Shown here one piece after another: positions 1-64,000 of a stretch of 64,000 nucleotides of DNA. Within the stretch, counting starts at the first letter, position 1; every line of letters starts with the position of its first letter. A program made the translations under genes and the position numbers. This DNA comes from Scenedesmus sp. PABB004. Lineage: Eukaryota. The notes beneath the pieces are model-generated. The model ran no database searches. It was not told the origin of the DNA and saw only the letters and a list, made by a program, of their open reading frames with translations. The DNA is taken from contig JABVCE010000020.1 in the NCBI GenBank assembly GCA_014905635.1, positions 62,001 to 126,000 of the forward strand, written 5' to 3'.

Positions 1-1152
1 GAGCAAGTGCCGACCATTCCCTCCGATCACCGGGGCCAACGTCTGCTGCAACACGACGTGCGCTCTCCGGCCCATCAATGGCGCCCTGGTCAACGTCTGC
101 TGCCCCTGGAGGCCCCTCGAGGTCACCACCAGCGCGGGGACCATTCGGCGCTGCTGCAACCCCGACCAAGCCGTCATCGCCTTTGGCGGCGTGTGCTGCC
201 CCAAGAACCAGACCTGCCCGTCGCCCAACGGCGGCCTGCCGACCTGCTGCACCCAGGGCACGACCTGCCAGGCCAGCACTGGCACGTGCGTGGCCGTGGA
301 GACCCCCTGCCCCGCGCCCAACGTGCAATGCCCCTTCTTCCCCAGCCTGCAGGGCCAGGACTGCTGCCCCAAGCAAAACTGCATGCCGGTGTGGGACCCG
401 CTGCCACCGCCCGGCTCCAAGATCGGCGACGCGTGCTGCCGCAACGTGCGTGCGCTCCGCGCTGCGCCCCGCGCTGCGCCCCGCGCTGCGCCCGCGCCGG
501 CGCCCCTTGCTGCGCCCCGCGCCCCGCGCGCTTGCGCGCGGCGCTCCGCGCCCGCCGCCACACCAGCGCCCACGCTGACCCGCCCCCGCGCCCCGCCCCG
601 GCCCCGCAGGAGAGCAACGTCTGCGCGCCCTTCAAGCCCCCGCCGGGCGCGCCGCCGCAGGTCTGCTGCGCCAAGCCCGGCAGCTGCACGCCCGTGCCGA
701 ACGCCGCGGGGGCGGTGACGCGGGTCTGCTGCCCCTTCCCGGTCACCAGCTTCAACGGCATCCCTGGATGCTGCCGCAAGGGCACGCGGCCCATGCCCGA
801 CGGCACCTGCTGCCCTGCGCCGCGCTACGGCTTTGTGCCCGGCAAGGGCCCCGTCTGCTGCAAGCCGAGCCAGGCCTTTGACGCTGCGAGCGGCACCTGC
901 TGCGCCGCGGCGCGCTTCTGCCCCCCGATTCAGGGCAACGACCCCGGGACCACGCCGGCGTGCTGCCCCGTCCCCGGGCGCTGCGCGCTGTGGCCGCCGA
1001 GCCCCGCCAAGGTCCAGACGCGCGTGTGCTGTCCCAAGGCACGGCGCTGCACCGTGTCGGTCGCGCCGCTCAAGGAGGAGTGTTGCCGCGTCGAGCAGAC
1101 GTGCGTGGTCGACGCGGCCTCGGGCCTCGGGCGCTGCACCACCGCGCCCTGA
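1..1152 (+). CDS. Cysteine-rich repetitive protein, 5' end outside the window; probably extracellular or cell-wall associated
   Basis: Frame 2 is open from position 2 (SKCRPFPPITGANVCCNTTC...ACCRN). GT-AG intron 446-609, then exon 610-1152 (ESNVCAPFKPPPG...CTTAP*). Many CC/CCP units spaced 12-20 aa apart. Confidence 0.75.
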   Translation, partial: EQVPTIPSDHRGQRLLQHDVRSPAHQWRPGQRLLPLEAPRGHHQRGDHSALLQPRPSRHRLWRRVLPQEPDLPVAQRRPADLLHPGHDLPGQHWHVRGRGDPLPRAQRAMPLLPQPAGPGLLPQAKLHAGVGPAATARLQDRRRVLPQRACAPRCAPRCAPRCARAGAPCCAPRPARLRAALRARRHTSAHADPPPRPAPAPQESNVCAPFKPPPGAPPQVCCAKPGSCTPVPNAAGAVTRVCCPFPVTSFNGIPGCCRKGTRPMPDGTCCPAPRYGFVPGKGPVCCKPSQAFDAASGTCCAAARFCPPIQGNDPGTTPACCPVPGRCALWPPSPAKVQTRVCCPKARRCTVSVAPLKEECCRVEQTCVVDAASGLGRCTTAP

Positions 1153-2226
1153 CGCGCCCCCCATGCGCCGGCTCCCTGCGTTTGTGATTGATGGTCATTG
1201 AGTGATGGACCGCCTGCTCGCCCCGGCCCCGCCGAGGGCGGCGGCCTGCAGCCGTGCCCCTGCGCACGCGAGCGGAGTTGACTGAGCTGACTGAGTCCCG
1301 AGTCGTGGCTGACGTCGAGGCGCCGCCGCATGAGGCCGCTCCCTGGTTCCTGGTTGGCGCTTTGCACAGGGTCACGCAAGTTTGCTGTGCTTTTGCTGGC
1401 TGGCCCGCGCGGGCCGGCGCGCGCACGCGTGTGCGTTCGTGGCAAGTTGTGTCGGCGCAGCGGCGGCGGGGGTGAGACCGGACAAGGCGGGGGAACAAAA
1501 CGAGTCCTGGGGGGCGGGAAGGCACTCGCAGTTGCGGCTCACTGGCACCTGGTGCGAGGCTGGTGGTGTGAGGGCGGCGCCGTGCGCGCGCTCTGCCTGT
1601 GGCCCGCGATCGCACAGCCGCCCCGACCGTTTTGGTCTGCATTCAACAGGCTCGCAGCCACGCCCGGCTGCTGCGAACGCGCGGGGCGCGCAGCCCCGCG
1701 CGGGCCGAGGGGGTCCTGACCACGTCACTGGCCGCGTCACTGCACACACCTCACACCTCGCCCCACGCGCGCATGCACGCCCGGCGGTGCGCGCGCGAGA
1801 GAGGCGGTGCTGGAAAGCACGGCCGCGCCGTCCTCCCCCTTAAACGACCTGCGTCCCGCACTGACGCTTCCTGGAAGCACTTGGTGGCTGGCCGGCTGTA
1901 ACACAACACAACTCACGAGGCGCGTCTCTAGTTTAGCAGGGCTCGCGCCCTTGAGCCCTCGCGGCTCGAGCGCGCAGAGGCGCCGCCGCACCAACCGCGG
2001 CCGGCCCCCACGACCAGCACCACCCCGCACGCCGCGCCCCTCACAAGCAGCATTCCGTCGCCGCCGCGCTGCGCGCGGGCGGACAGCGCTGCAGCACGGC
2101 CGCCGCCACCGCCCGCTCGGCGCAGCCGCCGCGCCGCGCTCGCCCGCCGGTGGCGTGGCCCTGGGCCCGGGCTCGAGCGGTCGGGCGGGCCCTGCCGGGC
2201 AGCAGCGGTCCCTGCCAAACAGCACG

Positions 2227-3042
2227 ATGCTCAACGCCCTGGGAGAACGCGCGGGCCGCCTGGCCACGACGCTCATAGAGGCCGCCGCACCACTCCCACA
2301 ACCAGATGCCGCAGCGCCTCTGGAGCAGCACCAGGTGGGCGAGGGGCCTGCCACGGATTCTTTGCGCACCAACGCGCCCTGCCCCGCGCTCCAACGCGCT
2401 CACGCCGGTGCCCGACGACTGCCTCGTACCCGCGCAGGTCGGCCAGGGCCAGCAGAACACCACAAGCGGCGGCATGGGCAGCCCGGGCGGCGGGTGCGCC
2501 GTCGCAGCGCGCGCTGCTGCCGGCGCGCCGGAGCCGGCGCACGCCGCCCACCCGCTGGGCATCCCTCAGCCGCCCTGGCTTCCGCTTCTGCGCAGGCACG
2601 GCCAACACGGCGCGCGCCACGCCGACGTCTGGTCGCAGCAGTTCCATGCTGCCGCCGGCGCGGCGCCTCACGAGCAGCCGGCCGGGTTCGGGGAGCCGCC
2701 CGGTGAGCCGCAGCAGCTGGAGTCGGTGCCGCTGACGGAGCCGCCGGCGGGGGCCGACGCCGGCGCGTGGGGCCACCCGCAGCAGGCGCCGGCGTACGAG
2801 CGCCAGGCGCTTGCATACGACCAGCAGGCGGCCTCGTACGAGCAGCAGCAGTGGCTCCAGCAGCAGGCGGATGGCTACGCTGACTACCACTACGCTCAGC
2901 AGGAGCAGCAGCAGGGCTACTGGCCGCAGCCGGGCTACGACACGCAGCAGCTGCAGCAGCAGGCCGGCCACGATGCGCAGGCGAGCTGGGACCCGCAGCA
3001 GCAGCAGCAGGCGCAGCAGTGGGGCTACGCATACGACCCTGC

Positions 3043-3097
<55 letters not shown>

Positions 3098-4987
3098 GGC
3101 GCCGACCCCGCCGCGCCGCAGCGCGACGGCAGCGCGAGCGGCGGCAAGCGCCGCAGCGGCTGGCTCAGCGGCGGCGCCGTGACGGTGCTGAGCGGCGCGA
3201 CCGCGGTGGGGCGGACGTACCTCGAGCGGGCGGCCCAGATCGCAGCCAATGTGGCCGGCACGGAGGAGGTGCGTGGCCCGCTGGCTGGCTGTGTGTGTGG
3301 GGGGGGGGGGTGCGCGGCTGGCGGGACCACGCCCCGTGGGGCCCACCGCCGCCTGCCGCCGCGCGCCGCGCAGGCCGAGGCGGGCGCAGAGCTGGTGCGG
3401 CTGCGCGACCAGCTGGGCCGCCTCAAGGCGCAGCTGGTGTCGGCGGCGCAGGAGCGCGACGACGAGGTCGCGGCGCTGCAGGAGAGCCTGGCGCAGCTGA
3501 GCGCCGAGAACGACGCGCTGCGTGGTGCGGCCGGCGGCCCTGGCACGCCCTCGGCGGCGGCCGCCGGCCCACCTGCGGCGCAGCCCCCCGGCGCGCGCAC
3601 GCCGCTCAGCCTGACGACCATACCCGGCGACGCGGCGGCGGCGGTCGCGGCGGCCGTGGTGGCGAGCGCCGCGGCGGCGGCGGCCGGCGCGAGCGGCGAG
3701 GCGCTGAGCGCGCGCGAGGCGGCGCTGCGGCGGTCGTGGGGTCAGAGAGTCAAGGCCCTGGAGGCGGCGCTGGAGGCAAAGGACGCGGAGCTGGCGGCAG
3801 CGCTGGCGGGCGGCGGCAGCAGCGGCAGCGCCGGCGGCGGCAGCGGCGGCGGCGACGAGGCCGCGCAGCTGCGGCGAGAGCTGGCCGACGCCCAGGCGGC
3901 GGCGAGCGAGGCACAGCACGGCCTGGCCGAGTGCCGCGCGCAGCTGGCGGACGCGCAGGCGGCGCTGGAGGACGCGCAGGCGGGGCTGGCGGACGCGCAG
4001 GAAGAGCTGCGCGACACTGCGCAGCTGCTGCTGGACACGCAGGCCCAGTTGGCGGAGCAGCGCGCCCCGCCCCTGGCGCAGGGCGCTGCCGACGCCGCCG
4101 CGCCCGGCGGCGACGACGGCGCCACGCCCGTCGATGAGGGGGGCGCCGCGGCGCTGCGCGCACAGCTCGCAGCGGCGCAGCAGGAGCTCGCGGCGACCGC
4201 TGCGGAGCTGGCGGGGCAGCAGGCGGCCGCGGCCGAGCAGCACCGGCACCTGCAGGCGCAGCTGGCGGAGCTGGCGCAGGACGCCGCGGCCCAGGGCGCC
4301 GCCGCGGGCGCGGCAGAGGCTGCGCTGCAGCAGGAGCTGGAGGCGCTCCGCGCGCAGCTGGCGCACGCCGGCGCGGCGCCCGCGGCGCACCCTGAGCAGC
4401 AGCAGCCGCCGCACGAGGCGCAGCAGCAGGCCGACGTTGACTGGTTCAGCGCCGACCCCGCCGAGGAGCAGCTGGCCGCGGCGCGCGCCGAGGCGGCCAG
4501 CCTGAGTGGCGAGCTGGCGGCGACGCGCGCGCAGCTGGCAGAGGCGCACGCGCGGCTCGAGCAGCAGCCGGCCGCTGCTGGGCCCGAGCCGGAGCAGCAG
4601 GGCGACGTGGACTGGTTTGCCGCCGCTGCTGGCGGTGAGGGCGGCGGCGGCGGGCAGTCGGAGGCGGCCGCGCTGTGCGCCGACAACGCGCGCCTGGCGG
4701 CGGAGCTGGCGGATCTGCAGCAGCAGCTGGCGGGTGCCGCCGGCGCCGATGCGGAGCCGCTGGCGGCGCAGCTGCGGGACGAGGTCGCCGCGCTGCAGGC
4801 GCAGCTGGCGGCCAAGGCTGAGGAGGCCGGGGCGGCCCACGCCCGCCTGGCGGCGCGCGACGGCGAGGCGGGCGAGCTCGCGGCGCAGCTTGCAGCGGCG
4901 CAGGCGGCGGCGGCAGCCGACGCAGAGGCGGCCGCCGCTGCGCTGGCGGAGCGGGACGCCTTTTGGGCGCGCGAGGTGGAGCAGCTC

Positions 4988-5018
<31 letters not shown>

Positions 5019-8000
5019 CGGAGGAGGAGGGCGCACAACAGCTGGCGGCGAGCGAGCCCGCTGCTGCCGCGTCCGCCGCGCTGGCAGAGGCGCAGGCGCA
5101 GCTGGCGGCGGCGCAGGCGGCGCAGGCGGCGGCCGAGGCGTGCGCGGCCAAGCTGCTGGCAGCGGCCGGCGGCGCGCCCCCGGAGGGCGGCGGCGGCGCC
5201 GGCGGCGCCGGCAGCGCCGACAGCGACGGCAGCGGCCTGCCCGAGCGCGAGGCGGCGGCGGCCGAGAAGGAGGCGGGGCTGGCCACCTGGTACCAGCAGC
5301 TTGAGGCCTACGCCGCGCAGCTCGCGGAGCGCAAGGCCTGGCTCGCCGCGCAGCAGCAGGAGCAGCAGGCGCAGGCGGGCTCCGCCGGCGGCGCGCCGGC
5401 GGGCGCGGGCGCCGCCGACGGCGCGCTGCAGGAGCAGCTCATGGAGGCGGCCGAGGCGGCGGCGGCGGCGCAGGCGGCGCAGCGCGAGGCCGAGGCGGCG
5501 GCCGCCGCGGCGGGCGCGCACGCGGCGGAGCTGCAGGCCGCCATGGACGCCCTGGCGGCGCAGCACGCCGAGGTGCTGGCGGCCTGGCAGGCGCGGCTGG
5601 AGCAGGCCGACGCCGCCGCGCTCTCGGCGCAGCAGGCGCTCGCGGAGGCGCAGGGCCCGGGGGCCGAGGCCGTCGCGGCGGCCGCGTCGGCGGCCGCGCA
5701 GGCGGCGGTGCAGCTGCAGGAGGCGTCCGAGCGCGCGGCCGCGGCTGAGGCGGCGCTGGCGGAGGCGCAGGCCGCGGCCGCCGTCGCGCAGGGCCAGGCG
5801 GCGGGGCTGAGCCAGGAGGTCGCGGCGCTCACCGGTCAGGTGGAGGCGCTGACGAGGCAGGTTGCGGATGAGCGCGCGCAGTTTGCGGCGACCGAGGCGG
5901 AGCGCGACGCCGCGTGGCAGCAGCACGTCGAGCAGCGTGCCGCCGCGGCGGGCCAGGAGGCGGCGGCGGCCGCGTCCGCGGCGCAGGCGGAGCTGCAGGC
6001 GGCGCTGGAGGCCGCGCGTGCAGAGGCGGCGGCGGCGGCGGCGCAGCTAGCGGCGGGCCTCGCAGCGCAGGCCGGCGGCGCGCAGGGCGCCAGCGGCGAC
6101 GGCAGCGGCGTCGCTGGGGCGCACGCGGAGCTCGCGGCGGCGCGCGCCGAGCTCGGCGCGCTCCAGCTGCAGCTCGCGGCGCAGGCGGCCGAGCTCGCGG
6201 CCGCGCAGGAGGCGGTCGCGAGCGCACAGGCGGCGGCGGCGGCGGCTGCCGCCGCCGCCGCTGGCGCCGCGGGCGGCGCTGGTGGCGACGCTGCCGCGCT
6301 GAGCGTCGAGCTGGCGGGCCTCGCCGCGCAGCTGCAGCACGCGGAGGGCCAGCTGGCGGCGGTGACGGCGCAGCGCGACGCGCTCGCGGCGCAGGCGGCG
6401 GAGCAGCAGGCGTCGCTGCAGAGCCAGGGCTTTGAGGCGGCCGCGCTGGCGCACGAGGTGGAGTCTTCGTACGGCGCGCAGCTGCAGGAGGCCCAGCGCC
6501 ACGCGGCCGAGCTGGCGGCGCGGTGCGAGGGCCTGGAGGCCGAGCTGGCGCGCACGGCGGACGTCGCCGCGACGCGCGTCGCGGGGCTGCAGCAGCAGCT
6601 CGCCGCGGCGTCGTCCGCTGCGGCCGGCGCGGGGCACGAGGGCGCGGCGGCCGCTGCGGCGCTCGCGGCGGCGCACGCCAGCGTGGATGAGGCGCGGCTC
6701 GCAGCCGACCGCGCCGAGGCCGACGCGGCGGCGGCGCGGGCCGAGGCGGCGGCCGCGGGGCGGCGCGCCGCGGAGCTGCAGGACCAGCTGGCCGAGGCGC
6801 TGGCGGAGGGCCAGGCGCGCCACGACGCGGCCGGCCCCGCTGCGGCGGGCGCGGCGGCGCTCGCGGCGGCGCAGGCCGACCTCGCGGCGGCGCGCGCCGA
6901 GGCAGCCTCGGCGCGCGAGGAGGCGGACGGCCTGGCTGCTGAGCTGGAGCGCAGCCGCGCGCAGCTGGTGCGGCTGAAGCAGCAGCTGCTGGGGGAGCAG
7001 GAGGACGAGGAGGAGGCACTCGCCTGGCGCGTGGAGGCGGAGGTGGGTGGGGCCGCGCCGCGGTGATGGGCGCGCACGCTCGGCGGCGCGCGCGCTCTCC
7101 GCGCCCGCGCCCGCGCCCGCGCCCGCGCTGCGGGATCCAACCGCACGCGCCCCCGCCGGCGCGCCCGCAGGTCAAGGCGGTGCGCGAGGACGCGACGCGG
7201 CGGGAGGCGGCGCTGCAGGCCGCGCTGGAGCAGGCGCGCGCGGCGGCCGCGGCCGCCGGCGGCGACGGCGAGGGCGGCGGCGGCCTTGCGGCGCTGCTGG
7301 CGGAGCGGGAGGCGGAGCTGGAGAACCTGCAGGCCGCGCTGGGCGAGCTGAGCTATGAGGTGCGGAGGCCTCGCAGCGCTGCCACGCGCCCCGCGCCCTG
7401 CACGGCAATGCCGCCCGCGCCCTCACGCCTCGGGGGCGCCTGGCCGGGCGCCCGCCGCGCGCCGCGCGCAGGCCGAGGCCGCGGAGCGTGCGCGCGCAGA
7501 GCTGCGGGGCCTCAAGGACCAGCTGGCCGCCGCCGAGGCGCGCGTCGCCGCGGACGCGGGCGCCATGCAGGGTGCGCGCGCGCGCGCGCTGTGCGCGCGA
7601 CAGCGACGCCACGCGCGCGCGCCGCGCCGCCCGTCGCGGCCCGCCCACGTCCGGCCACGCCCGGCCACGCCCGCCGCGCAGAGCTGTCTGCGGCCCAGGC
7701 GGCCGCGGAGGCGTCCGCCGCGTCGCTGCGCGAGCAGCTGGAGGCCGCGCGCGGCCGCGCGGGGTGGCAGCCGAGGAGGCGGCGATGCTGCGCGCGTCGC
7801 TGGACAAGGTGGGGCGGCGCCCGCGCCCGCGCGCGCCGCGCCGCGCCGCGCGGGGCGGGCGGGGCGGCGCGAGACAGACGCCCGCCCTGCGCGCGCCGCG
7901 CTGCCGCGCCGCAGGCGCACGCCAGCACGGTGCCCAAGGACGAGCTGCGGCGCATGGTGCTCACCGCCCTCACCGCCAAGCCCGGCTCGCCGGCGCGCGC

Positions 8001-9194
8001 GGCGGGGCTGACCGTGGTGTGCGACGCGCTGGACATTGAGCCCGCCGACCGCGCGCGCCTGGGCCTCGGCGGCGCCGGCGGCGCGCCGCGGCGCAGCGAC
8101 GGCGGCGGGCCCGCGCCGGGCACGCCCCGCGCCGACGGCCAGGCCGAGTGGGCGAGCCCGGCCGGCGCGGCCGGCGCGGCGGGCTCGCCGCGCGGGGCAC
8201 GAGCGGGCGCCGCGCCGGCGGGCGGCGCAGCGTGCTGGGGCGGGTCGTGGGCGCGCCGTTTGCGCTCGCGCGCACGCTGTTCGTCGGCCCCGGCGGCGGC
8301 GACCGCCCCGCGCCGCCCGCGGGCGGCTCGCTCGCGGATGCGTGGGCGGGCTTCCTGCTCGAGCCGCAGCCGCCGCCCGGCGGCGACGCCGCCCGGCCAC
8401 ACACCACCACCTCGGCGCCCGCCACGCCGCTGCCGCCCGAGCCGCCCGGCGGCAGTGGCGGCGGCGGCCACGGCGGGGGCGGCTACGGCGCCGCCGCCGC
8501 CGCCACGCCCTACAGCGACGGCGCGACGCGCCACGGCCGCCCCAGCTACGCCGCGGCGCAGCCGGCCAGCCCGCTGGGGCGCGGCGCCGAGCTCGCGGCG
8601 GCTTCGGCGGCGGCGATGCAGCTCGACCTCGCCGCGGCGTCGCAGCTCGCGGCGGCGGGGCGCGCGCTCAGCGGCGAGCTGGAGGGCGCGGCTGCGGCGG
8701 CTGGCTCGCCCGCGCCGGCGGCGGCGTCGCCGGCAAGCGGCAGCGCGCTCGGCGGCGCAGCGGCAGCGACGGCAGGGGCCGGGGGCTCGTACCCTGCCTA
8801 TGGGTACGGCGGCGCCGGCTACGGCGGCGCCGGCTACGGCGGCGCCGGTTACGGCGCGGGCGCCCACAGCCCCGCCGGCCTCGGCGGCGCTGCAGCCGAC
8901 GCGCTCGGCGGTGGCGCGGGCGCGGCGGCCGGCGGCGGCAGCCTGCTGAGCGGCGGCGCCGGCCTGGGCGGCTATGGCGGCGGCGGCGCTTATGGCGCGT
9001 ATGGCGGCGGCTACGGCGGCTACGGCGGCAGCTACGGCGCCGCGCCCGTGAGCGGCGGCTACGGCGGCGGCGGCGCCGCGCCCGCGTCGTACGGCGCGTA
9101 CGGCGCCGGGGACGCCGGCGACGCGACTGCCTACACCCCCGGGCTGGCCGCGGGCCTGGGGCTGTCGTTCGGCGGCAGCACCGGGGGCAGCTGA
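2227..9194 (+). CDS. Golgin of the GC3/GC4 (GMAP-210/TRIP11-like) class: long coiled coil plus C-terminal GRAB/GA1 region
   Basis: ATG 2227 (MLNALGERAGRLA) with donor at 2335. A ~3.6 kb Ala/Gln/Glu heptad exon follows. Motifs ELERSRAQLVRLKQQLL, ELENLQAALGELSYEAEAAE, VPKDELRRMVLTAL...DALDIEPADRARLGL and VLGRVVGAPF...SLADAWAGFLLE resemble plant golgin candidate 3/4 C-termini (recalled). Needs one extra base at the G run ~7761-7764. TGTAA at 9291. Confidence 0.75.
3044..3094 (+). repeat. (CAG)17 coding polyglutamine tract in the golgin
   Basis: Direct CAG run, in frame as Q17. Confidence 0.9.
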
Positions 9195-9290
9195 CGCGCT
9201 CAGAACAATCGGCGGGGGGGGGGGGGGGGGGTCAGCGCCGGGGCGGCGGGAGGGCGGGCAGGGTGGCCATCCGTGAGGGCAGCGAACATC

Positions 9291-9295
9291 TGTAA
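9291..9295 (+). terminator. Chlorophyte-type poly(A) signal TGTAA for the golgin gene
   Basis: TGTAA lies ~100 nt after the stop at 9194. TGTAA is the established chlorophyte polyadenylation signal. Confidence 0.55.
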
Positions 9296-9416
9296 CTGAG
9301 CCCAGACCTCACGCCCGCAGACCCCAGCCCGCCCGCTGCGAGCGAGCGAGCGAGCGAGCGAGCGCCGCGGTCTCCGCAGCGAGCAGACGTCTGCTCGCGC
9401 GAACGCCGCTCGAGCC

Positions 9417-9874
9417 ATGGCGCACGTTTACGCCTCCAGCCAGCCCTCGCACGGGGCCGGGCCCCCCACGGGGCAGCGGGAGGCGATGGCCGGCTTCGCG
9501 TTCTCCGCGGTGCGCCGACCGCAACAGCAGCGCCGCGGCACCGCCGGGGGCCGGGCGCTCCCGGAAGACGGCGGGGCCGCTGAAGAAAGTGTCGGTGGCC
9601 CCAACTCACGCGCGCCACGTGGGCGCCGGCGCTCGCAGGAGACGCAGGACCTGCTCCAGAAGCTGCTCGCGGACCTGTTCCAGGAGCGCCCCGCGGACGC
9701 CGTGGCCTACTGCATCTCCTGGCTGACCGCCGAGCAGCGCCGGCGACAGGTGCGGGGCGTGCGGGGGTGCGTGGCGGCTGCGGGCGCGCCGCGCTTGACC
9801 GAGGCGCTGACGTGCGCGCCGCGCGGCCGCAGGAGGCCGCGGCGGAGGGCGGCGGCGCGCGCGTGGCCAGCTAG
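9417..9874 (+). CDS. Small (81 aa) protein with an RIIa/Dpy-30-like dimerization/docking (D/D) domain
   Basis: Exons 9417-9509, 9639-9749 and 9833-9874, all phase 0 with GT-AG introns. Core ETQDLLQKLLADLFQERPADAVAYCISWL fits the D/D helix-RP-D-helix pattern. Confidence 0.6.
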
Positions 9875-10440
9875 CGTCTCTCGTTCCTAGAAATTATTAC
9901 CCCGCACGTACGCGCGCGCGAGCCGTGCCCGACGGACATCCGCGCGCACGTGCTGCTGCTGTCGGTGTGAAGTGCGGGAGTGCCGTCCGACTGACAGTGA
10001 GGGAACCAGCGCGCACGCGCGCGGCGCCCCGTCCACACCGGGGCCCGCGGCGGCCGCCGTCGCTGCCGAAACCAACCATGCGTGCGCGCGCTCAGCCACG
10101 CGCCTAGGGGCGCGCGGCGGCGCCGCGCCGGGCGATCATATGCTGCGCATGGCCGCAGCGCAGGGTTGTGCGCCGCGGCGCGGCGCCCCGCCGCCCGGGA
10201 AACAAGCAAAACCCCGAAGTGTGAAGCGGCCAGCCGACGTCCCGCAGTGCCGCCTTGCTGCTGCCCTGCTGCCTGGCTGCAAAAAGTGATGGCTGCCGCA
10301 GCTTGCGTGGTGTCTGGTGCCCCCGGGGGCGCGCCGCGAGGGCGCGCCGCCCACGCTGCCCCCCGTGCCCAGCGCGCGCGCGCCGTCCGAACGAACCATC
10401 CGGAACCATTCGCGCCGCCGCCGCCGGCGCAGCCGGCGCG

Positions 10441-13400
10441 TCACACCGCCGCCGCCGGCGCCGGCTCGGCGCCGCTGCCGGGCGCGGCGGCGGGCGCGGC
10501 GGCGGGCTTGGGCTCGGCCAGCTGCAGGCCCGGCGCCGCCGCGCAGCCGGCGGGCTGCCCGGCGCCCAGTGCGGCGTCGCGGTGAGCGCGCGCATGCCGG
10601 GGAGGCGCATGAGCACGCCGCTCACGCCCGGCCCCTCCACGCCGGCCGCGCGCAGCGCCGCGGCCGCGCCGTCGGTGAGCAGCATCGCGCCCGCGCTGCC
10701 GACGAGCGCGGCGGCAAAGGCGCGCCAGTCGTAGGCGTTGTCGTACCATGCCCAGCGCGCGCCGACGGAGAAGCTCCCCGCCGCGTCGCCGGGGGTCCAG
10801 TTGATGCCGACGCCGGCGCCCGTGAGCGCGAGCACGCCTCCGGCCACGCCCGCGACAAAGCCGGTCTCCCCAAAGTGGCGCCGCGCGGGCGGGATGAGGC
10901 CGACCACGAGCGGCACGATCGCGCAGCACGCGAGCAGGTTGCCCACCTGGCGGGCGGACAGAGAGGGGGGAGGGGGAGGGGTGCGTGTGTGGGTGCGTGT
11001 GAGCGGTGGGGGCGGGGGCAGGGCGGGCGCGCAGCGACGCCCATGGGGCGGGCCGCGCGCCCTGGGCCCCGCCGCGGCCCACACGGTGTGCTGCTTGCTG
11101 TGTGCTGTGCTGTGTGCTGCGCGCCGCCTCACCAGGAAGAGCGAGAGCACCTCGAAGCCGCGCGTGGCGATGACGAGGAGGGGCACGTTCAGCACGACGA
11201 CCGCGATGCTGCACAGCGTGGCGCGGGGCGGGGCGGGCGGGCGGGCGGGGCGGGCGTGTGGGTGTGAGTGTGGGTGTGTGTGAGGGGTGGGGACGAGGGG
11301 GAGAGGTGATGGTCTCCCCTGTCTCGCTCGCTCGCTCTCTCCCGCTCTCCCCTGTCTCGCTCGCTCTCTCCCGCTCTCCCCCTCTCGCTGTCCCCCTCTC
11401 AAACGCGAAAGTGAGAGGAAGAGCGAGAGAGAGAGAGAGGGAGAGGGGGAGGGAGACAGGGCGAGAGGGAGAGCGAGAGGGACGGCGAGGGAGAGGGGGA
11501 GCGGGCGCGCGTGCCGCCGCGCGCGCCGCCGCGCCGTGGTCCGCCGCCGCCGCGGTGCCGCACCGCGTCCAGAGCAGGGGCCGCGCCTTGAGGTACTGCC
11601 CGCTCAGCCCCGCGGCCAGGCCGTTCTGCAGGCTGTCCACCGCGCCCTCGTTCATCACGACCGCCAGCAGCACCACCACCACGCCCACCCAGCTCTCAAC
11701 CAGGCCGCTGCCGCCGCGCGGGCCCAGGATCTGACCCGCGGCGGGTGGCGGGGGGTGGGCGGTGTGGGCGGTGGTGGGCGGTGGGCGCGTCACGTGCGCG
11801 CTCCCGCGGCTCCGCCCCTCCTCCCGTCGCCCCTCCGCGCCTCCCCCACGCAGGCCCTCCCTCAAACCCCGCTTTCCTAAAACTCCACCCTCAACCCTCA
11901 CCACCGGCCACCCCCTAAATCGCCCCCACCTGCATGAGGTAGAGGTTTGGGTTTGTCCCCGGGCCCACGTAGCCGCCCGCGAGCGCGAGCCAGCCGCCAA
12001 AGCCCGACAGGAAGATAAGGACCACGATCGCGCAAAACCCGATGCCCCCGCCGCCGAGCAGCGCGCGCCGGTCCGCGCTCGCCCACACGCGCTGCCAGAA
12101 GGCCTCGTTGAGCATGGTGGACGCGATGAGGGAGGCGGGGAGCGTGAAGATGCTGAGGTAGCCCTCACGGTTGGGGCCGAGCTCCGCCGGCAGCGGCGAC
12201 GGCAGCCGCGCCCTGCGACGCGCGGGCGGCGGCGGCGGCGCGCGGGCGGCGGCGGCGGCGGGTGAGCGGGGCGCGCGCGCGCGCGCGCGCGCGTGCGCGG
12301 CGTGCGGCGGCGCCTCCCGCGCGCCCGCAGCCCCAGCCGCCGCCGCCAGGCCCCCCCGCGCGGCAGACGCCGCGGCGTCGCGTCGCGCCTGTACGTGGCA
12401 GCCACGTATGCGACCATGACCGCCGCCAGCAGCGCCGACGCGATGCCCTGCGCCTGCGCGGCACGCACGCACGCACGCGCGCGGCGGGGCGGTGGGGTGT
12501 GGGTGTGGGGGTGTGTGTGTGTGTGTGGGTGGGTGGGTGGGTGGGGGAAGGGGGGGGGGGGGGGCTTGAGACGGGCGTGTGGGCCGTCCTCCCTCCCTCC
12601 CCTGACCTCCCGCCCGTGCCTCGCCCCGCCCCGCCCACCCCCCCCTCCGTCCCCTCCCGTCCCCCCCCCCCCCCCCCCGCCGCCTGCGCGCGCATGTTGC
12701 CGCCCGCGCGCTGCGCGCGCCTGGTCTGTCGCGATTGACACGGCGAGGCCCCCGTAGGCGGTGTATGTGAGCGTGAGGGCGCCGATGAGCAGCGTGATGC
12801 CCCAGGCCACGCTGCCCACGTACTCGGCAAAGAGCGACCCGATGGTCGTGTACTCGGCAAGCACAAAGATGCACCTGGGCGAGGCCAAGGGGGGTGAGGG
12901 GTGCGTGAGGGGGTGTGAGGGGGTGTGAGGGGGTGTGGGTGTTGAGAGGGGGGTGAGGGTGTGTGAGGGTGTGTGTGTGCGTGTGTGTGTGTGTGAGGGT
13001 GTGTGAGGGTGTGCGTGTGCGTGTGTGTCAGCGCGCGCGTGTGTGTGAGCGCAGCACGTGGCCCCACCCTAAACCCTGCGCCCCTCAGCCCCCCAAAACC
13101 CCGCACATGATGAAGGTGGTGATGAGGAAGACGACCGTCTTGGCGATCGGGCCGTACCGCCAGCCAACAAAGTCAGACTGGCGGGGTGAGGGGTGAGGGC
13201 GGCGGGGGTTGTAAGCGGCGGGGGGAGCAGGGGGGAGCGGCGGAGTGAAAAGGAGTCGGTCCCGGGGAGGCAACGCAGCAGCGAGGTGGCGGGTGCGGCG
13301 GGTGCGGGTGCGGCGTGTCGCACCAGGCTGAACACGTGGGGCATGTCTGCGGCCATGCGGCCGCCAAAGCCGGCGATCATGAGGATGGGCAGCCCGCAGG

Positions 13401-14285
13401 AGAGCGCGTAGATGGCCACGCCCACGATGCCCGCAAACGAGGCGTACTGCGGTGGTGTGAGTGTGCGTGTGTGGTGCGTGTGGGTGTGTGGGTGGGGGTG
13501 TGTGGGTGGGGGTGTTGGGGGCCAGGATCAGGTGGCCGGGCGGGCGGCGAGGGCTGGGGGGCCCGCAGCAGGGCGCCCAGCCCGCGGCGGCAGCACGCCC
13601 CCCCCCCCCCCCCCCCGCGCCGCGCGCCGCGCGCGCCTGCGAGGGCGTGACAATGGCCCAGGAGCCGACCGCGCCGGCATAGAAGGACCAGCCGATGCGC
13701 CACATGGACTGCGTTGACCTGGGGCCGGGGTCAGCAGGGGGCGGCGGGTCGGCGGCGGCAGGGGGTCGGCGGCGGCGGCGGGGGTCGGCCGAGGCGCTGG
13801 CCGCTGGCTGCCACCTGGCCGCGCCTGCCGGTCGCGCGCCCTGCTGCGGACTCAAATGCCAATGGCCGCGCGCCCGCGCCCTGCTGCCCTGCTGCCCTCG
13901 CCCCCCCCCCCCCCCCCCTCCTTTGCGCCCTGCTGCTGCCTGCCGCCGCCCTCCTCACCGCGCTGTGACAAAGTCTTCGGTGTCCTTGTTCGCCGCGCGC
14001 CGGTGGGACCACCACCAGCCGTACGCCAGCGCGTAGGCCGCGAACGACACCGCCACAAAGCTGCCCAGCACGTAGCACAGCACCTGGCCGGGCGCGCGGG
14101 CGGCGCGCGGGCACGGCGCGGGCGGCGGCGCGGGCGCGCGCGCAGCAGCGGCGGCGGCGGCGGGCGGGATCTGGGAGCGCAGCGCGGAGAGGGGTGCCGG
14201 CCCTGCTGAGGCGCCCGCGCGGCGGCGGCCGCGGCAGCAGCGGCAGCGGCCGGCGCACCACGTAGTCGTGCTGCTGGAGCGCCAT
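10441..14285 (-). CDS. Sodium:solute symporter (SSS) family transporter, DUR3/DUR31-like
   Basis: Spliced hydrophobic exons: DTEDFVTAR, SMWRIGWSFYAGAVGSWAI, SDFVGWRYG, YTAYGGLAVSIATDQAQG, NEAFWQRVWAS, AVDSLQNGL. The stop is at 10441 if one base is restored at ~10560; otherwise the frame runs to 10104. Confidence 0.8.
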
Positions 14286-14579
14286 CTCGGCTCTCTGTGC
14301 CGCGGGACGACCTCCTCCCGCCAATGAGCGGCGCGCGTAGCCGCGAGCGAGCCGGGGCGCGGCGTGCGGCAGGAGTGCGGCTGCTGCTCAGGCGGTGTGG
14401 ACGCGGGGGCGCGCGGCCGGGCGCGCGCGCGGTGTGCGCGGCGATCGCGGAGGGCGGAACTTTTGAGCCAGGCCCGGCTGCGGCGCCGCCGCGCGGCAGG
14501 GCTCTCCGGCGCTGCGCCGCCGCGCGCGGTCGCAGCTCCCGGAGCCGGACCGGGAGCAACTCGTTTGCCCCTCCCTGCC

Positions 14580-18658
<4,079 letters not shown>

Positions 18659-19153
18659 CGCTGGTGCTGCTGCCGATGCCGCGGCGGCGGCGCGTTGCAG
18701 CGGCTGCGGCGGGCGGCCTGCGGGCTGTCGCTGTTGCAGCGGGCTGCGGCGCCGCCGCCGCTTGCGGCAACCGCGCGCGGCGGCCCCGAGCGCGCGCTGA
18801 ACCCCGCGGCTCGCTCAGCGGCGCGCGTTCTTTACCACGCCGCCGCCGGCGTCAAGAAGAGAGATAGATTTCACCACAGCACACACCACCGAGCAGAGTA
18901 GCAGGAAAGGGGCGCGGTGCGCGGCGCCGCGCGCGCCGGCGCTGCACGCAGAGGCGTGAGGCGTGTGTGTCGGGGAGCCATTCGGGGGCGCAGGTCGTCA
19001 GCGTTCAGCGGCCCCCGCGCGGCAGCAGCACAAAATCGCGTCAAAAGCTTCGCGGCAGTACTAAGCTAGTGGTACATCAGCCCCAGAGAGTGTTGCCCCA
19101 CCCCCAGTCCCCTCCCTGCCTGGCCGCGCAGGCGCGGGGGGCGCGCGACCCCC

Positions 19154-19943
19154 TCACTGGGGCCCCGGCACGGCGACGGCGGCCATGCTCCCCGAGTCGG
19201 GGATGCGCGGCTGCCAGCGGGCGGGGAAGTTGACGCCGTCGCCGACCTGCGGCCGCGACGGCACGCCGATGGGCCGCACGACGCTGATCTCGCCGTCCTT
19301 GATCTGCGCGCCGCGCGCGGCGGCGAGCGGGGCGTGCGGCCGTCAGCGGAGGCGCGCGCGACGCGCGCGACGGCGGCGCCTCGGCGCGCGGGCGTCGTGC
19401 GCGCGCGGCGGCCGGCGGGGCGCGCGGGCGCGACAAGCAGCCAGGGCTCTCACGTGGGCGAAGGTGATGAGGGGCTTGTTGGTGTCGTAGTAGTGGCGCG
19501 CCTTCTGCTCGTAGCGCGGGTTGGACGCCAGGTTGTCGCCAAAGTTGCGGGCCCGGCCGTCGAGCCTGCGTTGAAAAGCAGGACCGGCGCGCGGGGCAGC
19601 GCGTGGGCGGGGCGGCCGGGGGCGGCGGGCGCGGGGCGGGGCGCCCGGAATCCGCGAGCGCGCGGGCATGCGGCGGCCTTTCCGCGCGCGCGGGCACTCA
19701 CGCAATGTCAGCGGCGCTCGTGAGGTGCTTGATGGGCGTGTACGCGGCCAGCCCGCACGCGACGGCCTGCGGGAGGCGGCGGGCGGCGGAGCTTGAGCGC
19801 TGCTGCTCAAGCGACGGGGGCGCCGGCGCCGCGCGAGGGGCTGCGGCATGCGGACGCCTGCTCACCAGGCAGCCGTAGAGCGGGAAGTTCTCGACCAGGC
19901 CGAAGAAGCGCATGAACAGCGACGGGTTGCCGACGGGCGACAT
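19154..19943 (-). CDS. B12D/NDUFA4 (MLRQ)-like small mitochondrial membrane protein
   Basis: Four exons: MSPVGNPSLFMRFFGLVENFPLYGCL | AVACGLAAYTPIKHLTSAADI... | RLDGRARNFGDNLASNPRYEQKARHYYD... | IKDGEISVV...PGPQ*. The E-x-F-P-L start, TM helix and following loop resemble B12D/NDUFA4. Confidence 0.55.
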
Positions 19944-21157
19944 TTTTGCTCGGGCTGGCGGGCTGGCGACGAGCGTTGGCGGCTGCTGGGGAGCGAGGAG
20001 AGAGGTGCGTGTGGGCTGCGGGCGACGAGAGTGGCGGGGCGGCGCAGCGGGGCGGCTTTTGAGCGCGCGGGCGCCGGAACATCGCGACACGTAGCTGACA
20101 CTGTTGCACACGTGCTTTCGCCGCAGCGGGCGAAATTGGTCTCGTTATGCTCGGCGAGTCACGCAGAGCAGCCCTGGAGCAGCACGGGCTGATTTCGCCG
20201 GGTGGCGGGCCGAGCGGGCCCCGGGACCGCCTGGCGCGCTGCACGGCGCCCGCGGGACGCTTTCGGTGGTCGCGATCAAGGGACTTCGCTGTCGCGCCAG
20301 GCGGCGGCGGCCTCATGCGCCGGCACACCGCGGCGCGCGCGGCGCCGCTGCTGCGCACCGTGCCCCCCCCCCCCGCAGCGCACCACGCAGCGGAGCGGGC
20401 GGCAGAGCTCCTGCATGCCCGCTGCTGCCCTGGAGGCACTTTACACGCACACATCTTGACCAGGGCGCGCAGGCACCGGCGGCGGCGGCAGCGGTGGCAG
20501 CGGCGGCAGCGGCAGCGCCGCGCCGCCGCGAGACGCAGCGACGCCCGCCGTGCCCGAGCCTTTGCACCACCTGCACAGCCGCTCGGGGCCGCGCCCTGGG
20601 CCATTGCCGAGCTTCCAGGAGAAAACGCCCACCGAGCTCACACCTGTCAGTTCGCGCGGCCGCCCCGCTCCTCGTGCGCCTCCCCAGCGATCGGCCCGCT
20701 CAGTGCGCTGCTCGCAGCGCTGCCGTCCGCTGCATTTCGGTGCGCAATTAGGGTGTGCGCCGCGCGCTCAGGGTCGGGGCGCTGCCGCCCGGCCGCGGGG
20801 CGCGCGCGCGGCCGCCGGGTCGATCCCAGACCGGCGTGTGCCGCCCCTCGACGCGCGGCCAGGGCCAGGCACTCACACCACCGGCTTGGGCTCTCTGCTA
20901 CGCCCCCGCCCGCCCCGCCGCAGGCGGACGCCCCAGGCGCCTGGAGGAGTTCCCCACCCCAGTGCGCGTGCGTGGGGCGGGCGGCGAGGGCTCGAGCGCG
21001 GCCGCGCAGCGCGCGGCGCTGCCGCCGCTGCTGCACCCGCCGCCGATCGGCTGGGCCCCCCGCTGATTGGCGCCCGCGCCCGCGCAGGCTCGTCCGGCAC
21101 CGGAGGCGTCGCGCAAGCGCGCGCCGGCGAGAGCGAGCGAGCGAGCGAGCAGCCACG

Positions 21158-24100
21158 ATGGGTGCGTGGCGCCGGGCGCCGGGCGCGCGGCGCGGCGCGG
21201 CGCAGCGCGCGCCCCCGGCTCGCTGCCGACCCGGCCCCGCCCCGCCTCCGCGCCGCGCCGCGCAGCCGAGAAGAAGCCGGCGGCGCCGGGCGCGGGCGCG
21301 GGGGACGCGCCCGCGGCGGAGGTGGAGGTTGACTTTGCCAAGATCAGCGTGAAGGAGGCGCTCAGCCTGCTCGACGTGAGAGGGGGGCGAGGGGGGCGCG
21401 CGGCGGCGTGCGGGGACGACGGAGCCGGCGGGGAGGGGACGCGGCAGCGCGGGGCCCTTCGCTGCCGACGCGCCGCGCGCGCGCGCCGCGCCGCAGGCGA
21501 CGCCGGCGGGCCTGACCGACGCCGAGGCGGCGGCGCGGCGCGAGAAGTTTGGCCCCAACAAGCTGCCCGACTGCACTGTCAACCCGTTGCTGCGGTGCGC
21601 CACGGCCCGCGCGCCCGCGCCGCGCACGCACGCCCCGCGCGCCCCGCGTCCTGGGTTGCTGCCCGCTGGGAGCCCCTCTCACCCCCCCCTTCCCCCATGC
21701 GCGCAGCTTCCTGGGGTACCTGTGGAACCCGCTGTCCTGGGCGATGGAGGTCGCGGCGGTGCTGGCCATCATTCTGCTCGACTACGCCGACTTTGCGCTC
21801 GTGAGGATGCAATGGAGGGGGGCTCTGTGTTGTGGGGCGGGCGAGGGGGGCGCAATGGCGGGACTAGGGCTTTTTGGCACGGCCGGCGGTTGGCCCGTCA
21901 GTTAGGGTTTTGGCGGCCGCGCGCGGCCGGCCGAGGGGGCCGCGCCGCGCCGCGCCGCAGATTGTGGCGCTGCTGCTGCTCAACGCGACGATCAGCTTTG
22001 TGGAGGAGTCCAACGCCGACAAGGCGATCAAGGCCCTCGCGGGCGCGCTCGCGCCAAAGTGCAAGGCGCGGCGCCGCGCGCGCGCTGCGGCCCGCGCCCC
22101 CGCAGCGCCGCCTTGCGCCCGCTCCCGCGGCCGCCGCCCCTGGCAGCCCTCAACTCTAAACCCTGCAAACCCCGTAACCCTGCGCGCAGGCGCTGCGCGA
22201 CGGGACGCTGCGCACGATGGACGCGGTCGAGATTGTCCCGGGGGACGTGCTCATGGTGCGCCTGGGCGACGTGGTGCCCGCCGACATCAAGATCCTGGGC
22301 GAGGAAGGCGAGGACGAGGAGGCGCCGATGCAGGTGGGGCGCGGGGGAGGGGGCGGTGACGTGCTGGGGGTGTGGGCGCGGCGCGGGCGTGGGTGTGTGG
22401 GTGTGGTGGTGGTCGGTGGGTGAGGGATTGAGGTGGGGGGCGGGTGGCGTGGGCGGCGGCGGGGCGCAGGCTGCGCAGGCGCAGGCGGCTCGCGAGCGCC
22501 GCCCGCGCCGCGTCTGTCGGCGGCCGCAGATCGACCAGGCCGCGCTGACGGGGGAGAGCCTGCCCGTCAAAAAGGTGACCGGCGACGTCGCGTTCAGCGG
22601 CAGCGCCGTCAAGCAGGGCGAGCGCCACGCCGTCGTCTACGCCACGGGTGGGCCGGCGGGCGCGGGGCGGCGGCCGCGCGCGGCTGCGCGCGGCTGCGGA
22701 GGGGGCCCGCGGGGGGCCTGGCGGCCGGCCGCGGCGCGCGCCGGCCGCGCGCGGCGCGCTGACGCTGCCGCCGCTGCCGCCGCCGCGCGGCCGCTGCGCG
22801 TGCCGCCCAGGCGTCAACACGTTCTTTGGCCGCGCCGCCGCCCTCATCGGCTCGACAAACAACGTCGCAAACATCCAGAAGGCGCGTCGCCGCGCGGCCC
22901 CGCGCAGCCGCGCCGCCGCGCGCGGCGAGGGCCCCGCCAGCCGCGCGCCGCCTGGTGCGTCCCTAAACCCTAAACCACCCCCGCCCGGCGCCGGCCCGCC
23001 CTAAACCCTAAACCCCGCCAGGTCATGACCAAGATCGGCGCGATGTGCCTCGTGACCATCGGGCTGTGGGTCGTGGTCGAGCTGGCGGTCATGTTTGGCG
23101 CGTGGCGCCACGGCTGCCGCCTCGGCTCGGGTGCGCGCCGCCGCGCCGCCGCGCTGCCGCCGGGCGCCGCCGCCTCGCCAGCGCGCCGCCGGCCCGCCCG
23201 CGTGCGCGCGCACCGGCCCTCGACGCCCTAAAACCTAAACCCTGCCGCCAGGCCTGTGCCCCGCGCTGGCCAACCTGCTGGTCATCATCGTCGGCGGCAT
23301 CCCCATCGTGAGCGGCAGCAGACCGCGCACCGCCGCGCACCCCCGCGGGGCACGCCCCTCCCCTCCCCTTCCTGGGGCCGCTCACTCTGACCCCCCCCCC
23401 CACACACACACACCCGCCCACCCTCACAAACCCACACCCTCAACCCCGCGCCCCGCCCCCGCCGCCAGGCGATGCCGACCGTGCTGAGCGTCACGCTCGC
23501 GCTCGGCGCGGCGCAGCTCGCGAGCCACGGCGCGATCGTGGCGCGCATGAGCGCGGTGGAGGAGATGGCGGGCATGGACGTGCTCTGCAGGTGGGCGGGT
23601 GTGGGTGTGTGTGTGTGTGTGTGGGTGGGTGGGTGGGTGGGTGGGTGTGGGTGGGTGGGTGGGTGGGTGTGTGTGTATATGTGGGGGGGGGGGGGGAGAA
23701 GGGGCACGCGCGGCGGCAGCACGCGGCGGGCACGCGCGGGGTTTGGGCAGGGTTCTAAGCAAGCCCACGGGGGGCCCGGGGTTGAGGGGGAGACCCCTCC
23801 CGCATCATCGCGCCGCCCCCGGGCCGGTCAGCCCGCGGCGCCGCCCCCCGCCCCGCGCCCTGACCCGTGCCCCTGCCCCGCCGCCCCAACCGCGCTGCCC
23901 CGCCGCCGCCGCCCCGCCCCGCCGCGCAGCGACAAGACCGGCACCCTCACGCTGAACAAGCTCAGCGTGGACACCACCGCGGCGCAGCCCAGCGAGGGTG
24001 CGACGCGCGCGCCGCGCCGCGCCGCGCCGCTGTCCTCTCCCTCTCCCCCTTTCCCTCTCCCTCCCTCCCTCTCCCTCTGTCCTGTCTCCCTCTGCACCCC

Positions 24101-27100
24101 CCCCCCCCCCCTCCCCTGCACACCCCCTCCCCGCTCCCTCGCCCGCCCGCCCCCCGACGCCACCCTCCTAAACCCTGCCCGCCGCCCACCCCCCCTAAAC
24201 CCCAGGCCTGGACGTCCCCGGCCTGGTCAAGTACGCCGCGCTGTCTGCCAACATTGTCGGCGAGGAGGCGATTGACGTGGTGCTGCACAACACATACCCG
24301 GACGCGGCACACCTCTGGGTGGAGGAGGGTGCGGCGCAGCGCGCTGGCGGGGGCGCTGGCCGGGGCGCTGGCCGGCGCGCAGGCCGGGGCACGCCTTGGG
24401 CGCTGGCCGCCGCCACTGCTGGTGCACACGCGCCCCCACGCTCACTCACGCCCACTCATGCATCCCCCCCCCACACACACACCCACGCCAGGCTCCAAGG
24501 CCACCACCGGCTACCGCCGCCTCAAGTTCATCCCATTCAGTGAGCGCCGCCGCAGCCAGCTCAGGGTTTAGGGCTGCCGCTGCTGCTGCCCCAGGGGGCC
24601 GCTGCTGCTGCCACAGGGGGCCGCCGCCCGCGCCCGCGCCGCGCCGCGCCCGCGGCGCCGCCGCCGCGCTCGCGTCGCCCGCAGCGCCGGGGCGGCTCCC
24701 CCAGTCAGCCCCTAAACCCTAAACGCCCCCCTAAACCCCGCCGCGCCCAGACCCTGTGGACAAGTTCACCATGGCGGTCGTTGAGGACGTGGCGACCGGC
24801 CGCGTGCTGCGCCTCATGAAGGGCGCGCCCCAGGTGCGGGGGTTTAGGGGGCCAGGGGGGGGCAGGGTTTAGGGTGGGGTCACGGGTCTAGGGTTTTGCG
24901 CGCGCCCCAGGGAGGGGGGTTGGGGCACAGCCTTGGGGGGCTGAGGGGAGGGCCGCGCCGCCGGCGGGCGCGCGCGGCGGGCGCCGGCGGCCAGCGGCGC
25001 CGCCGGCAGGGGCGGGGGCGCGCCGCGCGCGCCGGGCCGCGCCGCGCGGCGCGCCCCGCCCCTGCCGCGGCGCCGCCGCCGCCGCCCTGGCGCCGTCCTC
25101 CCGCCCTCCACCCTCTCCCCCGCACGCCGACACATACGCGCCTGACCCCTCTCGCTCCCTCCGCCCCTCGCTCCCTCCGCCCTGCCCCCTAAACCCCATC
25201 AACCCCTGCCGCCCCCTAAACCCCAGGTCGTGCTGCAGCGCGCGCACAACTACGCCGACATCAGCGCCAAGGTGGAGCAGCAGATCATTGACTACGCGGC
25301 CCGCGGCTACAGGTGGGGTTTAGTAGGGGGGCGCAAGGGGGCGCTAAACCCTGCGCAGGGTTTAGGGGGCGCAGGGTTGAGGGGGCGCAGCGCGGGGGGT
25401 GGTGGGTCGCTGGACGGAGCGCTCAGCCCCGCCGCCCGCCGCCGCCCTAACCCAACGGAACCCGCCCTGTGCCGCCGCACGCCCCGCCCCCCGTGACCCC
25501 CCGAACCCCCGCCTGGCAGGGCGCTGGGGCTTTGGCCTCGCCGACGGCCCCGGCGCGCCCGACGCGCCCGGCACGCAATGGGAGTTCCTGGGCCTGCTGC
25601 CCCTCTTTGACCCGCCACGGTGCGACGCCCGCGCCCGCGCCCGGCAGCCCAGCGCGCGCCCCCCACGCGCCGCCACATGCCGCGCTCGCGCCCGCGTGCC
25701 CGCGCGCCGCGCCGCGCCCGCCGCCGACCCGCCGCCGACCCGCGCCCGCCGACCCGCGCCCGCCGACCCGCCCCCGCCGCGCCCCGCCCGCCACGTGCCC
25801 CGCCTGCCCCCTGACGCCGCCAGGCACGACACGGCGTCGACCATCGAGCGCTGCCAGGAGCAGGGCATCGCCGTCAAGATGGTTACCGGCGACCAGGCGC
25901 GTGCCCCGTGACGCAGCAGCGCCCGCGCGGGGCAGCAGCGCCCGCGCGGGGCAGCAGCGGCGCGGGGTCTCCGGGCGGCCGGCTGCGGCCGGCCGCTGCA
26001 AAGCCGCCGCACTCAAGGCGCCCCGAGCGCGCGCCGCGCCGTGCGCCGCGTCGCGAGCCCTCCCTGAGCCCCCCGCCCCTGCCGCCGCGCCGCTCTCCCC
26101 TCGCCGCCGCCGCCGCCGCGCGTGCCGCCGCCGCCGCGCGCGCCCGCAGGCGCTGATCGGGCGCGAGACCGCGCGCCAGCTGGGCATGGGGACCAACATT
26201 CACAAGATTGACGTCCTGCTCAAGGCGCGGGCGCTGACTGTTATGAGCGTTCGATTGTCACTTTTTGTTGTTGTCACTTTTGTTGTCATTTTTCCGTGGC
26301 ACGCGTTTGACAGCGCCTCCTCCAGCCGCCGCCGACGCGCGCCCGCACGCGCGCCCCGCGCGCCCGCCGGCGCGCCGCGGACCCCCCCCCCCCCCGCGCG
26401 CAGGCCAAGTCTGGCGGCGGCCTGGTGGAGGGCCACGCGGGCGTGGACGAGCTGGTGGAGGCGGCGGACGGCTTTGCCGAGGTCTTCCCCGAGCACAAGT
26501 ACGAGATCGTGGCCCTGCTGCAGGTGCGGCCCCAGGGTTTAGGCCGGGGCGCGGCGGGGTTAAGGGCGCAGAGGGGCTGCGCGGGCGCGCGGCGGTGCGG
26601 CGGGGGCGGTGGCGGGAGCGGCAGGGGCACGAGGGAGGGAGGGAGGCGCGCGCCGCCGAGCGCGCCGCGCGCGCCCTCGCTCGCCCAGACCCCGCCGCGC
26701 GCCGCGCCCCTCTAAACCCTACACCTCAAACCCCCTAAACCACCCCCTAAACCACCCCCCCCCTGCACAGGGCATGAACCACATGGTCGGCATGACGGGG
26801 GACGGCGTGAACGACGCGCCCGCGCTCAAGCGCGCCGACGTCGGTGCGCAGCCCACGCAGCCCCCGCGCCGCCCGCTGCCCGCGCCGCGCGCGGCTCGCG
26901 CGGGGCTCGCGCGGGCGGGCGGCAGCGGGCGCGCCGCGCCACCGACCGCCGCGCCGCCGCCGCCGCGCCCCGCGCGCCGCGCAGGCATCGCGGTGCACGG
27001 CGCGACCGAGGCGGCGCGCGGCGCGGCCGACATCGTGCTGGTGCGCTGCCGCCCGCGCGCGCCTCTCAGCCCCCGCTCTCCGCCCCGCGCGCGCGCCCTC

Positions 27101-30100
27101 TCCGTCCCTAAAACACCTAAACCCTGTCTCTAAACACCTCCTAAACCCCGTCCCTACCCCCTCCTACCCCCCCCCCCCAGACTGAGCCGGGCTGAGCGTG
27201 ATCGTCGAGGCGGTGATCGGGGCGCGGCGCATCTTCCAGCGCATGACCACCTACGCCAAGTACACGGTGCGGGGGGTGGCTGTGGGGGGCTGTGGGGGGG
27301 GGGGGGGGGGGCTGTGTGTGTGTGTGTGTGTGGCTGCGTGTGTGTGTGACTGTGTCGGTGGGTGACTGTGTGCGGGGCCGCGTGTGTGTGGGGGGGAGGG
27401 GGGAGGGGCGCTGGCTGATGGGCGGGCGCTCCCGCGGGCGGGCGGGCGGGCGGGTGCCCCCGGTACGCGTCAGGCGGCCTCACACACCCGCCTCACCCCC
27501 CCCCCTCACCCCCCCCCCCCCCAGGTCGCGATGACGTTCCGCATCTGCTTCACCTTTGGCCTCCTGACCATCGCCTACAACTGGTGCGCGCCGCCCTCCC
27601 TCGCTCTTTGAATCTCTATCTCTCTCACTCCCTCTCTCTCTCTCTCTCTCTCTCCCTCTCTCCCCCTCTTGCTCCCTGCACTCCCTCTCTCCGCTCACCC
27701 CACCCCCTGCTCCCCCCTGAACCCCCCCCCCCCCACCCCCCCACCCCCCCCACCCCCACCCCCCTTCAACCCCTCCCCCCCACCCCCCCCCCACCCCCCC
27801 CCACCCCCCCCTTCAACCCCTCCCCCCCCACCCCCCCTTCAACCCCTCCCCCCCCCCACCCCCCCCCACCCCCCCACCCCCCCACCCCCCCCACCACCCC
27901 CCCCACCCCCCTTCAACCCCTCCCCCCCTTCAACCCCCCACCCCCCCCCACCCCCCCCCCCCCCCCCCCCCACCCCCCCACCCCCCCCCACCCCCCCCCC
28001 AGGACGTTCCCCACCATCCTCATCGTCCTCCTCGCCGTGTTCAACGACGGCGCCATGATCGCCCTCTCCAAGGACCGCGTCACGCCCAGCCCCACGCCCA
28101 ACAGCTGGCGCCTGCGCGACATCTTTGCCGTGGGCATCGTGTACGGCCTCTACCTCACGCTCAGCACTTGGGTGCTCTTCCACGTGCGCGGTTGAGGGCC
28201 CGTGGGGGACAGGGGCTCGGGGTTTAGCGGGGCTTGGGGCGCAGGGGTGCGGGTCGAGGCGCGTGCGCCGCCGCGCGGCCGGCGCGGCGCTCTGCTGCAA
28301 ACGGCGTCGGCGGCCGGCCGCGGCCGAGCCCCGGCTGGGCCCCGCCTGAGCCCTGGCGGCCGCCTAAACCCTAAACCCTCGCCGCGCGCGCAGGTCGCGG
28401 CCAAGACGACGTTCTTTGACAGCATCGGCATGTTCAGCCTCACCGACACCGACGCCGCCCTCGTGCCCCACTGCACGTGAGCCGCGCTGGGGGGGGGGGG
28501 GCGGGCAGGCGGCGGGGCGAGGAGAGGGGGGAGCGCGCGGGCGCGCGGCGCGCTCGGGGGCTGGCTGGCTGCACAGGCGCGTGTGGCGCGCACGCACGGC
28601 CCCGGCGGCGCCGCCGCCGCCCTGCGCCCTGCCGACGACGCCCCAACCCACCCCGCCCCCAAACACCCCGCAGGTCGCTGCTCGCCGCGCGCGGCATCAC
28701 CGACCTGACGTCCCCCGCGTCTGAGTTTGCGGGCGAGCTGGGCCCGGGGTACGCCGACGTCGACGCGCCGCTGCTGGAGCAGTGCCTCGCGGAGCAGCGC
28801 TACGTGCGCGGCGCGCAGCTGCGCACGCTCATCTACAACCAGGCGCGCCCCCGGTCGGGGTTCAGGGCGCGCCCTCGGTTGGGGTTTAGGGCGCGCCCCG
28901 GGGGACGGGGGTCTGGGCGGGATCCTGGGCGCGCCCTGGGGGGCGGGGTTCTGGGCGCGGTGCTGCGGCAGCGCTGCGGAGGGGCTCGGGAGGGGCTGGC
29001 CGGAGGCGGGGGATCGGGGGGGGGGGGGGGGGGCGCTCCGAGCTCGCCCGCGCCCCTCCCCCCACTCAACGCCACGCTCCGCGCCGCCGCCGGCGCCTGC
29101 CCCCTCAACCCCGCCGCCGCCGCCGCCTCCCCGCCGCCGCGCGCAGGTGTCTGTGAGCGGGCAGGCGCTCGTGTTTGTGGTGCGCACGAGCTCCCACTCC
29201 CTCATCAGCCGCGCGGGCGGGCTGACCTATGTGGCCTTCTTCCTCGCGCAGGCGCGGCGGCGGCGGGGTTTAGGGGGCGGCGGGGTTTAGGGGGCGGCGG
29301 GGTTTGGGGGGCGAGGGAGGGCGGCCTGGAGGGCGACGGCGCGGCGCGGGGCCGCCCCGCTGCTGCGCTTCTCGCGCGCGCCTGCCTGCGCCGCGCCGCT
29401 GACCACACGCCCTCACCCTCACCCCACCCACCCACCCACGCCTGCAAACAGGTCGCGTCGTCGCTCATCGCGGCGTTTGGCTTTGCCGGCTACGACCCGC
29501 CGCCCCAGGGCCTCGACGGCTGCGCGCTCTGCGCGACGAGCAAGGGCACGCACCCGCTCTTCTGGCCGAGCGGCCGCGTGCCGATCGCGCGCACCGAGTC
29601 GGAGTTCACCGCCAGCGTCATCGGCTGCGCGTATTACGTCATCGTGGCCTGGATCTGGTGCGCCCGGGCGCGCGCGCGCGGGGCGCGGCGGCTCTTCCGG
29701 GCCCTCTCCCTCTCTCTTGCCCTCTCTCCCTCTCTCTCTCTCTCTCGCCCCCTCTCTCCCTCTCTCTCTCCCTCTCCCCCTCCCCCTCCCTCCCTCCCAC
29801 TCTCTCCTCTTCTCACCCTAAACCCTAAACCCTGAACCCCCCCGCACCCCCCCCACCCCCCCCAGGTCTGCGCTGTGGTACCTCGCGCTCGACCCGATCA
29901 AGTGGGGCCTCATGTGGTGCCTCAACGAGGAGGGCGTGCGCTCCCGCGCCTCCTGGCGCCGCTTCCTGCGCGGCCGCGCGCGGCCGCCGACCAAGACCGG
30001 TGCGACCGCCGGCTGGCTGCCCGCGCCCGCGCACGCACGCACCCACGCCCACACACCCACACAAACTCACACCCACACAACCTCACACCCACCCACACAA

Positions 30101-30681
30101 ACTCCCCCCCCCCACACACACACACACACGCCCACACGCGCAGGCGAGGAGCACGAGATCACGCTCGGCGCTGCCGCGGCCAACCACCTCAACCCCATGG
30201 GCCGCGCGAGCCTGGGCCGCCCCGACCAGGCCACGCTCGCGCGCGCGTCCATCATCAAGGTGGGCGGGGCGCAGGGCTTGGGGTTTACGGGGGCTGCGCG
30301 CCCGGCGCGGCGCGGGGGCGCGGGCGCCGCGCTGCGCCGCACTGCGCCGCGCTGCGCCGCGCTGCGCCGCCAGCGTCGCTGCGGCCGGCGCGCGCCCGCC
30401 GCCCTCCCAAGCCCACCTCCTCGGCCCTGCCCCCCCCCCCCCCCCCGCAGGTGGACGTCAACCCCGAGACCGGCCTGCGCACCGTCAGCGTCGCGACGCC
30501 CGGCGACCGTGCGCGGCGCAGCATGGAGGTCGCGCGCCACCTCGGCCAGGTCTCCACCGGCAGCCTCGTGGTCGGCGCCAACCCCTACGCCCGCACCAGC
30601 GGCAACCCCTACGCCCGCACGAGCGCGGCGGGGCGCATGCAGCGCGCGACGTCCAACCGGGCCAGCATCGACCTGCCCTAA
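21158..30681 (+). CDS. PMA: Plasma-membrane P-type H+-ATPase (P3A), ~32 exons
   Basis: Motifs [57 protein letters not shown] (phosphorylation site ~23931), [44 protein letters not shown] and [12 protein letters not shown]. One base is missing at ~27190 (TEPGLSVI). Stop TAA at 30679-30681. Confidence 0.95.
27700..28000. repeat. C-rich low-complexity intron tract with recurrent CCCCTTCAACCCC units (G4-prone on the minus strand)
   Basis: Nearly pure C runs broken by A or TTCAA; preceded by a CT-rich tract at ~27620-27690. Confidence 0.8.
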
Positions 30682-31160
30682 GACGCGCGCGGCGCGACGC
30701 GCGGCGCGGCGTGTGCGGCGCGGCGCGTGGGACGGCGCGCGGGGGCGGCGACGCGCGGCGCGGGCGCGGCGCGCGGGGATGGGAGCGCGCGGCGGGGCTT
30801 GGGGTGTTGGGGGGTTTAGGGGGAGGGCTGCATGCAGCGGGCGGGCATCGATGGCCGCCGCCGCCGCCGCGTGCGTGCACGCGTGCGTGCGTGCGTGCGC
30901 GCGGTGGGCCCAGATGACTGGCCGCAGCTGGCCAGCAGCGCGTGCTGCCAGCGGCTGCGGCGCCGGCGGCTTTTGGCGGCGGCGGCGGTGTGGGGGATTC
31001 AGCCAGGGATTGCACTGGCTCGGCCTGGGCCGCTCAGCGGGCTTTGACTCGGCCTGGCGGCGACGGTGTGGGGGGCTTCACGACGGATAAATGGTGCCAC
31101 CATTCATGGTGCTGGCGGCCTTGGATTGTGCCATGAGCGTCGCGACTCACTCGCTGACCA

Positions 31161-31193
<33 letters not shown>

Positions 31194-31406
31194 AGGGAGG
31201 GCGGTGGGCTGGGGGCGCGCGCGTGGCAATTGACACGCCGCAAAGCCCCGCAACGCCCCGCGCGCGCCGCAAGCCCAGAGCGGCCACTTCAGCGCGAGCA
31301 CCTTGCGGCCTCCAGCAGCCACCACGCGAGTCGGCGCCCGCAGCCGCCCGCCGCGGCAGCAGCAGCAGCACCGGCCGCGCCGGCTCGCACGCGCCCGCGC
31401 GCAGCC

Positions 31407-33235
31407 ATGCTGACGTCGCGGGGAGCTGTACAAGCGGGCGTGAGCATGCTGCGCCTGCGCGCGGGCCCGGGAGGCGCCTGGTGGTGCGGGCCGCGCCTGG
31501 CCCGGGCATCGTCCGGCACTCCGCGGCCCGCCAGCAGCGGCAGCGAGTCCCAGACGGCGCCGCTGGACATCCCCGCGCTGGCAAAGATGGCGCACATCCA
31601 AGTCAGCGAGCAGGAGGTGCAATGGGGCGACGTGCGCGCCGCGGGTGCCGCCGGAGCAGCGGCGGCGAGCTCGGCCGGCGCCGCCGCGCGAGCGCGGCCC
31701 GCCGCCCTCGCGCGCGCGTCGCAGGTGGCCGAGTGGGAGCCCAAGATCTCCGGCATCGTTGACTGGTGCGCCGCCGGGCGGGGGCGCGGGCGCGGGCAGC
31801 GCGGGCAGCGGCGCGGCCGGCGTGCGGCGCTCCCCGGGCGGCGGCTCACGCGGCGGGGGCCCGCGCCGCGCGCAGGTTTGGGCAGCTGCAGGCGGTGGAC
31901 GTGGAGGGCGTGCCGCCCGCGGTGCACGCACGCGACGAGGGCAACGTGCTGCGGCCGGACGAGCCCGCCGTGTATGCCAACAGGCGCGCACGCAGGCGCC
32001 CGGGAGGGGGGACAACGCGCGCCGCCGGCCCACGCCGGCGTGCCCGCGCAGCGCGCGCGGGGGCGGCGCAGGCCCGCCGTGGCGGCGTCCCGCCTGCGGC
32101 GGCGGCGCAGACGCGCGCCGCGCCGCCGCCGCCGCCCCGGCAGGGAGGCGATCATGGCGGCAGTCCCGGAGCAGCAGGGCGGCTTTGTGCGCGTGCCCAA
32201 GATCTCCACCGGCGCCGACACGCCGCCCGCGAGCAGCAGCAGCAGCAGCACCAGCACCAGCAGCAGCGTGGACGACGCCCCCGCCGCCGCCGCAGCCGCC
32301 GCCGCCGCGGGCGACGCCGGTGGCGTGAGCGAGGCGGAGCGCGCGGCGCTCGCGGCGCTGGACATCCGCGTCGGCCGCGTGCTGTCCTGCGAGCGCCACC
32401 CCGACGCCGACAGGTGCGCGGCCGCGGCCGCGCCGCGGCAGGCTCTGACCTGGGCCCCCGGGCCGCCACCAAAACCGCGCCACACCTCTAAACCGCCCTG
32501 AACCCTCCTCCCCGCCGCAGCCTGTACGTGGAGCAGATTGACGTCGGCGAGCCGGAGCCGCGCACGATCGTGTCGGGGTGCGGCGACGTGGCCGCGCGGC
32601 GCGGCGCGGCGACGCGCGGCCGGCGCGCTGCCGGCGCGCAGCGCCGCAGCACACAGCATGGGCCCGCCCGCGGGGGTGCGCGGCGCTCTCTCCGACGACC
32701 CCCCACACGCCTTCACGCACGCGCTCACGCACACGCGCTCACGCACCACGCCCACGCACGCGCGCACACCCCGGCGGCCGCGCAGGCTGGTCAAGTACGT
32801 GCCGCTGGAGGCCATGACGGGGCGCGGCGTCATCGTGCTGTGCAACCTCAAGCCGCGCAGCATGCGGGGAATCAAGGCGCGGACCGCGGCAGGGGCTCGC
32901 TCGCGGGGGCCCGCGGGGCGCCCAGCCGCCGCGCGGCGCCTGGGCGCGGGCTGACCGCCGCCCGACCTCCTGCGGCCGCGTGCCCCCCCCCCCCCCCCCC
33001 CCCCCCCCGGCCGCCCGCCCCCGCACGCGCGCGCAGAGCCACGGCATGCTGCTGGCCGCGTCCAACGAGGAGCACACCGCGGTGGAGCCGCTCGCGCCCG
33101 CGCCCGGCGCGGCGCCCGGCACGCGCGTGTGGTTTGGCGAGCAGCGCGAGCAGGCGCGGCGCGCGCACAGCGCGCACAGCGCGCGGCGCGCGCAGGGCGC
33201 CGCGCGGGGGCAGCGCGCAGGCGTTGCGCGACCGC

Positions 33236-33266
<31 letters not shown>

Positions 33267-33436
33267 AGGCCGCGCCGATGGAGCCCAACCCGCTGGCCAA
33301 GAGGAAGGTGTGGGAGGGCGTGGCGCCGGTGCTGCGCACCGACGGCGAGCGCGCCGCCAACTTCAAGGGCGCCGCGATGCGCACGGACGAGGGGCCCGTC
33401 ACGGCGGCCAGCCTCGCCGGCGCGCGCATCGGCTGA
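31407..33436 (+). CDS. GATC: Organellar Glu-tRNA(Gln) amidotransferase subunit C fused to an EMAPII/Arc1p-like tRNA-binding OB-fold domain
   Basis: Arg/Ser/Ala-rich transit-like N-terminus. GatC part: LDIPALAKMAHIQVSEQEVAEWEPKISGIVDWFGQLQAVDVEGVPP...NVLRPDEP...REAIMAAVPEQQGGFVRVPKI. tRNA-binding part: [44 protein letters not shown]...VLCNLKPRSMRGIKSHGMLLAAS...SLAGARIG*. Eight exons. Confidence 0.88.
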
Positions 33437-33867
33437 GGGGCTGAGGGGGGCGCTCTGCAACAGTTGCGTGCAGTTGAGCTTTACGCGCGCCGAGCAGCCG
33501 GCGCGGCCAAGGCGCAGAGCAGCGGCGGCAGCGCACGCGGCGGCAGCGCACGCTTGCCGCCCCGAGTGCGCTTCCTGCACGTAGTTGGCTCCTGCTGGGG
33601 TGCCCACACGACAGGGCGTCGCGGCAGGGCGCAAAGAGACGACCGGCATGTCACTCGGCGCTCAAAACTGAAACCGCGAGCTGCGCACGGCAGGGGCTTC
33701 CCAGGCCGGCTGGCCGCACCTCGCTCGCCGCTCCCCCGCAGCGCGGCGCGCAGCCAGCGCGGCAGCACCGCACGACCGCAACGGCTAGTGGCCCGCGCCG
33801 CATCCAGGGCCCGCGGGCGACCATGGCGGCCCGCAGCGAACGGAGGCGGCCGTGAGATGCTGACGGC

Positions 33868-34666
33868 ATGAAGCGCGCGCTGGCGCAGGTGGCGCCCAGC
33901 GCGACGCCGCTGCCGAACGCGCTGGGCAAGAAATGCCGGCCCGCCGGGCTTTGCGGCACGCCCGTGGAGGGCCTGACGGAGGTGCGGGCCCTGGGCCGGG
34001 CCAGCCGGGCGCCAGCGCTGCGCGTTGTGGCGGGGCGGTTGCCGAATGCTGCCCTCCGCAGGTGGACACGCCGGAGAGCCAGCAGCGCGCGGGCTTCATC
34101 CCCGACACCACCCAGAGACGGCTGGAGGACTTCTGCCTCAGCACGCCTCTGTCGCTGAGCCAGGCGGCCGGCGTGGAGGTGGGCGCGCGGGCGCGCGCTG
34201 CGCCGCCGCTGCTGTGGCCGGCGCGGCGCCGGCACGGGGCGCGCGCCGACCGCGCCGCCGCCCCCGCGCGGCCCCTGCTGCAGACGCCGACGCTGGGAAC
34301 CAAGGGCCCGCAACAGGCGGCGCAGCAGGCGGCGCAGCAGCAGCCGGCGAGCCGGGGCAAGGATGGCGGCAGCGGCCAGGCCGGCGGCGCGCCGCGGCAC
34401 CGCCTCGCCAACATCAGCAACCTCCCGCCCAGCCCGCTGCGCAGCCCGGCGCGCGATGAGGGCGACGCGGCGGCTATGGACTGCAGCGTGCAGCCCAAGC
34501 AGCGCCCCGCGTCGGCGCAGCAGGCGCAGCAGGCGCAGCAGCAGCAGCAGCAGCCGGCCCGCCCGCAGCGCGGACGGCGGCCAGGGCAGCCCATGTTCTT
34601 GAGAGGTGGGTGCGGCGGGCGCCGCGCCGGGCCCAGTGGGGCACTGACGAGCTGGCCGGCCGGTGA

Positions 34667-34709
<43 letters not shown>

Positions 34710-36901
34710 CCGTCCCGCCCACCCGCCGCGCCCGCTGCGCCCGCCGCGCCCGCCGCGCCTGCCGCGCCCGCCGCGCCGCGCCCACAGAGCTGATGTCGCC
34801 CGCGGCGACGACGCCCGGCCCGGGCAGCGCGGCGCGGGCGGGCGCGGCGCTGTCGGCCGTGGCGGCGACGCCGTACCCGCCGTCGTGCGGCGGGGCTGCC
34901 GGCGTGTGCCCCGGCTCCGCCTGCTTTGGCAGCGAGGACGGCTTTGTGCTGCACACGAGCCAGTCCTACTGCCGGTCCAGCCAGCCCGCGATCAGCCCCA
35001 ACGTTGCGGCGGGGCTCGCAGCGGCGGCGCCGGACGCCGACGAGGACGCCGGCGCGGCCGCGGACGACGGCGACGGCGGGGCGGGGTGCCTGCAGCAGCA
35101 GCCGTTCACCACGCCCTCGCAGGACAGCAGGGTGCGGGCGCGCGCGGCGCACGGCGTGCGTGCGCAGCGGCGCCGTGGGTGCCGGCGGGCTGACCCAACC
35201 GCGCGCCCGACCGCGCAGGAGCCGCCGCGGCCGAGCGCGTCCAACGTGACCTGCAGCGCCGCAACGTCGATGGACCACCCCGACGCCGACCACCCCGGCG
35301 CGGCGCCGCCGCCGCAGCTGCTGGCGGGCGCGGCGCAGCTGCAGCCGCACGCCGGCCCGCGCTGCAGCCAGCCGGCGCGCGGCGAGGCGGCGGGCCCGAG
35401 CCGCTTTGCCAGCGGCGGCAGCAGCCACACTGGCTTTGCGCTCGCCGCGGCCGCGAGCGCGACGCCGGGCGAGTCGCTCGCCGCGCTGCTGGGCGAGCGA
35501 GAGCTCGAGGAGACGGCCACGCCAGAGCTGGAGCAGATCGGCATCGGCAGCCAGGACCCCGGCGGCAGCCAGCCGAGCGCCGCGCGGCGCGCCGCAGCGG
35601 GCGGCGCGGGCGCGGCGCACGCCGCGGCCGGCGCGGCGGGCCGCAGCGGCGGCGGCGCCGGCGGCAGCGGCGTGGTGTGCGAGGAGGTGACGGCGAAGCA
35701 GGTGCTGTTCCCGATCTTCCGGCCCAAGAGCTGCCGCAAGTGCGTCATCCTCGTGCGGCACGGCGAGTCGAGTGAGTCGCGGCAGAGGGGCAGAGGGGCA
35801 GGGGGGGGGGGGGCAGGCGAGCGCGCGCGCCGCCTGCCCCGCCTGCAGCGGCGGCGGCGGCGGCGCGCCGAGCCTCCCGCCGCCGCCGTCGTGCTGCGCA
35901 GCGTACAACCGGCTGGACGCGCACGGCAAGGCGTGGTCCGACCCGACCGTCTTTGACGCGCCGCTCACGGCGCGGGGGCGGCAGCAGGCGGCGGGCGCGC
36001 AGCGCGAGCTCGCGCGGCAGCTCGAGAAGCACAGCGCGCTCGGCGGCGTGCTCTGGCTCAGCAGCCCGCTGAGCCGCGCGCTGGAGACGATGCTGCTGGC
36101 CTTTCCCGACCTGGAGCAGCTCGCGCGCGGCCAGCCGGGCGCGAGCCGGCGGCCGCTCGTGGCGACGCCGAGCGCGCACCGCGTCATGGTGCTCAGGTGA
36201 CGCCGCCGCGCTGTGCGCTGCGCCCCGCCCCGCCCCCTGGTCCTGCTGCGTGCCGCTGGTCCCCGCTGGTCCCCCCCCTGGTCCCCGCTGACTCGCTCGC
36301 TGCCTGCCCGCCGCCGCCGCGCCGCGGTCGGCGCAGCATGATCGCCGAGCACTGCGCGACGACCGGCGACGTGGGCCGCCCCGCCAGCCAGCTCACGGCG
36401 CGCTTCCCCGCGCTCGCGAGCCAGCTGGGCGAGCTGCCGGAGCAGTGGTGGTTCAACCCCTGCCCCGTCAACCCCAACTGCGCGCAGAAGCGGTACGGCG
36501 CGGCGTGCATGCGCTGCTGCGGCTGCGCCCCCCTGCTGCCCCGTGCTGCCCCCCGCGCTCGCGCGCCCCCGCGCGCTCACGCCGCCCCGCGCTCACGCGG
36601 CACAGGCTGTTTGGGCGCAAGGAGACTCTGGACGAGATGCGGCGCCGCGTGAGCGAGTTTAGCCGCTGGCTGCGCGCCACGCCGGAGCAGGTGCGCGCCG
36701 CGCCGCGCCGATTGCGTGCGGCCTTTCAGCCTTTGCTCGCGGCGCGCGCGCGCTCACCCGCCGCGGCGCGCGCGCTCACCGCCGCCGCGCCCCCACGCGC
36801 CGCAGGTGGTGGTCGCGTTTGGTCACAGCACGTATTGGAAGTACTTCAGCAACAGCAAGGCCAAGATGCGCAACTGCGAGGTGCTGCAGCTCTGGTGGTG
36901 A
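33868..36901 (+). CDS. Histidine phosphatase (phosphoglycerate mutase-like) family protein with a long disordered N-terminus
   Basis: VILVRHGES (RHG at ~35756), FDAPLTARGRQQA, SSPLSRALET, GDVGRP, ET...RRRV and VAFGHS; ends NCEVLQLWW*. Confidence 0.8.
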
Positions 36902-37899
36902 CCCCGCGGGGTGGTGGTGACCCCGGGGCCCCCGGTCCGCCTGGGCGCGCCGCGGGGGCGCGCGCGCCGGCGGCGGCTGGCCGCGCGCGAGGGGGGCGCT
37001 GACCCCTGACCCGGCGCGTTGCGTCGGCGCGCCGCGCCGCGACGGCTGACCCACATGACCCGTGAGTTGCCGGCGGCCCGCGCCGCGCGGCCGCGGCGCC
37101 GGCTGTGCGGACGTCACGGCGGTGCACGCGCGACGACGCCGCCCCCGGTCGTGCGCCGCGGCCGCCGCGGTCGGCGTGCGCCGCCGCCCTCGCGGCCTGA
37201 GCGGCATCGCGCGCCGCGTGCTGAGCGGGCCGCATTGGCCCGCGCAGCAGCGGCGTGACAGCACTGAGCGGGCGCGCCTCACCGCCGGGCGGCGGCAAGG
37301 AGCGGGAGGGCGGCTGCGGAGCGTGAACGCTTGAGCGCGCCTCGCCGCAGCCAACGAATGAACGGCCGCGCCGGCTCGTCCACGCCGTGCCGCGCGCGCT
37401 GCCGGCCGCCGCGAGGCGTGAGGCCGTCGCCGTGCCAAGCTGCTCCGGCGCGTGCTTGACCAGCTCGTTTCGAATAGCCTCGGTCGAGCTCAGCTTGGCG
37501 TGTGGCCAGCCCGCCTGGCCACAGTGCGCACGCTGCGAGCAGCGGCGGCGCGGGGTGACGCCGAGCGCGTGTTGCCGCGAGCCCGCAAAACCGCGCCCAA
37601 ACGCTCGCTTTCGCCATTATCTAGCCCCAGGCACGCCGCCCAGGCCCGCACGCCCGCATCTCCAGCGCCCGGCCAGCTCCGGCCCGCCAGGCTGCCTCCC
37701 CCGGCCCGCTGAGCCTCCCAGCCGTCGCGCCGCCCGGCAGTTCGCCGTCTCCCACCATGCAAGAACCAACTCTCGCCTCGCCAGCACCGCCCCGCGCACA
37801 CACGGCCCGCGGCACCGTGTCGGGCATCGACGCTGCTGCCGCAGCGCGCGCCCGCGCGACGAGGGGGCCAGCGGCATGCTCCTAGTGGGTTGAGCCGAC

Positions 37900-40505
37900 A
37901 TGGCTTCACTCCGTGATGTCGCTCCGGCTCCGGCAGCGCTCGCACTGGCGGCGGCGCTGGCGCTGCTGCTCGCGGCCGCCCCGGCCGGCGGCGCGGCGGC
38001 GTGCGGGCCGCGGCGCGGCCTGCTGGCGGACGGGGGCGGCCCGCGCAGCCTGCTGGCTGCCAGCTCTGTGCCCTCCGGGCACTGCCCGCCTGGCCACGGC
38101 TGGTCCGACCACCACCACGGCCACTACGAGCCGTGCAAGCGCGGCACCTGGTCGGCGGGCGGGCCGGACGCCGTGTGCCAGCCCTGCCCCAAGGGCTACA
38201 CCACTCCCGGCCCGGGTGCAACGTCGCCGGCGGCCTGCACCGACTGCCGGGCCGGCTACGGCCGCCCGCCCGGCAGCCGCGTGCCCGTCTGCGAGCCCTG
38301 CCCGACCGGCACGTGGCGCTCCGCCAAGCCGGGGGCCGGCCTCAAGCTGTGCCACCCGTGCCCGCCGCTGACGACGACGCCAGGCCCTGGCTCCAAGACC
38401 GCGGCCGCGTGCAACGAGACCGTCCCCACCCCCACGCCCGACCAGGAGTCGGTGCTGCTGCGCGGCCTGGCGGAGCTGGGCCTGCCGGCCGACAATGCGT
38501 ACGTCGTGTCCTGGCGCCGCGGCACCGACAAGTGCACCTGGAAGGGCGTGGCGTGCTCGTCCACCACGCCGCGCGTGGTCACCGGCATTGGCATGGCCCC
38601 TCACCAGCAGCCGACGGGTCGCCTGCCGCGCGCGTGGGGCGAGCTCGGCTCGCTGCAGAAGCTGGGCATGTACTTTGTTGGCCGCGCCAACTTCAGCGAC
38701 GCGTCGTGGCCGCAGTCGTGGCGCAACCTCACCCGCCTGAGGTCGCTTGAGCTCATCAACACAGGCGTGACTGGCACGCTGTCGCTGGCGATGCTGCCGC
38801 CAAACGTGGAGGGCGTGCGGCTCCTGGGCACCCACTTCACCACCCTGGCCGACGACGTGGCGCCCGGCGCGCTGCCCCCGCTGGTTCAGCTGACCATACA
38901 GCAAGACCCGCCATGGCTGATCCGGGGGACGCTGCCGGCGTCGTGGGGCGCGCTCACCGCGCTGGAGACGCTGTCCCTGGACCTGGCGCTCACGTCCGGC
39001 GCGCCCCTGCCCGACTGGCGCGGCATGGTGAGCCTCACGGGGCTGAGGCTCAAGGTGAATGACCAGGGCCTGACCGGCCCGCTGTCGCTGGCGTCGCTGC
39101 CGCGGAGCGTGGAGAATGTGCAGCTTCTGGGCGCCCGCTTCACCTCCCTGGCCGACGACGTGGCGCCGGGCGCGCTGCCCGCGCTGGTCCAGCTGGAAAT
39201 ACAGCAGGACCCGCCACACCTCATCGCCGGCCCGCTGCCGGCGTCGTGGGGCGCGCTCACCGCGCTGAAGCTGCTGGACCTCCACGGCCAGGCGCTGACC
39301 GGCCCGCTGCCCGGCGCGTGGTCCGGCATGGCCGCGATGCATGACCTCACCCTGGCCGGCAACGCGCTGACCGGGCCCCTGCCTGTCGCCTGGGCCGGCA
39401 TGGCCAAGCTCTCAAACCTGGCCCTGGGGTACAACGCCCTCACCGGCAACGTCCCTGCGGCCTGGCTTGGCATGCCGGCGCTGACGTCTCTGAACCTGCA
39501 GAACAACGCGCTGTCGGGGCCGCTGCCCGCCGCCAAGGTGCCCGCCAAGCTGCAGTCCCTGGCCCTCAGCCACAACCAGGTGCGCTGCGTCGCCTGGCAA
39601 GGCGGCAGCACAACTTGTGCTGCTTGGACGCGCCCCATGCGGGCACCGCTGGCTGCAGGAGGCGCGCGAGCGCACGTCCGTGTGTGTAGACGACCCAGCG
39701 CCGCCGCCGCCGCCGCCACCCCGCAGCTGACGGGCCCCATCGACGGCTGGGCGGGGTGGACCACTGGCAGCTCAGATTGGCAATGCCACGGTCGCGCGCT
39801 GTCCTTGGCCCACAACCAGCTCACCGGCCCGCTGCCCGAGGCCCCAGGGAGCTGGTTCTTTGTCGACCTGACGGGCAACGCCCTCACCTCCACGCTGCCG
39901 GCCGCCTGGGCGCAGTGGACGGTCGACAATGGTGGGCGCAGTGCGCTGCAGCCGCTGCTGGCGGCCGGGCGCGCGGCGCGTGGGGCGTGCATAGCCCAGC
40001 CAATCCACAACCCGCTCCCAGCTCACACCTGCTGCCTGCTCATGCAGGCTGCTCTGGCAACATCGTGCTCAACCTCGGCAACAATCAGCTCCGCGGCCCG
40101 CTGCCGCCGGAGTGGGCCACCTGGCCAGTGCCTCCTGCCAAGTCAGCACTTAACGTCCTCAACCTCACCGGCAACCTGCTCGGTGCGACGCTGCCGCCCG
40201 AGTGGAGCAGCACGTACCTGCAGTTTGTGGACATGAGCTACTGCGACCTGCGCGGCGAGTTTCCGTCGAGCTGGGCGGCGCTCAAGAATTTTGAAAAGCT
40301 GGCCATCAACGACAATGCACGGCTCTCGGGCTGCCTGCCGCCCGCGTGGCTCGAGCGCGAAACGTTCCTGCTGGTGCACCCGCGCGTGTGCGAGGAGCCA
40401 GGAGGCTGCACCACGACATGGCCTATGAGCGCGCTGGAGAGCGGCACGCCGCTCGACCCGGACCCGCTGCGCAACACCAACATCACGGGCCTGTGCGCGC
40501 CGTAG
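37900..40505 (+). CDS. Secreted leucine-rich-repeat protein: signal peptide, Cys-rich GCC2/GCC3 (ephrin-receptor-like) repeats, LRRNT cap and plant-type LRRs
   Basis: Hydrophobic signal ALALAAALALLLAAA; CxPCPxGxxTPGPGxTSxAAC repeats; SW...DKCTWKGVAC cap; LxLxxNxLTGPLPxxW repeats. Introns 39580-39726 and 39932-40047. No TM helix or kinase domain before the stop. Confidence 0.85.
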
Positions 40506-40660
40506 CCGCCGCCGCTCATTGAGCAGGGGGCGTGCACGTCCCGTCCGTGTTGCTGCACCCAGCGCAGTCCAGCGGGCAGACGGTGGGAGGGTGCTGGCAG
40601 CGGTGCCGCTGCGGCCGCGCACGCCAAGTCAGCGCTGGAGGCATCGACGACGTGTTGCGA

Positions 40661-40705
40661 CGCGAATCCGCCCATTTCATTCGCGAATCCGCCCATTTCA
40701 TTCGC
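40661..40705. repeat. 21-bp direct tandem repeat (CGCGAATCCGCCCATTTCATT) x2
   Basis: Exact copies at 40661-40681 and 40682-40702. Confidence 0.85.
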
Positions 40706-41654
40706 TAAGCTGACCGCGCGGCGGCCGCGCGCGCTTGCTCCCTGCTTGGTGCGATGCGCGCGGCCGGCCAGCAGGTTGCACGCGCACAGGCACGGGTGCA
40801 TCAATGCGCCCCCTGAAGCCTTGGGAGAAGGGGTTTCAACACGGGGCTGCCCCACAAGCAAGGCACGCGACGCCGCGAGAGGCGCGGCCCCGCCGGGTTT
40901 GGACCTTGGTCTCCGTGAGCAGCTTGCTGGGTGGTGCGCACCAGGGGCGCGGCGCGGCGTCGCCGCGCTGCTCGTGGGATGGGGCGGCAGCTGCACTGAC
41001 CTTGGGATGTGGGGTGGGCGGGGCACGCCGGCTGCTGTGCGCTCGCGCGACTGCCGGGGCGCCGACGACAGGGCAAGGGGCGCCGCTGGCTGCGCGCGTG
41101 TGGTCGCGTCCGCTGCTGGCGCGGGCATTCACCAACTCGCGCGTGGGGCGCTGCGCATCCGGGACTGAGCTTGGGTTGGACTGATTTGAGTGCTTTGAGT
41201 GCGGCGCACGTTGCCGCTTGACGCTTGTACAGAGGCGGCTCCTGCCAAGCCCGTGGCCGCCAACCCAAACGCATGCACTCACCGGCCTCGCGTGGGGCCG
41301 CTGGCATCCAAACAAGCTTTGATGGACGCTGCTGCGCAGCGGGGGCAGGTGGCGTAAACGTTGTGGTGCGCGGCGGTGGCCGCGGCGGCTGCTCCGGGGG
41401 TGCCGCGCAGCGAATGAGCGGGGGCCAGCCCAGCAGGCGCCGGGCAGGCGCGGCGAGCTGCACGGCCTGCAATTACAGTGCCACTGGCGCCAGGCGCTCT
41501 CCCCGCTCCCGCTGCCGGCTCGCCCTGTGGAGGGCAGGCGGCCGTCAGGGGCCGCCCGATCCCGTCCGCTCCACTTCCTCCCGCTCCGCAGCGGGGCCAG
41601 CCGCTGCGGCCGCCGCTGCGGCAGCTGCTGCTGGCGCTGGCGCTGCCGCCGCTG

Positions 41655-42278
41655 CTACCGGAAGCCGTGCCGCCGGAACATGCGGGAGACAAACTGCGGC
41701 GGCGGCGGCGGTGGGCAGTGTCGGCGCGGCTCCTCAGCGCACCGCGGCAGGGCACGGCCGCCGCGCCCCCGCCAGCAGGGCCCACCTCGAGCCGCCGCCC
41801 GAGCTCCGCGCGCGCGCTGCTGGCCTTGGTCTGCGGGCACGCGGCGGCGGCAATGCACGGCGCGGCGGGGCGTCAGAAGGCCGCGGGCGGCGGCGCGCGC
41901 ACGCCGCTCAACCGCGAGTCCCGCCCTGCCCCGCCAGCGGGCGCTGCCCGCGGCCGCGCGGCGCTCACCGCCGTCTGCAGGCACAGGATGGCCGCCGTCG
42001 CCTGGCGCTGGCACGCGGTGTCGGCGTCCAGCAGGCCCTGCCGCTGCGCGGCGCGCGGGCGGGGCGCGCGGCGGCCGCGGCGGCGGGGCGCGTGAGGCGC
42101 GGCGGCGGCGGCGGCGCGGCAGGGGCAGCGCCCGCGGCGGCGGTGGCGGCGACAGCGGCTGCAGCAGCAGCCGCACCATCATGCAGTCCATCAAGACTTT
42201 GATCTCGTCGGTGCACTCCAGCCGCTTGCTGGTCAGGGTCTTGGCGAGCTTGGAGAGGTCGGGCGCCCGGCCGCCCAT
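41655..42278 (-). CDS. Twin-CX9C (CHCH) protein, mitoribosomal mS37/Mrp10-like (86 aa)
   Basis: Four exons give MGGRAPDLSKLAKTLTSKRLE-CTDEIKVLMDC-MMRQGLLDADTA-CQRQATAAILC-LQTATKASSARAELGRRLEFVSRMFRRHGFR*: two CX9C motifs and basic termini. Minus-strand TGTAA at 41473-41477. Confidence 0.7.
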   Translation of the reverse strand: MGGRAPDLSKLAKTLTSKRLECTDEIKVLMDCMMVRLLLQPLSPPPPPRALPLPRRRRRRASRAPPPRPPRAPPARRAAAGPAGRRHRVPAPGDGGHPVPADGGERRAAAGSARWRGRAGLAVERRARAAARGLLTPRRAVHCRRRVPADQGQQRARGARAAARGGPCWRGRGGRALPRCAEEPRRHCPPPPPPQFVSRMFRRHGFR

Positions 42279-42312
42279 GGCCGCGGGCGGCGCGGCCGCC
42301 GCCGCGCCGCGC

Positions 42313-42343
<31 letters not shown>

Positions 42344-42763
42344 GGGCGCGACCGCGCGAGTTGCCGGCTGTTCCCCGCGACTAGGCCAGGGGCGGCGGAG
42401 CGTCGCCCAGATCGCCGCGGGGTGCGCGGGGCGCGGGCAATCTGCGCTGGTGGGCGAGGTCCGCAGCCGAGCGTGTGCGTGGTGACAGGAGGGGACAGCC
42501 CACTGGTCGGCGGCTTCGTGCTGGTGGCGGGCGGGCCTGCAGATGCGCGGGCTTAGCGCCAGGGAGGCCAAGAGGTGGGGCTCAGTGCGCTCGCTGCTGC
42601 TGCGGCGCAGCCAGCGCCGCAGGCACATTTCGACGGCTCCAGTCGCGACCCGCAGCCCCACGCTCGCCACGCAGCTGCGCCCGCCGCCGGCGCAGCGCTC
42701 ACCGCCGCGCGCAACTCGACGCCGCTGCTGCCGCCCGCCCGCGCAGCGCCGTGGCGCGGCCAC

Positions 42764-44324
42764 ATGCAGGCGGCGCCGCCGCCCCCGGCGGGGTCGGAGG
42801 AGCAGGACGCCTGGCTGCGCATCGGCCGGCGCGGCCGCCCGCGGCGCACGCCGGAGCAGCAGGCGGCGCACCTCGCGGCGCGTGCAGCCGACGCGGCGGC
42901 GGTGCTGCCGCTCGCGCGCTCGCCGGGGCAGCGCAGCCACCTCGCGGCGGCGCTGGCGGCGGCGTCGCCGCCGAGCGACGGCGAGCGCGCGGCGGCGCTC
43001 CAGCTCGCGGCGCTCGCGGCCGCGGCGTCGCCGCCGGCCGCCGGCGCCGGCGGGGCCGCGGCGCTGCCGGGCTGGGGCGGCGCCGCTGCGCCCGAGCGCG
43101 AGTGGCGCGTCGCCGCGGGCAGCCGCGCGAGGCGGCGAGGCCGCGGCGCCGCGGCGCCGGCGACGGCCGAGGAGCGCACGGCAGCGCTCGCGGCGCAGGT
43201 GGCGGAGCTCAGCGCGGCGCTGGCGCGGGAGCCCGTGTTTGCGGCGGTCACCGCCGCGATGCAGCGGGCCGGGTGCGGCGCCGGCCCGCAGCTGCAGGTG
43301 CAGCCGCCGGCGCAGCAGCCGGAGCAGCAGCCGGAGCAGCCGGGGCAGCCAGAACAGCCGGAGCAGCCGGCCTGGGACTGGGGGCGCGTGCGGCAGCTGG
43401 TTGTGTACGGCCTGGGCTCGCCCGAAGACAGCAAGGTCTCACGCCACCAGGTGCGCCCGGCCAGGGCCGCGCCCGGCGGCGCGCGCGCGGCCGCGGCCGC
43501 ACGCGCGTTGGCCCGCGGCGCCCCAGCGCCCCGCCCGCGCCCCGCCGCCCGCTGCGCGCGCGGGCAGCTCGCGCTGGTGCTGCTGCTGCGGGGGCTGCTG
43601 CCGGGGCTGGCCGGGGCGCCGGCGCTGTACGACCCCGCCTTCACCCCCGCCGACGAGGCGCTGCTGGCCGCGCTGGGCCTGGAGGTGATCCCGACCAACG
43701 AGCAGGGCCGGCGGCCGGTGGGCGGCACGCCGACGCTCTTCTATCTACCCCACTGCGAGGTGTGCGGGTGTGGGTGTGTGGTGGTGTGTGGGTGTGGTGG
43801 TGTGCGGGAGGAGGGCTGCGCAAGCGCAGGGTGCTGCGCGCGCGCAAGCGGCCCGGCCGCCGGCCCACGCCGCCGCCGCGCCGCGCAGGGCGCGCTGTGC
43901 GACGCGCTGCTGCGGTCCAACTGCGCGCCGCACGAGCAGCTCGGGCGGCTGGCGGTGCTGGGGAACAGCTTCGCCACCTACGCCGCACGCTGGGCCGCGC
44001 CCGGCGCGCGGCCCGCCGCGACGCGGCCAGGCGTGCTGCTCGCGCTAGTGGACGCGGGTGCGGCGGCGCCGCGGCGCGCCGCCGCGCGGGGCTCGCAGCA
44101 ACGGCCCTGACACGCGCGGCTGTCGACCTGACCTGTGCCCGCGGCGCCCGGCAGGCGCGGTGCGGGAGCTGGCGGTGCCCGACCGGGACTACCACGTCCT
44201 GGCGGCCTTCAACGACATGGCCCTGCACACGTTTGACGCGCAGCGCGCGGCGCCGGTCGCGGCCGCGGCCGCGGCGGCAGAGGCGGCGGCTGTGGCGGCC
44301 GCCGAGCCCGGCGACGGCAGCTAG
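42764..44324 (+). CDS. SRR1: SRR1 (Sensitivity to Red light Reduced 1) domain protein
   Basis: LVVYGLGS...SRHQLAL, LYDPAF...L..LG, NEQGRR, TLFYLPHCE..LCDALL, AVLGNSF and AFNDMALHTF. Confidence 0.85.
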
Positions 44325-44369
44325 CGCGTGCGCTCGCGTCGCCACGGCGTTAATCGACGCTCCCCGGCA

Positions 44370-45532
44370 TCAGCCGTCCGCCGCGCCCGGCGCCCCCCTC
44401 CGCCGCCTGGCAGCAGGCGCACGAGCGCGGCCAGCCCCCGCTCGCGGGCGGGGTCGAACGCGCCGCGCAGGCCCTCCAGGCGCCCCAGGGACGCCTTGAG
44501 CGCCTGCAGACGCGCCACCGCCTCCACTACGGCCGGCTCCTGCGCGCGCGCAGAGCCGGGCGGCCGGCGGCAGCGGGGGCGCCGTGGGCAGCGCGCGCTC
44601 TCTGCCGTGCGGACGCCGGGCGCGGCCCGGGGGTTGCCCGCGCACCTTGTTGCCCAGCCCCTGGCCCTGCTTGAGCTGCCGCACCGCGTCCGCCTGCGCG
44701 CGGACCGCGTCCGCCGCCGCCTGCAGCGCCTGCGCCGTCGGCAGCTCCCCGGGCGGCACTGCGGGCCAGCCCGGCACGCCCAGGCGGCCGTCGTCGTGGC
44801 GCCAGGCGTCAAACAGCAGCGCCGCGCCCAGCGGTTCATCTGGCGCAGCGCGCGGGGCGCGGGGACGACGTGGGCGGGTGCGGGCGTCAGGCGCGCCCTG
44901 GTCGCGTGCCGCGCACGCTCACCGTTTGGCGCGCAGACCGGGCAGACCAGCAGCTGCGGCACCGTCAGCCCCGCGCTGTCCGCGCCCGGCGGCAGCGGCC
45001 ACGCCACGTCGTGCAGCAACGCGCAGCCGCCGGCCGGCGGCGCGGCCTGCGGCTGCGGCTGCGTCGTCGACGGCGGCGCCGGCGGCGCCGGCGGCGCCTG
45101 CGCCGCGCGCTGCAGCGCGTCCGCGACCGCCGCCGGCAGCACGAGCTGCTGCAGCGCGGCGCGCCCGGCGACCGCCGCGCCCCCGAGCGCGCTGAGCGCG
45201 GCGCCGTTGGCGAACAGCACCGGCGCCACCGGTGTGGCGGCGCCGTCTGCAGCGCGCGGGTGGCCCAGCAGCAGCAGCGCGAGGTCGGCGGCGTCCACGG
45301 CGTCGACGGCTGCGAGCAGCTTTGCCGGCGGCACCAGGCCCCTGCCCAGGCGGCGCCGCAGGTTCTCGCTCGCCAGCAGGACCATGCTCAGCTCCTGGGC
45401 CTCCTGCTGATGTGGCTGCTGCTGCTGCGTGGCGGCGGCGACCGCGCGGCGCCGCAGGCGCGCGGCCGCCGGAGCAGGCTGCGGACGCGCCGCGCCGGCG
45501 GCGGCCCGGCCGCCGCGCAGCGGCGCCTGCAT
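44370..45532 (-). CDS. MEKHLA (PAS-like) domain plus WHEP-TRS-like domain protein with a transit-peptide-like N-terminus
   Basis: MEKHLA-like: DAADLALLLLGH...VLFANGAALSALG...LVCPVCAPNDEPLGAALLFDAW. WHEP-like: AVRAQADAVRQLKQGQGLGNKEPAVVEAVARLQALKASL. Three exons. The stop is at 44370 if one base is restored at ~44395; otherwise at 44321. Confidence 0.6.
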
Positions 45533-45792
45533 CTGCTGCCGGCGTGCGTCAACCGCCTGGCCGGCGAGTGGTTGTGAGCCGGGCCTGGCGCGGCTGTGGG
45601 CTGCCGCGCGGCGCGCCGGCAGATCGTGCGCCGTCGCGCCGCTCGCCCGCGCGCCGTCACACGCCCGCGCGCATTCGGCTCCCCCGCCGGCGCTGACCGC
45701 GTGATCCCCGCCCGCGCCGCCGCGTCGCGCCCAATTGCGCGGCGCGATCGTGCCCCAGCAGCGCGCCGGCGGCGCGGAGGCAGCTGTGAGAG

Positions 45793-47218
45793 ATGCTGCT
45801 CGCGGCCTGCGGCCAGCACGCGCGCGCAGCTGCGGCCGGCACCGGCCCTTCGCTCGCGCCCCGGTCCGGCCGTGCGTCCCGGGCCTTCTGTGCGGGCGCG
45901 GCGCCGCCGGCGTGCCGGCGCGGCGGCGGCGGCAGCGGGAGCTCGGGACGCGCGGCGCGCGCCGCGCGGCGCGAGCTCCTCTCGGCGGCGCTGCTGCCCC
46001 GCCTCGCCGCCGGCCGCGGGTCGGGCGTGGTGGCCATGGCGGCGGCGGACGGCGGCGAGCGGGACCTGCTGATCGTGGGCCCGGGCGTGCTGGGCAGCTA
46101 TCTGGGCGTCCTCTGGCGCGAGGCCTTCCCCGGCGCGGCCGTCACGGCGCAGACCAACAGCGACGCCAACCACGAGCGGTGCGGTGCGCCGCGCCCGCCG
46201 GCCGCCCGCCCGCGCGCCGCGCCGCGCAGCGCCGCGCGGCCCCCGCGCCGCGCGCCGAGGGCTCGCTCTCCGCCCGCCTGCCCGGTGCGGCGCGGCGCGG
46301 CGCAGGCTGCGCAAGATGGGCCTGTCCCCCGTGACGCGCGACGGCGTGCCGCCGGGCAAGACCTTCCCGTACGTGCTCTTTTCCGCGCCGCCCAGCGGCA
46401 GCGAGGACTACCCCGCAGCGGTGCGGCCCTGGGGGGCATGCCGCTGGGGACGCAGCGAGGGGCGGGCGAGGGGGAGGGCGCGCTCGGAGAACGGCCGTGG
46501 GGCGCGCGGCGCGCGGCGCGTGCGGCAGCCGGCGAAGGCGGAGGCGCGCCACCGCCCAAACCGCCGCCGCCGCCGCGCCGGCGCGCAGGTCGCGGCCGCG
46601 GCGGCGCAGTGGGACGGGCGCGGGTCGTTTGTGTTCACGTCGTCGATGTCGGTCTGCGCGACCAACGACGGCGGCGCGGTCGGCGAGGACTGCCCGCTCG
46701 TCCCCGCCGGCGCGGCGCCGTCGACGGACCGCCTGCTGGGCGCTGAGGCCGCCGCGCTGTCGGCGGGCGGCAACGTGCTGCGCCTGGTCGGGCTGTACCA
46801 CGCGGGGCGGGGCCCGCACACGTTTTTCATGCGCCAGGGCGAGGTCGCGCGGTACGGCGGCTACGTGGTCAACATGATTCACTACGAGGACGCGGCGCGC
46901 CTCGCGCTCGCGATCCTGCGCGGCGACGGCGAGGCGGGCGGGAGCGGCGCGGGCTACCGGGGGCAGGTCTTCGTCGGCACCGACGGCCACCCGCTCACGT
47001 TTGAGGACATGGTCGCCGCATGCGCGCAGAGCGGGCTCTTCCCGGGGGCCGCGCCCGTCACGTTCACGGGCGGGCCCGAGGGCGGCGTGGGCAAGCGCGT
47101 GAGCAACGATGCGACGCGCGCGCGGCTCGGCGGCTGGGCGCCGCGGCACGCGAGCTTCCGTGACTTTTTCATCGCTGGGCGCGGCGCCGACTACTACGCC
47201 CAGAGCGGCCTGTTCTGA
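45793..47218 (+). CDS. Atypical short-chain dehydrogenase / NAD(P)-binding Rossmann-fold protein, probably plastidic
   Basis: DLLIVGPGVLG, FPYVLFSAPPSGSEDY, WDGRGSFVFTSS, VLRLVGLYHAGRGPH, VNMIHYEDAA and GKRVSNDATR; transit-like N-terminus. Confidence 0.8.
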
Positions 47219-47847
47219 GGGCGTGCGGAGGGAGGGCGCGCGCGAGAGAGGGAGCGGACCGAGTGCCGGGGCGCGGGCGTGACGGCGGTGGAACCCGCGG
47301 CCCCGCGGCTCGCTGGCCGTCGCCGCCGCCCCTTCCAGGCGTGCCGCCTCGCCGCCCTCACCGCTCGCGACGCCGGCAGGGGCGCAGGGAGCCCCGCGCG
47401 CAGCGCGCCGCGCCTCCGCAGCAGCGTCAGCGCCGCCGCCCGCCGCCACCCGCGCGTGCGCGCCTGGCCGCCCCCTCTGCATCGCGTGGACCTTTCCGGC
47501 TCCCCCGGCATCCGGCGGCCCCCGCCATTCCACAGGCGAGGATCGCAGTGCTCGCGGGATCGAGCGGGCACACGCGCTGCTGCCGCGCTTTAGCCGGTCC
47601 CGTGAGGTGCGGGGCGGTTTCAGCGTCGCGATCAGGCCGTCTTGCGCGCACGACGGCTGCGTTCCGCGATGGCCGGCTGATGCTGCTGCCGGGAACTATT
47701 CCCGCCTCGCGCACTGCGTGCTCGCGACCGCGGGGCGTGATCAACGCGCGCCTGATCAGCGTGCCGGCGCCGCACCGCCGTCACAGGCTCGCCGCCGCGC
47801 CGCGCGCGCTGCTCCGCCGCCAGCCCTCGCGGCGCGGCGGCGGCGCG

Positions 47848-50800
47848 ATGCACGCGTTCGGTGCCCACCACCGCAAGATGGACGGTGAGCGCGCGGCTCG
47901 CGCGCACCGACGCTGCTGCGGCGGCGGCAGGGGCGGCCCGCGCCCTGCCGCCAGGGCTGGCCGGCGCGGCGCGCCGCGCCGCGCCCGCCGGCCGGCGATC
48001 GGGCGCCGCCGCGCCGCGCCGGCAGCTTCGGCAGGCTCCCAGGGCGCCGGGTCACCTCCCGGCGCGCGCCGCGGCGCCGCGCGGCGCTCCGCGGCCGCCG
48101 CGGCGCGACAACCCTGGTCGCCCTGCTGCTGCGCCGCGCCGCGCAGACGCGCCGCTCGAGCCGGTGGCGGGCAGCTTCATGGGCTCGCTCGGCGCGGAGG
48201 GGTGTGGCATGTCGCTGGTGACTAGCGCGATGCCCTCGGCGCGGCAGCTGGCGCGCATGCGGCAGAAGCTCTCCCCCGAGGAGCTGCAGGCGGCGTTTGC
48301 GCGGCGGTGCGGGCGGCGGCCGCCGGCGCCGGCGCGGCCCCGCCCCGCGCCATCCTGCTTGCGGCCGCGCGCCGCGCCGCGCCCGACGCCCGCCTCGCCG
48401 CGGCCGGCCGCCGCGGCGCCGCGCGCAGCGAGGCGGCGCTGGCTGTGGTGAAGAAGGCGGCCAGCCGCGACTGGACGCCCGAGTACCTGCCGCCGAGCAT
48501 CGTGCCGCAGCGCTTCGGCAAGGGCTCGCTGCTCAAGAAGGCGGCACGCGTGAGCAGCGAGATGATACTGAAGGTGAGGAGGAGGGGCGGCGGCGCGGGG
48601 TCGAGGTTGCGGGGTTGAGGGTTCAGGGTTCTGGGGTTGGGGCTCAAAGGAGGCCGCCGAATGCGTCAGAGGCCGGCGCGGCGCAGAGGCCGGGGCGGCG
48701 CGCCCAGCAGCGGAGCAGAGAGGCGGCGCGGGCGCTTCGCCGACGCGTGTGCGTGCGCGGCCGCCGGCGCTGCCGCCGCCGCTGCGGCCGCAGGACGTCG
48801 GCATGGCGCGCAAGACCAAGATCGTGTGCACGCTCGGCCCCGCGTGCTGGAGCGAGGAGGGCCTGGCCGCGCTGCTGGACGCGGGCATGAACGTGGCGCG
48901 CTTCAACTTCTCACACGGCGACCACGACAGCCACGGCCAGGTCCTGGACCGCCTGCGCACGGTGCGGCGCCGCGGCGCGCGCATCGGGCTGGCCGCAGCA
49001 CGGCGGCGGCGTCCGGCCCTGGCAGCGCGCGCTCACCGCGGGTGCTGCATGCCGCCAGATCGCCGAGGCGCGCGGCAGCGTCATTGCCTACGCCCTGGAC
49101 ACCAAGGGCCCCGAGATTCGCACCGCCATGCTGCGCGGTGGCAAGGACATTCACCTCGCCAAGGGTGCGCCGCGCCGGGCGGCGCTGGGTGGTGAAAATG
49201 CGCACCCGCTGGCGGCGGCGCTCCGACGCGCGCCCGCCGCGCACACGGCCGCGCCCGGGGCGCAGGCCAGGAGGTGGAGGTGGTCGCGGTGGGGCCGGAG
49301 GCGTACACGAGCTGGGAGGGCTACGTCGACGAGGCCAGCGGCCGCGCCGTGATCGGGCTGAGCTACGACAAGCTCTGCCAGTTCCTCCGCCCCGGCAACA
49401 CCATTCTGCTCTCAGACGGCACTATCACGATCGAGGCGCGGCCGCGGCCCCGGGGCGCACGCACCCCGCCCGCCCGCCTGCCTTGGCACCTGCCTGCCTC
49501 GGGCCACCACGTGGCCCGTCCACTCGTGCTCACGCCCCCGCGGCGCTCTGTCCTGCCCCGCCCACGCTGCCTTGCTGCCTCGGCGCAGGTCAAGGAGATT
49601 CTGGACGACCGCCGCCTGCTGGGCGTCTGCCAGAACGCGCACAAGCTGGGGCAGCGCAAGAACTGCAACCTGCCCGGCGTCACCGTCGACCTGCCGGTCC
49701 TGGGGCCAAAGGACGTCGCCGACGTGACCGGCTTTGCCGCGGCGCGGGGGCTGGACTACATCTTTGCCAGCTTCGTGCAGAGCGCGGCAGACGTGCGCTT
49801 CATCCGCGAGGTGGGCGCCGCGGCGCTCGCGGCGGCAGTGTTTGCGGCGGCGTGCGCGGCGCGGCCGGGCGGGGCCTGAGGCCCGCGGCCGCGCGCCGCA
49901 GGTGCTCGAGGGCGCCGGCGCGCCGCACATCAAGATCATCGCCAAGATCGAGAGCCAGGCGCGGCGCACGCAGCACGCGCAGCACGCGCGCGGCGCGCAC
50001 AGCACGCGGCATGCACAGCACGCACCGCTGCGACGCCGCGCCGTCCGCCGCCGTCCGCCGCCGCGGCCGCCAGGCGGGGCTGCTGGCGCTGGACGAGGTT
50101 GTGATGGAGGCGGACGGCGTCATGGTCGCGCGCGGCGACCTCGCGATGGAGGCGCGGCGGGCGCGGCGGGCGCGGCGGGCACGGGGGCGCGGCCTCGAGC
50201 CTGGGCTGTGGCTTGCCGTGCTGAGCTTTGACCGCGCGTTGACCGCGCACGCTGCCGGCCGCGCCAGATCCCGCCCGAGAAGGTGGCCCTGGCGCAGAAG
50301 CTGATGATCAACAAGTGCCAGGTGGGGCGAGCGAGGGGGTCAGGGGTTTAGCGCGCAGGGCCCAGCGGTTCAGCGCGTCGGGGCCCAGCCCCTGCCGAGG
50401 CCTCCGCCCCCGCGCCCGCTCCCGCGCAGGCGTACGGCAAGCTGGTGATCTGCGCCACCCAGGTGCGCCGCGCCCCGCCGCGCCGCGCATGCCTCGCCCC
50501 GCTGCGCCTGAAACAACAATAATGCTCAAAATGACGCCCCCGCCCTCGCATCGGCGTCAGATGATGGAGAGCATGATCGACAGCCCAGCGCCCTCCCGCG
50601 CGGAGATGACCGACGTCGCCAACGCAGTCTTCGACGGCACCGGTGCGCTGCTGGGCACGCGCCGCCGCACGCGGTGAGCCCCGCGGGCCTGGCCTGAACG
50701 CTGCGCCGCCGCGCCCGCGCCGCAGGCGCGGTGATGCTGAGCGGCGAGACCGCCAACGGGCGGTACCCGGCGCTGGTCGTGTCGACCATGGCGGCCATCG

Positions 50801-52271
50801 TGGCCAACGCTGAGCTGGCGGTGGACTATGGCGAGCAGTTCCACGCCATCCGGTGCGGCGGCAGGGGGCGGTGGAGAGGGGCCCGCCCCGCGGCCGCGCG
50901 CCCGCGCTCGCGCCTGCGCCCGCATGCGCCGCCACGCCCGCGCCGGGCGCCTCGCCCGCCGCGCCGCGCCGCGCGCGCAGGGCCAACAACGCCGGCCTGG
51001 AGCCGGTGAGCCCCGCGGAGAGCCTGCTGGAGGGCGTGTGCACGCAGGCGCTGGGCTTCTGCGCCGACGCCGACGGCGACGGCGTGATTGAGCTCGGCGA
51101 GGGCTGCCTCATCGTGAGCGGCGCGCTGCCGGGCCCGCGCGTTTGGGCATGATTGTCAGACATTGCCAGGCAGTCAAAGTCAGACATTGCCATTGACTGA
51201 ACACAAACTCGCCCGTTTGACGTCGGAGGCGCGCCGCACGCACGCGCCGCGCCCGACGCCGCGCGCCCGCGCGCTCGCGCAGGTGGTGCTGACGCGCAGC
51301 GGGCTGGCGGCGCAGCTGGTCAGCAAGTACCGCCCGCCCTGCCCCGTGGTGGCGGTCGGGGACGACCCCGCCGCGCTGCGGGGCCTGGCGGGCTATTACG
51401 CCGTCTACTGCTGCCAGGTGGGCCTGAACAGCGGCGGCGGCTTTGCGCCCGACTGGGCCGGCCGGGGCTTTGTGGTTTAAGGGCTTTTGAGGGGCTGGCC
51501 GCCCTGGGAGGGCTCAGGCGCGCGCAGCGCCAGGCCTGCCGCCCGACTCACGCGCTGCGCGCCGCGCGGCGCGCGCGCCTGCAGGTGGCGTCGCTGTCGG
51601 CAGACCCCGACGCCGCGGTGCGGGCGGGCATGCGCATGGCGCTCGCGCAGGTGCGGAGCGCGCTGCGGCGCGGAACGCGCAGCTCACGTGGCGCGGGGAC
51701 GCGCCGCCGCCCTCCTGGGGGCTGCCGCGCCGCACATGCGACCACGACCACGTTTGATTTCAACCCTCACAAACAAAACCACACAAAACCCTGCCTCGCT
51801 ACACGCGCGCAGGGCCTGCTGACGGACGGCATGAAGGTGCTGCAGGTTACGGGGACCGACGGCTGCGCCGACGCGGCGCCGGTCGTCACGACCGAAAACC
51901 TGGGTGCGCGCGGCCGCCGCCCCCCGCGCGCGCCCTCCCGCGCCCTTTCGCCGCCGCGCCGCCGCGCCCGCACCCCTCCTCAAGCCCCCCGCCTCTCAAT
52001 CCTGGCACACGCGCACTCATCCCCCTCCCCTCCACCCCTCCCCCCTACCAGGGCTGCGGGCCAACTCGTTCATCCAGAAGCGCGACGCGCCGCACTACAC
52101 GAGCGCCTACGCGGGCGGCACGACGCACTGGCGCAGCACCGTGCGCATCGGCCGCGACGTCGTCGCCGCGCCGCCGGCGCGCTACAGGCGCGCGCCGCGC
52201 GGCACGCGGCGCCTCTGGCTCTCGCTTTGCCCACCCCCACTCCCACCCAAACACCCTCAACACACTCGCAT

Positions 52272-52308
<37 letters not shown>

Positions 52309-55300
52309 CTCCCTTGCCCCGGCCGCCAGGTCGCTCAAGATCGTGGCCACGCTCGGCCCCGCCACGTGGACGCCCGAGGGCATGGCGCGCATCATGACGG
52401 CGCAGGTCGACGTTGTGCGGTGCGCCTCATAGGTTTAGGGGTTAGGGTTTAGGGTTAAGGTGTTGACGTCGTGCGGTGCGCCTCCGCCCAGCGCCCGCGC
52501 CGCGCGTGCGGCGCCGCCACTCTCACCACACCGCCTCTCGCACCCCACGCCCTCTTGCCCCGTGCCCTCAACACGCTCACGCCCTCAACACCCACCCACC
52601 CACCCACCCACCCACCCGCCCACGCCCACCCGCGCGCACACACACAGCTTCAACGTGAAGCACCAGAGCCCCGAGCAGAACCAGGCGCTGCTCGACCTCT
52701 GGCGCGCCGCGGCCGACGCGCGGCGCGCGGAGGAGCGCGCCGCGCTGGGGCTGACGGACCTGGTGGAGCCCAAGCTCTCACACGTCGGCATCATGGTGCG
52801 GCCGCGGGCGCGGGGGCATGTGTGCACGTGCGTTCTGTGTGCGCGCGCGGTTGCCGCGTGCGCGTGCGTGGCGGCAGGGCGCGCGCACGGCACGGCCGCC
52901 GCGGGGCCGCCACGCCCCGCCCCGCCGCGCCCCGCGTCGCGCCGCGCCGCGCCCCAGGTCTCCATCCGCGGCCACGAGGTGCGCAGCGCGCGGCTCGACG
53001 GCGGCGCGGCCGTGGCGGTGGGCGAGGGCGAGACGCTCGAGTTTGTGGGCGTGGGCGAGGAGTACTACAGCTGGGTCGGCGGCCGCGCCGCGCCGGGCCT
53101 CGTGCGCGTCGGACTCTCGCTGCGCAACGTCGGCGTCGCCGCGCACCCGGGTGCGCGCGCCGGCGCCCCCGCGGCGCGCCCAGTGTCCGGCGCGCCTGTG
53201 CGTGGCCCCCTGACCCTCCGGTGAGCCCATGGTTCACCTGAACCCTAAACCACCCTCCCCGCCCCCTAAACCCCGCCGCGGCAGGCGACGTCATCCAGCT
53301 GGACGACGGCGAGCTGAAGGTTCGTGTGACCGAGGTGTTGTCGCCCACGTCCGTGCGCGGCGTCGCGCTCAACGCGCACAAGCTGCGCGAGCTCGCGCTC
53401 GTGCACGTGCACGGGGCGCGCCACGTTGAGGCGCCCGCGCTCAGCGCGCGGTGCATCGCCGACCTCGCCTTCGCGGCGGCCAACCAGGTGTGCAAGCGCG
53501 CGTGCGCGCCACCGCACGCGCCCCGCCGCGCGCGCGCTGGCACCGCCGCGCGCGCCGCCGCGCGCCTTGCCGCGCCGCTCATGCCCAGTCCGCGCGCGCC
53601 CTCCCACCGCCGCCGCCCGCCGCCCGCCGCCCCTCAGGCGACATACGTGAGCGTGCCGTTTGTGCGCAGCGCGGCGGACGTGCTCGAGGTGCGGCGCCTG
53701 CTGGACGAGGCGGGCGGCCCGGGCGTCAAGGTGGTCGCCCAGATCGACACCGGCAGCGCGGTGCGGGCGTACGACGAGATTCTTGCTGTGGCCGACGCCA
53801 TCATGGTCTCGCGCACCAACCTGGCCATGCTCGTGCGCCCGGAGAAGGCACGCAGGGTTGCGCCGCCGGGAGGGGCTCGCCGCTGGGAGGGCGGGGCTGC
53901 CGGCGCGGCGGCCGCCGGGGCGGGCCGGGCACTGCGGCGCAGGCGGCGGGCGCGGACGGCCGACCAAGCCGATCGCCGCCCCGCGCGCCGACGCCGGCGC
54001 CGGCGCCGCGCCGCGGCCACACACCACACACCGCAGGTCGCGCTGGCCCAGAAGTGGCTCATACAGAAGGCCCGCCTCGCCGGCCGGCCGGTCATGGTGG
54101 CGGGGCAGCTCATGGAGACCATGGCCGCCGCGCCGCGCCCCAGCAGGCGCGCCGCGCTGCGAACGGGGGCGCCGCGCCCGCCGCGCGCACGCGCGCGGCC
54201 CGCTGCTCGCCTCCCGCTGTGCCCGCCCCATCCAACACACGCGCGCACACACATGTGCGAATCACACGCGCCGCCGCCGCCGCCGCCGCCGCCAGGCCTG
54301 AGATCACGGACGTGGTCAACGCTGTCTACGATGGCGCCGACGCGGTGGTGCTCATGCAGGCGCGGCGCCGCGGAGCGGCCGGCGCGGGCCCGGCGCGGGG
54401 CCGGCGCGGGGCGCAGGCGGGCGCGGCGGACGGCGGCCGCGCGCGCCCGACCGAGCCCCGTGCGCGCGGCGCGCGCGCGCGCAGGAGACGTCGTGCGGGC
54501 TGTTTGCGCACGAGTGCGTGTCAACGACCGCCGCGATCATCGCCGACGCGGAGGGGTCGCTCGACCACAGCAGCAACTACAGGCGCGGTGGCGCGCCGCG
54601 CGCGCCTGGGGCCTGTCTGCCACGCGGCCGGCCCCGGGCGGCCCACAGCGTCGAGTTTGAACTCAACAGCTCAACCCCGCCGTCGCCCCGCCATCACCCC
54701 GCCGCCCCGCCCCGCAGCTTCATCCGCAACTTCACGCCCAAGCCCCTCGCCACGATCGAGGCGCGCCGCCGCTGCGCCGCGCCGCCGCCGCCGCCGCTGC
54801 CCACCGTCGCACCGGGCTGACCGTGCCCGCTCGCGCCCGCGCCGCTCTCCGCAGGCCGCCGCGAGCTCCGCCGCGGAGGCCGTGCTCGACGCCCAGGCGG
54901 GCCTGCTCGTGGTGCTCGCCGACTCGTCGGCGCCGCTGCGCTGGGCGGCTAAGTACCGCCCCGGCGTGCCGCTGCTCGCGCTCACGCGCGTCCACGCCGT
55001 CGCCGCGTCGGCGGGGCTCGTCCACGGCGTTGCTGCTTTCATCGTCCCCCCGAGGCGGGGAGCTGGGACAAGAACGCGCTCATCACGCTGGTGCGCGCCG
55101 CGGGCCACGCACGGCCAGGGCGGCCCGCGCGGGCCCCCGCGCGTGCCGCGCGTGCCGCGCGCCGCGCCGCCGAGGGCTCGCCGCCGCGTCCCCTGCCGCC
55201 GCCCCAGGCCGTCGAGATCAGCCGCAAGTTCTCGTCCGCCGGCGGCACGCCCCAGTTCCAGGCGCGCCGCGCGCGGCGCCCGCCCCCGCGCCACCGCCCC

Positions 55301-58300
55301 GGGCCGCCGCCGACCGCGCCGCGGCGCACGCCGCCGACCGCGCCGCGCCGCCGCGCCGCCGCGCCGCGCCGCCGCAGGCGGGCGACGGGCACAGCGACGT
55401 GCTGGTCGCGCTGAGCGGCCCCGACGCCGACCCCTTCTTGGATGTGCACAACTTCAACACGGCGCAGGTGCGGAGCTCTCAGGGCGCGGCGGGCTCGCGG
55501 GGCGCGGGCAGCCGAGGCGCTGGGCCGGGGGCTGACCGCTGAAGCGCGCGCTGCGGACGCTCGGCGACGCGCTGCGCCGCCCACGCGCGCCCGCCGCGCG
55601 CCGCCGGTGCCAGGTCGCGGCGCTCGTGTTTGGGGACGAGAGCACGAGCCTTACCGAGCCGGTCGGCTACCGCGGCGCGCAGACGCTCAGCATGCGCTCG
55701 ACCAAGGTGCGGCGGCGCACAGCAGCGCGCATGCGCCGCGCCGCATGCCTCGGCCGTCCTCCGCGGCCCGCACGCGCCCGGCTGGCGCCCGCCCTGACGC
55801 CCGGTCAAACCCCGGCGGCGCGTGGCCGCCGACGACGGTCAGGTGGGCCTGGACCTGATCATTGACCCGGTGCACTCGGCGCGCAAGACCAAGATCGTGT
55901 GCACGCTCGGCCCCGCGTGCTGGAGCGAGGAGGGCCTGGCCGCGCTGCTGGACGCGGGCATGAACGTGGCGCGCTTCAACTTCTCACACGGCGACCACGA
56001 CAGCCACGGCCAGGTCCTGGACCGCCTGCGCACGGTGCGGCGCCGCGGCGCGCGCAGCGGGCTGGCCGCGGCAGCGGCGCGGCCCCGCGGGCAGCCCCGC
56101 AGGCTCGGCCGGCTGACCCTCGTGCGCCGTCGCAGGTCGCGGCGGCCAAGGGCGCGCACCACGTTGCCACGCTGCTGGACACCAAGGGCCCCGAGATCCG
56201 CACCGCCATGCTGCGCGGCGGCAAGGACATCCAGCTCGCCAAGGGTGCGCCGCGCCGCGCAGCGCCGGGTGGTGGTGGCGCTGAAAACGCGCACCTGCTG
56301 GCGGCGGCGCTCCGACGCGCGTCCGCCGCGCGCGTGCCCGCCCTCGCCCGGGGCGCAGGCCAGGAGGTGGAGGTGGTCGCGGTGGGGCCGGAGGCGTACA
56401 CGAGCTGGGAGGGCTACGTCGACGAGGCCAGCGGCCGCGCCGTGATCGGGCTGAGCTACGACAAGCTCTGCCGCGACGTCAAGCCCGGCGGCCGCATCCT
56501 GCTGGCCGACGGCGCCATCACGATACAGGCGCGGCGCCGCGCGGCGGCGCGCCGCCGCGGCGGAGCGGGCTCGGGCGCCAGGGGGCTGGGCGACACGCAG
56601 GGGGCGCGCCGCCTGCGTGCCGGGCTGCGGCGGGCCGAGCTCAGGCGCCGCCCGTCGCGCTCTGCAACCTCTCCCCCCTTCTCACGCCAGGTGAAGGAGA
56701 TTCTGGACGCCAGCCGCCTGCTGGGCGTCTGCCTCAACGCCAAGTCCCTGGGGCAGCGCAAGAATTGCAACCTGCCTGGCGTGTTGGTCGACCTGCCCGT
56801 GCTGGGGCCAAAGGACGTCGCCGACGTGACCGGCTTTGCCGCCGCGCGGGGCATGGACTTTGTGGCCGCGAGCTTCGTGCAGAGCGGCGACGACGTGCGG
56901 TGCGTCGCGGGGCGCGGGGCGCGCGCCGCGCTGGCGCACACGGCCGGCTGGCCCGCCGCGCGGCCGCCGCCCCCGCCGCGTCGCCCTGACGCCCCACTCG
57001 GCCGCGTGCCTGCCTCGCCGCCGCGCGTGCAGCTTCATCCGCCGCGTGCTGGACGGCGCGGGCGGGGGCGGCGTGCGCATCATCAGCAAGATTGAGTCGT
57101 GGCACGGCGTCATTAACTACGACGACATCCTCGCCGCCTCGGGTGCGGCGGCGGCGGCGGCGGCGGTCGTGGCTGTGACGGCCCGCGGCGCGGGGAGGTT
57201 TTCTTCAGTGCCGAGCAACCCTCGCGAGGGCTCAGGCCGGGCAGGGCCCCAAACCCGCCGCCGCGCACCGCCAACGCGCGCCCCGCGCACCGCCGGCGGC
57301 GCCGCCGCCGCAGATGGGATCATGGTCGCGCGGGGCGACCTCGCGATGGAGGTGCCGAGCGAGAAGGTGGCGCTGGCGCAGAAGATGATGACGACCAAGG
57401 CCAACATCGCGGGCAAGTTTGTGGTCATCGCGACGCAGATGCTGGAGAGCATGACGGCCAACCCCCTGCCCACGCGCGCGGAGATGACCGACGTGGCAAA
57501 CGCCGTGTTTGACGGCGCCGGTGCGTGACTACCTGAGCACGCGCCGCCGCGCGCTCTCAGCCGCGCCGGCACGCCGCCCTGAGCGCTGCGCCCGCGCCGG
57601 CCGCGCACGCGCCGGCCGCGCACGCGCAGACGCGGTGATGCTGAGCGGCGAGACCGCCAACGGCGCGTGGCCGGCGCTCGCGGTGTCGACCATGGCCTCG
57701 ATCGTCACTAACGCAGAGGTCGGGGTCAACAGCTACCAGGTACCTGGTAGCTACGTGTGCACGCGCTTGGCTGGCCACGCGGCACGCCGGCGCCCGCCGC
57801 CGGCGGCCTCCGCCAGCCCGCCGGCCAACCACCGCCCATGCCCGCGTCCCTCGCCCCCCTCTTCACCCCCAGGCCTTCCAGTTCATCCGGGCATTCACCG
57901 ACCGGCCGATGAGCAGCCGCCAGGTGCGGCGGCGGCGCCAGCAGACGCGCCCCAGCGCGCCGCACGCCGGGCGGCCGCGGCGCCCCCGCGCTGCTGCTGC
58001 GCCGCCGCGCCGCGGCCCCGCGCTGCGCCCGGAGCGCCCGCCTCAGGCTCCTGTCTCTGTCCCCCGCGGCCACACAGGCGCTGCTCGCCAACGTGGCAAA
58101 GAACGTCATCGACACCGACGCGGGTGCGGCGCCCCGCCAACCGCGCTGCCGCCGCGCCGCCGCGGGCCCCGCCGCGCCCGCGCCGCGCTGCCCGCGGCGC
58201 ACGCCCACGCCCACGTGCCGCGCGCGCGCCGCAGGCCTGGTGCTCGTGCACGCGGGCGGGCGCACGGGCACGGCGTGCGACACGCAGGACGCGCTCGACT

Positions 58301-61300
58301 ACGTGCGCTATGTGGTCAAGTACCGCCCTGCCGTGCCGGTGCTGCTGCTCACAGAGGACGCCGCCCTCGTGCGCGCGACCGCGCCGCTGTGCGTGCCGCG
58401 CCGCCGCGCCGCTGCCGCCGCGCCACGCCCCGCGCCGCCTCGCAGCACGCGGCCGAGCCCCGTGCAGCGCCGCGCCTCGCCCCACTCACGCGCGCGCCGC
58501 CGGCCCCTCACGCCCCGCCCCGCCCGCGTTAGGTACGGCGTGCACGCGCGGCTCTTTGCGTCGACGCCCCGCGCCGCGCAGTCGCTGGAGCACGAGCTCT
58601 TCCTGGAGGACGCGGTGCTGTCGGCGGTGCGCGACGGCCTCTGCCCGCCGGGCAGCCAGGTCGTGTGCGCGCTGCAGACGCACCAGCCGGCGCTCGAGGT
58701 CGCGGGCGCGGGCGCGGGCGGCGGCGAGGGCGCGGAGGTGCCGATGCTGAGCTTCAAGGTGCGGCGAGAGGCTGTCGCTGTTGGGTTGAGCTCGAAGCGC
58801 ATGGCCAGGATTCCTGCGCCCTAAGCGCAGCGAGGCCTCACCGCGGCCCCCGCCGCCGCCGGCGGCTTGCTGCCGCGCAGGTGGCGCCCGGCAGGGCGGA
58901 GGACGCGCGCCCACGGTCGCGCCCCGGCACCGCCGGCGGCGCCAAGGCCGGCGAGGGCGCGCTGTCGCGCGCGTTCAGGGGCCTCGCGGCCGGCGCCGCC
59001 GGCAGCGGCGGCGACGGCGCGCCCGCGGGCAGCTCGCCGCGCGCGCGCGCCGCCGGCGCCGCCGGCGGGGCGGCGCACAACGGCAACGGCAGCGGCGGGG
59101 GCCGGCGTGACAGTGAGGCATACTGGGCCAAGACGCTCTCGCTGCGGAACACCTCCATCGCGCTCGAGGACATCCTGCAGGTGCGGGGGGCCCAGGGGCG
59201 GGCGGCGAGCAGCAGGAGCGGACCCCAGCCGGCGCGGGGCGCGCGGCCTGCCGCCGGCCCCAGCGGGGCGCGCGGCGCCGCCGTCGGCGCTGCGAGCGGA
59301 CGGTCGCCGCCGCGGCTGACGTCCGCTGCCGCACCGCCGCGCTGCGTGACACGGAACGGGCAGCCGCACGACGGCGCGGCGCGCAAGACCAAGATCGTGT
59401 GCACGCTCGGCCCCGCGTGCTGGAGCGAGGAGGGCCTGGCCGCGCTGCTGGACGCGGGCATGAACGTGGCGCGCTTCAACTTCTCACATGGCGACCACGA
59501 CAGCCACCTGCAGGTCCTCCAGCGCCTGCGCAAGGTGCGGCGCCGCGAGCGCGGCCGCCGCCTGCGCGCGCCGCGGTCCGCCCCGGCGACTGCGCTGCGG
59601 CGCGGGCGCGCGCCACGGCCCCCGCGCCCGCGCACGACGCGCGACCGCGGCGCCGCAGGTCGCGGCGGCCAAGGGCTCGCCCGTGTCGTTCCTGCTGGAC
59701 ACCAAGGGCCCCGAGATCCGCACCGCCATGCTGCGCGGCGGCTCGCTGGAGCTCGCGCACGGCCAGGAGGTCGTGCTGGTGGCGGTGGGCGAGGAGTACA
59801 AGACCTGGGAGGGCGGGCTCAACCCAGACACGGGTGCGCGCGGCGCGGCCCGCTATATGCTGGCCCCGCGCGCCGTGGCCCGCGCCAGCGGCGGCGATGC
59901 GGTGCCGGCTCGGGACGCGCTGCGCCGGCGGGGCTCACGCCGGCGCCCGCGTCCGTGGCAGGCGTCGCGGAGATTGGTGTGAGCTACGACAAGCTCGCCT
60001 CCAGCGTGGCGCCGGGCTGGCTCGTCAAGTTGGCGGACGGCGGGCTGAGCATCCGAGTGGCCGAGGTGCTCGACGCCAAGCGCGTCAAGGGCGTGTGAGT
60101 GTGCCGTGGGTTGGGTGACCCCGGGCCCGCGGCGCCGCGCGCTCTGCGGTCGCGGCGGCGCAGCGGCGCCCGCGCGCCCCGCGTGACGCCCGTGCGCCGC
60201 CCGCGCAGGTGCCTCAACGCCAAGGCGCTCGGTCAGAACAAGAACGTCAACCTGCCCGGCGTGCAGGTCGACCTGCCCGTGCTCACCAGCAAGGACATCA
60301 ACGACCTGGTGCGGCGGGGCCCAGGGGCTGGGCGGCGCGCGGCGGTGGGGCGTGTGGAGTGCCTGGGCGCCAGGCGGCGCCGGCGCCAGCGGGAGGCGGC
60401 CGATCACCGCCGCCGTGGCGTGACGATCCGCGCGGCCGCGCAGGTGTGCTTTGCGGTGCGGCACAAGTTTGACTTCGTGGCCGCGAGCTTCGTGCAGAGC
60501 GGCGACGACGTGCGGTGAGCCCGCCGACTGCCCCCCCCCCCCCCCCCCCGTGCCACGCCGCACTCGCGCCGGCCAGCCGCCCTCGTCGCTGCCCACCGCG
60601 CCCGCCCACCGCGCCCGCCCGCCCGCCGCGGCACGGCACACGTCCGCCGCGCCCACCCCCGCCGCGCCACACCCCGCCGCCAGCTTCATCCGCGAGGTGC
60701 TCGACCGCAGCGGCGGCGCGTCGATCAAGGTGATGTCCAAGATTGAGAACGAGGCGGGCCTGGAGCACTACGACGACATCCTGGCCGTCACCGACGGCGT
60801 CATGGTCGCGCGGGGCGACCTCGCGATGGAGGTGCCGAGCGAGAAGGTGGCGCTGGCGCAGAAGATGATGACGACCAAGGCCAACATCGCGGGCAAGTTT
60901 GTGGTCATCGCGACGCAGATGCTGGAGAGCATGACGGCCAACCCCCTGCCCACGCGCGCGGAGATGACCGACGTGGCAAACGCCGTGTTTGACGGCGCCG
61001 GTGCGTGACTACCTGAGCACGCGCCGCCGCGCGCTCTCAGCCGCGCCGGCCCGAGCGCTCGCACTGCCGCCCACACGCAGACGCGGTGATGCTGAGCGGC
61101 GAGACCGCCAACGGCGCGTGGCCGGCGCTCGCGGTGTCGACCATGGCGGCCATCGTGGCCAACGCGGAGGTTGCCAACAGCTACTACAGCTCAGCCACGT
61201 TCATGCTGGTGCGCGAGCGGCGGGCCCCTGGGGCCGCGCTGCCCGCACCGGCGCCGCCGCGGGCCGCCTCCTCCGTGCTCGACGCGGCCGCGACGCTCGC

Positions 61301-62433
61301 GAGCTCGCGCGACCGCGCCCCGCCGCCCCGCCGCGCCCGCCGCCTCCCACCTCCAGGACCACACGAGCAAGCCGTACAGCCGGCTCGAGGCGCTCGCGGG
61401 CGCGGTGTGCTGCGCGGTGACCGACGCCAACGCGCAGCTCGTCGTCGTCTGCAGCGCCACGGGCGAGGCGGCACGCCTCGTCAGCAAGTATCGGCCCTAC
61501 GTGCCCCAGGCGCGCGCCCCAGGGGCTGCCAGCGGGGGCTCGCGGCGCTGCTGCAGGGTTTCTGTCAGTCAGGGCTCGCTCCCAGCGCGGGCCGGCCGGG
61601 CGCCGCGCGCGGCTCGGCCCCGCGCGACGCGCCCCCGCGCGCCGCCGCGCCGCCGCGCCGCCGCGCCGCCGCGCAGGTGGTGGTGACGGACAGCGACGTC
61701 GTGCTGCGCGAGGCGGGCGTGCACTTTGGGCAGCACGGCTTTGCGGTCCCGGTGCTCGACGACGCGCCGAGCCTCGCGCTGCAGGCGATGGACTGGGCGC
61801 ACGAGCAGGTACGTGCGCGCAGGAGAGGGGGGGTCGGAAACGCTTGCGGGCGAGCGCGGCGGGGCTTGCGGGCGCGCGTGGGGCGCTCGCCCGAGCCTGC
61901 GCGCCCGAGCGCCGCCGCCGCCGCCGGCGCCGGGCGGTGCGCAGGGGCTGTGGGGCGGCGTCGGCGCGGTGCTGCTGGTGGCGGGGCACTACGAGGCCAA
62001 CGCAGACATGATGCCCAACCTGCGCGTCCTCCAGGCGCGGCGGGGGCGCAGCGCGGGCGCTCAGGCTCAGGCTCCGGTGCGAGGCCGCCGTCCCGGGCCG
62101 TCAGACGCGTGACGCCGCGGCGCCCGCGCCGCCCGCCGCTGCTGCGTGCAGGTCACCGACGCGGCCCGCGCGGGCACCGCCGCCGCGGCCGAGGCGCCCG
62201 CCGCGGCGGCCTCGCCCGTGGCCGCGCCTGCGGCCGCGGCCGAGCCCGGCGCGCCCGCGCCCGCGCCCGTGGCGGCGGCGGCGGCGGAGCTGGAGGTGGA
62301 CGGCCTGGACGAGGTTGAGGTGTCGCCCGAGCTGCTGCGCACGCTCTCGCGGCGCATGAGCCTGAGGCGCAGCAGCATGCCCACGCCCGGCGGCCCGGGG
62401 CCGCTGCGGCGCCAGTTCAGCAAGGCGTCGTGA
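47848..62433 (+). CDS. PYK: Giant multi-module pyruvate kinase: four tandem PK modules (1, 3 and 4 intact, 2 degenerate), roughly 2,300-2,450 aa by manual count, ~50 introns
   Basis: [11 protein letters not shown] / ARFNFSHG / DTKGPEIRT / NLPGV / [AS]KIE / [10 protein letters not shown] / ATQM.ESM / [14 protein letters not shown] / [10 protein letters not shown] / KYRP recur in modules at ~48794-51903, ~55843-58758 and ~59364-62034. A diverged copy lies at ~52330-55467. Linker exons are open with no stop; the only terminal stop is TGA at 62431. One base must be restored in the C run at ~55050. Confidence 0.85.
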
Positions 62434-62816
62434 GCCTCGCGGGGGAGACGGCGCGGCGGGCGGGCTGCGTTGCCGCTGCCGCTGCACGCACTGCGCAGGA
62501 GTTGACCTATTTGCTTGCGCCCCATGCGCGCGTTCCGATCGAGTTGGGTGCTGGCCGAGTCGTGGGATGTGGGGCCTGGCCAAAAGAACAGAAAAGAAGG
62601 GCAACGCACTGTCCACGGCGGGCCGCGCGGCGCTGCGACCGCAGAAGCGCAACAGCGGCGGCGCCGCTCCATCAAGCGTCCCATCGCAGCGGCGCTAGTC
62701 CCGCCACTCGATCGCGCCCCGATCCGGCCCCCGCGACGCCCCGCGCGCGCCGGCGCGCAGCGCGCACACCCGCCGCTGCTCCCACACCCGTCGCCGCTGC
62801 GCGGCTCCCTGCGGCC

Positions 62817-64000
62817 ATGCGGGCCGCCGCGGCGCTCTGGATTCTCGTGGCGCTGCTGGTCGCTCTGGGCGCCGCGGCGCAGAGCAGCCCGGCGCCGGCA
62901 GCAGCGCGCGCCGCGGGCGCCGCGGCGCCGGCAGCAGCGCGCGCCGCTCGCGCCGCGGCGCCGGCGGCAGCGGGCGCCCCGGCGCCGGCAGCAGCGGGTT
63001 CGGCGGCGCCGGCAGCTCCGCCAGCAGCGAGCTCCGCCAGCAGCAAGCCGGCGCCGTCGGCCAAGCGCTCCTTCGCCCTCCCTCTCCGAACGGCGGGTCG
63101 CTGGATCGTCGACGCTAAAGGAGAGCGGGTGCGCCTCAAGTGCTCCTCTTGGAGCGGCGCGCAGGTAGGTTGGGATGGTCGTGCGCTGGCGGCGGCCGGC
63201 TGCGCGCGCGGCGGCTCGCTGCGGCCAGCCACCCGGCGCCGCCGCCGAATGGCGCCGCCGCCGCCTGTCCAGGAGCGCTGGTACGTCCCGAGCGGCCTCT
63301 GGGCGGTGCAGCGCGACGTCGTGCCCGCGCTCCTCCGGTCTGCGGGCTTCAACTGCGTGCGGCTGGTCTGGTCCCTCGAGATGGCGCTCGGCCGCGCCAA
63401 CGGCTCCGCCGCGGTCGTGCCGCCCGCCGCGGTCGCGGCCAACCCCGACCTGGTCGGCAAGCCGCCGCTGGCGGTGCTGGACGCGGTCATCGCCGCCATA
63501 GCGCGTGCGGGGCTGCTGGTGGTGCTCGACAACCACTCGTCCGACGCGATGTGGTGCGGCGGCGGCGGCGGCGGCGCTGTGCGGGGCGCGGGGCGCGGCC
63601 GAGCGGCCGGGCGGCGGGCGGCGGCTGGGCCCCTGACCGGCGCGGGGCGCGCCGCCCAACACGCAGGTGCTGCGGGCTGACCGACGGGAACGGCCTGTGG
63701 TACACGGACGCGTGGAGCGAGGCGCGCTGGCTGGAGGGCTGGGGCCTCATGGCGCGGCGCTACGCGCGCGTACAGGCTGTGATCGGCGTCGGCCTGCGCA
63801 ACGAGCCGCGGCCGACGTTCCGGCGCGGCGCGCTCGTGATGCCGACCTGGGGCGGCGCCGACCCCGCGACCGACTACGCGCTCGCGTTTGAAAAGGCCGC
63901 CGCCGCGGTGTTGGCCGTGCGCCCCGGCACGCTCGTGTTTGCCCAGGGCATGCTCGGCGGCCGCGACCTGCGCGGCGCGCGCCGCCGGCCGCTCGTGCTG
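62817..64000 (+). CDS. Secreted glycoside hydrolase family 5 (cellulase-like) protein, 3' end outside the window
   Basis: Signal peptide MRAAAALWILVALLVALGAAA; A/P-rich repeats; LPLRTAGRWIVDAKGERVRLKC..W, GFNCVRL, VVLDNH...WCC..DGNGLW and LRNEPR (catalytic acid/base NEP at ~63800-63808). Confidence 0.88.

Follow-up and report, generated by a model that had tools for sequence, protein, structure and literature searches.

A green-algal GatC predicted to carry an EMAPII/Arc1p-type tRNA-binding domain: a fusion conserved in chlorophytes

Plastids and plant mitochondria have, to our knowledge, no known source of Gln-tRNA(Gln) other than GatCAB, the tRNA-dependent amidotransferase that makes it from Glu-tRNA(Gln). 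GatC, its small subunit, is considered to act only as a structural belt, normally lacks a tRNA-binding domain and ends with a conserved C-terminal aromatic-x-V/R-V-P-K/R motif; ordinary GatC proteins are about 95-105 aa long and stop just past this F-V-R-V-P-K motif. The tRNA-binding domains of the EMAPII/Arc1p type, as found in AIMP1/EMAPII (1euj, 1e7z, 1fl0), the human TyrRS C-domain (1ntg), yeast Arc1p (4r1j) and the C-terminal domain of plant MetRS, share a long form: past the OB barrel, about 60 further aa make up a C-terminal subdomain. This long type is monomeric, the C-terminal subdomain standing in for the dimer partner of Trbp111. GatC carries a tethered tRNA-handling module at its C-terminus in chain C of PDB 3al0, an engineered GatC-linker-GluRS in what we take to be the crystal of the Thermotoga maritima glutamine transamidosome; since this construct crystallised, a tether at that position is compatible with a crystallised complex. 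Remodelling of the small belt subunit in a eukaryotic lineage is likewise represented by yeast GatF of the mitochondrial GatFAB, a fungus-specific replacement of GatC, for which the abstract of the report makes no mention of a tRNA-binding domain (PMC4027206).

The locus described here lies in a window of 64,000 nucleotides (the whole stretch of DNA that was analysed) from the green alga Scenedesmus sp. PABB004. A gene of eight exons is predicted on the + strand at 31407-33436, with its start ATG at 31407 and its stop codon at 33434-33436, and the joined exons form a single open frame of 1062 nt encoding 353 aa (Table 1). The product opens with a basic presequence, which is followed in turn by a complete GatC, an Ala/Ser linker of 45 residues (A14 S11 T4 G4 D4 P3) and a full tRNA-binding domain of the EMAPII/Arc1p type. 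The N-terminal 52 aa abound in S, G, A and R and include a single acidic residue, for a net charge of +5. Past this presequence, the N-terminal half resembles the GatC chains of bacterial and organellar enzymes (3h0l_C from Aquifex, 2df4_C from S. aureus, 4wj3_C from Pseudomonas), but in contrast to ordinary GatC the protein continues through the linker into a tRNA-binding domain of 167 aa. The difference from the described EMAPII-type domains lies in the scaffold, as these sit elsewhere on a synthetase or a GST-like module, whereas the algal domain sits on an amidotransferase subunit; and while the module in 3al0 is artificially attached and is the synthetase itself, the algal one would be a generic binder of tRNA ends. 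Of the 144 flanking ORFs searched (at least 70 aa, overlapping 24000-41000, other than those wholly inside 31000-33600), two had a Pfam match at E 1e-5 or better, both LRR.

Table 1. Exons of the predicted GatC-OB gene and the protein segments that they encode (positions in the window).
Feature	Position	Strand	Content
Exon 1	31407..31616	+	start codon; presequence aa 1-52 (31407-31562); first GatC helix aa 53-70
Exon 2	31725..31765	+	GatC; AG acceptor, GTGCGC donor; colinear with homologues
Exon 3	31876..31983	+	GatC core, then GC donor GCGCGC; junction colinear with homologues
Exon 4	32144..32413	+	GatC C-terminal motif (to 32207); linker aa 142-186 (32208-32342); start of OB fold (from 32343)
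Exon 5	32521..32577	+	OB fold; DS of the HPDADS loop straddles the exon 4/5 junction
Exon 6	32786..32876	+	OB fold; NLKPRSMRGIK part of the candidate 3'-CA-binding loop, then GC donor GCGCGG
Exon 7	33037..33153	+	loop continuation SHGM; end of OB barrel; EMAPII-specific C-terminal part begins, then GC donor GCGCGG
Exon 8	33269..33436	+	EMAPII-type C-terminal subdomain: KRK basic patch, end ...GARIG, stop codon

The identity of both domains is carried by profile searches. Exon 3 alone exceeds the Pfam GatC cut-off (PF02686; 30.5 bits against 23). Because introns split the tRNA_bind domain (PF01588), its pieces in exons 4, 6 and 7 (13.5, 25.7 and 14.9 bits) stay short of the cut-off of 27. With local GatC and EMAPII profiles, which we built from eight homologues, the predicted spliced product scored 150.6 bits for GatC (residues 53-141, profile positions 2-90 of 90) and 291.7 bits for EMAPII (residues 187-353). 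Both Pfam cut-offs are passed by all eight full-length homologues, with tRNA_bind scores of 107-112 bits or more and a GatC score of, for example, 60.6 bits in the close homologue P0006; the calling of both domains by HMMs supports the earlier note. The C-terminal motif of GatC is present as GGFVRVPKI; R-V-P-K is invariant in our alignment A1, and in alignment A2 only P144 of the motif is invariant and V143 nearly so. The GatC part of P0006 matches the solved chains 3h0l_C, 4wj3_C and 2df4_C with E-values of 5e-9 to 4e-6, the engineered chain 3al0_C is matched as well, and its C-terminal 160 aa match 1ntg, 1euj and 4r1j across the full EMAPII length. Residues 203-365 of P0006 run end to end with 1ntg 7-169 (E 1e-38) and with 1euj 7-162, and the predicted product is colinear with P0006 to the last residue, which supports the long EMAPII form and bears out the assignment of the appended domain to the EMAPII/Arc1p type.

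The OB domain has retained the residues expected of a binder of tRNA ends. The C75-A76 dinucleotide is contacted in Trbp111 by K33, K73, P74, R75, I77, F78, S82 and M85, and in Arc1p by K269, M273, R274, S278 and M281, as numbered in PMC11286949. A candidate 3'-CA loop, K-P-R-S-M-R-G-I-K-S-H-G-M, is present in the algal protein, with HPDAD-S also at matching spacing, and this loop is in register with the CA-binding residues of both proteins, the register being taken from the published residue numbers rather than from a residue-level alignment. Across the 12 divergent fused proteins that were aligned, the K, R, S and M positions of the loop never vary. At the position equivalent to Trbp111 F78 and Arc1p R274, an R is found here and in chlorophyceans, and an A or G in proteins of the Micromonas/Ostreococcus type, so that the stacking of C75 may differ in the latter. 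As OB domains of the EMAPII/Arc1p class bind the universal CA at the tRNA 3' end (PMC11286949), the domain alone is unlikely to select tRNA(Gln). With the CA-holding residues of Trbp111 and Arc1p conserved, its likeliest role would, judging from the sequence, be that of a non-specific arm for capturing tRNA ends in cis.

We favor, with a probability of roughly 0.6, the reading that a nuclear gene here encodes the GatC of an organellar GatCAB and that its tethered OB domain captures tRNA 3' ends. The presequence would be cleavable and direct the protein to the plastid, and probably to the mitochondrion as well, where the GatC part would assemble with GatA and GatB by wrapping their interface in the bacterial fashion. 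The monomeric EMAPII/Arc1p-type OB domain could then swing on a flexible Ala/Ser tether of about 45 residues and bind tRNAs, with modest affinity and irrespective of the amino acid, at their single-stranded 3'-terminal CA. The local concentration of tRNA would thereby rise around the enzyme, with a possible kinetic benefit; the acceptor end would subsequently be passed to GatB, whose own elements would select tRNA(Gln). Since the OB domain would bind the same 3' end that the GatB active site must receive, it could not hold the substrate during catalysis, a point against this reading; a generic arm for capture and hand-over is still plausible, similar by analogy to the cofactor logic in cis of the EMAPII-type domains on MetRS, TyrRS and Arc1p. 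The earlier note is partly supported: its term "transamidosome", and its proposal that misacylated tRNA is channelled from a non-discriminating GluRS, have no basis in the sequence and are not supported as written.

The OB domain could also serve other work than feeding GatB: shielding the labile aminoacyl end of Gln-tRNA(Gln) until EF-Tu takes over, holding back deacylated tRNA(Gln) so that GluRS can recharge it, or keeping the amidotransferase near translating organellar ribosomes. It has been suggested in print that a 3'-end-binding domain might accommodate or protect aminoacyl-tRNA or aid tRNA trafficking, and the Chlamydomonas orthologue, Cre08.g364650, is listed together with GatA (GAT1) among putative plastid-ribosome interactors, both in response cluster B (PMC8894945, Table 1), a pairing that also fits the reading with capture for GatB. 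However, co-purification with ribosomes may merely run through bound tRNA, and EMAPII-type domains appended to synthetases are described as lowering the Km for tRNA (PMC11286949), and we consider a role of this kind unlikely, if still worth weighing against capture for GatB.

The fusion, which the earlier note described for this alga's amidotransferase, is not a feature of this alga alone. We found it in the Chlamydomonadales, Sphaeropleales and Mamiellophyceae: both Pfam families are present in 10 of 19 matches to exon 4 (including Raphidocelis and Monoraphidium), and in at least 30 proteins among the 120 matches listed in the search with the fusion profile. Carriers include Chlamydomonas reinhardtii, C. 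incerta, Edaphochlamys, Volvox, Gonium, Pleodorina and Astrephomene, and among the mamiellophytes Micromonas commoda (XP_002501308.1) and Ostreococcus tauri (XP_003078155.2), while a protein-atlas cluster of this family comprises 56 members from Chlorophyta with both Pfam families. The GatC-EMAPII fusion is thus a conserved chlorophyte architecture already in public databases, where its names are automatic and sometimes wrong (MetRS, MetRS beta chain, AIMP1); a search of the literature for a description of the fusion found none. Four other proteins with fusion-like or long profile matches were rejected: P0238 ("Quercus suber", 386 aa), which scored as fusion-like, has two tandem tRNA_bind domains, P0097 and P0100 combine an Arc1p_N-like region with tRNA_bind, and P0127 has tRNA_bind alone, the long matches of the last three arising from low-complexity linkers.

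In land plants, charophytes and Parachlorella, an OB protein of the same lineage is encoded separately and has its own presequence, and the two parts are probably separate in Chlorella ohadii too. Covalent tethering is therefore not essential, given that the parts are apart in land plants and in at least one trebouxiophyte. A search with the GatC part among shorter proteins yielded only five candidates and four matches, which says little on unfused algal GatC. In a tree of the OB domain, calculated from hand-picked rows with a quick tree search, the algal domain groups with the stand-alone proteins of the green lineage, apart from 15 domains attached to synthetases or Arc1p (SH-aLRT 98). The same group holds the Arabidopsis AT3G59980 family ("tRNA-binding domain-containing protein", about 250-300 aa), which gave the best non-fused matches to the fusion profile among the matches listed (260-284 bits); its members have an N-terminal extension of their own and no GatC part. 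An N-terminomics table places an observed N-terminus of AT3G59980.1 at residue 76, matching P0321 residues 76-88. This table was the sole paper found with the locus name, and a search for a functional study of AT3G59980 found none.

These separate proteins raise the question of whether the fusion is only a vehicle for co-expression and co-import, the linker being cleaved after import so that GatC and the OB domain act as two proteins, which is how land plants encode them. The separate encoding in streptophytes, Parachlorella and probably Chlorella ohadii, where the OB protein carries an N-terminal extension of its own, and the N-terminus observed for AT3G59980.1 would be in keeping with this. 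So would the linker itself, which is of low complexity; an AlphaFold2 model of P0006, calculated from an alignment of eight sequences, was poor (mean pLDDT 57), and its residues 55-180, which include the linker, fell below 50, a weak hint of flexibility. Against cleavage, the fusion has been kept across Chlorophyceae and Mamiellophyceae while the linker varies widely in length and sequence, which is a better fit to a tether than to a conserved cleavage site, and the linker alignment has no visible conserved processing motif. We regard cleavage as improbable.

The gene model itself, whose exon boundaries were set on AG and GT/GC dinucleotides, requires non-canonical GC donors at three of its seven introns (the GC-AG introns 31984-32143, 32877-33036 and 33154-33268, after exons 3, 6 and 7). 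When GT dinucleotides were sought within 15 nt of these donors, none was present at two of them, one being the donor after exon 6, and the third has nearby GTs upstream only, the use of which would, in our own reading, delete residues that are aligned in the homologues. The predicted spliced product aligns to nine homologues without gaps at all seven junctions, and the GC content by codon position (72/57/94%, against 87% in the introns) is consistent with a real coding sequence. Exon 4, bounded by an AG acceptor and a GTGCGC donor, encodes 89 stop-free residues, including the C-terminal motif of GatC, a Ser/Ala-rich stretch and the first part of the OB fold ([18 protein letters not shown]); our local profiles match both of its ends (GatC end 16.2 bits, OB start 32.6 bits), which confirms the earlier observation that GatC, linker and OB fold meet within one exon. 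An artefact of gene modelling or assembly, with two adjacent genes read as one, might be suspected from the GC donors and from database models of the family that are clearly wrong (929 aa in Raphidocelis; truncated fragments of 160-210 aa), but with the junction inside a single exon, the exon boundaries colinear with homologues and the same architecture recurring in independent genomes and in an MMETSP transcript, this explanation is close to refuted.

Capture of tRNA ends by a tethered arm of the organellar amidotransferase remains our preferred reading, and the fusion could be read more widely as a Rosetta stone. Tentatively, the EMAPII-type protein of the green lineage might be a dedicated, hitherto unrecognised fourth component of organellar Gln-tRNA(Gln) synthesis across the Viridiplantae, fused to GatC in Chlorophyceae and Mamiellophyceae, a separate protein with a presequence of its own in land plants (the AT3G59980 family), charophytes and Trebouxiophyceae, and always handling the tRNA 3' end together with GatCAB; we see this as possible rather than probable. 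The Scenedesmus gene adds a further orthologue to an architecture already in databases, and calls for correction of annotations such as "Methionyl tRNA synthase" for the Chlamydomonas orthologue in a proteomics table (PMC8894945), or AIMP1 and MetRS beta chain for others. It also suggests a likely pathway for an uncharacterised plastid OB-fold protein of land plants. As a conserved natural fusion of the GatCAB belt with a binder of tRNA 3' ends, the family would offer a direct handle on how organellar amidotransferases acquire or release their tRNA.

The eight predicted exons join into a single open frame of 1062 nt, corresponding to 353 codons and a stop, and within exon 4 the order is GGFVRVPKI, a Ser/Ala/Thr-rich stretch and then [18 protein letters not shown]. 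Pfam GatC matches exon 3 alone with 30.5 bits (cut-off 23), while the pieces of Pfam tRNA_bind in exons 4, 6 and 7 (13.5, 25.7 and 14.9 bits) each stay below the cut-off of 27 because introns split the domain. With one local profile each for GatC and for the EMAPII domain, built from eight full-length homologues, both domains named in the earlier note were recovered in the spliced product (GatC 150.6 bits, EMAPII 291.7 bits); its claim that the GatC-OB fusion lies in one exon also holds, as exon 4 is free of stops and is matched by both local profiles.

Predicted exons in the window and anatomy of the spliced product
Feature	Position	Strand	Remarks
Exon 1	31407-31616	+	placed on splice dinucleotides
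Exon 2	31725-31765	+	placed on splice dinucleotides
Exon 3	31876-31983	+	Pfam GatC match; GC donor GCGCGC at 31984
Exon 4	32144-32413	+	89 residues, stop-free translation
Exon 5	32521-32577	+	placed on splice dinucleotides
Exon 6	32786-32876	+	tRNA_bind piece; GC donor GCGCGG at 32877
Exon 7	33037-33153	+	tRNA_bind piece; GC donor GCGCGG at 33154
Exon 8	33269-33436	+	ends with stop codon
Presequence-like part	residues 1-52		net charge +5, one acidic residue, S/G/A/R-rich
Complete GatC	residues 53-141		local profile match
Low-complexity linker	residues 142-186		A14 S11 T4 G4 D4 P3 of 45
tRNA-binding OB domain, long EMAPII-type form	residues 187-353		local profile match

All seven junctions are gap-free in the alignment of the spliced product to nine homologues, with identities of 71% to the close full-length fused homologue P0006, 63-66% to Monoraphidium and Raphidocelis (Sphaeropleales) and to the database protein P0008, and 51-56% to Chlamydomonadales. 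On these values the source is probably a chlorophycean alga. The predicted introns have AG acceptors throughout (7/7), with four GTGCxx and three GC donors. Two of the GC donors have no GT within 15 nt; the third has nearby GTs only upstream, and on our reading of the sequence their use would delete residues aligned in all homologues. The predicted GC donors are thus no convenience of the gene model. GC-AG introns (31984-32143, 32877-33036 and 33154-33268), each backed by gap-free colinearity with homologues, make up three of the seven introns, far above the share of about 1% in most eukaryotes; frequent GC donors may be characteristic of a genome with 78% GC. Coding GC at the three codon positions is 72/57/94% and intron GC is 87%, as expected for genuine coding sequence in a genome of this composition.

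Comparison with solved structures was made through P0006, whose residues 203-365 give full-length alignments to the human TyrRS C-domain (1ntg, E 1e-38), to the EMAPII/AIMP1 chains 1euj, 1e7z, 1fl0, 8ong and 4r3z, and to Arc1p (4r1j, E 1.5e-31); its GatC part matches the GatC chains 3h0l_C, 4wj3_C and 2df4_C. An AlphaFold2 model of P0006 from a shallow 8-sequence alignment was poor (mean pLDDT 57), with residues 55-180 below 50 and the OB domain mostly at 60-90, and nothing in this model would speak against a flexible linker.

The fusion is not peculiar to this alga but widespread, with both Pfam cut-offs passed by all eight full-length homologues aligned. Searching longer proteins with exon 4 gave 19 matches, ten of them with both Pfam families and Raphidocelis and Monoraphidium among the fused. 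A profile search of 1.84 billion representatives returned 17,312 matches at E ≤0.001, almost all of which were EMAPII-type domains from other proteins; 14 of the best 150 appeared to be full-length, and nine of these 14 had both domains by Pfam. In two others of the 14 (P0023, P0093) the GatC part was detected by the local profile only, and P0097, P0100 and P0127 were rejected as GatC fusions on the Pfam check. When an alignment of 12 divergent fusions was used in a second, word-based search, at least 30 of the 120 proteins listed had both families, all 30 within the top 34 rows, including Chlamydomonas reinhardtii CHLRE_08g364650v5, C. incerta, Edaphochlamys, two Volvox species, Gonium, Pleodorina and Astrephomene. 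Cluster look-ups extended the list to Micromonas commoda (XP_002501308.1, 482 aa), Ostreococcus tauri (XP_003078155.2, 350 aa) and large clusters from marine metagenomes, the biggest with 300 members; in the ESM Atlas, all 56 members of a chlorophyte cluster have both families. Names in UniProt and NCBI vary between “Glutamyl-tRNA(Gln) amidotransferase subunit C”, AIMP1, MetRS beta chain and hypothetical protein. The Raphidocelis subcapitata protein P0005 (929 aa) carries a second partial OB copy at residues 362-411 and some 500 further unrelated residues, and its public model looks like a merged gene model. The fusion is real, well conserved and already in the databases under assorted automatic names, and it is apparently uncharacterised: full-text searches covering the main text of openly accessible articles found no paper describing or testing a GatC-EMAPII fusion.

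The best non-fused matches are proteins of about 240-300 aa, consisting of an N-terminal extension and an EMAPII-type domain; they belong to land plants, to Chara and Closterium, and to the trebouxiophyte Parachlorella. For tree inference the domain was taken from 234 proteins with a near full-length copy (46 fused, 42 long and 146 short, some of the short rows being truncated gene models), and identity filtering reduced these to 140 for an overview tree in FastTree. A quick IQ-TREE calculation used 71 hand-picked rows: 28 fused and 28 stand-alone domains, plus 15 that according to Pfam are attached to MetRS, TyrRS, Glu/GlnRS or an Arc1p-like N-domain. These 15 are set apart from all 56 green proteins, fused or stand-alone, by a branch with SH-aLRT 98; the main split of the larger FastTree is supported at only 80, with five long rows on the green side. 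In the IQ-TREE result the window protein belongs to an all-fused chlorophycean clade (12 rows, support 99). Another all-fused clade holds the Ostreococcus/Micromonas-type fusions (13 rows, support 92), and streptophyte stand-alone proteins group together in a clade of their own (9 rows, support 95). Among the hand-picked rows the fused state requires five changes, three of them forced by well-supported branches.

A GatC model of Chlorella ohadii (P0459, 86 aa) ends exactly where the linker would start, and in Parachlorella kessleri the EMAPII-type protein is a separate gene model (P0260, 240 aa); these models suggest a split form in trebouxiophytes, where the short Chlorella one may reflect either a true fission or truncation. 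For AT3G59980, the Arabidopsis stand-alone member, an N-terminomics table (PMC5947142) lists an N-terminal peptide at residues 76-88, matching the same residues of the stand-alone row P0321, from which we read that a presequence of about 75 residues is removed. Four unnamed eukaryotic sequences (P0065, P0078, P0112, P0143) carry the EMAPII-type domain C-terminally on class I Glu/Gln-tRNA synthetase-type proteins (tRNA-synt_1c), so that more than one enzyme in the pathways of Glu/Gln charging has acquired the same tRNA-end binder.

In a co-crystal and binding study, OB domains of the Trbp111/Arc1p class recognise mature tRNAs solely by their single-stranded 3'-terminal C75-A76, at micromolar affinity, through K33, K73, R75, I77, F78, S82 and M85 in Trbp111 and D226/S227, K269, M273, R274, S278 and M281 in Arc1p, and their fusion to synthetases raises local tRNA concentration and lowers Km (PMC11286949). 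The window product has K-P-R-S-M-R-G-I-K-S-H-G-M across the exon 6/7 junction and HPDAD-S 41 residues upstream, in the same register as these residues when compared by residue numbering rather than by alignment to the Trbp111 sequence. None of the K, R, S and M residues varies among the 12 divergent fusions; the position equivalent to F78/R274 is R in the window and A or G in Mamiellophyceae-type proteins.

We suggest, with a probability of roughly 0.6, that GatC anchors a generic catcher of tRNA ends. The GatC part would hold it beside GatA/GatB, with the linker of about 45 residues as a flexible tether, and the OB domain would concentrate tRNA and pass the acceptor end to GatB, the presumed source of specificity for tRNA(Gln). 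As the OB domain would bind the very end that GatB needs, it must therefore release before catalysis. In the engineered GatC-linker-GluRS chain 3al0_C a module is likewise tethered to the GatC C-terminus, and such an arrangement is thus compatible with a crystallised complex. Table 1 of a study of Chlamydomonas plastid-ribosome pull-downs (PMC8894945) lists the orthologue Cre08.g364650, under the label “Methionyl tRNA synthase”, side by side with GatA (GAT1) in response cluster B; the label also shows that the fusion went unrecognised there. Both observations fit the proposed picture and do not prove it. The earlier note had proposed a “transamidosome” with channelling of Glu-tRNA(Gln) from a non-discriminating GluRS, and nothing in the sequence supports either. 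It seems unlikely that the OB domain instead protects or routes the product, or keeps the enzyme near ribosomes, and still less probable that import is followed by cleavage of the fusion into the two proteins known as separate gene products in land plants. That the gene model is an artefact is very unlikely, because the GatC/OB junction falls within a single exon and the same architecture is seen in independent genomes as well as in an MMETSP transcript.

The window has a GC content of 77.8% and 619 stop-free frames of at least 60 codons over its six frames, and ORF length alone is therefore worthless as gene evidence here. The Chlamydomonas-type poly(A) signal, TGTAA, is present at only three places on the window's + strand, never downstream of the GatC-EMAPII gene. 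A 780-codon stop-free frame at 37894-40233 (+) matches LRR_8, LRR_1, LRR_4 and Ephrin_rec_like, and an overlapping frame at 39690-40502 (+) gives a further LRR match; together they probably represent one large exon of a receptor-like gene with leucine-rich repeats, some 4.5 kb downstream. The 144 flanking ORFs gave no Pfam matches other than these two frames.

The window gene is one more orthologue of a conserved fusion, a variant of GatCAB for which the proposed mechanism is plausible and testable. As a by-product, an unstudied plastid OB-fold protein of land plants would become linked to organellar Gln-tRNA(Gln) synthesis.

What the first reader, a model, noticed from the sequence alone, without database searches (positions are those of the whole stretch)
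47848..62433. Single-chain 'pseudo-tetrameric' pyruvate kinase: four PK subunits in one polypeptide
Seen: four complete PK-fold modules in tandem on one strand. They are joined by spliceable linker exons with no stop (GLRANSF...[14 protein letters not shown]; ...[25 protein letters not shown]; ...[27 protein letters not shown]), and each linker ends in a related motif resembling the PK N-domain. Established: PKs are normally oligomers, typically tetramers, of ~55 kDa subunits. Inference: the gene encodes the whole tetramer as one ~250 kDa chain, which fixes the stoichiometry and lets each subunit specialise. I recall biochemical reports of a ~210-240 kDa monomeric PK from the green alga Selenastrum minutum and of a very long Chlamydomonas PK model (both unverified). 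This gene could be the molecular basis. Caveat: continuity depends on fixing a 1-nt frameshift at ~55050.
Basis: partly seen in the sequence, partly recalled or inferred. Interest (0 to 1): 0.88.

Follow-up and report, generated by a model that had tools for sequence, protein, structure and literature searches.

The report
Four-in-one pyruvate kinase gene
One gene strings four pyruvate kinase units, one of them catalytically dead, into a single protein of about 255 kDa; it is real, but the same gene is already annotated in many green algae.

Summary
On the + strand, 47848-62433 is one 54-exon gene. Its 2436-aa, 254.8-kDa product carries four complete pyruvate kinase (PK) modules joined by conserved coding linkers.

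- **Frameshift:** continuity needs one base added in a run of six C at 55046-55051. Orthologues show that the residues on both sides are conserved.
- **Orthologues:** the protein is colinear, linkers included, with annotated "pyruvate kinase" proteins of 2100-2550 aa. These come from Tetradesmus, Scenedesmus, Monoraphidium (= Selenastrum) minutum, Raphidocelis, Chlamydomonas, Volvox and others. A transcriptome-derived orthologue spans modules 1-3.
- **Protein evidence:** a Chlamydomonas paralogue (PYK3, Cre05.g234700) has a methylated Arg at residue 2261, listed in a cilia methylome table.
- **New detail:** module 2 has lost all catalytic motifs in all 14 close (family A) sequences compared. 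Its predicted A-A interface residues stay conserved.
- **Sister families:** one has a degenerate module 4, another keeps all four intact.
- **Not shown:** the "single-chain pseudo-tetramer" fold is plausible. A module 1-module 2 dimer model passes its controls, possibly from memory of solved PK tetramers.

No RNA or protein data exist for this organism. Verdict: a new member of a kind already known in databases, little described in print. Interest is moderate.

The parts
47848..62433 (+). Whole coding region of the four-module pyruvate kinase gene: 54 exons, 2436 aa, 254.8 kDa
   Evidence: Exon map derived from the window's own database protein P0005. I corrected it at both ends and at exon 28. 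It is colinear with 11 orthologues. Mass.
47848..48805 (+). N-terminal extension (aa 1-118, exons 1-3 and the start of exon 4). It carries the conserved RDW-PEY...MILKD motif that leads into module 1. The start codon is uncertain: an in-frame ATG also lies at 47680.
   Evidence: Aligned to orthologues. ATG list. Weak codon periodicity over 47680-47847 (.77/.71/.89).
48806..52056 (+). Module 1 (aa 119-623): PK barrel plus lid plus C domain, catalytic motifs intact
   Evidence: Module HMM covers positions 1-490. Motifs [30 protein letters not shown] and ATQMMESM are present. Pfam pieces.
52057..52182 (+). Linker 1 (aa 624-665, within exon 18 at 52052-52187): [21 protein letters not shown]...ARYR
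   Evidence: 59% identical to Scenedesmus P0001 aa 654-702 by tblastn. Alignment. Coding periodicity.
52183..55616 (+). Module 2 (aa 666-1181): complete PK fold with all catalytic motifs lost ([38 protein letters not shown])
   Evidence: Module HMM covers 1-490. Motif table: the same degeneration appears in all 14 family A rows, 12 orthologues plus the window's two models. Forms one clade with 100* support.
55046..55051 (+). Run of six C where one base must be added to keep the conserved C-domain sequence of module 2 in frame
   Evidence: Sequence. Orthologue sequences. Uncorrected reading stops at aa 1162. P0005 avoids the problem with a poor donor (55019|GTCCAC), which deletes 24 conserved residues.
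55617..55878 (+). Linker 2 (aa 1182-1223, exon 31 and the start of exon 32): [42 protein letters not shown]
   Evidence: 85% identical to P0001 aa 1213-1245. Conserved as far as Chlamydomonas and Volvox.
55879..58892 (+). Module 3 (aa 1224-1743): catalytic motifs intact
   Evidence: Pfam pieces.
58893..59378 (+). Linker 3 (aa 1744-1844, exon 43): a low-complexity Gly/Ala stretch, then the conserved [22 protein letters not shown]
59379..62034 (+). Module 4 (aa 1845-2329): catalytic motifs intact
   Evidence: Pfam pieces.
62035..62433 (+). C-terminal tail ending ...[10 protein letters not shown], with stop TGA at 62431-62433
   Evidence: T. obliquus orthologues end ...[10 protein letters not shown]. 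P0005 instead splices across the stop into the next gene.

Best explanation
**What it is.** This is one nuclear gene of a very GC-rich green alga of the Sphaeropleales type. It encodes a single polypeptide of about 255 kDa made of four complete eukaryotic-type pyruvate kinase modules.
- Each module has its own N-terminal helix motif, barrel, lid and C domain.
- The modules are joined by short conserved linkers.

**Shown.**
- Modules 1, 3 and 4 keep every catalytic and cation-binding motif.
- Module 2 has lost them all, and has done so since before Sphaeropleales and Chlamydomonadales diverged. It is therefore a conserved pseudo-enzyme module.

**Inferred (about 0.6).** The four modules pack against each other within the chain, as the four subunits of an ordinary PK tetramer do. 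That would give an obligate 3 active : 1 dead hetero-pseudotetramer. The dead module would keep a subunit-like A-A contact and act as a structural or regulatory partner. The diverged C domains would give each position its own regulatory properties.

**The frameshift.** The one-base defect in the C run is most likely a homopolymer error of the assembly (about 0.8).
For: **One gene, four modules**
- Four full module matches in one open spliced frame.
- Pfam on the window's own database protein P0005 finds 4 PK barrels and 3 PK_C at threshold. The orthologues P0003 and P0018 have 4 + 4.
- The protein is colinear with 11 orthologues, linkers included. 49 of 53 junctions show no indel against T. 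obliquus.
- Linker exons have coding-type GC periodicity; introns do not.
- Linker 1 fills most of the 426 nt between exons 17 and 19, and it is conserved coding sequence. That leaves no room for a terminator and a promoter.

**Family distribution**
- 29 of the 61 sequences scanned have exactly four near-complete modules. The 61 are the 60 database hits plus my model. Two of the 29 are this window's own gene.
- Each module position in family A forms a single clade with support 99-100*.

**Independent evidence in relatives**
- P0035, whose source name marks it as an MMETSP record (I recall MMETSP as a transcriptome project), runs colinearly from the N-extension through module 1, linker 1, module 2 and linker 2 into module 3.
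- A cilia methylome table lists Cre05.g234700 "Pyruvate kinase 3 (PYK3)" with methyl-Arg at R2261 (PMC11244166, passage read).

**Dead module**
- Motif table.
- In module 2, the predicted interface residues are invariant in 17 of 42 positions, against 67 of 467 elsewhere. This is across 14 family A sequences, Fisher p = 9e-5.

**Packing**
- T. obliquus module 1 was modelled with module 2 as the partner. The score was 0.72; the best of 3 controls was 0.10.
- That mark was reached by 51 of 78 solved complexes and 2 of 108 mismatched pairs.
- The runs agree in at least 98% of contacts, and the partner pLDDT is at least 82.
- The alignment was not used. The calibration is mostly on microbes.
- PK tetramers are solved, so this pass may come from memory. 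It shows likeness, not binding.

**Size**
- 254.8 kDa for the window's protein and 242.5 kDa for the M. minutum orthologue.
- A review cites monomeric PK from a green alga, Knowles et al. 1989 (PMC8100219, passage read).
Against: - There is no transcript or protein evidence from this organism. No RNA run was listed, and no genome or read data could be consulted.
- As assembled, the frame is broken at 55046-55051 and would stop at aa 1162.
- Most orthologue sequences are automatic gene predictions, which can share errors. The window's own database model P0005 wrongly fuses three genes, which shows how fallible such models are.
- The intramolecular tetramer rests on analogy and on one two-module model that may simply recall solved PK tetramers. 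No full-length model was possible.
- Secondary literature disagrees about the S. minutum enzymes. PMC13409958 calls them homotetramers of 56-57 kDa. PMC8100219 cites monomers and homodecamers. I could not read the primary papers.
- Pfam finds only 3 of 4 PK_C domains in P0005 at threshold.
Confidence: 0.75

Rival explanations
1. It is a single four-module chain, but not a closed intramolecular tetramer. Modules would pair between chains to form larger oligomers or filaments, or only some modules would pair while the rest hang free.
For: Nothing tested here tells intra-chain from inter-chain pairing. The dimer model used separate chains. One review cites a homodecameric algal PK (Lin et al. 1989, via PMC8100219), so unusual assemblies are reported in this group.
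Against: Four modules match the usual PK subunit number. A review cites a monomeric green-algal PK. The C domains are position-specific and conserved between orthologues, which fits fixed partners within the chain.
Confidence: 0.2
2. The frameshift at 55046-55051 is real. In this strain the gene would be broken (a truncated product of about 1160 aa, or mRNA decay), or it would use the alternative donor at 55019 and lose 24 residues of the module 2 C domain.
For: The assembly as given has six C. The database model P0005 uses the 55019 donor to stay in frame.
Against: The rest of the 7.3-kb coding sequence is intact. Modules 3 and 4 downstream keep all catalytic motifs and 79-81% identity to T. 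obliquus. The defect lies in a homopolymer, a common site of assembly error (general knowledge). The 55019 donor (GTCCAC) departs from the GTGCG(G/C) or GTGAG form of most GT donors in this gene. It also removes residues that are conserved in orthologues.
Confidence: 0.1
3. These are four separate tandem PK genes, wrongly joined by gene prediction and by my orthologue-guided model.
For: Automatic models in this region do over-merge: P0005 joins three unrelated genes. There are no RNA data for this organism.
Against: - No stop codon closes modules 1-3.
- The joining exons are conserved in sequence and length as far as Chlamydomonadales, and they show coding periodicity.
- The gaps between modules are ordinary introns of 122-183 nt.
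- A transcriptome-derived orthologue spans three modules.
- The residue numbered 2261 of the paralogue PYK3 is listed as methylated in a cilia methylome table.
Confidence: 0.03

Closest known systems
Annotated long 'pyruvate kinase' proteins of Sphaeropleales and Chlamydomonadales. Examples: Tetradesmus obliquus OEZ85_012601 (2467 aa), Scenedesmus sp. NREL 46B-D3 (2320 aa), Monoraphidium minutum (2279 aa), Raphidocelis subcapitata (2278 aa), Chlamydomonas reinhardtii XP_001695738.1 (2430 aa).
   Same: They share the four-module order, the N-terminal extension, the linkers, the dead module 2 and the C-terminal motif. Module-by-module identity is 74-81% to T. obliquus, 51-71% to M. minutum and 35-66% to C. 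reinhardtii.
   Different: Only species-level divergence, plus the one-base defect in the C run. The window's database model also fuses the gene wrongly to its neighbours.
Chlamydomonas reinhardtii PYK3 (Cre05.g234700, 2306 aa) and its relatives in Pleodorina, Volvox, Haematococcus, Sanguina, Ulva and Ostreobium
   Same: Four PK modules in one chain, with a similar N-terminal W-PEY extension. PYK3 appears in a table of methylated cilia proteins, with methyl-Arg at R2261 (PMC11244166).
   Different: This is a paralogous family. Here module 4, not module 2, is degenerate (ARGDLG becomes ARGK/A/S/NLG; ATQM becomes (S/A/T)R(Q/H)M, TGQM in Ostreobium). Several members start with MGC.
Canonical pyruvate kinase chains in the PDB (for example 3eoe_A at 511 aa, 7z4r_A, 3khd_A, PKM chains); I recall these as homotetramers
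   Same: Each module aligns end to end with these chains, including the short N-terminal segment (E = 1e-113 to 1e-93). Modules 1, 3 and 4 carry the catalytic motifs. The predicted module 1-module 2 contact uses the barrel helices around [12 protein letters not shown] and PxPxRAExTDVANAV. I recognise this, from recall, as the A-A interface of PK tetramers.
   Different: The solved chains listed are 470-606 aa and carry one module each. None of the 60 listed of 105 matches is multi-module. Here four non-identical modules are joined covalently and one is inactive.
Monomeric pyruvate kinase purified from a green alga (Knowles, Dennis and Plaxton 1989, FEBS Lett 259:130)
   Same: A review cites it as a monomeric PK (PMC8100219). 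The M. minutum orthologue predicts 242.5 kDa. I recall a reported size of about 235 kDa, but no call confirms it.
   Different: I could not read the primary paper, so species, size and compartment are unverified. No sequence link has been made in anything I could read.
Plant plastid PK alpha/beta hetero-oligomers
   Same: Non-identical PK subunits must assemble together for a functional enzyme. The subfamilies are 30-40% alike (PMC13409958, passage read). This is an analogy for subunit specialisation.
   Different: Those subunits are separate polypeptides from separate genes. They are not fused, and the passage I read does not describe either as catalytically dead.

Membership tests
Pyruvate kinase (Pfam PF00224 barrel + PF02887 C domain) | PK barrel domain present | tested here: met
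   There are 4 barrel stretches in P0005, 1389 bits against a cut-off of 30. Raw ORF pieces also hit.
Pyruvate kinase (Pfam PF00224 barrel + PF02887 C domain) | PK C-terminal alpha/beta domain after each barrel | tested here: met
   Pfam finds 3 stretches at threshold in P0005 and 4 in the orthologues P0003 and P0018. The module HMM covers positions 1-478 to 1-490 of 491 in all four window modules.
Pyruvate kinase (Pfam PF00224 barrel + PF02887 C domain) | Catalytic and cation-binding motifs RxNxS, DT(K), K-I-E, RGDLG and T-Q-M. That these are the functional residues is recalled, not taken from a call. | tested here: met
   Met in modules 1, 3 and 4. Not met in module 2, which reads [30 protein letters not shown] and AGQLMETM.
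Pyruvate kinase (Pfam PF00224 barrel + PF02887 C domain) | Converts PEP + ADP to pyruvate + ATP | not testable with these tools
   Needs an enzyme assay.
Green-algal four-module PK, family A (dead module 2) | Four modules in the same order, with positional orthology | tested here: met
   Each window module is nearest to the same-numbered module of the orthologues. The clades A1 to A4 each need one change, with support 99-100* (FastTree).
Green-algal four-module PK, family A (dead module 2) | Conserved N-terminal extension, three linkers and C-terminal RRxFS motif | tested here: met
   Alignments.
Green-algal four-module PK, family A (dead module 2) | Module 2 lacks the catalytic motifs | tested here: met
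   All 14 of 14 family A rows of the motif table show this: 12 orthologues plus the window's two models.
Green-algal four-module PK, family A (dead module 2) | Produced as one mRNA and one polypeptide | not testable with these tools
   Not testable for this organism: no RNA run was listed. Relatives give indirect support: P0035, a transcript-derived orthologue, spans three modules, and PYK3 R2261 is listed as methylated in a cilia methylome table.
Single-chain pseudo-tetramer (intramolecular PK-like quaternary structure) | Modules contact each other through PK subunit interfaces within one chain | tested here: inconclusive
   A two-chain model of T. obliquus module 1 with module 2 scored 0.72 against a best control of 0.10. 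The mark was reached by 51 of 78 solved complexes and 2 of 108 mismatched pairs. Contacts agree in at least 98% and the partner pLDDT is at least 82. The pass may come from memory of solved PK tetramers, and it cannot tell intra-chain from inter-chain pairing.

The most novel reading that the evidence does not exclude
Green algae would carry an unrecognised class of single-chain PK: an obligate intramolecular hetero-pseudotetramer in which one position is a conserved pseudo-enzyme.
- The dead position differs between families. It is module 2 in the window's family, module 4 in the PYK3 family, and none in a third family known only from metagenomes.
- The dead module would keep its A-A interface and act as a built-in regulatory or scaffolding subunit.
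- This gene family would be the long-missing molecular basis of the monomeric green-algal PK purified in 1989.
Probability: 0.45. Interest if true: 0.6.

Novelty: new member of a known kind. Interest (0 to 1): 0.42.

Why it matters
PK is a textbook homotetramer whose regulation works through subunit interfaces. A natural enzyme with all four subunits on one chain fixes the stoichiometry and the neighbour relations. It also lets each position evolve on its own.

Here three positions stay catalytic and one becomes a conserved pseudo-enzyme. That makes this gene family a ready-made system for asking what each subunit position contributes to allostery. It also offers a candidate gene for an old biochemical oddity, the monomeric algal PK.

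For genome annotation, the locus shows two pitfalls. Automatic models can fuse neighbouring genes. They can also splice around a homopolymer error at the cost of conserved residues.

The gene itself is not new. Orthologues are annotated in many green algae, so the value lies in the under-described architecture rather than in a discovery.

Tried and rejected
- **RNA evidence.** No RNA holder was listed for window:50500-60400. This says nothing about expression.
- **Whole genome.** None is held for this window.
- **Poly(A) signal.** TGTAA is absent on both strands between 44 and 64 kb. It occurs only 3 and 2 times in the whole window, so it cannot mark transcript ends here.
- **Cluster look-up.** The look-up for names of the Chlamydomonas proteins was switched off. 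I did not repeat it.
- **PYK1 equation dropped.** I had recalled that Chlamydomonas PYK1 (Cre12.g533550) is the long protein. A 2D-DIGE spot list places PYK1 between CPN60A and MAS1, proteins I recall as about 60 kDa (supplement of PMC4977305).
- **Literature.** The terms are given in those calls. They include "four pyruvate kinase", "pyruvate kinase domains", "tandem pyruvate kinase", "fused pyruvate kinase", "monomeric pyruvate kinase" and "235 kDa". None found a paper describing a four-module PK. This library lacks most subscription journals, so that is weak evidence of absence.
- **Papers not held.** Mitchell et al. 2005 (flagellar glycolysis) is not held. Supplements of PMC3186191 could not be read.
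- **Earlier findings of this scan.** None by words, place or sequence.
- **Dead-module clade not interpreted.** The tree groups the dead modules of families A and B with Mesostigma module 4 (98*). The program warns that long branches meet there, so I draw no conclusion about a shared dead ancestor.
- **Full-length fold.** A structure prediction of the whole chain was not possible because of the 1200-aa limit.

Full report
**The region.** The window is extremely GC-rich, 72-83% in 2-kb windows. I scanned 81 stop-to-stop reading-frame pieces of the + strand between 47.5 and 62.8 kb against Pfam.
- 19 hit the PK barrel (PF00224) or the PK C domain (PF02887), 1 hit Cellulase, and 61 hit nothing.
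- The barrel profile restarts at its position 2 near 48809, 55882 and 59382.
- A fourth, more divergent barrel lies in 53242-54657.
- At DNA level the modules are 75-88% alike over parts of their length. They are diverged copies, not an assembly duplication.

**Relatives.** I searched with the divergent piece (window:53242-54657) among long proteins only. It found a 2320-aa "pyruvate kinase" of Scenedesmus sp. NREL 46B-D3 (P0001) and a 2279-aa one of Monoraphidium minutum (P0002).
- tblastn of both against the window gave a colinear chain of matches from 48.1 to 62.1 kb. It included the stretches between modules: P0001 623-654 at 51810-51905 (72%), 654-702 at 52051-52194 (59%), and 1213-1245 at 55611-55709 (85%).
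- A search with P0001 over its whole length returned 60 proteins. They include four-module proteins of Tetradesmus, Raphidocelis, Edaphochlamys, Chlamydomonas (XP_001695738.1 at 2430 aa; CHLRE_05g234700v5 at 2306 aa), Volvox, Gonium, Astrephomene, Haematococcus, Sanguina, Ulva, Ostreobium and Mesostigma.
- One hit, P0005 (3338 aa), carries no source name. That marks it as the window's own predicted protein.

**Gene model.** P0005 maps exactly onto the window from 45793 to 64000. It joins three genes: an upstream gene that ends at the TGA at 47216-47218, the PK gene, and a downstream GH5 cellulase-like gene.
- The fusions are artefacts. The T. obliquus orthologues end ...[10 protein letters not shown], and the window reads ...[10 protein letters not shown] followed by TGA at 62431-62433.
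- The cellulase-like gene has its own ATG at 62817, followed by a hydrophobic, signal-like start.
- My model keeps P0005's splice sites between 47848 and 62433. It ends at the stop codon and extends exon 28 to the donor at 55090.
- It has 54 exons and 53 introns of 75-262 nt, with 41 GT and 12 GC donors. It encodes 2436 aa of 254.8 kDa.

**The frameshift.** The orthologues read GL(I/V)HG...(R/K)N(E/D)L(V/I)KL|AV(E/D)LSRK here.
- In the window the first part ([13 protein letters not shown]) and the second part ([13 protein letters not shown]) lie in different frames. They meet in a run of six C at 55046-55051. One more C restores the conserved sequence.
- P0005 stays in frame by using a poor donor (55019|GTCCAC), which deletes 24 conserved residues.
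- Uncorrected, my model stops at aa 1162.
- Everything downstream is intact and conserved, and the site is a homopolymer. I therefore think an assembly error is the most likely cause, but I could not check reads.

**Are the linkers coding?**
- Exons are less GC-rich than introns (0.716 against 0.830).
- Core exons have GC of .71/.46/.95 at codon positions 1/2/3. Linker exons have .66/.56/.97.65/.49/.96 and .76/.74/.96. Introns are flat at .84/.82/.84.
- In an alignment with 11 orthologues the linkers are conserved as far as Chlamydomonas and Volvox. Examples are xTxxxRSTKVxLDLIxxP before module 3 and TLSxRxTxIxLxDI(L/M) before module 4.
- 49 of 53 exon junctions show no length difference from T. 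obliquus. The other 4 are in variable stretches.
- The segment before each module also aligns with the N-terminal residues of solved PK chains. P0005 492-1000 aligns with residues 11-493 of 7z4r_A.

**Modules.** I built a module HMM from the aligned modules. It matches the window's protein four times at nearly full length.
- Of the 61 sequences scanned (the 60 database hits plus my model), 29 have exactly four near-complete modules. Two of the 29 are this window's own gene.
- Modules 1, 3 and 4 carry [20 protein letters not shown](S/N), VARGDLAME and ATQM(M/L)ESM.
- Module 2 carries [30 protein letters not shown] and AGQLMETM.
- That these motifs hold the phosphate-binding Arg, the cation ligands, the catalytic Lys/Glu/Asp and the proton-donor Thr is my recollection of PK enzymology, not the result of a call.
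- All 14 family A rows have the same kind of dead module 2. They are 12 orthologues from Sphaeropleales and Chlamydomonadales plus the window's two models.
- A second family (CHLRE_05g234700 and relatives, Ulva, Ostreobium) has a degenerate module 4. A third family, four unnamed metagenome proteins, has four intact modules. Mesostigma has two partly degenerate modules.

**Module history.** Each window module is most like the same-numbered module of its orthologues: 74-81% to T. obliquus, against 36-65% between modules of the window.
- In a FastTree tree of 97 modules, each position of family A is one clade with support 99-100*. The four-module order therefore predates the split of the two orders.
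- The C domains are 24-39% identical between modules but 66-74% identical between orthologues. Each position has its own conserved C domain.
- In the first 160 columns, modules 1 and 3 are 87% identical within the window. That is more than either is to its orthologue (84 and 81%). Modules 3 and 4 share 88% DNA identity over 57304-57736 and 60784-61184. This points to gene conversion within the gene.

**Evidence for one mRNA and one protein, from relatives only.**
- P0035 carries an MMETSP name. I recall MMETSP as a transcriptome project. It aligns colinearly with Chlamydomonas residues 8-1526 and with the window's residues 43-1544. It spans module 1, linker 1, module 2 and linker 2 into module 3, where the contig ends.
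- A table in "The methylome of motile cilia" (PMC11244166, passage read) lists Cre05.g234700, "Pyruvate kinase 3 (PYK3)", with a methylated Arg at 2261. That residue lies in the last module of that 2306-aa paralogue.

**How it may work.** The number of modules equals the usual number of PK subunits.
- I modelled T. obliquus module 1 with module 2 as two chains, with module 2 as the partner.
- The score was 0.72 and the best of 3 controls was 0.10. The mark was reached by 51 of 78 solved complexes and 2 of 108 mismatched pairs.
- The runs agree in at least 98% of contacts, and the partner pLDDT is at least 82. My alignment was not used.
- The contact is symmetric. It uses the barrel helices around [12 protein letters not shown] and PxPxRAExTDVANAV, which I recognise from recall as the A-A interface of PK tetramers.
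- Because PK tetramers are solved, the pass may come from memory. It shows likeness, not binding, and it cannot tell intra-chain from inter-chain pairing.
- In module 2, the predicted contact residues are invariant in 17 of 42 positions, against 67 of 467 elsewhere, across 14 family A sequences (Fisher p = 9e-5). These residues overlap the old active-site region. In a module without catalysis, that conservation still needs another reason, and an interface is the simplest one.
- I therefore favour an intramolecular 3 active : 1 dead pseudo-tetramer, at about 0.6. This step is an inference.

**What is known.** The gene family is annotated as "pyruvate kinase" in many genomes, so the kind is known in databases.
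[quoted passage not shown] - Another review says both S. minutum isozymes are homotetramers of 56-57 kDa (PMC13409958, passages read).
- I could not read the primary papers. My memory of about 235 kDa is unverified.
- Selenastrum minutum is Monoraphidium minutum in the NCBI taxonomy. Its orthologue predicts 242.5 kDa.
- None of my ten searches found a description of the four-module architecture or of the dead module. The library lacks most subscription journals.

**Verdict.**
It is plausible but untested about the fold, and too generous about novelty.
- This is a new member of a kind already present in databases.
- The conserved pseudo-enzyme module and the three families are the parts most worth a closer look.

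Noticed in passing
window 45793-64000: The window's own database protein (P0005, 3338 aa) fuses three genes. These are an upstream gene ending at TGA 47216-47218, the four-module PK, and a downstream GH5 cellulase-like gene. The cellulase-like gene has its own ATG at 62817 followed by a hydrophobic, signal-like start. The model splices across both real stop codons.
   Followed up: partly
window 47848-62433 (introns): 12 of the 53 introns have GC-AG borders, mostly with the donor G|GCGCG(G/C). All 12 give orthologue-colinear protein across the junction. Introns are richer in GC (0.83) than exons (0.72).
   Followed up: partly
window 48805-49831 vs 55878-56936; 57304-57736 vs 60784-61184: Stretches of modules 1 and 3, and of modules 3 and 4, are 81% and 88% identical at DNA level. 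In the first 160 module columns, modules 1 and 3 are more alike (87%) than either is to its orthologue (84 and 81%), which suggests gene conversion within the gene. Intron positions are partly shared between modules: 52/0 and 320/1 in modules 1, 3 and 4.
   Followed up: partly
window 47680-47847: An in-frame upstream ATG at 47680 would add 56 residues rich in Arg, Ala, Ser and Pro with no acidic residues, which looks like a transit peptide. Codon periodicity there is weak (.77/.71/.89). The true start codon, and hence the compartment, is open.
   Followed up: partly
proteins P0022, P0028, P0029: The C. reinhardtii PYK3 protein (P0022), Ulva (P0029) and Mesostigma (P0028) four-module PKs begin with MGC. 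Several family A proteins of Chlamydomonadales begin with MGGRGSK. From recall, these look like N-terminal acylation motifs. That would fit the listing of PYK3 in the cilia methylome table.
   Followed up: no
proteins P0012, P0013, P0016, P0020 (unnamed metagenome sources): A third family of four-module PKs keeps all four modules catalytically intact. In the module tree, modules 1 and 3 pair, and modules 2 and 4 pair. This suggests a two-module intermediate that was duplicated.
   Followed up: no
window about 52270-52320 (intron 18): A CA-dinucleotide microsatellite lies in the intron just before module 2. It shows up as a THTHTHTH translation.
   Followed up: no
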